From Piromyces finnis finn (Eukaryota > Fungi > Neocallimastigomycota), in the NCBI GenBank assembly GCA_002104945.1, contig MCFH01000031.1, positions 248,001-312,000 on the forward strand: a DNA stretch of 64,000 nt, written 5' to 3'. The translations under genes were made by a program, and so were the position numbers. Below are positions 1 to 64,000 of this stretch, one piece after another; position 1 is the stretch's first letter; each line of letters starts with the position of its first letter. The notes below the pieces were generated by a model. The model made no database searches and had not been told where the DNA came from. It saw only the letters and a list, made by a program, of their open reading frames with translations.

Positions 1-3000
1 AAGAAAAAAAAAACTTACCATCCTCATATTTTTTATTTTTATTTGTTAATTCATTTAATAAGGATAAAACTCGAAGAGTGATAATTTTATATTTAAAATT
101 CCCAAAAATATCAAAATAATCGGCCAAGTAATCTAATTAATTTGCAATAATTATTATCAATAATAAAAAAAATAAATAAATTTATATAAGCAATCTAAAA
201 TTTCATTTATATATGTATAATATGTATATATATATATTATATACCAATATATAAATATGTCTGTTCTATATTATCAATATAGCAATCAATGATTTCTCTA
301 TCTATAATAATAATAAAAAAAATTAATTATATAATAGTAGGGTTATTTGTAAGATAAGATATTAAATAAATATAATAATACCTTGTTTATATTTTAAAAG
401 TGAAGAAAACAATTTATCCCAAGTTTTTAATGCTGTTTTAAAATACTTGATTTGTTTATCTTTTAACTTATTCATGATTATACCATAAATTGAATATGAA
501 ATAGATAAATAATTATTTCTTTGATTTATTTTATTACTATCGTTTTTATAGTCCTAGAAAAGAAAAGTAGATAATATATTATTAATTTATAAATAAATAT
601 AAATATAATTGAAAATATTATGTATTTATATTCAAAATATTCTGATAGTATTTATTATTTACATCTTTCTTTAATAGATTAATAATTGATTGGCATAAAT
701 TTAAATGATCATTAACATTTTGAGGTTTCAATACTTTATATAAATGTAATTTTTTTAATTGAAACTTCGAATAAGTAAATGGATATAAGTTTTCGTCATA
801 ATATTTTAGAATATAATCAATTGATTTAAATTGTTCATTTTCAGTATTATGTTTATTTTCTATAGCTTCTAAAGTTTGAAGTTCGTATTTCAAAATATTT
901 AAAATATAACTTTCGAATTCTTTCTTGTTATATAAATTATTGGATAGAATTTCATCTAAAAAAAGATATGGATGTGTATCTATCATTGAAATAGAAAATC
1001 GGACATAATGTTCAATGATTTTGATAATATCATTACTTGATTTAGAATCTGAATAGTTAAATTTTTTATATTCATCCAAAGGTATCCGTTTAAAAGATTC
1101 AATTAAAGTATTTCTTGCAGTCTATATAAACCAAAACAAATTAATAAATAGAAGATAGCAGTAATAAAATACACATATTTATATATTATATATATATACC
1201 TCTTTTTCATGTATGTAATAATAACAGATAGCAAGCATATCTAATATATTAGCTAATTCCAACGATTGATCCTTTACTTTTAATAAAGTTTTGTATGAAA
1301 AATCAAATAGTGATATGGATTCTTTATAATATTTATTTTTATAAAGTTTAATTGCAATATTTGAATATGCTTTTGATATTTCTTTAAATCCATTGATACA
1401 TGAATATTTCTCTGCTAATTCTTTTGCTGCTTCAAGATAGTTATCAATATAAAGCCATGTATTATAATCTTCAAATATGAAACATAAATTTGATAATAAA
1501 GTTTCACATTTAATAATTATTGAAACCAGCTCTTTCTTGTGCTAATATATTAAAATAATATTAATATTATTATAGATAAATGATATATTATTATAAAATA
1601 AAAAAAAAATAATTATAAATAAGAATGATTATAATAAATACACAAATTAAATTAATATTTTATAATATATTGATATTTTACCTGATATAACTTTTTCAAA
1701 AGAAGAAAATTAAGCAAAGAAATGATTTTTTCAAATAAATTAATTAATGATTTTCGTTGTTTGGTTAATAAGGTAGATGTTTTTTTGCTATTAAAAAGAT
1801 ATAAATTTTGATTGATAATTTTTATAAAAGTTTCAATCGAATTTATAATTTGTTGGGTATTATCGTTTTCAATAGCAGGTATATTTATTGATGATGAAAA
1901 GGCTTGTTTAGTTAATTCAATGAAATCTAGTTGTTTTTCAACATATTGATAGCTTTCATGATAAAATTTTGATTTATCTAATATATAATATAAATATATC
2001 AATTAAGTATTATTTATATCCTTTAAACTACCTAAAAAGAAAAAAAAAATGATGTAAAATACAAATTTATTAACAATTATTACTTACCAATATATATAAA
2101 AATATCATAAAATAAGAGATGATTGATGTCTAAGTCCGCCAAAAATTTTGTAGTATAAAAGGTATAATCCTGTATTTTATTATTTTTCTTTAACACTTTT
2201 AAAATTCTAAATAGAATTTCTCTTGAATTAATAACAATTGTTGGATTTTTTATCTTTATTATTTATTATATATTATATAAATTTTAAATTATAAAATATT
2301 TGTTAATTAATAAACATTAACTAACATTTATAATAATTATTAAGCAATATAATATTGCAGTAAAAAACATCAAAAATTATGTAATATTTAAGTACCTTTT
2401 TTCCTAAATATAGATAATGGTCCAACAATGTAATTAATTTTTTTGAAAGATTTAGTTGAATTATATCATTATCAGATATAAATGAAAATGCTTTTTCATA
2501 AAATTTTGAAATAGTATTAACTATAGGTATTAGATCTTTTTAAATATGAAAAATAGATAAACTTAATCGATTTTTCCTGTTATTAATTAAAAAATTGATT
2601 AATAAAATACAAAAAAAAAAAAAAAAAAAAAATGCTTACTTGATTCAGTTTTCATTTTTTGCTCAAAAGTATATGCATATTTTAAAATAGCATCAATATA
2701 CCAATTAATTGTTGATCCACCTGTTTTACGCATTGCTTCTAATGCCACAAATTGAATTTTGAATGAAATTTCTGGGTTTCGATCTTTTATTTATAAATTT
2801 TTATAAATAATAATAATTACAAATTTTATACAAAATTAAGAACTTATGAATAGTATATATTGAGAATTTTATTATCATTATTATTATAAATTACCTTTAT
2901 ATTTTTCAGATATCTCTTTTAGAAGAACTCTACAAATATTAGAATATAGCTTTTCTGATAGTAATTTATTTTTTTCCCTAACAAAATTACAATGTTTATA

Positions 3001-4017
3001 TAATGTAAAATTTCGTTCATTGAACATAAAATCTAAATTCTAATTATATCGAATTGTTGTTTTTGTTAAAATTTAATAAATGAAATTTAAATAAATGGAT
3101 TTTCATATTATTCAATAAATTTAATTAAGAAATTTTATAATTATTACATTTCTATAAGAAAGACATTTTATGCAATTTAATTGTGTCGTGATTATTAATT
3201 GTGAAAATTTGTTTAAATCCTCTTTGTTATTAATAATTGGGATGATTAATATCTTTTTATGCAATTGAATTATTTCATTGTATGAACATTTCATTTCATT
3301 TTCAAAATATCTGGATTGTATTCTTTCATATAAATGTTTTAATTGAATTTCGGCAGATTCAATCTTTTAATTATATTAAATTATTTAATATAAAATAATA
3401 ATAATAATAATAATAATAATAATTAAAAAAAAAAAAAAGTCAAAAATAAATAAAAATAATTGTCAACTATTATATTATTACTATACCATTTGAATTTCAA
3501 TTAGTTTTGTAATTAAGTTTGAATGAGCTAAATCAATATCAATAGGTTTTATATTTAAATAAATTTCCAAGCGTTCTAATACTTCTAAAGTAATTTTTGA
3601 GCTTTCAATTAAACTTAATTTTTCACTTGTGTAATCTTTATTATCATTTATAAGAACAGGCTCCTCATCAATAATAATTATTTCATCATTTTTATCCTTC
3701 ATTTGGTTAATATTACTTTTCTGTTTTTTGTTTAAATTTTCATAGGTATCATCACTTAGGTCAATGAAATTAAATTTTCGCTTTTTACTATTTGAAATTT
3801 CATTATTAATTTCAGATAATGTTTTTATAATCTGATTGAAAATTTTCATAGCAATGGGAGCATATTGAAAAGCCAATATTTTAAAATTTTCATTATTATC
3901 TTTTGAGGTTAAAACAGGTTTAAAAATTTTATTTAAGGACACTACTAATTTTGGATTACATTTTGAAATGGTAGAATAAGATATTAATATTGAATTAATA
4001 TTCTCAACTTTCAACAT
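1..4017 (-). CDS. Large multi-exon helical/TPR-like protein, runs off the left edge; possibly the N-terminal half of separase (tentative)
   Basis: ATG at 4017. I translated open exons bounded by GT/AG at about 4017-3487, 3362-3145, 2785-2640, 1550-1200 and 132-18; ORF-track hits at 618-1079 and 1652-2002 fall in the same gene. The 1550-1200 exon encodes a TPR-like stretch (ISKAYSNIAIKLYKNKYYKESISLFDFSYKTL). The last visible exon (YLADYFDIFGNFKYKIITLRVL) ends in a GTAAG donor, so the gene continues outside the window. Confidence 0.6.
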
Positions 4018-4619
4018 TATAATTTTTTATTTAATTTAAAGGAAATTTTATATATAAAAATTCTTTAATTTTCAAAATGTTAATTGAAATTTGTAATTTT
4101 TAACATGTTTTATTTATTATTAATGATTTTAAGAATTTCAAATGAAATTTAATTCCTTTTTTTTTAAAAAAAAAAATAAGAATAATAAAAAAAAATATTC
4201 AAAAATTATATTAAATCAAAATAAGATAATTGTACCACCTAATTCTGTTGGTTATAAAAAAAATGAAAGAATCTATTGTATCACATGATACTTTTATAAT
4301 TTTTGATTTTATTAATTTTATTAATGAATAAGTTTAATTTTTAAAGGCTTTTTTTTTTTGTTTTTGTTTTCGTTTTTGTTTTTTAGCCTTCCATATATTT
4401 TATAAATAGAATATTTAATTTACAATTTATAATAAGAGTAACAATAATACAATTTATATTATTATTAACTCTTTTTTTTTTTTTTTTGGAATTATTCTTT
4501 TAAAAAACAATTTATAATTTATATGATATGAGTATTAAAATGATTATGATAATTAAAAATTTATTATTGTTAATTTTAGTAATATAACTTTTAAAATCTA
4601 TAGGATTAAAAAAGTAAAT

Positions 4620-6433
4620 CTAATTAGTGGTTTGAGTAATTTCCTTTTCGACTGGTCTAACTGGAACATTAGTATCAAATAAATGTTCCTTAACACTAAC
4701 AATTGGAACTTCACGACGGTGGAAAATACCAGCAGCTAAAGCAGCTTCAACATTTGTAGCTTCAAAAACTTCAGTAAAGTGTTCTGGTTTACCAGCACCA
4801 CTAGAAGCAATAACTGGAATAGTAACTGCCTTTTTAACATCTTCAATTAATTCTAAATCGAAACCAGAGTTGGTACCATCCTTATCCATACAGTTACAAA
4901 GAATTTCACCAGCACCCATAGCTTCACAGGAAGTAACTAATTGATAAACATCGACATCTCTTCCTTCACGACCACCTTTAACAGTACATTGATACCAGCA
5001 GTAGTTTTCACCATTTGGACCTGGGTATTTAGTTGGAAGAACATGGTGGTTTGGTGCATCTTCTGGTGAATTAACATAAACTCTGCGTGGATCAACAGAA
5101 ATAACTACAGCTTGAGCACCGTAAACTTTAGAGATTTGTTCAATAGCAGTTTCACCACTTGGCTTATTACCACGAGCTATAAATTGTTCGGTAGCATAAA
5201 CAGCATCACTACCAATAGAAACCTTATCAGCACCGGATCTGAAATATTCTCCAGCAACTTCTAAAGCTGGGTGGAAGACACCATCTGGATCAGTTAAATC
5301 ACGAATACCACCACCAATAGTTAATGGAACAAAAATAGATTCAGAAGCTCTCTTTAAAACTTCAATCATTGGTAAATCTCTTAATGGGCAATCACGGAAA
5401 CTAGTAATATTTAAAAATGTGATTTCATCAGCACCTTCTTCGTAGTATCTCTTAGCAAGATCAACTGGCTTACCAAGATTACGAACATTATTACCATCCT
5501 TCTTTTCTCTAACATCATATTGATCACCCTTAGTAACAACTAAATCACCTTGATCATTAGTTCTAACATCTAAACAAGCAATAATACGACGAGTTAAACG
5601 ATCTCTACATGGAGTTGAAAGTGGAGCAACTACATTTGAAGAGACTTCCTTATTTTCTTCACCGAAATCGAGGAAGGCCTTTAAGATCATTAAACCAGCA
5701 TAACCACTCTTTTCTGGGTGGAATTGGGTAGCAAAAATGTTACCCTTTTGAATAGAACTGACATATTTTTCATCTTTATAAGTAGTAGTAGAAAGAACCC
5801 AATCCTTAATATCTTCAGAGTATGGGATAGCATAAGAGTGAACAAAATAATAGAAAGTACTTTCTTCACCACGATGATTAATTAATTGAATGCTACTTAA
5901 GGAGCTCTTATCTTGACTTTGTTCCTTTTCTAAATGAGCACCATTCCAACCCATATGTGGAACAGTCTTAGTTTTGTCATTGAAACGTTTAACAGTAGCT
6001 GGAATAATAGAAAGACCTTCTACACCTGGATTTTCTTCAGAACCTAAACATAAAGATTGCATACCAACACAAATACCCATGAATGGTTTACCAGAAGCTA
6101 TGTATTTCTTTAATGGTTCGACAAAACCTTTCTTACGAAGACTTTCCATGGCTGGTCCGAAAGCACCAACACCTGGGAAAATAATTTTCTATTAATGTTT
6201 AATATATATAATTATATATTATAATATTAATGAAAGTGAATATTGCTAAACTTTGAAAATAATTATTCATTTTTATAATTATAGCTATTTTTAATTTATT
6301 TTATAATTTTGAAATGTTGATTTCATATTATAAATTATATTAAAATATAATTAAAATTTTTAAATTTTTATTTTAATTTTTATCCTGATTTTATATAATA
6401 ATTATAAATTTTGATAAAATAAATTTTAAGCCT

Positions 6434-6468
<35 letters not shown>

Positions 6469-6867
6469 GAAAATAAAATTAGCATTAGCATTAAAAAATA
6501 TAGAAAATAAAATTTTTAAATTTTAAATTTCATTAAATTATTTAATAGATTATTCATAAATTATTGCTAAATTATACATTAAATATTATTGTTTTTTTTT
6601 TTTTTTTTACTGAGTATTTCTTCTAATTTGAAAAATTACTATTTTTCTTTCCTTTAAACCAGTTATTATTATTGAATTTTAATTAATTTTTCAAATATCA
6701 CATTTATTTTACTTGTCATTTTTATTCCTTAAAATAAAAACACATACACTAGCTTTGTCGAAATCTTCAACACAAGTAATTGGCTTGATATCATGACCAA
6801 TTTTTTTAACAGCGTTAACTAAACTTCTGACGTTTCCTGCTCCGTAATCTAATAAATATACAACCAT
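4620..6867 (-). CDS. HIS7: Bifunctional imidazole glycerol phosphate synthase (HisH glutaminase + HisF cyclase), 2 exons
   Basis: Exon 1 6867-6748 ([20 protein letters not shown], 40 codons, GTATGT donor). Intron 6747-6189. Exon 2 6188-4620 ([18 protein letters not shown] nucleophile elbow, FHPE triad, [23 protein letters not shown]). Confidence 0.97.
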
Positions 6868-6969
6868 TTTTAATTTCAATATATAATTAAATTTATAAAA
6901 ATTATAAATAAATTTTTTTGTTTTTTTAATAATAAAATTTTAACATATTTCTTATGTAAAATCTTTACT

Positions 6970-6977
6970 ATGATTGG
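6970..6977 (-). promoter_or_regulatory. CCAAT box (CCAATCAT) upstream of HIS7
   Basis: ATGATTGG on the + strand about 103 bp upstream of the HIS7 ATG; the same octamer lies upstream of HAS1 and MTAP. Confidence 0.45.
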
Positions 6978-7787
6978 ATTTTTTTTTTTCTAACTATATT
7001 ATAAAATAAATATAATACATACAATTAATATAAATTGAAATAAGTATTTTGAAAATTAGGATATTTGATTGAGGGTTAGTTTATTGTAAAAATATATATA
7101 TATAAAACAGAACATTGATAACGTATTAATACTATTAAATAGAATTTGTTAAATATTCAGTATATTAGTATTTATAAAATAGTATTTTTGATTTAAATAA
7201 TAAGCTAAAAACTTTTTTTTTATTTATTACACATTAATAAAAACAAAGACATAAAAGCTAATATTAATAATTATAAAAATATAAAATATTTGTTAGATAA
7301 TTTTTTTTTGTTTTGTTTAAATTAATATTAAAAATAATATAAATATAATTAAGTAACATGGATTGAAGTTAATACAAAGGAGCTATTAATAATTATTTTA
7401 AACAACTAAGTGTACTTTTTATTATATAAAAAAATACTAGAGGATGAATATTAAATATTATTTTTATTATAAACCTAGAAAAAAAAATGTTTTCATAAAT
7501 AATAATAAATATATATGAAAAGCTAACCTTTAACATAATTCTATAAAAATTCAATATTTAAATTACTTTAAATAATTCAATACATTAATTGCATATTAAA
7601 ATTAAATACGTATACATATTTTTAAATAGCAAATATAAGAAGTAATATGATTGGATAAAAAACATTCATTAAATTTTAGTTAGCAACAAAAAATTAATTA
7701 ACTATAAATAATGAAAAATTTCCTGAACTTTTTAAAACTCCATTGTCTTAGTATCAACCTAAGATTGCAATTACGTTAATAAAAACT

Positions 7788-7858
7788 ACAGTCGATGATG
7801 ATACTACACGCACCCGGACGAAAAATTATTTTCGATTGCGTAAGATAGTTGAGGCTGT
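7788..7858 (+). ncRNA. Candidate box C/D snoRNA (or scaRNA)
   Basis: GC-richer island. Terminal stem ACAGTC/GGCTGT (6 bp, one G-U), 3-nt bulge, C box ATGATGA (7795-7801), variant D box TTGA (7849-7852) directly abutting the 3' stem. Length 71 nt. Confidence 0.45.
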
Positions 7859-8509
7859 TCAAAGTTTTTATAATAAATATATGAATTTAAAAATTAAAAT
7901 ATGGATATTATTAAATATTAGTTGATGATTATAATCGTATTTAATTAGTATAATATTAAAATATTATTTAAAATTGTTTATTTGTTTTTTTGAATTTTTA
8001 TAGTTTTTGCTAATTAATTAAACACATGTGGATTTAGATTAATTATTTAATACGTACATAGGATTAAACATTTATTAAATACTTTAAGGATGAAATATTT
8101 TTTAAAAGAGGAAATAAATTATTGACCAGTTTTATATCGGTCATTTTACTTTTATTATTATTGCTATCATTATTTTTATTTTATAGATGTTTTAAATTTT
8201 TTTTATTTACGGTCGGTCAATTCATTTATTTTGTTTATAGATTGTTGCCAAATTTCTTATTTATGATATCACATGATCATATTAAATAAATAAAAAACCC
8301 AAAATAATAAATTTTCATTTAAAATAACATATATTTTAAATGAAATATCAAATCATTACATTATTTATTATAAATTATTTTAACCTCTAAATTTTTTTTT
8401 ATCTCATTTTAATTAAATATATTGGTGTTTCATGTTTTATATTAAAACAATTTTAATATAATAAAATAATTAAAAAAAAAGAAATAATAACAAGAGAAAA
8501 TAAATAAAC

Positions 8510-8637
<128 letters not shown>

Positions 8638-8924
8638 GAAAAAAAGGACTAATATTTTTATTAAGAAATAAACTTTTATTAAGTATTACCCTAAATATAT
8701 ATATATAAGGTTTACTGTTTCTTTTTTTTTTTTTTTTTGTTTTTTGTTTTTACTTATATATTTTTTAAAAATAAAAGATAATAAAATCCAATTTAAAGGA
8801 AAAAACAATAAATTATATATATTCACTGTCTTTTTTTTTTTTTTTTTTTTTTTTTTCCTTTTTTTAATTTAAATTTGTAATATTTTTCAATTTAATATAT
8901 AACACATAACAGTAATAATAAAAA

Positions 8925-9773
8925 ATGTCGGTTCAATTTACAGAAAATAATGGAAAACAATGGATTTTCTTTAAAGGAAAATATTTAAATTCAGATGAAA
9001 ATTCCAAAATGTTACTTTCAAATGATACCGAAAAAGTTTTAGAAGATTGTATTAATTCCTGTTCAAAGAATAATGATTGTCAATGGTTTGTATGGAGTAC
9101 TGATAATGGTAAATGTCTTCAATTTAAATTCCTTGAAAATAATGATTCAACTTTCCAATGGAGATATGATTATTATAAGTATAATGGAATGGAATTACTC
9201 GGAGAAGTTTTTAATTTAGAACATGATACTGAAACTCAAGAACAATGTATAAATGATTGTTATAATGACACTAATTGTGTAGGGGTAAATTATATAAATA
9301 ATTCAAAGCATTGTAGAATCTTTTATAACTATTCCAATGAAAATACTTATTTTGGATATTATGCAGTAAATCAAAATGAAAATCCAGTAGTAAGTATTTA
9401 AAATATTCTTTTACATTTTTTTTCTTTTTTTTTTTTCTTTATATGTTAAATAGCAATTTCAATAATTTTTTTAATAGAATTCAAAAACTATATATATTAT
9501 TATGAATTATAATTAATAATTTTTTTTTTCTTTTATTTTAATATAATTTTTGATATGAAAATATAGGGTGGTGAACTTACTTCAATTGGTGATGATATTT
9601 ACAATACAGAAGCTAATATTAAAAACAATTCATTTTTTTCATTAGAAAAGGTTGCTGCCTTTATTTTAGCAATGGTTTTAATAATTTTAAGTGTCGTATT
9701 ATTTATGAAATATAAAAAGAATAATAATAAAGGTGAAAAATTACCACCATTACCACCAAGAGATGAAGTTTAG
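8925..9773 (+). CDS. Single-pass membrane protein with two PAN/Apple-like Cys modules and a PPLPPR cytoplasmic tail, 2 exons
   Basis: Exon 1 8925-9389 (GTAAGT donor) has two C-x3-C-x5-C...C modules. Exon 2 9567-9773 is in frame and encodes a TM helix (VAAFILAMVLIILSVVLFM) followed by KYKK...EKLPPLPPRDEV*. Confidence 0.75.
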
Positions 9774-10050
9774 ATATAAAAAAAAATAGTATTAGAATTA
9801 AGAATAAAAAATAAAATAGAGAATAATCATTATTTAAATGTATTAAAAGAAAGGTAATATAATATATAGAATTGTAAAGTTTAAAATAATTAAATAAATA
9901 ATAATATATAATTATAATGAAAAATACATAATAATAAAAAGAAATTATTTATTTTTTACGAATTTATTTTATGAAACCAATTTTTATTTTATTTTATTTA
10001 TGTACTCTTTATCCACATAATTATTTTATTATTTTTATTATTTTAATGAA

Positions 10051-10672
10051 TTTTTTTTTTTTTTTTTTTTTAACGGCATCAAATATTTTAAACTTTATTA
10101 TTAATTTAATTAAAATTATAATACATGTTATATAAAAAAAATTAAAAATAAAAATAAAAAAATATGTTTAAATAAATACAAATGAATAAAAATTGGGTAT
10201 AATGGATTCTAATAATTTTAATTAAAGTAAGAAAGCCACTATTATACTAAAGTACAATAATTGTATTTGACCAAAATTATGATCTCCATCGGTTGTGCTG
10301 GCCTTCCTGGCCTGTCTTACTGTTTCTTCAGTATTGACGCTCTTGGCTGTTTCTTCAAACCTTTTGAACATTGACCATTTCTGGCCAATAGCAAAAGGCA
10401 TAATTTTGGTTAGAAGTTCCTCTATTACCGATTAATAGAACTATTACTATTGTTAACTAAATTACTATCTAAATTTGAATTATTATCTTCACTATTGCTA
10501 TCATTACAAATATTATTATTTCTACTACTATTATTGTTATTATTACTATTGTTACTATTACTGTTGTTACTATTGTTACTACTACTACTACTACTATTAT
10601 TATTATTATTATTATTATTGCTATTAATATTATTGCTATCTCTACTGATATTAACAATTTCATTATTATTGA
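10051..10672 (-). mobile_element. Non-LTR retrotransposon copy C: short, diverged 3' fragment with poly(A) tail
   Basis: Same 3' end (GATGCCGTT + A21) as copies A and B. Many substitutions, a ~166-bp deletion in the ORF tail and a ~44-bp deletion at the stop/3'UTR relative to copy B. Confidence 0.92.
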
Positions 10673-12451
10673 TTTTTTTTTTTTTTTAACGGCATCAAAT
10701 ATTTTTAAACTTTATTATTAATTTAATTAAAATTATAATACATGTAATAAAAAATTAAAAAATAAAAATAAAAATAAAAAAAATATGTTTAAATAAACAC
10801 AAATGAATAAAATTTGGGTATAATGTATTCTAGTAATTTTAATTAAAGTAAGAAAGCCACTATCATACTAAAGTATAATAATTGTATTTGACTTCCAATG
10901 GGACACCGAGCCAAAGATCAAAATTTTGTCATGGAACAAAATTATGATCTCCATTGGTTGCGCTGGCCCTCCTGGCCTGTCTTACTGTTTCTTCAGCATT
11001 GACGTTCTTGGATGTTGCTTCAAACCTTTTGAACATTGACCATTGCTGGCCAATAGCAAAAGGCATGATTTTGGTTAGAAGTTCCGCGGTTACCGTCAAG
11101 AATGGTGTTCCTTCGTTAGTATCAGATTGAATCTGACGCTTACAAAGTTCTTTCCATTCCCTTGAATTGTAATTAATATTGTTAAAACTTCTTCCCCCAA
11201 GAAGGAATTTAAATATTTTACTGCACACACTAGAATAATCATACACATTAATATTCACCGGATTATTAGAACTATTACTATCATTAACTAAATTACTATC
11301 TAAATTAGAATTATTATCTTCACTATTGCTATCATTACTAATATTATTATTTCTATTACTACTATTGTTATTATTACTACTGTTATTATTATTATTGTTA
11401 TTATTACTATTGTTATTATTACTATTGTTAATATTATTAGTACTATTGTTACTATTACTATTACTGTTATTGCTATCTCTACTGATATTAACATTTTCAT
11501 TATTATTGATGGGACTGTTGGAATTACGTTGACTGAAAAAATTAAATAGCTGGACTATGGAATCATAATGTTTAATACGGATATCTCTAAATGTTGGACA
11601 ATCTAATAACCAATGTTTAATACTTTGAACACCACACTTGCAACATGGACAGTAGTTAGGACAAACTGGATCAACAAATTTAGCAGCTTTGGCAACTCTA
11701 GCATCCAACTTGTATCCGTTTCTTGCTTTCAATAGCCAGTAGAAGCCATAGGCAAACTCTGGGTACTCATAACATAATTTGATAAAATCTTTAGTTTCAA
11801 TAAATTTATTATCGTCATAATATTGCGCTTTGATTGAATTCCCTTTGAGATCTTTCCAATAAAAGTTTTTAACTGCTTTAACATCTCCATGCTTCTTTAG
11901 TTTTTTATCAAGTGTCCTACTTGATTTGCACCACGTGTATTTTCTAAATTTAGGAATGTAATTGACAAGGTGTGAGATAATACAATTTGAGTTTTTCCAT
12001 TTGTTAAAACATCTAACCTGAGCTAAAGCACATTTGGCTGACAATGGAGGAATATTCAAATCTTTTGAGATAGAGTATAAAGATATAAACGATACAGCTT
12101 TATGAACTCCGGCAACCCATCGTATTCCTTTGTTAACATGCTTCTGAGCAATCCTAGACCTAGCTTTGTTGGATCCAAGTAATGGTGCAAAGTATGAAAC
12201 TCTGCTAATCACTTGAGAGTTAAGTACTAGTTTTTTGAAAGGAATAGGAATATTAGGATTTCTTAAGAATTTACTGACTGAGAAAAGTCCTTTCAAAACC
12301 TTGTTATTAAGAGCTTTAATTACTGGTTTAAGGGACAGATTCTTATCAAATGGAACACCAAGATAAGTGTAGCAGTCAGTAGTTGGAATGGGTTGTCCTG
12401 CTAGGTAAAATGTTGGATCTCTCTTGTTCTGATTTTCTATTGATTCAGGAC

Positions 12452-12453
<2 letters not shown>
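10673..12453 (-). mobile_element. Non-LTR retrotransposon copy B, 3' part (5'-truncated, interrupted by copy A)
   Basis: Near-identical to copy A 12488-14222; ends in GATGCCGTT + A15. Its continuation lies at 18085-18189. Confidence 0.95.
12426..12453. repeat. Left 28-bp target-site duplication of copy A
   Basis: GTTCTGATTTTCTATTGATTCAGGACGA, immediately followed by T33; identical to 18085-18112. Confidence 0.9.
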
Positions 12454-12489
<36 letters not shown>

Positions 12490-15400
12490 GGCATCAAATA
12501 TTTTAAACTTTATTATTAATTTAATTAAAATTATAATACATGAAATATAAAAATTAAAATAAAATAAAAATAAAAAAAATATGTTTATATAAACACAAAT
12601 GAATAAAAATTGGGTATAATGTATTCTAGTAATTTTAATTAAAGTAAGAAAGCCACTATCATACTAAAGTATAATAATTGTATTTGACTTCCAATGGGAC
12701 ACCGAGCCAAAGATCAAAATTTTGTCATGGAACAAAATTATGATCTCCATTGGTTGCGCTGGCCCTCCTGGCCTGTCTTACTGTTTCTTCAGCATTGACG
12801 TTCTTGGATGTTGCTTCAAACCTTTTGAACATTGACCATTGCTGGCCAATAGCAAAAGGCATGATTTTGGTTAGAAGTTCCGCGGTTACCGTCAAGAATG
12901 GTGCTCCTTCATTAGTACCAGATTGAATCTGACGCTTACAAAGTTCTTTCCATTCCCTTGAATTGTAATTAATATTGTTAAAACTTCTTCCCCCAAGAAG
13001 GAATTTAAATATTTTACTGCACACACTAGAATAATCATACACATTAATATTCACCGGATTATTAGAACTATTACTATCATTAACTAAATTACTATCTAAA
13101 TTAGAATTATTATCTTCACTATTGCTATCATTACTAATATTATTATTTCTATTATTGTTATTATTACTATTGTTACTATTACTATTGTTACTATTACTAT
13201 TGTTATTACTACTATTGTTACTATTACTATTAATGTTATTGCTATCTCTACTGATATTATCAATTTCATTATTATTGATAGGACTATTGGAATTACGTTG
13301 ACTGAAAAAATTTAATAGCTGGACTATAGAATCATAATGTTTAATACGGGTATCTCTAAAAGTTGGACAATCTAATAACCAATGTTTAATACTTTGAACA
13401 CCACACTTGCAACATGGACAGTAGTTAGGACAAACTGGATCAACAAATTTAGCAGCTTTGGCAACTCTAGCATCCAACTTGTATCCGTTTCTTGCTTTCA
13501 ATAGCCAGTAGAAGCCATAGGCAAACTCTGGGTACTCATAACATAATTTAATAAAATCTTTAGTTTCAATAAATTTATTATCATCATAATATTGCGCTTT
13601 GATTGAATTCCCTTTGAGATCTTTCCAATAAAAGTTTTTAACTGCTTTAACATCTCCATGCTTCTTTAGTTTTTTATCAAGTGTCCTACTTGATTTGCAC
13701 CACGTGTATTTTCTAAATTTAGGAATGTAATTGACAAGGTGTGAGATAATACAATTTGAGTTTTTCCATTTGTTAAAACATCTAACCTGAGCTAACGCAC
13801 ATTTGGCTGACAATGGAGGAATATTCAAATCTTTTGAGATAGAGTATAAAGATATAAACGATACAGCTTTATGAACTCCGGCAACCCATCGTATTCCTTT
13901 GTTAACATGCTTCTGAGCAATCCTAGACCTAGCTTTGTTGGATCCAAGTAATGGTGCAAAGTATGAAACTCTGCTAATCACTTGTGAGTTAAGTACTAGT
14001 TTTTTGAAAGGAATAGGAATATTAGGATTTCTTAAGAATTTACTGACTGAGAAAAGTCCTTTCAAAACCTTGTTATTAAGAACATTAATTACTGGTTTAA
14101 GGGACAAATTCTTATCAAATGGAACACCAAGATAAGTGTAGCAGTCAGTAGTTGGAATGGGTTGTCCTGCTAAGTAAAATGTTGGATCTCTCTTGTTCTG
14201 ATTTTCTATTGATTCAGGACGAATCACCATCGTTGAACATTTCTGGATACCAAATTCCATTTCATTATACAAGGCCCATTCATTAACTCTTCTAAGCATC
14301 TTTTTTAAGCATCCTCTTGTTGGAGCACAAATAACTATATCATCTGCAAAAAGTCCACCACAGCATCGAGTGTCACCTAAACTGACTCCGAGATCTTCAC
14401 ACTCTTTAAATATATCATTAATAAAGAGATTAAAAAGAATAGGCGAAAGTGGGCAACCTTGACGGACTCCTTTCTTCACATCAAAAGATTTCGAGAATTG
14501 TCCATCTAATTTGACATTAGCCTTAGATGTTAAATATAAATTTTTGATGAATTGTAAACTCTTACCTCGGATTTCTAAACAATCTAATTTATGGAGAATA
14601 TTACCGATTGGGACTGAATCGTATGCTTTCCTGAGATCTAAAAAGGCCAAATATGTCTCTTTATTATCTAATTGACGTCTACGGCATATTTCTTGGATTG
14701 AAATGAAAAGACTGATACTTTCTTCCTTTTTTCGAAAACCAAATTGTTCAGGTCTAATGAAATTATTCTTTAGACCATATTCTGAGATTCTAGTGGTGAC
14801 AATTTTGGAGATCAACTTAATACCATTATTGATAAGTGATATACCTCGATAGTTATCACAATCTGTCAAATCTCCCTTCTTAGGAATAGAAACAATACTG
14901 GATTCATTCCATGAGTTGGGGAAATCTCCATCCCAAATACGGTTAAATAATTTAAGAATAAAATTTAAACCATGAGCATCATTATCTGAAGTAGTATTAC
15001 CAGAAGAATTATTACCTGTAGCATTATTAGAATCATTACTTGATGGAATTAATGCTTTGTAAAATTCAATTGGAATACCATCTGGACCTGATGCTTTATA
15101 ATTTGGAGTAGAGAGGATAGCTGACTTGACTTCATCAATACTAATATCTTGGTTGATATCCCACTCATCAAGCATAGGAAGTGAAAAACGTTTATTCGTT
15201 GGTTCTTCATACCAATGCTCCAAATCAAGACTTACACCACTTGGATCTGATGCAAGGTTTTCGAAATGATCATGCCACACTTCTAGTTGTTCTTCCGTAG
15301 CAACAACTAATTCTCCATTTTTATTTTTAATTGGTTGAGCAATAAAGAAAGAATCTTTTCCAATTTTTGCAGTTTTCTTGATCCATTTCCAGGCCTTCTT

Positions 15401-18084
15401 AGGATTATGACTCTTCATATACTCACATCCTGTTTTAATCCAATGAAGATATTCTTGCTTCCTAAATTCATTACATCTTTTGTGGATGTAATCAATGAGC
15501 TTACGGTAGATTTTAATTCTTTTAATAAATTCATCTATATCATAAATTCTTTCTTTTTTAAATCTCTTATACAACTTCATTTTGATTTTTTGAAGATTAA
15601 AAATTTGTTGTGAAATATGAAATGAAGACTTTATAACATTATTTGCTGAAGTAATACTGAGCTCGTCTGCAATTGAAAAAGCAGTTGAAGTAAACTCTTT
15701 GGAAAGTTCATCTGTAGAAACATTAGGATCGTTGAATTTTGCTGAAAGAATTTGGAATTTATTATGACTAAGAATAGATTCCTTTTCCTCAATACATTTT
15801 AATCTATTCCATTTCAGAATTTTCTTAGGAACATTAAAGTCATTAGAAAAATCTTCCATAGGAATAATTTTACCATTAATAAGAAGTGGCTTATGGTCTG
15901 ATACAGGATAAAAATTATTTATAAATGATCCTGAGTGAATAAGATCTTTCATCTTCGAATTGATAAGAGCATGGTCAATGTCGGAAGATTGATCACCTCG
16001 AGTCCAAGAGATAGTAGACCCTCTAAGCGGAAGAATTTCCCAATCTCCTAATCCATTAGTTGATAACCAGTTGGATAATTTTACTTTAGACATATTAAAA
16101 TCACCAACAAGAATCGATGGATGGGATGAATGAGTTTGTAACCACAAGCGAACTTCTAACTTTGCATGATCAACATAGATGTTGTGATGACTATGAGGCA
16201 TATAAACATTACCAATCGAGCATTTGAATCTATTCCAGAGACTAAAAGTATAAATAGAAATAATATACTTTCCAGAGAAGTTTTCAAGTGAGGCTTGACA
16301 TGAATTATGAAAACCTAAATATAAACCTCTCATTCCCGGAACTGATTCGTCAGCTTTCTTGAAAAAGTGTCTATAGTTTCGCAAAGTAACACGACAAGGA
16401 TAATCTGTATTCGATCCAGAACCATTACCAGTTTCTTGGAAACATAAAAATAATGGTTTGAAAATAGCTGTGAAATAGCTAATACTATCTCTCTTTTCAT
16501 GATTCCACCCATTGGTGTTCCAACTAAGACAAAAAGAAAAGTTATCAGGCTTGTTGGATGAGGAAGAATCGTTGCTATTATTATTATTATCAAGGTCATC
16601 ATTATTAATGGATGATGCATCAGAGGAATAAGTAGAACTATTACTAGATGGCTGTGAAACTGAAGAACTATCAACTATTGAACTGTTATCAGAGTTGATA
16701 GAGCTATTAGAATTAATTGTTGAATGTTGAGATTGAAATTGTGTTTGCTGTAGATCTGGAATATTTTCATGATGGGAAACTTGTTGAAGATCTTGTTGAA
16801 GATCTTGTTGAAGATCGGATTGTTGATGAGATTGTTGAACTGATTGTTGAAATGATTGTTGAATAGAATGTTGATGTTTATTAGAAACTAAAATTTTACG
16901 TTTGAGAGTGGAAAAAGTGTATTTGTGATTCCTTCTACTACGAGCTGAAAAGGAAATTGAGGTAACTGAAAGTTTCTTCTTTAACATGTGTAAGATTTTA
17001 ATACAATCTTTTGATGAACCATGAACCTTGACTAAGAAAAAGTGATCATTGAAAGTTTGAAAATATTTAACACTAATAACTGAATTAAATTTATCTTCTA
17101 GAATAACCTCGAGTTTTTCCCATAGCATATTTACTGACCATGATCGAATACCACGGATAAAGAAGGAGCGAATATCATCTAAGGGGATACCATAAGACCG
17201 GGTACCACGTCTGATATAATTCTTATCTTTAATATAAAGGACTGACATGATAATAAATTCTAATTAAAAAATATTGAATATAAAATAAATACTAATAAAA
17301 ATTACAAATATAACGTATATGGAAAAAAAATCTGTCTCTCTCTCTCTTCTTAAAAGTACTGGATAGTACAAAAATTGTTACGATGCTTTGTTTAAAGTTT
17401 CTTTTTTTTTGAATTCTAGTTGTAAATTTTCTTTAAAAATTCTAGTTTTGGTTTGTTGTTAGTAAATTCGATTCGCTTTTTGACACTAAAATTGTTTGAC
17501 TTTACTTTTCATTAAATATTTAAATTGGTAAAAAATTTGAATCAAGAATGTCGACACCAGAAAGCTTGTGAATAGTATTTTTACATGATGTAGAGTGAAT
17601 CAGTCTCTTACAAGAAACAATACAACAATAGCTACATGAATATAAAAATACAATGCAAATGCTAAAGTTGACTACATTGGATTCTTACAAGAGAAGAGTA
17701 GTACTACATGAATACATGAATAAAAGAAAAAAATACAGCAACAAAATGTATTACTCTTCTAATTAAATACTATACAAACTTACCTGAATATCAAACATTC
17801 AACTTATTCATCAAATACTTAAATTCGATGAATAAAATGTTTTTTAATCGCTCAGTACCATGAGCTTAGTCCTAATAATTTTCCCTTAAAGACTAACCAA
17901 GCATCCATTGCGCAATACTTGGATTTAATTCTTTCTACTCTCTCAGTACCATGAGCATGAGTAGACCCCCTTGAGAAACTACATTTATTAAATAAATGAA
18001 GGCACGTTCCCAAGAGGGTGAGCATGAGTAGACCCCCTTGAGAAACTACATTTATTAAATAAATGAAGGCACGTTCCCAAGAGG
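12454..18084 (-). mobile_element. Full-length non-LTR retrotransposon (LINE) copy A, about 5.6 kb
   Basis: Bounded by the 28-bp TSD. About 836-nt 5' leader, one 1507-aa ORF, about 240-nt 3'UTR, A33 tail. Confidence 0.95.
12725..17248 (-). CDS. LINE polyprotein: N-terminal domain + apurinic-type endonuclease + reverse transcriptase + C-terminal CCHC knuckle
   Basis: APE motifs SWNTNG, FQETG, VGDFN, IDHAL, SDHKP. RT motifs YRGISL, QFGFR, FLDLRKAYDSV, GVRQGCPLSP, LFADD, YTYLGV. Knuckle CPCC...HWLLDC. No stops or frameshifts. Confidence 0.97.
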   Translation of the reverse strand: MSVLYIKDKNYIRRGTRSYGIPLDDIRSFFIRGIRSWSVNMLWEKLEVILEDKFNSVISVKYFQTFNDHFFLVKVHGSSKDCIKILHMLKKKLSVTSISFSARSRRNHKYTFSTLKRKILVSNKHQHSIQQSFQQSVQQSHQQSDLQQDLQQDLQQVSHHENIPDLQQTQFQSQHSTINSNSSINSDNSSIVDSSSVSQPSSNSSTYSSDASSINNDDLDNNNNSNDSSSSNKPDNFSFCLSWNTNGWNHEKRDSISYFTAIFKPLFLCFQETGNGSGSNTDYPCRVTLRNYRHFFKKADESVPGMRGLYLGFHNSCQASLENFSGKYIISIYTFSLWNRFKCSIGNVYMPHSHHNIYVDHAKLEVRLWLQTHSSHPSILVGDFNMSKVKLSNWLSTNGLGDWEILPLRGSTISWTRGDQSSDIDHALINSKMKDLIHSGSFINNFYPVSDHKPLLINGKIIPMEDFSNDFNVPKKILKWNRLKCIEEKESILSHNKFQILSAKFNDPNVSTDELSKEFTSTAFSIADELSITSANNVIKSSFHISQQIFNLQKIKMKLYKRFKKERIYDIDEFIKRIKIYRKLIDYIHKRCNEFRKQEYLHWIKTGCEYMKSHNPKKAWKWIKKTAKIGKDSFFIAQPIKNKNGELVVATEEQLEVWHDHFENLASDPSGVSLDLEHWYEEPTNKRFSLPMLDEWDINQDISIDEVKSAILSTPNYKASGPDGIPIEFYKALIPSSNDSNNATGNNSSGNTTSDNDAHGLNFILKLFNRIWDGDFPNSWNESSIVSIPKKGDLTDCDNYRGISLINNGIKLISKIVTTRISEYGLKNNFIRPEQFGFRKKEESISLFISIQEICRRRQLDNKETYLAFLDLRKAYDSVPIGNILHKLDCLEIRGKSLQFIKNLYLTSKANVKLDGQFSKSFDVKKGVRQGCPLSPILFNLFINDIFKECEDLGVSLGDTRCCGGLFADDIVICAPTRGCLKKMLRRVNEWALYNEMEFGIQKCSTMVIRPESIENQNKRDPTFYLAGQPIPTTDCYTYLGVPFDKNLSLKPVINVLNNKVLKGLFSVSKFLRNPNIPIPFKKLVLNSQVISRVSYFAPLLGSNKARSRIAQKHVNKGIRWVAGVHKAVSFISLYSISKDLNIPPLSAKCALAQVRCFNKWKNSNCIISHLVNYIPKFRKYTWCKSSRTLDKKLKKHGDVKAVKNFYWKDLKGNSIKAQYYDDNKFIETKDFIKLCYEYPEFAYGFYWLLKARNGYKLDARVAKAAKFVDPVCPNYCPCCKCGVQSIKHWLLDCPTFRDTRIKHYDSIVQLLNFFSQRNSNSPINNNEIDNISRDSNNINSNSNNSSNNNSNSNNSNSNNSNNNNNRNNNISNDSNSEDNNSNLDSNLVNDSNSSNNPVNINVYDYSSVCSKIFKFLLGGRSFNNINYNSREWKELCKRQIQSGTNEGAPFLTVTAELLTKIMPFAIGQQWSMFKRFEATSKNVNAEETVRQARRASATNGDHNFVP

Positions 18085-18085
18085 G
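17952..18085. repeat. Two exact tandem 67-bp units at the 5' end of LINE copy A
   Basis: 17952-18018 is identical to 18019-18085 (TGAGCATGAGTAGACCCCCTTGAGAAAC...GGCACGTTCCCAAGAGGG). Confidence 0.95.
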
Positions 18086-18189
18086 TTCTGATTTTCTATT
18101 GATTCAGGACGAATCACCATCGTTGAACATTTCTGGATACCAAATTCCATTTCATTATACAATGCCCATTCATTAACTCTTCTAAGCAT
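18085..18189 (-). mobile_element. Non-LTR retrotransposon copy B, 5' remnant, starting with the right 28-bp TSD
   Basis: Matches copy A 14195-14299 with one substitution, then homology stops (5' truncation point of B). Confidence 0.9.
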
Positions 18190-18510
18190 ATTTTAAGGAA
18201 AAGACATTAAAAAATAATATTATTTATATAATATTATCAAATTTCTTATTATTATTAATAATAAATATTTTATTTTTTATTTTCAAAAAAATAATATTTT
18301 ATTAAATATATATTTTTGCTAAAATCATTTTTCTTTATAATGATAAATATTTTCCCATTTTTATTCAATAGCTTTATTTTTATTCTTTAATTTTTTTTTA
18401 GATAAAACATGTTATATTTATATTTTAAATATTTTAAATATTTTATTATTTTTTTTATTATATTTATTTACATTAATAATAGAAAGTGGTTTTTAATTTT
18501 TTAATTTTTT

Positions 18511-18544
<34 letters not shown>

Positions 18545-18804
18545 ATGGTTAAGTTTTTCTTTTTCTGATACTAAAATATTAAATTTATAATATAAATCAA
18601 ATTATAAAATTTGTGTATTAAAAATTATATATCAAAATTTCTTATTCTAATAGAACTTATTATATAAAATATACTTTATATAAATTAAAAGAACACTAAA
18701 TTATCTATAAAAATATAAGAGTAAATTTTACTTTGAACTTAAAAAAAATCAAAAATTTATAATTTTTTTTTGTTCTGTCAATTTTCTTCATACAATTATG
18801 GTAT

Positions 18805-20280
18805 TCAGGCAGATTCAGATATTTGCTTTTGGTTTGAAATATTAACATCGGCACCAACTTGAATTTGTTGAGAAATTTTCTTTGAAACTTTTGATTTTTG
18901 TCTGAGGTATTCTTTTTTGGATTCACGAACTATGTCAAGATAGTCTTGGAATAAGTATTCTGTATCTTGTGGTCCAGCTTTTGCTTCTGGGTGATATTGA
19001 ACAGAAGCAAATGGTAAAGTTTTGTGGCGAATACCTTCATTAGAACCATCATTAGCATTAACAAAGTACTTTTCCCAACCTTCAACCATATCCTTTTCAC
19101 CATCCTTAATTGCGAATCCATGGTTTTGAGATGTGATAACACATTGATTAGTTAATAAGTTTATAGCTGGTTGGTTGTGACCTCTGTTACCATATGGAAG
19201 TTTATATGTTTCAAATCCAGCAGCAGCACCTAAAAGAAGATTACCCATACAAATACCAAATATTGGAGTTGGAACTGCTTTTGAAGATTCACGAATTAAA
19301 AGTTTTCTAAGGTTCATAACAGTTTCATCACAATAACTTGGATTACCTGGTCCATTAGAAATAAAGATACCATCATAATGAGTGGAATCCTTAGTTACAT
19401 CATGATTCCATGGAACAAGATGTACTTCAGCTCCACGCTTAGCTAAACATCTAATAATATTTTGTTTGGCACCACAATCAATTAATGCAATTTTAACATC
19501 TCCTCCTTTATTATAAATCTTTTTTGATTTTACAGATACTTCTGCTACTAAATTTCTTTTATTTGGATCTTCTAATTCTTTTGCTGGTTTTGCGTCTCCA
19601 ATGATTATCTCTCCTAAGGTAGAACCTTGTTCTCTTAATAAGGTAACAATAGCTCTAGTATCTACACCACTCAAAGCTGGAATATTATTTCTAGCACACC
19701 ATTCACCTAAACTTTCTACAGCATTCCAATGGGAATACTTTTTAGCATAATCAGTAACAATAATACCCTTAACATGAATTTTATCACTTTCAAAATGCTT
19801 AAATAAACCAAATTCATCCTTATCCATAGCTGGAACACCATAATTACCAATTAATGGTTGAGTAAATACAAGAATTTGTCCTCTGTATGATGGGTCACTC
19901 ATTGATTCTGGATAACCAACCAATGAGGTAGTAAAAACTACTTCACCAGAAATACTTTCTTTTAATGGTGCACCAAAAGAGGTAGCTTTAAATGTTTGTC
20001 CAGTTTTAAGTCTAAAGGTAGCTGGTAATTCTGGTGGTTGAATATGATTTTTAAAGAAGGTTGGCTTTTCATTTTTTGGAAGTTGACTAACCTTAGCATT
20101 TTTAACTGATGAATTAAATGAAATTGGGTCAAGTGTTACAGTGGCAAATGGTCTACTGTTTAAATTTTGAGTATTTTCGTTTAAGCTTTTTGGTAATTGA
20201 CTAATAAATCTTCTGCAAATATTTGAAGATGCGTTCTTTAATTGAACAGTAGACTTTAAAAGATTAGCTGATTGAATCAT
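18805..20280 (-). CDS. CPA1: Arginine-specific carbamoyl-phosphate synthase small (glutaminase) subunit with organellar presequence
   Basis: GEVVFTTSLVGYPESMSDPSYRGQIL, FISNGPGNP, FGICMG nucleophile, SQNHGFA, QYHPE triad. Basic, Ser-rich N-terminal extension of about 50 aa. Single exon. Confidence 0.96.
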   Translation of the reverse strand: MIQSANLLKSTVQLKNASSNICRRFISQLPKSLNENTQNLNSRPFATVTLDPISFNSSVKNAKVSQLPKNEKPTFFKNHIQPPELPATFRLKTGQTFKATSFGAPLKESISGEVVFTTSLVGYPESMSDPSYRGQILVFTQPLIGNYGVPAMDKDEFGLFKHFESDKIHVKGIIVTDYAKKYSHWNAVESLGEWCARNNIPALSGVDTRAIVTLLREQGSTLGEIIIGDAKPAKELEDPNKRNLVAEVSVKSKKIYNKGGDVKIALIDCGAKQNIIRCLAKRGAEVHLVPWNHDVTKDSTHYDGIFISNGPGNPSYCDETVMNLRKLLIRESSKAVPTPIFGICMGNLLLGAAAGFETYKLPYGNRGHNQPAINLLTNQCVITSQNHGFAIKDGEKDMVEGWEKYFVNANDGSNEGIRHKTLPFASVQYHPEAKAGPQDTEYLFQDYLDIVRESKKEYLRQKSKVSKKISQQIQVGADVNISNQKQISESA

Positions 20281-20495
20281 TTTGTTTTTATTTTAAACTT
20301 TTTATTATAAAATTAAGTTGTAAGAGTGTTAAAGTAATATAATTTTTATATTTTTTGTTTTTATTGTTATTTTAAATAAAATATTATATTTTTAATAGGT
20401 TTATTTTTATTATTAGAGAATTAATCAAAATCGATAAAGTATTAGTTAAGGCTTTCAACAGTAAACTTTCAACAAGTGGGTTTTATTAAAAAAGT

Positions 20496-20582
20496 TTAAA
20501 AATTTGATAATGATTTCCAGAGTTGAACGCAGAGATAATCACAGGAGACTACAGTAAAAGCGTGAATATATGTGTATAACAT
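20496..20582 (-). CDS. uORF encoding an arginine attenuator peptide (AAP)-like leader, MLYTYIHAFTVVSCDYLCVQLWKSLSNF
   Basis: 28 codons plus TAA, ending 215 nt upstream of the CPA1 ATG on the same strand. DYL-x3-LW[KR]-x-L aligns with the N. crassa AAP core DYLSDHLWRAL. Confidence 0.8.
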   Translation of the reverse strand: MLYTYIHAFTVVSCDYLCVQLWKSLSNF

Positions 20583-22876
20583 ATGTTACTTTTTGATAAA
20601 CTTTAATATTATATTTTTTTTAAAAAAAAAAGGTTTTTTTTTTTAAAAAAAATTTATATGTTTATAAATTCAGTATTGCTTTTTCTTTGATTGTTTTGAT
20701 TAGTAATGTAAAAAGGAATTGAAAATTTCTTTAAAAATTACTTAAATATAAAAAAAAATAAGCTTTTTTTTTTTTTTTTTTTGACTATTAGATGTTTATT
20801 TTAAGTTCTAAACCTATTAAAAATGTAATTAGAATATAACAATTATGTTAATACAATGATTCAAAAACCATATTTTATTTTTATATAAAGAGTTGTCAAT
20901 AATTATTATTTTTCACATTATATTTTTTTTTTCAATAACATTTTACTTTTTTATCCATTTTTACGCCATTATTTTTATTACTATTGTTTTTTCTTTCGAA
21001 ATAAGATAAATAATATAATTTCCTCTAAACACATTTTCAATTTATTATTTACAATATTATTATTGTAAATATACAAAATATATAATAATTTATTTTCTAT
21101 TAAACAATTTATCATACTTTTCATTGTTCAATCATTTACATTTTCTAATTATATAATTTTACTTTTCATCATTTCTTATACATTACATTATAATTTTTCA
21201 ATAAAATATTACCTTTTAAATCTAGAATTTTTTTTTTATTTGATTATTTTATTTTCTCAAAGAAGAAAATGACAGAAATTTGTTTTTTCTTTATATATTT
21301 TAAAATATAAAAAATGTGAAAAGTAAATTTTAAAAAAAGAAAGAAATTTCAATATATTTATATTTTTAAAAATATATTAAAAACTAATTCTTTATTTAAT
21401 ATATTATATAGTCAATTCTAATATATTATATATTTTTAAAGTTTCTATTTTACTTTTTAATTTTATTATATATACCAGGTTGAAATTTTTAAAATTATGA
21501 GATTTTTCAAAATATATTGAATAATATATATAAATGTTTAAAAATAAATATATTTTATCCTTGAAAATTTTACCAATATTTTCAATATAAAATTGATTAT
21601 ACTATAATACAATGTAATATATTTATGTTAACATAGTCTAATATAATAATGCATATATTATAGTATATTAAATATATATCAATATTTTTATATAGAATTA
21701 AAATTTTGTTTTATAATAATTAAAATTTCTTTAACTTTAATTCATGATTTTTCTATTAGAGCCTGACTATATATTTTATAATATAATATAATATAATACA
21801 CAATATATTATATTTGCTATTGATGTAAATTATTTATATTACTTATATTATAATTTAAATAAAAAAACATAAAATATATTAAACTCTAATATATTATTAT
21901 TTTCATCCTTTAAATTATCAAAATATTAATTAATTCTTTTTATCATTAGACTTTTATATTAGTAAATAAAATTATTTATTATCTTAATATACAATAATAT
22001 ATTGTATCATATATTAAACCATTATATTAATACATTATTAAATAATATTCAATATTGAATAATAATTAGTAATTAATAAATAACAAGCACTAATTTAGGG
22101 CCATCATTAGTGATGCTAATAAAATAGCAAGTGGAATTTAATATAATAATAGTATTATTATCGAAATAAAACAATTTATATATATAAAAAGTTATTTATT
22201 AAAGTTCAAAGGTAAAATTAGTTTTGTGAAGAGAATAAATAAAAAAAAAAAAAAGAATATCGCCATTGTATTGTATAATATACAGAAATTAAGGAAAATT
22301 TATAATAACTTTAGTAATTTCCAAAGGAATACAAAAGGTTATGAAATAAATTTATTATTAATATTTACATATATAGAAATAAAAGAATCCTCTAATAATT
22401 ATTATTTCTTAGTTTTAAAAGTAAAATATTACTTTAAAATATTAATATATATTAAACACTAAATAGAAATATATATGTTTATTAGTTTAAACCATTAAAA
22501 ATTAGTCAAGGTCATTGGAATCAAGGGGAAAAAGGATAAATATATAGAAAAGATATCATTTGTCCTTTCACTAGTCATGAATTAATTTTAAGTATTAATT
22601 AAAAATTTTATTTTATTAAAAAAAAAACAATAAAATTTTAATAGTAGAATAGTATAAAATTTCATTTTATACATAAATAAAATATTTTTGTTAAATGTAA
22701 CTTATATAAAGTTATTAGTTGCATCATTTAATTAATAAAAATTGTTACTCTAAACTTTTTTAATATAGATGCAGTAATATAATTATTACTATTTTATTAT
22801 TATATTTTTAAAAGTAATAATTAATAATTATTTATTAAATTATATTTTAACATTTTTTTTTGCCTTATGAAGGTTA

Positions 22877-22960
22877 AGTATTTATTTTTTTTTTTTAACT
22901 TTGATTTCATTACTAATAAAAGTATTTTTTTTTTTAACTTTGATTTCATTACTAATAAAA
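22877..22960. repeat. Local tandem duplication (~40 bp x2)
   Basis: AGTATTT...TTAACTTTGATTTCATTACTAATAAAA occurs twice head-to-tail, differing in the T run. Confidence 0.85.
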
Positions 22961-25900
22961 AATAAGAGCGCCATCAAGTCTTAAAAATTAAATTTAATAA
23001 ATATATAGAAATAATATTTTTAAATAATATATTAAAATTGAAGAACATGATGTTTTTAAAGGATTATATTACTTATTAAGAATAAATACAATATCATTAA
23101 TATAATTCCAATAAGTTTTATAATATTTTCTTTCTTTTTTCTTTTTTTTTTTTATAGAATTTGAAGAAAAGTTTATTTGAAGGTAATTTACTAAAATTTA
23201 GTAATTTTATTAAATATTAAATATTTGATTGTTTTAAAATTATATAACTAAAAAAAAGAACTGTACCACAATTCTGGTTATAACATTAAAGATAAACCAC
23301 ATTTCATATATAGAATTAAATTAATTATTAAATAGTGTATTCTATATATATTATAAGAATATAATAATTCTTTTTATGCTATTATTTTATTTATTATCAT
23401 ATAATCATTGTAAAGGAGGAGACAATGACTAGTATATTAGGATTATGATAATTATAATATTCAACATAATATTATGAAAAAAAATATATATTTATAGTAC
23501 AGTTAAAATATTAAAAGGTCATTTCATTTTTAATTCATTGACTTTTTCCAATAAAAATTTATAGAGGTAAAATATCTTTTTTTTTTTTTTATTTTTTATT
23601 TTTTTTTGCGGTCATATGCCAATAACTTAAAAGTTTAAAACCTTTTTCATTACATTTAGTATTTAGTAATTATTTTAAAATAATATATTATTAAGTACTA
23701 ATTATATATAGTTTAATAACCTTTCAAAATTAATAAAAAAGTCATGAAAAATTTAAAATAGTAAAAATTAATAGAATGTATAAAGTGAAATGGTATTTTT
23801 CTTTTTAAAAAATAATAATATAAAAAATAAACTTATTAATAATGATATCATTAATGTATAGAGTTTTATTCACCTTTTTTTTTTTTTGTCAATTTTGAAT
23901 TTTTTATTGTCACAAATTAATATAATAAAATTTTTGTATTGAATAAATGTATAAATGTATAATTTAAAAAATAATGCCAAAAATAAACACTATTAATAAA
24001 ATACTAATGATAAGTAGGAGAATTAAATAAAAATAAAAATTTTATTAATTATAACTAATAAATAATATATAACTCTAGTATATATATAAAACAATCTAAT
24101 TGCGAATAATAGGGTATATTATAAAAAAAAAAAAAGAAAAAAAAAAAAAAACGCCATGATTTTTTATTATCTCTTTAATAATGTACATTATAATTTACAG
24201 AAAATTTTTTGAATTAGTTAATTTGTTTTAATAAATCAATTAATTTTTATTCTGTATAAAAATAAAATGTTGATAAAGAAAATAAATAATTATTTACAAC
24301 TATAATATTTATTATTAAAATCTAATAATAATATACTCAACTCAATAGTTAAAGAGATAGTTAAATAAATAAATAAAATAATAAAAATGAACTGATTTAA
24401 TACCAGATAAAATTAAATTTCATGGTAAATTATGGTTTTATTAATGATATTTGATGATATCCTTTCTGTATTATTGCTAAATTGATTATTCTAAATGTAA
24501 AATTTTTTGTTAGAATATATATCCAAGTGTTGTATTTTATTTTTTTTATGTTATGTAGTAATTTCTAAAAATGACTTCTATGATTTCAACAAAATTGTAA
24601 AAATTTCATTTAAAAAATATTCATAGCCAATTTTTGTTAGAAAATCAAATTTCGAGAAAATACTTGAATTTCGAATACCATTTTTAAATTAGAATTTATA
24701 ATATATAGTCATAAATTTATGTAATAGTAATGATATAACGTGATATATATTATGGTTAACCTAAAGAGTAAATTTTTTTATTATAAATTTTATTATGTTT
24801 CAATATTTTTTTTATCCCTCAATTTTAAAACTTTTTTTTTTTCCATATATTATATTTTACTATAATAAAATTTCTTTTTAATAAGTATTCTTTTATCCTT
24901 TTCATTCCTTAATTAGGTTTACAAAGTAATTAATTATTCAATTATAATATTATAATTAATTCTATATGAATTATATTATATATTACGTACCATTACATTA
25001 CATACTCTTCTACATTTATTTATTGTATTATGAATCAACTATTTAATAATAAAAAAAGTTCATATATATATTTTTTTAAAAAAATATTTTATTTAAAATT
25101 TTAAAATTTTAATATATTAATTTAATTTTAATTAAAAATCAAATCATAAATATAATCACCTAAACCTTCCATAAAAGGTCAATATAAACATTTTTTTTTA
25201 ATTAAGTATTTTAATATTACAATTAAAATTAAATTATTTCTCATTTTAATTCAGGTTAAAGAGTTTTGGCTTTAAATTAACAAGAACAAGTCTTTGTAGA
25301 ACCACTTATCAAACTTTATATTTAATTTCAGAGAATCAGTAACTTTTATAGTTTTTTCACTTTTGTGTGTATATATTTTGTAAATGTCAATTTTCAATAA
25401 CAATTAATTCCTAAATATATGTTATATATGTTAATGTATTAAATAATTATAGTAGAATAAAAGTATTTTCATTTAAACAACAAAACTATGATTAAATATA
25501 ATCTGATTTATTAAAAAAATACATAGATATGAAAAAAATCCATTATAAATCTTTAAAAATATTATATATATTTGGATTATGTATTAATAAATGAGGATAA
25601 TATATAATTATTTAATTCTCAAACACGTAAATTCCATTTATTCATAGATTAATTATTAGATATTAAATATCATTCTCTTTCCCTTATATATATTATTCTA
25701 TGATATTACATATAAATTTTTTAATAATTATAAATGAGTTTGTAATATTAATAATTAAATAATAATAATAATAAGAATACCAACAAAATCAATAATAAAA
25801 CAATAGAATTATTATATTTTAAGGAAATAATACATTTAACATTCTAATAATTTTGTCTAAAAAAATTAAAAAAAAATAATAATACAATACAATTAAATTA

Positions 25901-26005
25901 GAGAAAAATAAAAAATAAATTATTATATATATTTTAATAATTGAAATTAATAAATAGAACAAATATTTTATCATTAACATTCATTTTATTATTTTTTTTT
26001 TAAGA

Positions 26006-29000
26006 ATGAAAGCTATTGTCAATGCAAAAGATAATGAAAATAATATGTCAAATGTTTTAATGAATAAAACAATAAAAAAAACTAGTGCTTCCTTTAAAAC
26101 AGGAGAGTCAGGAAAAAAAATAAAAATTGATATAAATGATATGAGTTCAGATTTTAATATTAATAAAAATAAAAAAATAATAGTAAATTCACCTGCTGTA
26201 TCATCTCCATTGACAATTATTAAACATATTTCTAAAGAAATTAATCAAAAATATCAAGAAGAGGAAGAAGAAATTGACAATTTTAATGATATTGATTGTG
26301 ATGAATTAGAAAATAAGTTGGATTTATATAGAAATCATGATGAAAGTTTTAATTCAATAAATAATAAAAATAATCTTTATTTTGGAACTTATGAAGATTT
26401 ATGTAGTAGCTCAAATTTTAATTCAAACTCTATGACTACAAGTTATTCATTGAAAAATATTTCAACTTTTAACAATGATATATACGTTGATGAAAAAAAA
26501 AACAAGAAAAAAAAACATATTACCATTAATGGCCCTATTACATTTCCTAATTCTGATGATAAAAATAACATATCCACAAATGGTGAAGTAATAAATAATT
26601 TCAATGTACACAAGAATAATTCTACTCCTAATACTCCTGTATCAACTTTGGCTGATAAAGTATGCAATTTAAAGTATCCATTTACATCATTTATATTGAA
26701 AAAGAAACTAGGAAAACGTGCAAATAAAAGTTCCAGTGTTTTAGATAATCATGAAGATAAAGGAAAAGATGATAATTATTTATATAATAATCATTTTGAT
26801 AATGCAAAAAATAATTCTTTTAATATGATTTCAAGTTATAATAAAAATATTAATAACCATAAGGGTTTAAGTGAATCAGTGTTAGAATTATATGATTCAA
26901 AAGAAAATACAGAGGAAAAACAAAAATTAAGTGATGAAAATAAAATTGGTAGTCCTTTAGGAGAGATAGTAGATTTAGACATCTCATCAATTAAAAAATC
27001 AAATTCTAATCCGAAAATAATAGATAATACAAGTCGAAGTATATCTCAATCTACTATAAATTATGCTAATAATATGACTACCGTAACCTCTGATACTATT
27101 ACTGGTACTATTCACAATTTAAATAATAAAAACGGTAATAAAATACCAATTGAAATTTATGATGATGAAGATTTTGACTTTAGTGGTATACAGGAAAATC
27201 AGACCTTGAAACTTAATGAAAATTTAATGGGGTCCAATTCTTCTTCAAGTTATAATTCTATTAATTTCAATCCTCTCTTTCAGAAAAACTCTCTCAATAA
27301 TGATGTTTTTAACAATATCAATAAAATTAGTAATAGTAATAATAGCAGTAAAAATAATAGTAATAATCATGTAGAAGTATACGATGATGAAGATTTTGAT
27401 TTCACCGATTTAAGTGATCAAAAACTAAAAATTGATGAAAAATTACTCCGACCAAATGCAAATAATCAGCCGTTAAATTTAAAAGTATTGTTAGATATGA
27501 AAGAAAAATCAGATGATTCAAAACTACCTTATAATACAATATCATTATCAACTTACCTTTCAACCAATCCAGATGCTAAAAAGAAGAATGGGCTAATAAA
27601 TAAAAATATGGAATCATATATTGATGATGATTTTGATGATTTTGATAGTCAAGATGTAAAAACAAATTTGGATCCAAATACTAGTTGTGTTGATAATGAT
27701 GCCGCTGTAAGTAAATCAATGGAAAGTAAAAAATCTATGAAAAGTGTAAATCAAAATAATAATAATAAATTCCAAAACATAGAAATCTACGATGATAATG
27801 ATTTTGATTTTACTGATATTGGAAATCAACCAATAAAAATTGATGAAAAATTGCTAAATCCAAATCGTGGTAATCCTAATATGTTTAATCCTTATAGTAT
27901 ATGTGAAATAAATAATATTAAGGGTAAATCAAATGATTCCAAAACCTCAATGAAAACACCATATCAAACTATATCATTAAATTCTTTTCATTCTTACCTT
28001 ACTAAAGATAAGTTTACTAAAGATAATAATTTAACTAACATTATTAATAATGAATATGAAAATTTACTGTCTGAAACAAAACATACATTTGATGATACTT
28101 TTTCTTTAAGTAGTAATGATTCTGATTTCCTTTCCGGGAAATCAGAATCAGCTGCTCCTATAAAGAAAAATACTAATTCTAAATCTAGCAGCGATAATAG
28201 TAATATTAGAAATCAAAAAGAACATATCGACTTCTTGAAAGATACAACTTTAATTTCACAAACCACTCAAAGTAAAATAGATGATGATATTGAAAGTAAA
28301 GATAATATAAATGGGTATAAAGATGATAATCAAAAGGATAATACTCATACTTTAATGAAAGATAATGTAAACAACATTAATCCAGTATATAGATGTGATT
28401 CTCTTAAAGCTATCATTTTCCAGAAATTTTTTGGTATTGAGCCGAAAGAAGATGTTAGTGAGAATTTTCAGGAAACAAATGATGAAGCTTATCATTGTTT
28501 ATTAGATGAACTTACAGATATTATTTCCAATGGAATAAGAAATTCAGCATCAGAAGATCAAGAAAAGACTAAGGATGTAAGAAAAATTATTGCAGATATT
28601 AATCAAAGAGGTATTGAAATGAGAAAAGCAGCTCATGTTCATCCATTAAATCAGTCTTCTGTTTTTTCATCTGAACAAGATGCCCATCATGCTGTAAAAG
28701 GTAAAAATATTTTGAAAAAGAAAAAGCGTCATGCAAAAAAAAATACCCATAAAGTTGGAAAAAGTTCCAATGCCTCTTCTACTATTCTTCGTGAAATGGA
28801 TTTCTTTAAAAAGAATATGACATTGGATAAAAATATAAAAGATGTTTTAGAAGATAACAATAAAAAGGAAAAGTCTATTGAAGAAGATAAAGTATTACAA
28901 GATACTCAAGTTGAATCTGAGAAGCCTATTTCTAAAATTCGAGTTTCAAGTGATGGGTCTTTAATTCCAAATACTTTTTCTGAAATATTTAAACAAAGTA

Positions 29001-30365
29001 TTGCTGTTAAAGCACCTATCAACTATGAACAATCAAATTCCATGGATCGAGAACAAGTGCCATTATCAAAATCATTTAATAAGTCATCCTCGAGTCGATT
29101 ACAATATCATAAATTTTTAAGTAAGAATCAATTTGTTCTTTCCGATTCAATGATTAGACATATTAATCGTTTTAAAACATCTTCTCAAGAAAATGCTAAT
29201 TATTCTATAGATAATTTATTTGATTCTTTACAAAGTCAAGAAATTCTTGATAAGATATTATCTAATCATGATAATGTAATCGATAATAATTCATTGAGTG
29301 AGCTATTAGCTGCTGAATTTCAATCTATTAGTGATTACGATGAGGAAACAAAATTTAATTTGAATTCAGAGCCTTCTCTTGATAATTTCAATCGTAAAAA
29401 TCTTAATGCTTCCATTTCAAAGGATAAAGTGAAAAGGGCATTCAAGTATATTGACTCTATTCGTAAAACAAATTTAGACACAAATATTACTTCTCCTATC
29501 AATTCTTTATTTTCATCCAAACGTAACCAACGTTCATGGAATGGTTATGATAAAGTGACTACTTTTAAAAGAAATCACCTTTATTATACTATCATGGATA
29601 TTATTAATGATATTAAAAATGATATTTTTTGTAATCCATGGAATGAATTAAATGAGTATGTAGATGATAATAGTTTAAAAAAAAATTTTTTTTTTCCCAT
29701 ATTAATGAAAAAAGTTATTTATATAATATATATATATACTTTTTAAACTAATAAAATTTTATATGATGGTTTTATTAGAAAATTAAATAAAGCTATTCTA
29801 GAGAATATTGAATGGGAAGAGTCAATACAACAATTTCAAACACATTGGAAACGAGAGCGTCAAACATTCCCGGAACTTCAAGTAAATATTGAGTGATATA
29901 GAATAACGAGGATAAAAAAAATTAAAAAAATTATTTATCATTATTATTATTTATTATTTATTATTTATTTTATTTTTTTTATTTTTATTTTTATTATTTA
30001 AATAGTCTGAATTAGAAAAATGGAATGATGAATATAATGAACAAATGAATATAATTGAAGAATATAATCGTGAATTAAAAATTCTTGATCAACAAATAAA
30101 TCTTAGAAAACAGAGAACCAAACAATTTCTAATGTTATTTATTGGTTTAATATTTACCGAAATAATAGTTCTTTTCTATTTAAGGTAAGAGATATTAGTA
30201 TAATAAAAAAAATATTTATTTCATTTTTGAATAATTGTTAATATTAAATTATATCAAAGATTCTTTATATTTACAGATACAATACCTTCTAATATGAATA
30301 CTAATGGTTTTTGGCTTCCTTATCTTAAAACTGTTATTCAAAATATTTATCCTTTTAATAAATAA
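26006..30365 (+). CDS. Large low-complexity protein with repeated acidic YDDxDFDF motifs, C-terminal coiled coil and TM helix (tail-anchored), 4 exons
   Basis: Exon 1 runs from 26006 to a GTATGT donor near 29656, then phase-compatible exons at about 29780-29881 and 30006-30184 (TM FLMLFIGLIFTEIIVLFYL), and a last exon from 30260 (AAG acceptor, stop 30365) or 30277 (CAG acceptor, stop 30292). Confidence 0.75.
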
Positions 30366-30963
30366 ATCTTTTAAATTTTTTATTTAAAATTCAATTAAAT
30401 CCGATATACATTCATTACATCCTTTTTTATTTTTTATTTTTTGTATTACCATTTTAATCCTAATTTATAATATAAATTTATAATATCCCCATACTATAAT
30501 AGATGTCACTTTAATAATATATATATTTTTAAAATTAAAAAAAAAAATTTAAAAATAAAAGAAAAAAAAAAACTGGAAATACACAAAATTATGTTATTTT
30601 AATTAAATTTATTATTTTCAAAAATTTTGAAATATTTATATAAAAGAGAATGATGTTGAAAATTTAGTAATATTATAATAAATTAAAATTTAAATAAATT
30701 AATATATAAAAATATAAAAAAGTAATAATATTTTTTTTTTGTTAATATTTTTGTGTATATATCTTTTTATAACGTATGATTATATATATAAAATAATTCT
30801 ATTGTAATGAAAATTTATAATTTCTTTTTGTTTATGAAGAGATTTTCATATTTTCTACATCATATAAAAATTATAAGCGTTAATAAATAAAAGGCGTTTT
30901 TTCTCCTTGGTTCTAATGAATTATAATTCTATCTATTTTTTTTTCGAATATATTATATATTAT

Positions 30964-33265
30964 TTAACGAGTCCATTGTCTGCCATCACTACTTCTTTTA
31001 CCAGAAGCGTCAGTAATGGAAGATTTTTGTTTTAAAAAGTGTTCCTTTCCTTCAATAGCCTTCTTATTTTTATAACCGGCACCGAAGCCACCACCACCTC
31101 CACGTCTTTGAATTCTATCGGTCTTTTGACTAGCACCAATTGTAATATTAACATGTGGTGGAACAGTGAAACCGTAAGCCTTAGCAACCTTTTGTAAATC
31201 TAAACTATTAACGTTGAAAATCTTTTTAAGAGAATGTGAAGCATAAGCTTGAAGATAGGAACGGTAACCATCACGAGCTGATTTATTTAAGTAGTAGTTC
31301 TTTTCAACAAGTTTTTCTAATTGAGATTGAACATTGGCAATTTTGTTTAATGGGAATTGATATTCGTTTAATGGAACTTTAGCATGCTTAAGGAAACGAA
31401 GGAAACCTAATTCAGTTGGTAATAAGAAAAGAAGAGCATGACCACTCTTGTTTAAACCACGAGCAGTACGACCGACACGATGAATATATTCTTTTGGATC
31501 ATCTGGTGGATCATATTGAATAATCCAATCAACAGCTGGAATATCTAAACCACGAGCAGCAACATCTGTACATAATAAAATACCAGTATCAGAATTAACA
31601 AATTCAAAGAAAGTGTTGGTTCTTTTTTGTTGCTTTTGACGACCGTGAAGTTCTAAAACTGGAATATCAATGTAGTTTAATAATTCAGCGTGATATTTAA
31701 CAGAATTACATGAGGAAAAGAAAACAATAACCTTTTTTTTTAAATTCTTTTTTAAGAAAGTAAATAATAATAAGAATCTTTTGTCACTTGGACAAATAAC
31801 ATAACCTTGTTCTAAACCTTCAACAGTAGCATTTTCTTTGTGTTCATCAACATTAATATATAATGGAGAACGCTTTAATGAAACACGAGCTAAATCTTCA
31901 ACCTTAGTGGTTTGAGTAGCAGAGAAGAACATAGTTTGACGTTCTTTAATATTATAATTTCATATATCATATACAATTTTTATTTTGGTTTGAATATAAA
32001 ATAATTGTAATTTATTTGCAATTTAATTTTATATTAATATATATATTTTAAATAATATTTAATTAATATTTTTTTCGATTATTCATTATTCAAAAGAAAT
32101 AATTCATATTTTTTAATTAAAATTTACCTTTTGGAAGTAATTTAATAATTTGTTTCATTTCTTCTTCGAAACCAACTTCTAAAATTCTATCAGCTTCATC
32201 AATAACTAAACATTTTAAATTTTTGAAGATGAATCCTTTGGTATTCTATTTTATTTAATAATTTTTTTTATAATTTTAAAGAATAAACAATATTTTCTTA
32301 ATAAATCAATTTCATTATTTAAAAGTTTGTAATATATAAAACATTATTATAATTAATATATTAAACTAATCTTACTTGAAGATGATCTAATAAACGACCT
32401 GGTGTTGAAACAAGTAAGTTAACACCCTTTGCTAACTTTTCAGCTTCAGCTTTTCTGTTTGCACCACCCATAACAATACCAAAAGTTTGGTGATGATATT
32501 TCATTAATTCCTTAGCAACACCAAAAATTTGAAGAGCTAATTCACGAGTTGGTGAAATAATGACAACACCAGTACCGTTTCTTGGTTTGAACTTTAAGCG
32601 AGCTAACATTTCAATAACTGGAATTAAGAAAGCTAATGTTTTACCAGAACCAGTCTTAGCAGCACCTAAAATATCACGACCAGTTAAAGCTGCTGGAATT
32701 GAACGGGCTTGAACTTCAGTCATTTTCTTAAAACCCATTTCTTGAATGGCTTTTAAGGTATTTTCAGAAGCTTTAAGAGCTTGGAAATCCTTATCAATTT
32801 CCTTATCAGCTAAATTATTTCAATCATTTTTATTTTTTTCAGATTTTTAAAAATTTGATTATTAATTGATAAGAAATTGTTTCATATTAATAATATTTAA
32901 TTTAGTTAATACTTTTATTTTTGATTTTTATAATAGTAAATCAATAATATTTGTTATTATAATTACTCATTTGATTGACTAATTCTCCGGAATTTTCTGT
33001 GGATTCTTCCATAACTTGATCTTCTATTTCTTTTAATTTCAATTTATTTATTTTATAAATTTTTATTTTAATAGATTTAATATTAATATTTTAATGATAA
33101 AATAATATTAAAAGATTAATAATTTTTTACTGAAATGTCTTTTATATATGATTTTTAAAGGAAAAATATATGTAATTTTAACTATACTTATTTTACAATT
33201 ATAATATTTATAATATATATAATATATTTTATTATTTTATTTATACCTTTATTATCCTTACTCAT
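30964..33265 (-). CDS. HAS1: ATP-dependent DEAD-box RNA helicase HAS1/DDX18, 5 exons
   Basis: Phase-consistent exons 33265-33247, 33029-32967, 32809-32376, 32245-32128, 31943-30964. Motifs [49 protein letters not shown] and the HAS1 C-terminal domain. Confidence 0.96.
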
Positions 33266-33520
33266 TTTATTATAATATTACTAAAACAAATTTATAATGA
33301 ATAATAAAAAAATATAATATTAAAAATTATAAAAAAGTTGAGCAAAGAAAAAAAAAATTATTTTTTTTTTTTTAAAATATTTAAACATAAAGGTAATTTA
33401 ATATAAAATAAAGTTGATTAAGAATTTATTTTAATTAAATCTTTCAAAATATTAAATAATTTTATTATCATTAAAATAATGTACATTCAAAAACTGATTA
33501 TTCTACATTATTAAATAAAT

Positions 33521-33558
33521 ATGATTGGTGAAAAATATAATTTAATATATATGATTGG
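33521..33558 (-). promoter_or_regulatory. Tandem CCAAT boxes upstream of HAS1
   Basis: ATGATTGG at 33521 and 33551, 256 and 286 bp upstream of the inferred ATG. Confidence 0.45.
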
Positions 33559-33717
33559 ATATTATTCATTTTTAAAATTTAAAATTTAAAGTTTTATTCT
33601 ATATTAAATTATTTTGAAAATAAAAATAATGTTTTTATAAAAATACCTATTAATATAAATATAATAAAATAAAGTTAAACAAATTATATTCATTTTAGTA
33701 TATAAGATCACTGAATT

Positions 33718-33887
<170 letters not shown>

Positions 33888-34486
33888 ATTATAATTGATA
33901 ATTGTATTTTACTTATTTTATTTAATATTACATTTAATTTTATTCTTTTCGTGAAATATACAATTTTTGTATTTGTTATTTATTTCATTATAAAATAATG
34001 AAGTATAGTTATAATTATTAGTTTATTACATAGTTATTAATACTTATCTTCTATAAAAATAATTAAATTAATGTTTATTTTTTTATATATTTTTATATAA
34101 CATTATTTATTAATATTAATTTTGCAAATTTATTATTTATTATATCACAATAATTATTATTTATATTAAACAAAGGATAAAAAATATTTATATTTAGATA
34201 CTTAAAAGGAAAAAAAAAATATGAAATATATAAATAAAAAAAGAAAACTATTGTTATTATTTCCACCCCTAATTTTTATTTTAACTTATTAATTATTCTT
34301 TTTTGTGTATGTTTACTTAATTCCTCTTTGTTTTCATCTTTATCCTTAAGATAAAAGACCAATTCATATCGAGTCGAATATTGTTTTTATCTATAGTAAT
34401 AATAATAATAATATTTTTTTTTTTTTTTTTTAAAAAAAAAGAAATTAAAAAAAAACATATAATATAGTATATAAGAAATATATTTC

Positions 34487-35338
34487 TTAAGGATAATATT
34501 GAATTCCAAAAACATTTAATCCAACTTTCGATATATTTAACCCAATTGTTTCTTCACAACCTGTAATATCCAAAAATTTTAATCTTTTACATTTTTTGAT
34601 AATTTGAGAGATTGATTTTTCAGTAACTAATTCACATCCCGTTAAATCCAATTCCTCCAAATTTGGACAATGCTCGGCTTAAGTGAATAAAATAGTTGTT
34701 AGAGTATAATAATTAAAGAAAGAAAAATACATTGTATATATACCATTATATTTATAAAGAATGCAATAACGTAATAACATAAAGTTATAATGATTTTATT
34801 ATGAATATTAGTTGAAAATTGTGAAATAAAATATTTTTTACTTAAATATATATTTACCCAAATCTATGATAGTTTCATCAGTTATACTATTGCAAAATGA
34901 AATATCCAATGCTTTAAATTGTAGTCCATAAAGTTTAACAATGCTTCTAATAGTTTTATCTTTTAAACATTTGCAAGTATTTAGGTTTAATGTATGAATA
35001 TTTGGACATGCATTTAAAATAGAAAGTAAATGGTCTGTTTTAACATCTAACCAACGATGAGGTATGTATTTTAAATTTACCTCTTCTACGTAATTACTAG
35101 GTGGTTTTAATTCTTTGATATAGCAATTAAATGGAAAACTATTAATTGCACAATTTTTTTTTGTTATAGTATTAATAAATATTCGTAGTGATTTTGCAGA
35201 AGTAATTAATGGTGCTTTATAAAGAATTGGTAATGTTAAATAATAAAGATTATGAGAAACTAATAAACAAGAATAAAGATTTCCAAATTTATCTAATTCT
35301 TTTAAAATTGATATTAAAATCTCATTAGGTAAAATCAT
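34487..35338 (-). CDS. F-box / leucine-rich repeat protein (FBXL/Grr1-like), 2 exons
   Basis: F-box start MILPNEILISILKEL; cysteine-containing LRRs (CPNIHTLNLNTCK, LDISFCNSITD, CPNLEELDLTGCELVT). Exons 35338-34858 and 34677-34487. Confidence 0.85.
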
Positions 35339-36940
35339 TGTAATGTTTTTTTCCCCTTTTTGTATATTTCCTTTTTTTTTTATATATATATATATATATA
35401 TCTTTATTTTTCTATTTTGAAAAGATGTTAATAAATAACGGTGAAATTTTATTCCTCCATATTTTTTTTTTCAGTATTATTTAAATGTTGCTAAGCACTT
35501 GAGGTAAAAAATAAGGAATTCTTTTCGCTTTTATTAGCTACAATTTAATTTTTGAGTTATTTACAAAAGGATGATTTTAATAATAATAATAAAAAAAACA
35601 TTTATTTATTAATTTTTATAATTTTACCTTAGAAATAGATAGTTTTTTTTTTGATAATAAATATTTTTATTATTATTTATTTACACAGTTTTTACTGCTT
35701 CTGTTTTCTGCTTTTATTTTCTTTTATTGTTTCATTTGCTTTTTTTTTTTTTTTTTTAATCTATATTCAATGTTGAATTTTTCTATTGATAAGATTATTA
35801 TATAAAAATAAATATATGTAAAAATTAATATGATTGTAATGTTTAATTAATTTGATATAATTTATTAATAAAAAAAGTTAATTAAATATAGTTCAAAATT
35901 CAAAAATATAATAATATATATATTAAAATTATTGAGAATATGGCTAAGTTTTTTTTTTTTTTTCTTTTATATTTATTATAAAGATTAGTAAAGATTATTT
36001 TTTTTAATAAATATCTATGGTAATAATAACAATTATTATAATATTAGATTTACTTTTTGTCTATTACTTTATTATTATTGTCCATATTAATATTAGATAC
36101 ATTTTTTTTTCTTTTATTAAATAAATTAAAATTTGAAGCTTTAAATATAATTAATATATGAATAATATCGATCAATATTTTTTATTTTTTAAAGAAATAG
36201 CTTTATTATAATAATGAAATATTATAATAATAGTATTAATACTTTTAATAAATAAACAAAAAAAATAAGCAATAGTCAATATTCAAATCTATGATATTTT
36301 AATTATATGAAATAATAGATTTATGAAAATTTTATTTAATCGAAAAACTATTTTTTTTTATATATTAATTAATTGCAAAAAACTTTCAATAATATATTTA
36401 TTAAAACAGAAAAATAATGAAGATTAAATGATATTTATAGTTATTGGATTCATTCTAGTTTAACAATATACCATTACAACATATATCTTCCTATATAATG
36501 TCCAAAACAAAAACAAAATAATATATATATATATATATATATAAGAAAAAATAAAAACATTTTTTATAATATTAAATAAATATATATTGTTCTTTCCTTT
36601 CTCTTAACATTATAATATATAGTTCAACATATAAAATAATTATATAGTAAATTGCTATTAATAATTATGAAAAATGTTATATAAGAGCATTTTTATTAAA
36701 CCTATTACTACTATTCACAAACACATATAATATAATAACATTATTTTTATTTTTTTATTTTTATTTTTTTTATTTTATAAAAATGTATTGTATAATACAA
36801 AGATATGAAATTTATTAGTATTATACTACAATTTCATTATCAAAATGTTTTTTTATTAGTTTGTTTTATGATTTTTTCTTTTTGGATAATAATTCTTATA
36901 TTATATATTTATTTCATATTAATATATTAATATAATAAAT

Positions 36941-37501
36941 TTAATCCTTCTTCTTTAATAATGTAGATTTTGGTTTATTATCCTTTGGTTCTTCTTCTTT
37001 TGGTGGGACGTAAGCTTCACCAGTAACCTTGTTAATGTAATTATTCATGGTCTTGTTTTCTTTTTCAAGACGGGCAACAGTTTCACGAAGACCATTACGT
37101 TCCTTACGATAACGACCACTACGTAAAACAACTAAATGAAGTAAGTAAAGAACAATACCACTGTATAAAGTAAATATAAGAATATAGAAATCACGTTGAG
37201 TTTTATGTAAACTTTTTGTAGTTTGTGTAATAACTTCTTGACTAGTTGGGAACTTGTAAACTCTGTCAACTTGTTCATTTAAATACTTTAAATGACGTAT
37301 ATTGTCAGCAAGTAATAATGCAATGAAAACTTGAATAACTCCATAGCAAAATCTGATTTTATTTAATAAATCATTTTTTGAAGATGTGAATTTTTCGACG
37401 ATAGTACGACGGAATGGAACTCTCCATGGAACAGCTAAATATAAAATTAACAAGCATTGAATGCATAAAATGTAGGAAATAACTAAGATGAAAGGTGTCA
37501 T
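36941..37501 (-). CDS. BAP29/BAP31-family ER membrane protein (Yet-like)
   Basis: Three TM helices, LHKTQRDFYI motif, C-terminal coiled coil and a terminal KKKD ER-retrieval signal. Confidence 0.85.
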   Translation of the reverse strand: MTPFILVISYILCIQCLLILYLAVPWRVPFRRTIVEKFTSSKNDLLNKIRFCYGVIQVFIALLLADNIRHLKYLNEQVDRVYKFPTSQEVITQTTKSLHKTQRDFYILIFTLYSGIVLYLLHLVVLRSGRYRKERNGLRETVARLEKENKTMNNYINKVTGEAYVPPKEEEPKDNKPKSTLLKKKD

Positions 37502-38183
37502 TTTTATTCTATTTTAATTTAATTTTGTATTATTGTTTATTATCAAAATTGATTTATGTTTATATATAATTTGTAGTTTATATTCTTAATATTTTTAAAT
37601 AAAAAGATAATTTTATTTTTCTCTTTTTTTTGAAATTTATATTGGATATTTTTTAATAATCCTAAATTACTATTTTAAATATTTTTTGTTTTCTTTTTTA
37701 TAAAAGAAATTAATATAAAATATAAAAGTTAAGAATAAAAAAAGGAATTAACAAAATAAATTATAATTTATATTGCTTTCAATTAATAAAGTTTCAATTA
37801 GTCATTAATATTTTTTTTAATTCCTATTAAATTATATATTGATTTAATATATCATAAAATTTTAAAGATTTTCCATTAACATAGAACATATTTAATATAT
37901 TATAATATAAATAGTATAATAAATTAGATTTAATTATGAAATACCATATATAAAAATATATGAAGAAAGATAAAAAAAAAATAATATCAGAAAGTGGCAA
38001 ATGATGAATAATATTTTTTTCATTCTAAGTTATAAATATTAGGTCATTATAAATATTTATAGTATTATTTCGTTTTATTAAAATTACTAAAATCATACGT
38101 TATAAGTATTCATTTTCTTAGTAAAGAACAACTACAACAATAATAATTAGAGAAATCATTAATTATTGAATAATTATAATAGC

Positions 38184-38185
38184 AA

Positions 38186-38256
<71 letters not shown>

Positions 38257-38259
38257 ATA
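38184..38259. repeat. (AAAT)n microsatellite
   Basis: Perfect tetranucleotide run. Confidence 0.95.
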
Positions 38260-39010
38260 GATTATAAAAAAATTAAAAACAGGTGATAAATTATATACTT
38301 TCCTTATATTAATAAGGAAAATTAACAATTAGATAATGTCAAAATTCATGTATTGAAAATATTATTTTATGTAACATGATTAGTTTAAAAAAAATATGTG
38401 AAGATTTATATGTATATAACAAGAAAAAAATAATAAAAGAGAAGGATAATGCTTTCTTTTAGCAAATCTAATTAGAATAATCAAAGAAAAACTATTAAGT
38501 ATTTGAATTCAAAAACTTAAAATTTATTAATATATTAATGGCGTACCCTTATAGAAATCATTATTGGAACCAAGCAATTTAAATATTTTTTATGGAGACA
38601 TTCATTAACTAATACTGAATTTTTTAAAGATCCTTCGGATAAACGATATGAAACTGTAATATTTTTTTTAAATTATCGTTTTTATAAAAATTTTAAATAT
38701 TCTTTTATTATAATAAAACACCTTAAAACATTTAATATTTATATTTTATTTATGTAATTATTCTTATTTTATTTATTATTTTATTTTATTTTTCTTTATT
38801 TTTATTTTTTTTCTATTTTTCTTTTTTATTTGCTTTTATTGTTTTTTTTAAAGTATTGAAGTTATTTTTTTTTAATTTTTTTTTATTGAATAAGAAATTA
38901 TATTATGCTAATTCATTCATTTTTATTTTTCTTTGATAATTGATTATTGTATGTTATACTTTTTTTACGACTTTATTAATATAATTTAAATTCTATTTAA
39001 AACACTTTAT

Positions 39011-40387
39011 TTAAAAGTAGCCTGGTAAAATGTATTCAATCTTACGAACAGCTTCTAGGTTTCTAGCTTCCTTGGCAGTAATAGAAGCAAATCTCATACT
39101 TCCCTTTAAAGCTTTAACTCTTGGTAATTCGACCTTGTTTTCGTATAAGGCTTCTTCTAAAGCTGGAAGAATATTAACAGCTAATTGATTGGCATTAGAA
39201 GTGTTAGCGTTTAAGTTAGCGACAACAGTTTCAACAGTAACAACTTCTTCAGAAACTCTCCAACTGTCATAATCAGTAGCCATACAAATCATTTGGTAGG
39301 CAATTTCAGCTTCCATAGCAAGTTTGGCTTCTGGTAAAACAGACATGTTAATAATATCACCACCAACCATACGGTACATGTTAGATTCTGCACGAGTAGA
39401 GAAAGCTGGACCTTCCATACAAATTAAACATTTGTCACGGTGCATTTCAACATTTTCACCTTGTAAGGTGTTTTTTTGACTATAAATGATATCAGCTAAA
39501 TCTTTGTTGAATGGTTCACCGAAAGCAATGTGAGCAGCACAACCCTTTTCAAAGAAGGTACTTGGACGAATACCCTTAGTACGGTCAATAATTTGAGATG
39601 GTAAAATGAAATCACGTGGCTTAATTTCTTCACGAAGGGAGCCGACAGCAGAGAAAGCAATAATAACTTCAACACCAATGGACTTTAAGGCAGCAATGTT
39701 AGCTCTGGCTGGAACTTCAGATGGGTTTAAGTGGTGACCAGTACCATGACGAGCAAGAAAAGCAACATGATTACCTGAAGCAGTTTCGCAAATAACAATC
39801 TTAGCACTTGGCTTTCCCCATGGCTATGTTTATTTATTAGAAGAATTAAGAAAATAATGATAATAATAAAAAATAAGGTTAATTTTTTTAAAAAAAAATT
39901 AAGAAAAATATTTAAAACTTATATAATATACAAGATTTATTAACTTTAAAAAACTATTTATTATTAAAATTTCTATGATAATTTAATTTATTAAATCTAT
40001 AATTAAATTTGAGTAAACTCGATATTTGATGGGAAACTTTCTTATTTAAATTATATTGCCTTCTTTTTTTAAAAGAAAAAAATCACATCCTTTATAATGC
40101 TATATATATGTAAATTGTAAAATTTTTATTATTATCTATTTAATTATCTATCTTTAAATTGTAAATTATTTATTTTGGCTTAAAAATATTCAAGAAATAT
40201 TTCTTATAGATTTGAAATCTTTGTTCAATAATGTTTATTTCTAATTCCAAATTCTTCGAATCTAAAAATTATCCTTATTAATATTTACAGTTTCTGGTTC
40301 AATTTCATCAACTGGCTTTAAGGTATCTAAACGGTATAAACCAGAACCACCAATGAATGCAATTTTAACGTCAGTGTACTTGCTCAT
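39011..40387 (-). CDS. MEU1: S-methyl-5'-thioadenosine phosphorylase, 2 exons
   Basis: Exon 1 40387-40289 (IAFIGGSGLY...PET); exon 2 39823-39011 (PWGKPS, FLARHG, AFSAVGSL, MEGPAFSTRAES, INMS, MATDYDSW). Confidence 0.95.
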
Positions 40388-40492
40388 ATTGTTTTAATAA
40401 CAGTATAATAAAATTTTTGTATTATTATTATTGTGTGAATGAATAAAAAAAAAAAAATAAAGTTTATATGTAATTATTTTAAAAGTTTCTAC

Positions 40493-40500
40493 ATGATTGG
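40493..40500 (-). promoter_or_regulatory. CCAAT box upstream of MTAP
   Basis: ATGATTGG about 106 bp upstream of the ATG, matching the HIS7 spacing. Confidence 0.45.
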
Positions 40501-41578
40501 TTATAAATCAATATATCAAAATATTTAAAATATTTTGATATTATTAATTAATTTTTTTAAAAAAAAATATAAGTATTTTTTGACAGAAATGATTAATTAA
40601 TAAAACTTTTTGTTATATGTTCTTTTCAAAAAAAAAAAAAAAAAGAAAAAAAAATTAAAATAAAATTAAAAAAGCATTATGTATTTATTTTACATTTATT
40701 CTTCATACATATTGTTTGTTTATTTACATAATTTTTAATCTTTTTCAAAGTATTATCATTTAAATTAAATATAGGCATTGAGGTATTAAATTAATTACTA
40801 AAATATATATACATACACCAGCAATTTCATTTTATTAAAAAATTTAAGTATTTTTTAATATTAAATACTAAAATTTTATTATATTATTTATATTATTTAT
40901 TATATAGAAAAGATGAAATAATGAAAACTTGAAATCAAATTTGAATTGTTTATTTTTTATTTTTTTTTTTTAATTATATTATTTAAAAGATTGGCACTTA
41001 TAAATTAATAATTTTAAACTTAGATAGCATATAAAGTTGAAATATAATAAAATTTAAATTTTTTATATTTTAAAAAAAAAAGAACATATATAATTATAGT
41101 ATACTTTTAGTATTATATAATAAATATATTAATAATATTTATAATTAAAATTTTAATTATTAGATTATATTAATCCACAATCATAAAATCATTTATATTT
41201 ATAAAATAATACTTTATATTCATTGATATAAAATATTGAATATAGTTTAAAAATAAAGTAAGGTAATTAGTTTTTTTTTTAAAAAAAAATAATAATAAGA
41301 ACCATTATAGAGATTATTCAATGTATATATTATAACTTCATAAATGCAAAAATGAAATGATTATATGAAATGTTAAAAATAATTATTTCCTAAATTATTA
41401 CCATTATACATATAGTGTAATAATATTATATTACAAATTTTGTTCTTATTTTAATATATATTATCAAAATATAAATATATATATAAATATATATTAGAGT
41501 TTAATAATAATTTGAAATTATTCATTAAAGTCAACCAAAAGAGAATTAAAAAAGTATATACTTTGTATTTTAATCAAA

Positions 41579-50185
<8,607 letters not shown>

Positions 50186-51872
50186 TTAATCAAGTATTAA
50201 CAAAAATATAGAGTAAATTTTTATCTACATTATTATTCATATAATATAAAAGACAAATTAAAAAAACAAAAATAACAGCAAATATTTTAAATAAACTATA
50301 AAATTTTATTGTTTTACTTTTTTTTTTTTATTTTTTTTAATAATATATTTATTATAAATGAATATAAATTATAACAATTTGTAATTTTGATTAAAATTTT
50401 GGTAAATATGATAAGGAGTATTTTTATAAAAAGACCTATCATATTATTTCAATTTTATAATTAAAAAATTACTTTTAAAGAATTTTAAAAGTAAAGAAAA
50501 ATTAATAAAAATGTTTAAAAAAAAACTTTAGCAAAAGTTATATTTATTCATTATGTAATTTTATGAAGCTTTTTTTTTTTTTTTGTTAATATAGAAGATG
50601 CTTATGATAATTAAAATATTCAAATATTATTCTGAGCTTTTTACATATTCAGTAGTTAATAATTCCATAAATAAAAATTATTTAGAATTGTTTTTCCTTA
50701 TTTAATAATTAAAACGCAATTCCTTTTTTTTTTTTTTTTTTAGGTCATTTCCTTGTGTAAATCATATTTCAATATGAATTATTATTAAAAACTATATTTG
50801 CTTTTTTTTTTTTTTTTTTTAAAATAACTATTATTTAAATAAATGGAAAATACAATGAAAATATAAAAGTTCATTATTTGATTCGATTTATTTTTAAAAA
50901 TTTACTTTGCACTAATATTTGATTATTTTTAAATTAATATTATAATCTAAATTATTAATAATATTATTAAGTAATTAAAGTTATTAAAGAAGAAAAGAAA
51001 ATAATATTAAAAAAAAAAAAAAACAAAATTTAAATTAATAATAATAAATAAGCTTTTTTTCTGTATACTATGATAATATTAAATTTTCATTTAATTCATT
51101 TAGAAATTCTAAAATTTTTTTTGTATAAGTTTTAATAATAAATATTAATTAAAAATAAACATTTTTTAAATAATAGCCATATTTATCTATATAAGAGGCT
51201 TCTTCTTTTATTATTGCGGTCTAATTTCATAAATATGTTATTAATACATTAACAATACTATAATTCATATGTCTTTTGATATTGATTAAAGTTTGAAAAA
51301 ATATTGTATTTAAAATATTTATATAAAAATATAAAACTCAATAAAATATAATATATATTAATTTATTATTGAAGTTTTTTTTTTTTGATTAAAAAATCAA
51401 TTAAAACTAATGCAATTATTGGTTATTATTAATATTATTATAATTTATTTGTATATTATTAATATATATAAAACAATCTTAAATTTAAGTTCGTTTATTT
51501 AAAATTAAATATTAATTAAATTATTACATTAATGTTTCACAAATTAACATGTATGAATATATTAATTTAAATATAAATGAAGTAAATTTGTTTAATTATA
51601 TTATTGGGAATCCAATTTATTATAATTATTATATTCAATTAAAATATTACATTTTACAATATATTACTATTTTATGGTATTATTATAGATCAAACTAAGC
51701 ACAAAACATTATTTATATAGTTAAGAATTCCCTCTTTTTTTTTTTTTTTTTTTCTTTTCTTTTCTATTTTATTTTATTTTATTTTATTTTATTTTATTTA
51801 TTATCCTTTGTTCTATAAATATAATATTTTAAAATATAAAATATAAAGAAAAACTCTTCCAAAAAAATATTA

Positions 51873-51931
<59 letters not shown>

Positions 51932-51996
51932 AAAAATAAATATAAATAAAAATTATAAAAATTAAAATAATAGAAAATATTAAAATAAATTAAAAA

Positions 51997-54001
51997 ATGA
52001 AGTATAGTAAAATAGCTAATTTATTATTAGTATGCAGTTCTTCTTTGGCAGCTCAAGTCACTTATAATTGTATTGCCTTTCCAAATGAATTTGGAGGGCA
52101 ATCAGTTGGTTTAGTATTAAATGGTAATATTATTCCAATGACTTCAAACATTCAAGGTAAATGGAACGTTCAAGCAGATATGCCAACAAAGGATTTCCAC
52201 TTCGCTATTCTTTCTAGCGCAAATCAAATAATAAAGAGTGAAGAACTTAGTAGAGAATGGGATTCAAAAGATGATAAATCTGATAATTACATTTTTGGAA
52301 AGTTAAATAACAATATTAAGAACGAAGAAATTGCAAAGGTTCCAAGAGCTTATCCACAATTATCAAATGAAAAGGAATTTTCAAAACTTTTCCAGGAAGG
52401 TCAAGTTAAAGTTATTAATATAGTTGCTGATCAAGCTGTATTGAATAATTTACATCAAAGTACAAAATTAGCTAAAGTTGGTGCTAATAGTGATACCACT
52501 GTTGAAATGTACTTAATGGGGTAAGTATAATTTTAATAAAGAATTAAAATATTTATTTTTATTAAAAATTAATTTAAATATTTAATAAAAAAACTTATTA
52601 TAGTGATGATTCAGTTAAACATTTCACAAATGTTACTTTATCATTTTCCGGTATGGGTTCCAGAGGTTTCGCTAAACGTCCATACAAAATAAAGCTTTCC
52701 GATGGTCCTAATGATACTAAGGATAACAAATCAGTAAATGGTAGAAATTCATTTAAATTAAGAAATCTTGCATATGATTGTTCATATGTTAGACAAAAAA
52801 TTGTTACTGATGTTGGTCATGCAATTGGTGTTATTTTACCCCAAGTTAGTTTTGCTCGTTTATATATGAATGGTGAACCATATGGTTTGTGAGTATAAAT
52901 ATATATTTGAATATAAGGTGTTAATATTATATTTATTTAAATTAATTTATTTTTTTATGAATTTTAAAAATATAAAGATATGAACTTACCGATAACCCAA
53001 AAAAGAATTGGATTAAGAAGATTATTCATGAAAACTCACTTAAAGAAAATGAGAAGGTTGGCTCATTATACAAGGGTGTTTCTTATTCCGATGAAGTATT
53101 CGTTCCAGCTTCATTAAATGTTGAAAATGATAATAAATGGTATGAAATTTTATATGAATGTGAAAATGAAGTTGAAGGACAAATTCCATACACAGACATC
53201 AAGAAATTTATTAATTGGGTTAGTACAATAAATAATAATACATCTATTGATGAAATTAATAAGAACTTTGAAGTCGATTTATTCCTTAAATATATGGTTA
53301 TTGAATATCTTATTGGTCATTGGGATGGTTACTGGGTTGGTGGTAATAACTTCTATCTTTATAAGAATCCAATCACTGGCAAATATTTGTTTATGTCATT
53401 TGATTTCGATCTTACATTGGGTATGTGGGATCCATATCCAGCTGAAACTTTCTATACTAATTGGAAATCAAAAAAGAGTACAATTTCACCTGCTTTAATT
53501 AATAAGATTTTATATAATCCTTACTTCCAAATAAAATTTGAAGAATATTTAGAAACAACTGTACAAAAGACTTTTAATATATATGCTTTAGGACCTCGTT
53601 TAGATTACATTAAAAAATTCTTATATGAAGATATTGCATGGGATAAAACCGTAACACCAAAAGCTGTTGCACTTCATAAAGATAAATCAACTACACTTCA
53701 AGAATCATTAAATGCTTTCGAAAATTCTTCTTGTGAAGCAGATTATGGTTTAAAGGAATGGATTTCATTACGTTCCGAATTCGTTGCTAAGTCTTTAGGT
53801 TTTTCTATTTCAAATAATGTTGACTATTCATTAGGTTCTGTTGGAAACAAAATTATTAAAGAAAAGGATGATAAAAATACTCCAGAAAAAGATGAAAGTT
53901 TTAATAATTTAAGTAATGCTCAAAGTTCTTCAGCAACAACTACCCTTAATTTCTCCATTTTAAGCATGTTAATAATGGCTATTTTTACTATAATATTCTA
54001 A
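51997..54001 (+). CDS. CotH-family kinase-like protein, secreted, probable GPI anchor, 3 exons
   Basis: Exons 51997-52520, 52604-52888, 52978-54001. Signal peptide; GMGSRGFAKRPYKIKL; FKLRNLAYD; HWDGYWVGGNNFYLY and FDFD. Ser-rich omega region followed by a hydrophobic C-terminus. Confidence 0.92.
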
Positions 54002-54985
54002 ATTAAATTATTATGATTAATTTAATAAAATCAAAATTTTTGAAATATATAGACAATGAAAAATTTAAAAATAAATTATTATTATATATTTAATATTTTA
54101 AAATTTCTTATCAATTAGTTTTATTATTAAATAAAAAAAATAAATTATAAAATAAAAAAAGAATAAAGAATAAATATCGTTTTATAAAACATATTTGACA
54201 TTTAAAATATTCATAATTAATATATTTTGAGAAATTGAAAAACATTAATAAAATATTTTTTTTGGTTTTTTCTTATAATTGCTATTAGTATAATATTTAT
54301 TCCATTATGTGCTAAAATTCATATAAAAAAGTTAAAACTTTTTTCATTCATTTAAACTAGTTTAAAAAAGAAATAAAAAAGTTGCTGCCTTTATTATTAT
54401 TTTGTATTTCATTGTATGGAACCAAAGATTTTTCAGGTTTATTTTTATATTTTGTTACTACAGCTAGCCCTAATATGTAAATGAAGAAATAATAGAATAA
54501 AATTCATCGTTATTGGTTTCTTTGTTTATTATATCCTACTTACATTAATAAATTTTTATTATTGAATTTAAATTTTAATTTTTTATTAAGAATTATTTTA
54601 CATGTGCTATATTAAATTTTAATTTTTAATTAAATAATTAAATAATGTTTATATTTTCATAAGGAAAGAAAAAAAGTTTTATTATGAAAAATGAAAAGTG
54701 AAAAGATAAATCTTTTTTTTTTCTTTCTTTTTTTTTTTTTTTTGAATTAAAACTTTTTTTATTATAAAAAAGAAAACTAAGCAAATATACCCTAATACTA
54801 ATATTTATTTATTTATTAATTAGTTAATGTATTTTTTTTTTTTCTATTTTAATAATTATTAATTATTAAATATTTTATAATAAAGATATTTAACAATTAC
54901 TTATTAGTGATAATAATAAGAGTGATTTACTTTTATTAATTAAAATTCAAGTTTAATGATTTTTTACTTGTAAAAATTACTATCA

Positions 54986-55688
54986 ATGAACTATATTCGT
55001 GTAAAAAATGTTTCTTTTGGAATAGTAAATTCAATTCCTTTAAAAAATGGAAAATATTTATTTTCTCAATTAGCCAATTCACAATTTAATAAAAAATATG
55101 GTGTTATTTATTTGAAATTTAATTCAACATATAAAAAAACAACGAATATTGTCGTAAATAGAAATCTTAATACTGTTTCGACAACCAAAAAATATTCATA
55201 TCAACATAATGTGTTAATAAATTCAAATACCTATGGACTTCGAGAGCAATTATATAAAACAATAAAATATAATTTATATAATTGTTCAAAATGCAATTTA
55301 TATGCTCAACCAAAGTCTAAAAAAGTTGAATATGACAATGCCTTATATGATAATAATGAAAAAAAAGTTAATGATTTCAAAAGAGATAGTTCAGATAATA
55401 TTAATATAGAAAGACAAAATATTAATAATAGCATTGAAGATGAATTAACTATTATATTAAATTCAAATGATAATTTTTTTGTTAAAGAATGGAAGCAATT
55501 AAAAAGTTTTGTATGGCATTTAATAATTGGTTCTCAAGTTCTTATTCATGAAGTTGAACAGTCAATGGAATTAAAACGAAAAAGAATGGATAATATTCCA
55601 TTAAGTAGAAGAGAATCTTTATTGGTATTTTATATAATATTGAGAATTGTTTAAGAATTATACAAAGTAAAAAAAAAGTAAATTAATA

Positions 55689-55723
<35 letters not shown>

Positions 55724-56900
55724 GACATAATATAGATAAGAAGGTCTTTTCACGATTCTATTTGCGTTTTCCCTTTCTTTTTACTTTTGATTACAGAACC
55801 ATATTATTTATATTTATTATGTTCAATATTTCCAACATTAGTTCCTTCAGTTTATATCACTCCATATATTCTAGTAAAGTCTATAAATTTAATAAGTATT
55901 TATAATAAAAATCAAATATTAAAATTAAAATTGTCATTATTTATATACCATTGATTAAATAAACTATTAAGAAAAAAAATATTGAAAAAAACAAAAAGCA
56001 TAGAAAAAAAATAGCAAAGAGGGCATCTAAATTAGAATCTTGGGTTTCTGTAAGTTTATTATATATATAATCACTATAGTTAATTATTAACCAATAAGTA
56101 ATATTGAATATTGAATAATATTAAAAATTTTTATTATCTTAAAATTATTAATTCTTAAAAAGTTTGATATTAGTGTTTTAAATAATGAAAATAAAGTACT
56201 TCAATTAGATGATATGGTAATGAGACAATTTGATGTTGATTCTTTAAGTTGGTGGCATTTAAAATCTTGCGCAGGGTAATAATAAATACTTAAAATTATG
56301 TTCATAAAGTAATAAAAGAAAAAAAGAACTAACTAATATTTATATAGATATTTAGGGTTATTTGGTTTATTACCGAAGTCAATATTAAAAATACGTATTG
56401 ATGAATACTTAGAATATATAAAATCTGATGATGAGGTAGGTTTATTCTATTCTAATAAGCTATTTAATTTAAACGTTCATATTTAAAAAATTTATTATAT
56501 TTATTGCAAAAATAGTTTATTTGTGAAGAAGGGATTGAATCATTGACATTAGATGAATTAAGACAAGCGAATGAACAACGTGGATTGTAATATAATATTA
56601 ATATAACATATTACATATAAGTTAGTAGATTTTAATAAGCTCTTATTATATTAACTATGTCATATTATGAAATATAGTAATTCTCTTGGATTAACTAAAG
56701 AAAAACTAATTTCCAATTTAACTCACTGGATTGATTTCTATTGTAATAATGAAAAAGTAGAGATTCCAAGAACAGTGATGATTCTTTCTCATATTTATTA
56801 TGATAATGTTAAGTATCAATCGGAACTTAAAAAAAGAAAAGAACTTAGAAAACTAAAAAGAAAAAGATTTTTAAATAAATATCTTTCCTTTTTATCATAA
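54986..56900 (+). CDS. LETM1/MDM38-family inner-membrane protein, multi-exon
   Basis: LSRRE...DKKVFSRFYLRFPFFLLLITEP TM region; later exons YLGLFGLLP, EYIKSDD...EEGIESLTLDELRQANEQRG typical of the LETM1 domain; basic N-terminal presequence-like region. Confidence 0.8.
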
Positions 56901-56974
56901 TATTATTAATATTATATTTATAATGAAATCTTAAAGCAAATTAAAGAAAAACTAAAGCAAATATATAATGAGGC

Positions 56975-57090
<116 letters not shown>

Positions 57091-57503
57091 TAATAATAAT
57101 AAAAATGTTAAAAAATAAAAAATAAAAGCAACAACAACAACAACAACAACAAAAAAAAAAAAAAAAAAAATTGCAGTATACATATATATAAATATTTTCA
57201 ATGTATTGATGTTATGTTTTTATATGTGCATTTTTATTAATTATTAAAATAATGATATAGAATTTTAGATTTCTATATCAACATATTAAAAATAATATTG
57301 AATTTTAAAATATATAAAATATTGTAAAAAAATTCTTTTGTGATTTATTTTAAAAGATGTTTATATAAATTAATATATAAAAAATCTTTTTAATTTTGAT
57401 TTTAAAGTTATACCTTAAATATGAAAAAATAAATAAATAAATAAAAAAAGATATAACAAAAGTATATAAATAATATTAAAAATAATTGAAAATTTTATGT
57501 ATT

Positions 57504-59176
57504 CTACTTCCAAGTGATACTAAGTTTTGGCTTTAAATCTTCTAATTCAGAAAGACATTTTTCCCATTGGTTCCAATCTTCTTCTTGATCTAAACTTACA
57601 TTTGCACCTAAAACTAATTCTTCTAAATCCTTAGCAAATCCATTCTTTATCATTTCACATAATAATTTCATATCGGTAGTTTTAATGCCATTTTCAGTCT
57701 TGTATTAAAAATTTTATTAATTGTTGATAATGATTTAAATATTTCGTTTTATTTTGATATTTTATATATTTTAAGAATAATAAATAACATTAATATTAAT
57801 TATTCGAAAATATTAAAAAACAAAAATTATTTTGTTAAGATAATCATCATAGATAAAATAAATTAAAATTTACTTACTAAGTGTAACTCTTTGAGGGAAG
57901 AACAACCAATGAATTGTTCATCAAATTTTAAAGAATTAATAAATTCTTCAGACCAACCATTAATTCTATTATTATGAAGTGTAATGATCTTAACCTTTGG
58001 AATGTATTGAAGAATATATTTGAATCCTTCAAATGTAATGTTATTCTTACTTAAATCTAAGATTTCTAATTTACCAGAGTTTTCAAGAGAATTTAATCCC
58101 ATTGCGGCTAAAGTTTTGATACCTTCATCTCCAATATTATTATTAATTAAAGTTATTTTCTTAAGTCTTGGACTAACAGCAAGAAGTGAAGCTAATGCTG
58201 AACAAGAATGACTAGTAATATTATTATTATTTAACATTAAAGTAGTAATTGTTGAAGTGGTGGTAGCTTGTAAATCATCTGTCAAAATGGATGATTGTGA
58301 AATCATTTTTGTTAATTTTGGTTGAGCTTTTACATTTGTGCTGTCATCAGTTACAGTTTGTTTTAAATTATTACAAATTGCAATTAAAGTTTCATCACCA
58401 ATATCAGTATTTGATAAATTAATCTTTCTTAAACCTATATTATCTTTCAAAACTTGACCAATAGCAATACCTCCTTCATCACCAATTTTATTTAATGATA
58501 GGTCTAATTCTTTAATACTGCAATGATTACTTAATGGTGTATTTGGACTTTCAAGTGGTGATTGTTCAACAACTTCCCACTTTAAAAGTTTTGCAATACC
58601 CTCTTTAATACCTCTTGGTCCAATTCCATTATCAATTAAATTTAAATTCTTAATTGTTTTATTTTGAGATTTTAAAAATCCATTACAAAGCTCAATACAT
58701 CCATCATCTCCAAGATTGTTTCTTGAAAGAGAAACAGTTAATAAAGTATTATTATTAAATAAAACCTTTTCACTGAAAATTTTAGAAGCTCTAAGACCAA
58801 TACTCTTATATTCTAAATTCCAAGTTTGAATACTTCTATTTTGTCCTATAGCACTACAAAGAACTGAAAATAAACTTTCATTGATTTCATCTTCATCTTC
58901 TGGTACTTCTCCTAATTTATTATTACCAATATCTAAGGAAATTAATGAAGCATTCTTAATTAATGCATTATATAAAGCTGAATAAGTTTCTTTTTCAATT
59001 GCATGACCAGATGCAGAGAAAGTGGTTAATGAAGTACAGGAAGCAATGGCATTAAGTAATAAAGTAAATTGATTTGGCTTAAGTCTTCTAAAAGGAAGAA
59101 TATATAATGAATTTAAATTATTTGATTCTATATTGTCAATCCACTTTTTTAAAAATTCAGGAACTTCTGTTGCCAT
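57504..59176 (-). CDS. RNI-like leucine-rich repeat protein, 2 exons
   Basis: 28-residue LRRs (LxxLxLxxNxIGDEG). Exon 1 ends at a GTAAGT donor near 57878; exon 2 57698-57504 ends ...LKPKLSITWK*. Confidence 0.85.
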
Positions 59177-59907
59177 TTTAAATATATAAGACTACTTAAT
59201 ATTTAATACTAAATAAATTTTTAAGTTTTTTATTTACTAACAATAAATAAGACCAAAAAATTTTTTTTATATTTTAATATGTGATTTATACATACTTTTC
59301 TAAAATAATAATTAGTTTTCTTATCTAAGATTTATACACGTGAATCACAGGATTTAATGAAGAGTATATTAATTATTAAAATTTATAATATACTTATTAA
59401 TAAATGTATTATAAATAATGTCAACAAAAAAATATTTATTAATATTTGGTATGTTAATATTTATTAAAAATAGATTGAATATATAAAAAATAAAAAAATA
59501 ATTTAAAAGATAATTGCTTAATTTGATATTTTTTTATTTTAATATTAAAAAATTATTTAGTGAAATATATTGAAAAAATTTAATAATAAAATAAATATGA
59601 ATGACAATAATAAATATTTCTATAACTTTATTGTTAATAAAATAAAATTTTTTAATATTAAAAAGAAAAAAAAAATTATAAATAAAATAATAAAAAATCG
59701 ATTTTTATGAATTTTATGAATTAAATAAATTTATAATGAAAATTAATAGTAAACTTTTAAATATATTTTAGAAAATATATTTGCTTTTAATATATATATT
59801 TGATTTCCAAGTTGTTTGATTTTTAATATAAATATATATATTATTTAAATTATTAATTAAATGTTAAATACTTTTTAATTTTTAAATTAATCAAGAAAAA
59901 AAAAAAT

Positions 59908-60213
59908 CTATTTTTGATGCTTTTTTCCCACAACAAATATATTTGCTGGTTTCTTAACATTTCTACCGAAATCTACTGAAGCTATTAAAATAATTTATTT
60001 ATAAAATAAATATTTTATGATTATTATTTTTTTTTAATAACAAAATAATATATTCTAATTTAGTTTTTTTTAATAATGATAAATCTTACTTGAAATTCTC
60101 TTAATCTTTCCTTCATAAAAATGCTTTTTTTTAAAATCAAGAATTGATTGAGGAATTGGTTGTCTACTTGCAAGACCTTTTTTAGTTTTTAATGATACTA
60201 CTCTAAAACCGCT

Positions 60214-60250
<37 letters not shown>

Positions 60251-62048
60251 TTTTAATTTATGAAATTTTAAAGTTAAAAATAAAATATAATTAATATTTA
60301 TTATTATTTCAATTTTTATGAATAACAAATATATATAAATATGGATTACAAACTCTTTAATAATTTCATCCTTCTTCTTCTTTCTTGGCTTAAGATCATC
60401 ATCATCTAATAAAAGATGCTTTCCTTTTGGTACAATTTTTTGTTCTTCTACTTCTTCATTTTCACTATCAATTTTTTATATTATCACATAAATACAAAGG
60501 AAAAAAATAATTAATAATAAGTCCTATATATAATATACCTTGTTTCTTCATTATCTTCTGCAACTTCCTCTAAAAGATCAGTTGGAAGCATTTCTAATTT
60601 ATTCTTTGAAGCTTGTGCTTTTAAAAACTCATCTTTTGCTCTTCTTTTTTGCTTACGATTTTGTGCCATTCTAATTATTTTTAATAAAAGGAAATATTTT
60701 AGCAACATTTTTTTTGTTTGTTTATTTATTTATTTATTTATTCAGATTATATATTATAAATAATTAAAATATAAAATTACTTTATTTCGCGTTCTCTTGC
60801 AGACTTTAATAACTTTAAAGCATCTTCCCTACCAGTTTTTAAGGAAACAGTTTCTGGTTCTTCTTCGACATTTTCTTCTTCTTCAGAAGAGTAAACAATT
60901 TCTTCATCATCATCTTCTTCTTCAACTGTTTTCTTTTGGGTTATTTCTACATTATTACTATCATTTACTTGAGTAACCTTAATAGCTTTAACATCAAAAT
61001 CATCATCATCAAAAGTTATATGACTAGACTTTTTTTCTTCTATTTTTCCTGATGTATCTATTTCCATATTATCTTCATTTTGATTTTCTTTTGCTTGAAT
61101 TTCTTTTACTGGAGTTTTTTTTGATGGAGTTTCTTTTGATGGAGTTTCTTTTGATGGAGTTTCTTTTGTTGGTGTTTTTTTTGCTGAAGTTTCTTTAGAT
61201 GGTGTTTTCTTTATTGTAACTTCTTCAATATCAGAATCAATTTCTTTAACTGATGTATTTTTAGAATTTTTTTTTATTGATTTTTCTACTTTCTTTTCTT
61301 CAATTGGATTTTCTTTCGTGGTTGAAGGTGAAGAAAATGAATCAATTTCAACAACATCATCATCATTATCTTTAGCATTAGCAAGTGCAGTAATTGCTTT
61401 ATGTGCTATCATTGCTGACGATTTACTTGGTGTTTCATGGAAATTATTGTCTAATATAAGAATTTCAGAGTTTCCTGATTTTTTAATAACTGGTGTTGTT
61501 ACAGAAGTATGAGTAGGAGTACCAACCTTTATTCTTTTTGTATCAAATTGTGGAGCTGGGGTTCTGAATGACTTAGTTGGAGTACTATTAATACTTTTTG
61601 GTCTTCCTCTTTTACGTTTTGGAGTAGTAATTACTTCAATTTCATTCTCATTATTATTTTCGCTTTCATTTTCTTCAATTTCAGATGATATATTTTTTTT
61701 AATAATTACTGGCTCTGGTGGTATAATTATTGAATCATTTCCAACATTTTCTTCTGATTTGTCATTTGGTGAATCTATTACAATTGGTGATTCAGCTGTT
61801 TTAGAAATAGTAGCTGATTTTGGAGTTGATTTTGGAGATTTTTTATCTTCTTCAGAAACTTTTTTAGTTTTTCTTGGTGTTCTTTTTGTTGTTTTTTCTT
61901 CAACTGAAGAAACTGATGTTTTTTTTGTTCTTGTTGATCTTCTACGTTTAGATTCTTCTAGTTTTTCTGGTTCTTCTTTAGGTGTAGTAGAAGGTGGTGT
62001 ATGATTTCTTAATCTATTTTTAATTGAATTTGGATCTATTTCAACCAT
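59908..62048 (-). CDS. Charged low-complexity nuclear protein with AT-hook and a probable U3 snoRNA-associated (BUD21/Utp16/NOL7-like) C-terminus
   Basis: Exon 1 62048-60781 (RKRGRPK AT-hook, KETPS repeats), then small exons with RKQKRRAKDE...LEMLPTDLLEEV, GFRVVSL...PQSILDFKKKH and a final exon ending at TAG 59908. Confidence 0.55.
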
Positions 62049-63455
62049 TTTTATATATTTAAATTATTCTAATGTCTATTTTATTAAAATATATTTGTTA
62101 TATATTATATATAAATTATAAAATAATATTTGAAAAACATTTAATCATTTAATAATTTAATAATAATAATAATAATAAAGAAACTTTTTTTTTAGAATTT
62201 TTGCATAATAAAAAGGCTATTTTCTTATATTTTTATTTACAAAATATAATTATTTAAATTTCAACAATAATGATTATATATATAAATTCAACTTTTGATT
62301 TTTACTTATAGATTCTTTAGTATTTTAAAATAACTTTTCATTAAAAATTTTATTAATTTCATCAAATAATCAATAAAGTATTTAATTATTTCATATTTTA
62401 TATATAAACATTTATTTTATATCCTGTATCATTAATGAAAATATTAAATTTCAATTTTAAATTTCAAATGTAGATTCATATATTTTCTCATTATTATTTT
62501 TTCTTATTATTTTTCATTTATTATTATTTTTTGATGAAAATCTTATATTGATTTATTATTGTATTGAATAAATATATATAATTAATGATAATATAATTTA
62601 ATAAAAATTCATTTATTTTTCACTTTTTTTAAAGAAATGTTTAAGATAATTAAGCTTAATAATTAAATAATAGTTATATTTAATGTATTGAGGTTTATTG
62701 TTGTTTTGTTCTTTTTGTTTATACTCCTATTAATCATGTGCTTAAATTATTAAAAATATTGCGATATTAATATATACCTAATCCAATGAGTATTTTAAAA
62801 AAAAATAACTATACAAGACTTAATTTTTAATTTAAATATAATTGAAATTGAAATTATCCTAAAATCTTTAAATATTATTAATAAATTTTAAAAAAAAAAA
62901 ATTACATAAATTTAAATTTTTTTTTTTAATTTGACCTTTATTATAAATACATTTAAAATATATTTTTGGTAAAATAATATATTAATTAATATATTGCATG
63001 GTATATTATTTTAATTGCTTTTAACAATAATATTTGTAAAAATACTAAATATTAAAAGAATATAAAAAAAATATTTTTGATCATGATTGGTTATTTTTAT
63101 TATAAAGATATGTCACAAAAATTTTATATAATATTCACATGGATATACAAAATCTATGTAAAGATAATAAATCTATGTTTTATTTATAATCTCTCATATA
63201 TTACCTTTTTTTTATAATAATATTATATTATTAATGTCAAATACGAAGCTTTTTCAATAATATTAAATCAATATTATACTTAAATATTATATATGTATTT
63301 TTATTTATTTTCTAATTTCTTTTTTTATATACTAAATATTGGAATCTAAAATTTTAAATTAATTTCTTTTAAAATTTATATATAAATCACTTAATATATC
63401 TAATATTTACAGTTATTTCTATATATACATTTAATTTTCTTTCTTTTTTATAGCT

Positions 63456-64000
63456 CTATTTATAAAGTGAACAATCAATTTTACTAGCATCTAAATCAAG
63501 ATTTTTAATTTGATAATCAAGTTTTAATTGATTAGCTAATTTACATGCATTAGCTATTTTATTAGTATTCTTTAAATAACTGACACCAAATACAGCTTTA
63601 TTTGCTTGAATAAATGGTTTATAAAGTTCACATTCACCATATTCATAGCATTCCTCATTCAATGCCCAATCATAATAAGGAAGTAAATCTTTAATTTGTT
63701 CCATATCATTCTTTAAACCAATAGATAACTTTCTTTTGTGAGCTTCATCAGCTAACCATTTGTTGAAATTCAATTGCTCATTATATGTAAAATCATTTTC
63801 CTTAAAAGTGTAACCATCGACATTGTCAATTTCAACACCATCACAATCCTTTTCAACAGCAAGATCTAAACGATTTTGAATAAGTGGTTTTAGTTTTGAA
63901 CTTCTAATATTAACCCAGTTTTCATCTTCCCAATCTTCCATTTCTTCTAAAACAACACCTTTATTTAAGAATTCCTCTGCATCATCTCTCCAGCTTTCTA
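63456..64000 (-). CDS. GH114 endo-alpha-1,4-polygalactosaminidase-like protein, 5' part outside the window
   Basis: ESWRDDA...WEDENWVNIR, CDGVEIDNVDGY, SIGLKND, WALNEECYEYGEC. The frame is open to the right edge. Confidence 0.88.
   Translation of the reverse strand, partial: ESWRDDAEEFLNKGVVLEEMEDWEDENWVNIRSSKLKPLIQNRLDLAVEKDCDGVEIDNVDGYTFKENDFTYNEQLNFNKWLADEAHKRKLSIGLKNDMEQIKDLLPYYDWALNEECYEYGECELYKPFIQANKAVFGVSYLKNTNKIANACKLANQLKLDYQIKNLDLDASKIDCSLYK

Follow-up and report, generated by a model that had tools for sequence, protein, structure and literature searches.

A probable arginine attenuator peptide uORF upstream of one of two CPA1 paralogues in the gut fungus Piromyces finnis

Few eukaryotic nascent peptides are known to detect a small molecule within the ribosome tunnel, and the fungal arginine attenuator peptide (AAP) is among them. 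When arginine is high, the nascent AAP stalls the ribosome at the stop codon of its upstream open reading frame (uORF) and thereby blocks scanning ribosomes, and the stalled mRNA can become a target of nonsense-mediated decay (PMC11550727, PMC7969011, PMC7038982). The AAP response is lost when the core Asp is replaced by Asn, and within the exit tunnel uL4 is contacted by Asp-12 (PMC11550727, PMC7969011, PMC7038982). The yeast CPA1 uORF has a poor start context and regulates by leaky scanning, and its D13N mutation abolishes regulation (PMC7969011). Our literature search found no paper joining the AAP with Neocallimastigomycota or chytrids, and a full-text search for canonical AAP peptide strings found nothing. 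Earlier publication of chytrid AAPs is nevertheless possible; the AAP surveys across fungi by Hood et al. (2007) and Spevak et al. (2010) are said to include zygomycete and chytrid sequences. For residue mapping we used what we take to be the N. crassa AAP sequence and, apart from the stretch T-C-Q-D13-Y-I, what we take to be the yeast CPA1 peptide. This yeast stretch matches the printed D13N primer (PMC7969011).

Here we describe a short uORF in the leader of a CPA1 gene of Piromyces finnis, located in a 64,000-nucleotide stretch of contig MCFH01000031.1 (hereafter the window, whose positions are used throughout). The uORF belongs to the known AAP family and does not represent a new kind of system. 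What it adds is modest: a C-V variant of the core, an intronless uORF compared with the apparently intron-split ones of chytrids, and retention on one of two paralogues. Our preferred reading, held with good confidence, is that this uORF represents the fungal AAP in the Neocallimastigomycota as an orthologue, lying in the leader of one of two CPA1 paralogues and presumably responding to arginine. Its homology to the AAP is very probable. Arginine-responsive stalling by the C-V variant, whose core lacks the second acidic residue, is for that reason graded lower, as moderately likely.

The uORF and its leader in the window

The features of the locus are as follows.

18805..20280, minus strand: main ORF for the CPA1/arg-2-type carbamoyl-phosphate synthetase small subunit, paralogue A, 491 aa, intronless
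20281..20495, minus strand: intercistronic leader, 215 nt, no ATG, with two conserved elements, a block at ~20413-20445 and AAAAAGTTTAAAA immediately preceding the main ATG
20496..20582, minus strand: AAP-like uORF, 28 codons plus TAA, reading MLYTYIHAFTVVSCDYLCVQLWKSLSNF (from the sequence, the ORF list and orthologues)
20514..20540, minus strand: core D15-Y16-L17-C18-V19-Q20-L21-W22-K23, equivalent to D12..R20 of the N. crassa AAP
20583..20870, minus strand: upstream leader/promoter region, ATG-free over 288 nt, with the nearest upstream ATG starting at 20871
20614..20652, minus strand: tract T8 A11 CC T10 A8 (mRNA strand), 32-70 nt upstream of the uORF ATG, with almost no variation among five taxa

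The protein of the main ORF contains the Pfam domains CPSase_sm_chain (PF00988, 6e-44) and GATase (PF00117, 6e-45) and has an N-terminal extension of ~90 residues. An earlier note, made from the letters of this DNA alone, had proposed a 28-codon ATG uORF on the CPA1 strand, ending 215 nt before the CPA1 ATG in a GC-richer island, and all three points were borne out. The uORF is present in both the sequence and the ORF list, and its stop codon at 20498-20496 is separated by 215 nt from the main ATG at 20280. The GC content is 30-32% at 20450-20600; the intergenic DNA around it has 8-16% and the CPA1 CDS 29-38%.

Across all six frames of the 64,000-base window, the motif DY[LI]xxx[LI]W[RK] occurs once, at the uORF, and the looser DYxxxxxW is likewise found once, at the same spot, which argues that the uORF is more than a chance ORF. 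Seven of nine positions fit the AAP core D-Y-[LI]-S-[DE]-[HQ]-[LIV]-[WY]-[RK]; the two misfits are the S and D/E positions, occupied by C and V in all Neocallimastigomycota sequences. Further features of the family are present: the uORF is a short AUG-initiated ORF of 28 codons (~24-28 in the family), and it lies in the 5' leader of an arginine-specific CPSase small-subunit gene, on the strand of that gene. The earlier mapping of D12, Y13 and W19 to D15, Y16 and W22 holds against the presumed N. crassa sequence. With the presumed peptides of N. crassa and yeast, the window uORF shares D, Y, L, a residue fitting [HQ] (Q20), L, W, K/R and the L two residues after K/R, and it has C-V in place of S-D. 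The replacement of SDH by CVQ with retention of the flanking core residues, also claimed in the note, thus stands against these peptides, and Q20 fits the [HQ] position of the family. The residues C and V at positions 15 (S) and 16 (D/E) in N. crassa numbering are unlike those of every other AAP that we examined or take as known.

The start context of the uORF, taacatATGT, is identical in all taxa and weak, with C at -3 and T at +4, whereas the main ATG lies in a strong context (aacaaaATGA or similar, with A at -3). The spacers between the uORF and the main ATG, 215-281 nt long, contain no ATG in any of the seven sequences, against 1.6-2.3 expected in each. Upstream of the uORF in the window, about 3 ATGs would be expected in the ATG-free stretch of ~288 nt. 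This combination of a weak uORF context, a stronger main context and an AUG-free spacer is, at the sequence level, the layout expected for control by leaky scanning, of the kind reported for yeast CPA1 (PMC7969011). Judged from its sequence, the window contains a uORF with the position, length, start context and AUG-free spacer needed by the AAP mechanism, and with most of the core.

According to this mechanism, the weak context of the uORF AUG would allow many scanning ribosomes to leak past to the CPA1 AUG. In the ribosomes that translate the uORF, the nascent D-Y-L...Q-L-W-K core would act inside the exit tunnel, and at high arginine, the presumed effector, the ribosome would stall at the uORF stop codon. 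The stalled ribosome would then block the scanning ribosomes behind it and reduce CPA1 synthesis. The stall may also trigger decay of the mRNA.

Several non-coding elements of the leader are conserved in addition to the uORF. Upstream of it are the blocks TTAAGTAAT..AAAGAAATTTTCAATT (~20717-20745) and ATACTG, and the T8 A11 CC T10 A8 tract could be a promoter tract or form an A/U hairpin in the leader. In the spacer, the block CTAATACTTTATCGATTTTGATTAATTCT (20413-20445, minus strand) is conserved amid poorly conserved, indel-rich surroundings. Four sequencing runs hold 79-95% of the words of 18700-20900; whether they are RNA or DNA is a guess, and they were left out of the evidence.

Conservation and transcription of the uORF in the Neocallimastigomycota

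The nearest proteins to the window CPA1 are 91-95% identical to it (93% for the nearest relative), and chytrid CPA1 proteins are 60-68% identical. The 90%-identity cluster of the nearest proteins includes Neocallimastix lanati, N. 'constans', N. californiae, Anaeromyces robustus and Piromyces sp. E2. The Neocallimastigomycota have two CPA1 paralogues, A, to which the window gene belongs, and B, at 71% identity. In a maximum-likelihood tree, the sister clades A and B (support 100/99) fall among the CPA1 sequences of chytrids, and the window sequence is the first branch inside clade A.

Paralogue A loci were taken from the genomes of A. robustus (L007), Piromyces sp. E2 (L009) and N. californiae (L010) and from the metagenomic JGI contigs L001, L003 and L008. 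Paralogue-B contigs L002 and L006 and paralogue-A contig L004 were left out because their upstream parts were too short. In all six paralogue A loci, a 28-codon uORF is found at the matching position, with a spacer of 233-281 nt, and its peptide is identical in all six (MLFTYIHAFTVVSCDYLCVQLWKSLSDF). The window peptide differs from it at only two residues, Y3F and N27D, both conservative and near the ends of the peptide. At the corresponding place in the public assemblies of the three genomes (L007, L009 and L010) no gene is called, in line with the description of the uORF as unannotated in the earlier note.

The mean pairwise DNA identity among five distinct taxa is as follows.

300 nt upstream of the uORF: identity 67%, gaps 9%
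uORF: identity 95.9%, no gaps
Intercistronic spacer: identity 69.6%, gaps 17%
CDS: identity 87-90%, gaps ~1-2%

With 95.9% against 87-90%, the uORF is more conserved than the enzyme encoded downstream. The branch lengths in clade A are 0.002-0.03, so that its crown group is young and conservation inside it, taken alone, is of limited power.

The three JGI contigs are spliced. L008 aligns to the genome of A. robustus in three blocks of 99.5-100% identity and lacks two GT-AG introns, one of 303 nt in the CDS and one of ~548 nt in the 5' UTR. L001 matches N. californiae at >99% identity, minus a 315-nt CDS intron, and L003, from a third taxon, is also without the CDS intron. All three transcript contigs carry the uORF, which places it in the mature mRNA of at least three relatives and the start of transcription upstream of it in those relatives. 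The presence of the uORF in the mRNA, raised as a check in the earlier note, is thereby established for A. robustus, an N. californiae-like strain and the third taxon. The uORF ATG is the first ATG in L008, which extends 329 nt upstream, and in L003, which extends 576 nt upstream. The long, N. californiae-like L001 has further ATGs >250 nt upstream of the uORF, and the uORF AUG is therefore not necessarily the first in every isoform.

The CDS intron of ~303-315 nt is present in CPA1-A of Anaeromyces (L007 3309-3611) and Neocallimastix (L010 3117-3431) and absent from that of the window and of Piromyces sp. E2; for the window, this follows from the collinearity of its CDS with the spliced transcripts. 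The 5'-UTR intron of A. robustus (L007 1368-1915, ~548 nt) ends ~217 nt before the uORF ATG. Its proven acceptor, (T)ATAG, has aligned counterparts in TAATAG at 20785-20790 of the window and in comparable sites of three further taxa. TAATAG at 20785-20790 is thus a possible 3' splice site in the window, predicted from this alignment. The transcript contig L001 runs unspliced through the aligned acceptor site. The deposited CPA1-A models of Piromyces sp. E2 (P0127, 444 aa) and N. californiae (P0126, 429 aa) are shorter than the window ORF and the transcript contigs (491-492 aa) and are probably mis-modelled.

Paralogue B has a different upstream region. We searched the 1.2-2.5 kb preceding paralogue B in three species, A. 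robustus, P. finnis and N. californiae (L011, L012 and L013), and found no GC island, no conserved uORF, no AAP-like motif and no leftover of the uORF at the nucleotide level. The attenuator is thus found on only one of the copies that arose by the lineage-specific duplication, and for annotation, the uORF marks which of the two CPA1 paralogues is likely to be regulated by arginine. In the metagenome contig L005, a 723-aa ABC-transporter ORF (346-2517) runs into the start of a paralogue-B CPA1 (2501-3961) with no AT-rich spacer, which is probably an assembly chimera, or else an unusual gene order.

Chytrid counterparts and alternative readings

AAP-like uORFs were found upstream of CPA1 in three chytrids, Gonapodya prolifera (L014, 1701-1961), Rhizoclosmatium globosum (L015, 1693-1922) and Phlyctochytrium arcticum (L016, 1714-1849), with GT-AG introns apparently interrupting their conserved core. 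In Rhizoclosmatium, the ATG uORF MPYRHSQETTAQDYISDQ (...QDYISDQ) is followed by a predicted intron, GTAAGT...CACAG, and then by VYKSIAA-stop. In Phlyctochytrium, MYSHSSENVCNDYISEQ (...NDYISEQ) is followed by the predicted intron GTAAGG...TACAG and VYKCSGSQ-stop. In Gonapodya, ...SLDYI-D is followed by the predicted intron GTAAGA...CTACAG and DQIWKASSNF-stop. If a second predicted intron (GTGAGC...CTCTAG, 90 nt) is also removed, the uORF of Gonapodya would begin with an ATG, comprise 28 codons and carry D as residue 15, like that of the window.

The spliced Gonapodya core DYIDDQIWKASSNF was scored by BLOSUM62 against all 45,203 stop-free 14-mers in the six frames of the window. The uORF segment DYLCVQLWKSLSNF ranked first with a score of 47, followed by a runner-up at 31, on a background with mean -13.9 and sd 8.1 (z of about 7.5). 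With the Rhizoclosmatium core as the query, the uORF segment was also first, narrowly (29 vs 27), and with the Phlyctochytrium core it was outside the top three 14-mers of the window. In Hyaloraphidium curvatum (L017), 2 kb upstream of CPA1 contained neither a D-Y...W motif nor a good 14-mer match; the uORF may be absent there, or intron-split beyond recognition. These predicted intron-split uORFs upstream of chytrid CPA1 genes strengthen the homology to the AAP that the earlier note had put forward.

The change of S-D to C-V counts against an arginine-responsive peptide: should sensing depend on the second acidic residue, the response to arginine may have changed or disappeared. A drifted AAP homologue would still repress CPA1 in a peptide-dependent manner, either constitutively or with an effector other than arginine. 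The three chytrid AAPs, like the yeast and N. crassa peptides as we take them to be, have S-D/E, while the window has C18-V19 in a peptide that is nevertheless under purifying selection, and the second, uORF-less CPA1 paralogue could have relaxed or changed the regulatory need. However, the gene context is unchanged, with an arginine-type CPSase small subunit downstream; the core residues D, Y, L, Q, L, W and K are kept; and the distance from W to the stop codon is kept, one residue over that of N. crassa. The chytrid AAPs, moreover, vary at other core positions (W to Y and L to V), so the family tolerates change. We consider a drifted homologue of this kind quite improbable and prefer the arginine-responsive AAP orthologue.

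Within the AAP family, the C-V pair could also be a natural core variant that senses arginine via fewer contacts, or one with a shifted sensitivity or effector. It would be coupled to the CPA1 duplication, which would have split a regulated from an unregulated carbamoyl-phosphate supply in an anaerobe, with the attenuator kept on one copy and lost on the other. We put this forward tentatively, as a possibility on the unlikely side. If sensing via fewer contacts is true, the second acidic residue of the AAP core is dispensable.

The conservation might instead reflect an element that acts as nucleic acid, such as a promoter, an RNA structure or a protein-binding site, with the reading frame incidental. 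The 39-nt core is almost invariant in DNA, and the further non-coding blocks of the leader are conserved too. On the other hand, the third codon position varies in the uORF at Ala8 (GCT, GCA or GCC), Val11, Val12, Leu21 and Ser26, and the stop codon alternates between TAA and TGA without a change of position. The core has a single change, which is synonymous (Leu21, CTC/CTT in L003). Overall, at least 6 of 8 sense-codon changes are synonymous, against 21% expected (P ~1.6e-3), which suggests selection on the peptide and not on the DNA alone. The conservation of the peptide in sister genomes, raised in the earlier note, thus extends over three genera and metagenomic contigs, with substitutions biased to synonymous ones. 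The uORF is free of indels, compared with 9-17% gaps in its flanks, and has a coding-like GC content. Its peptide matches the cores of chytrid AAPs, whose DNA is compositionally unrelated and, as predicted, intron-split. An element of this kind with an incidental frame is thus very improbable.

Short ORFs are numerous in AT-rich leaders, but a generic uORF that captures ribosomes independently of its peptide, or a chance ORF, is disfavoured and has very little probability, given a motif unique in 64 kb, a peptide that is identical across three genera and 2 residues off that of the window, conservation above that of the CPA1 CDS, and matches to the outgroup AAPs.

Comparison with known systems

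Other eukaryotic uORF arrest peptides include those of the hCMV gp48 uORF2 and the mammalian AMD1 MAGDIS uORF, which are alike in stalling the ribosome at the uORF stop codon, sometimes depending on a small molecule (PMC7038982). They have no sequence relationship to the window uORF and belong to other genes with other effectors.

The CPA1 uORF of S. cerevisiae (25 residues) shares the gene context, the D-Y-[I/L] ... [I/L]-W-K core and the K after W with the window uORF. It differs in having S-D-H where the window has C-V-Q, and the yeast enzyme is cytosolic, unlike the window protein with its N-terminal extension. The N. crassa arg-2 uORF is likewise in the leader of the mRNA for an arginine-specific CPSase small subunit, followed by an AUG-free intercistronic region. 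Its AAP has the same core register, D-Y-L-x-x-x-L-W-[R/K]-x-L, in a short AUG ORF that ends a few residues past W. The window peptide, in contrast, is 28 residues long rather than 24, with one residue more between W and the stop codon; S15-D16-H17 is replaced by C-V-Q, and the N-terminal part is unrelated.

The chytrid uORFs are alike in lying upstream of orthologous CPA1 genes and in having Q before the [LIV]-[WY]-K triplet, and that of Gonapodya has ...Q-I-W-K-x-x-S-N-F-stop in common with the window. They differ from the Neocallimastigomycota uORF, which is intronless, in their predicted splitting by introns in the core, and they have V-Y for L-W in two of three cases and, in all three, an acidic residue at the position of the window's V. 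The conserved and transcribed AAP of gut fungi and the predicted intron-split AAPs of chytrids would together place the mechanism in the chytrid-Neocallimastigomycota branch besides the Dikarya, a distribution that fits an early origin in fungal evolution. The natural variants, C-V for S-D in the gut fungi and V-Y for L-W in chytrids, show which positions of the core can change and are thus useful for understanding arginine recognition.
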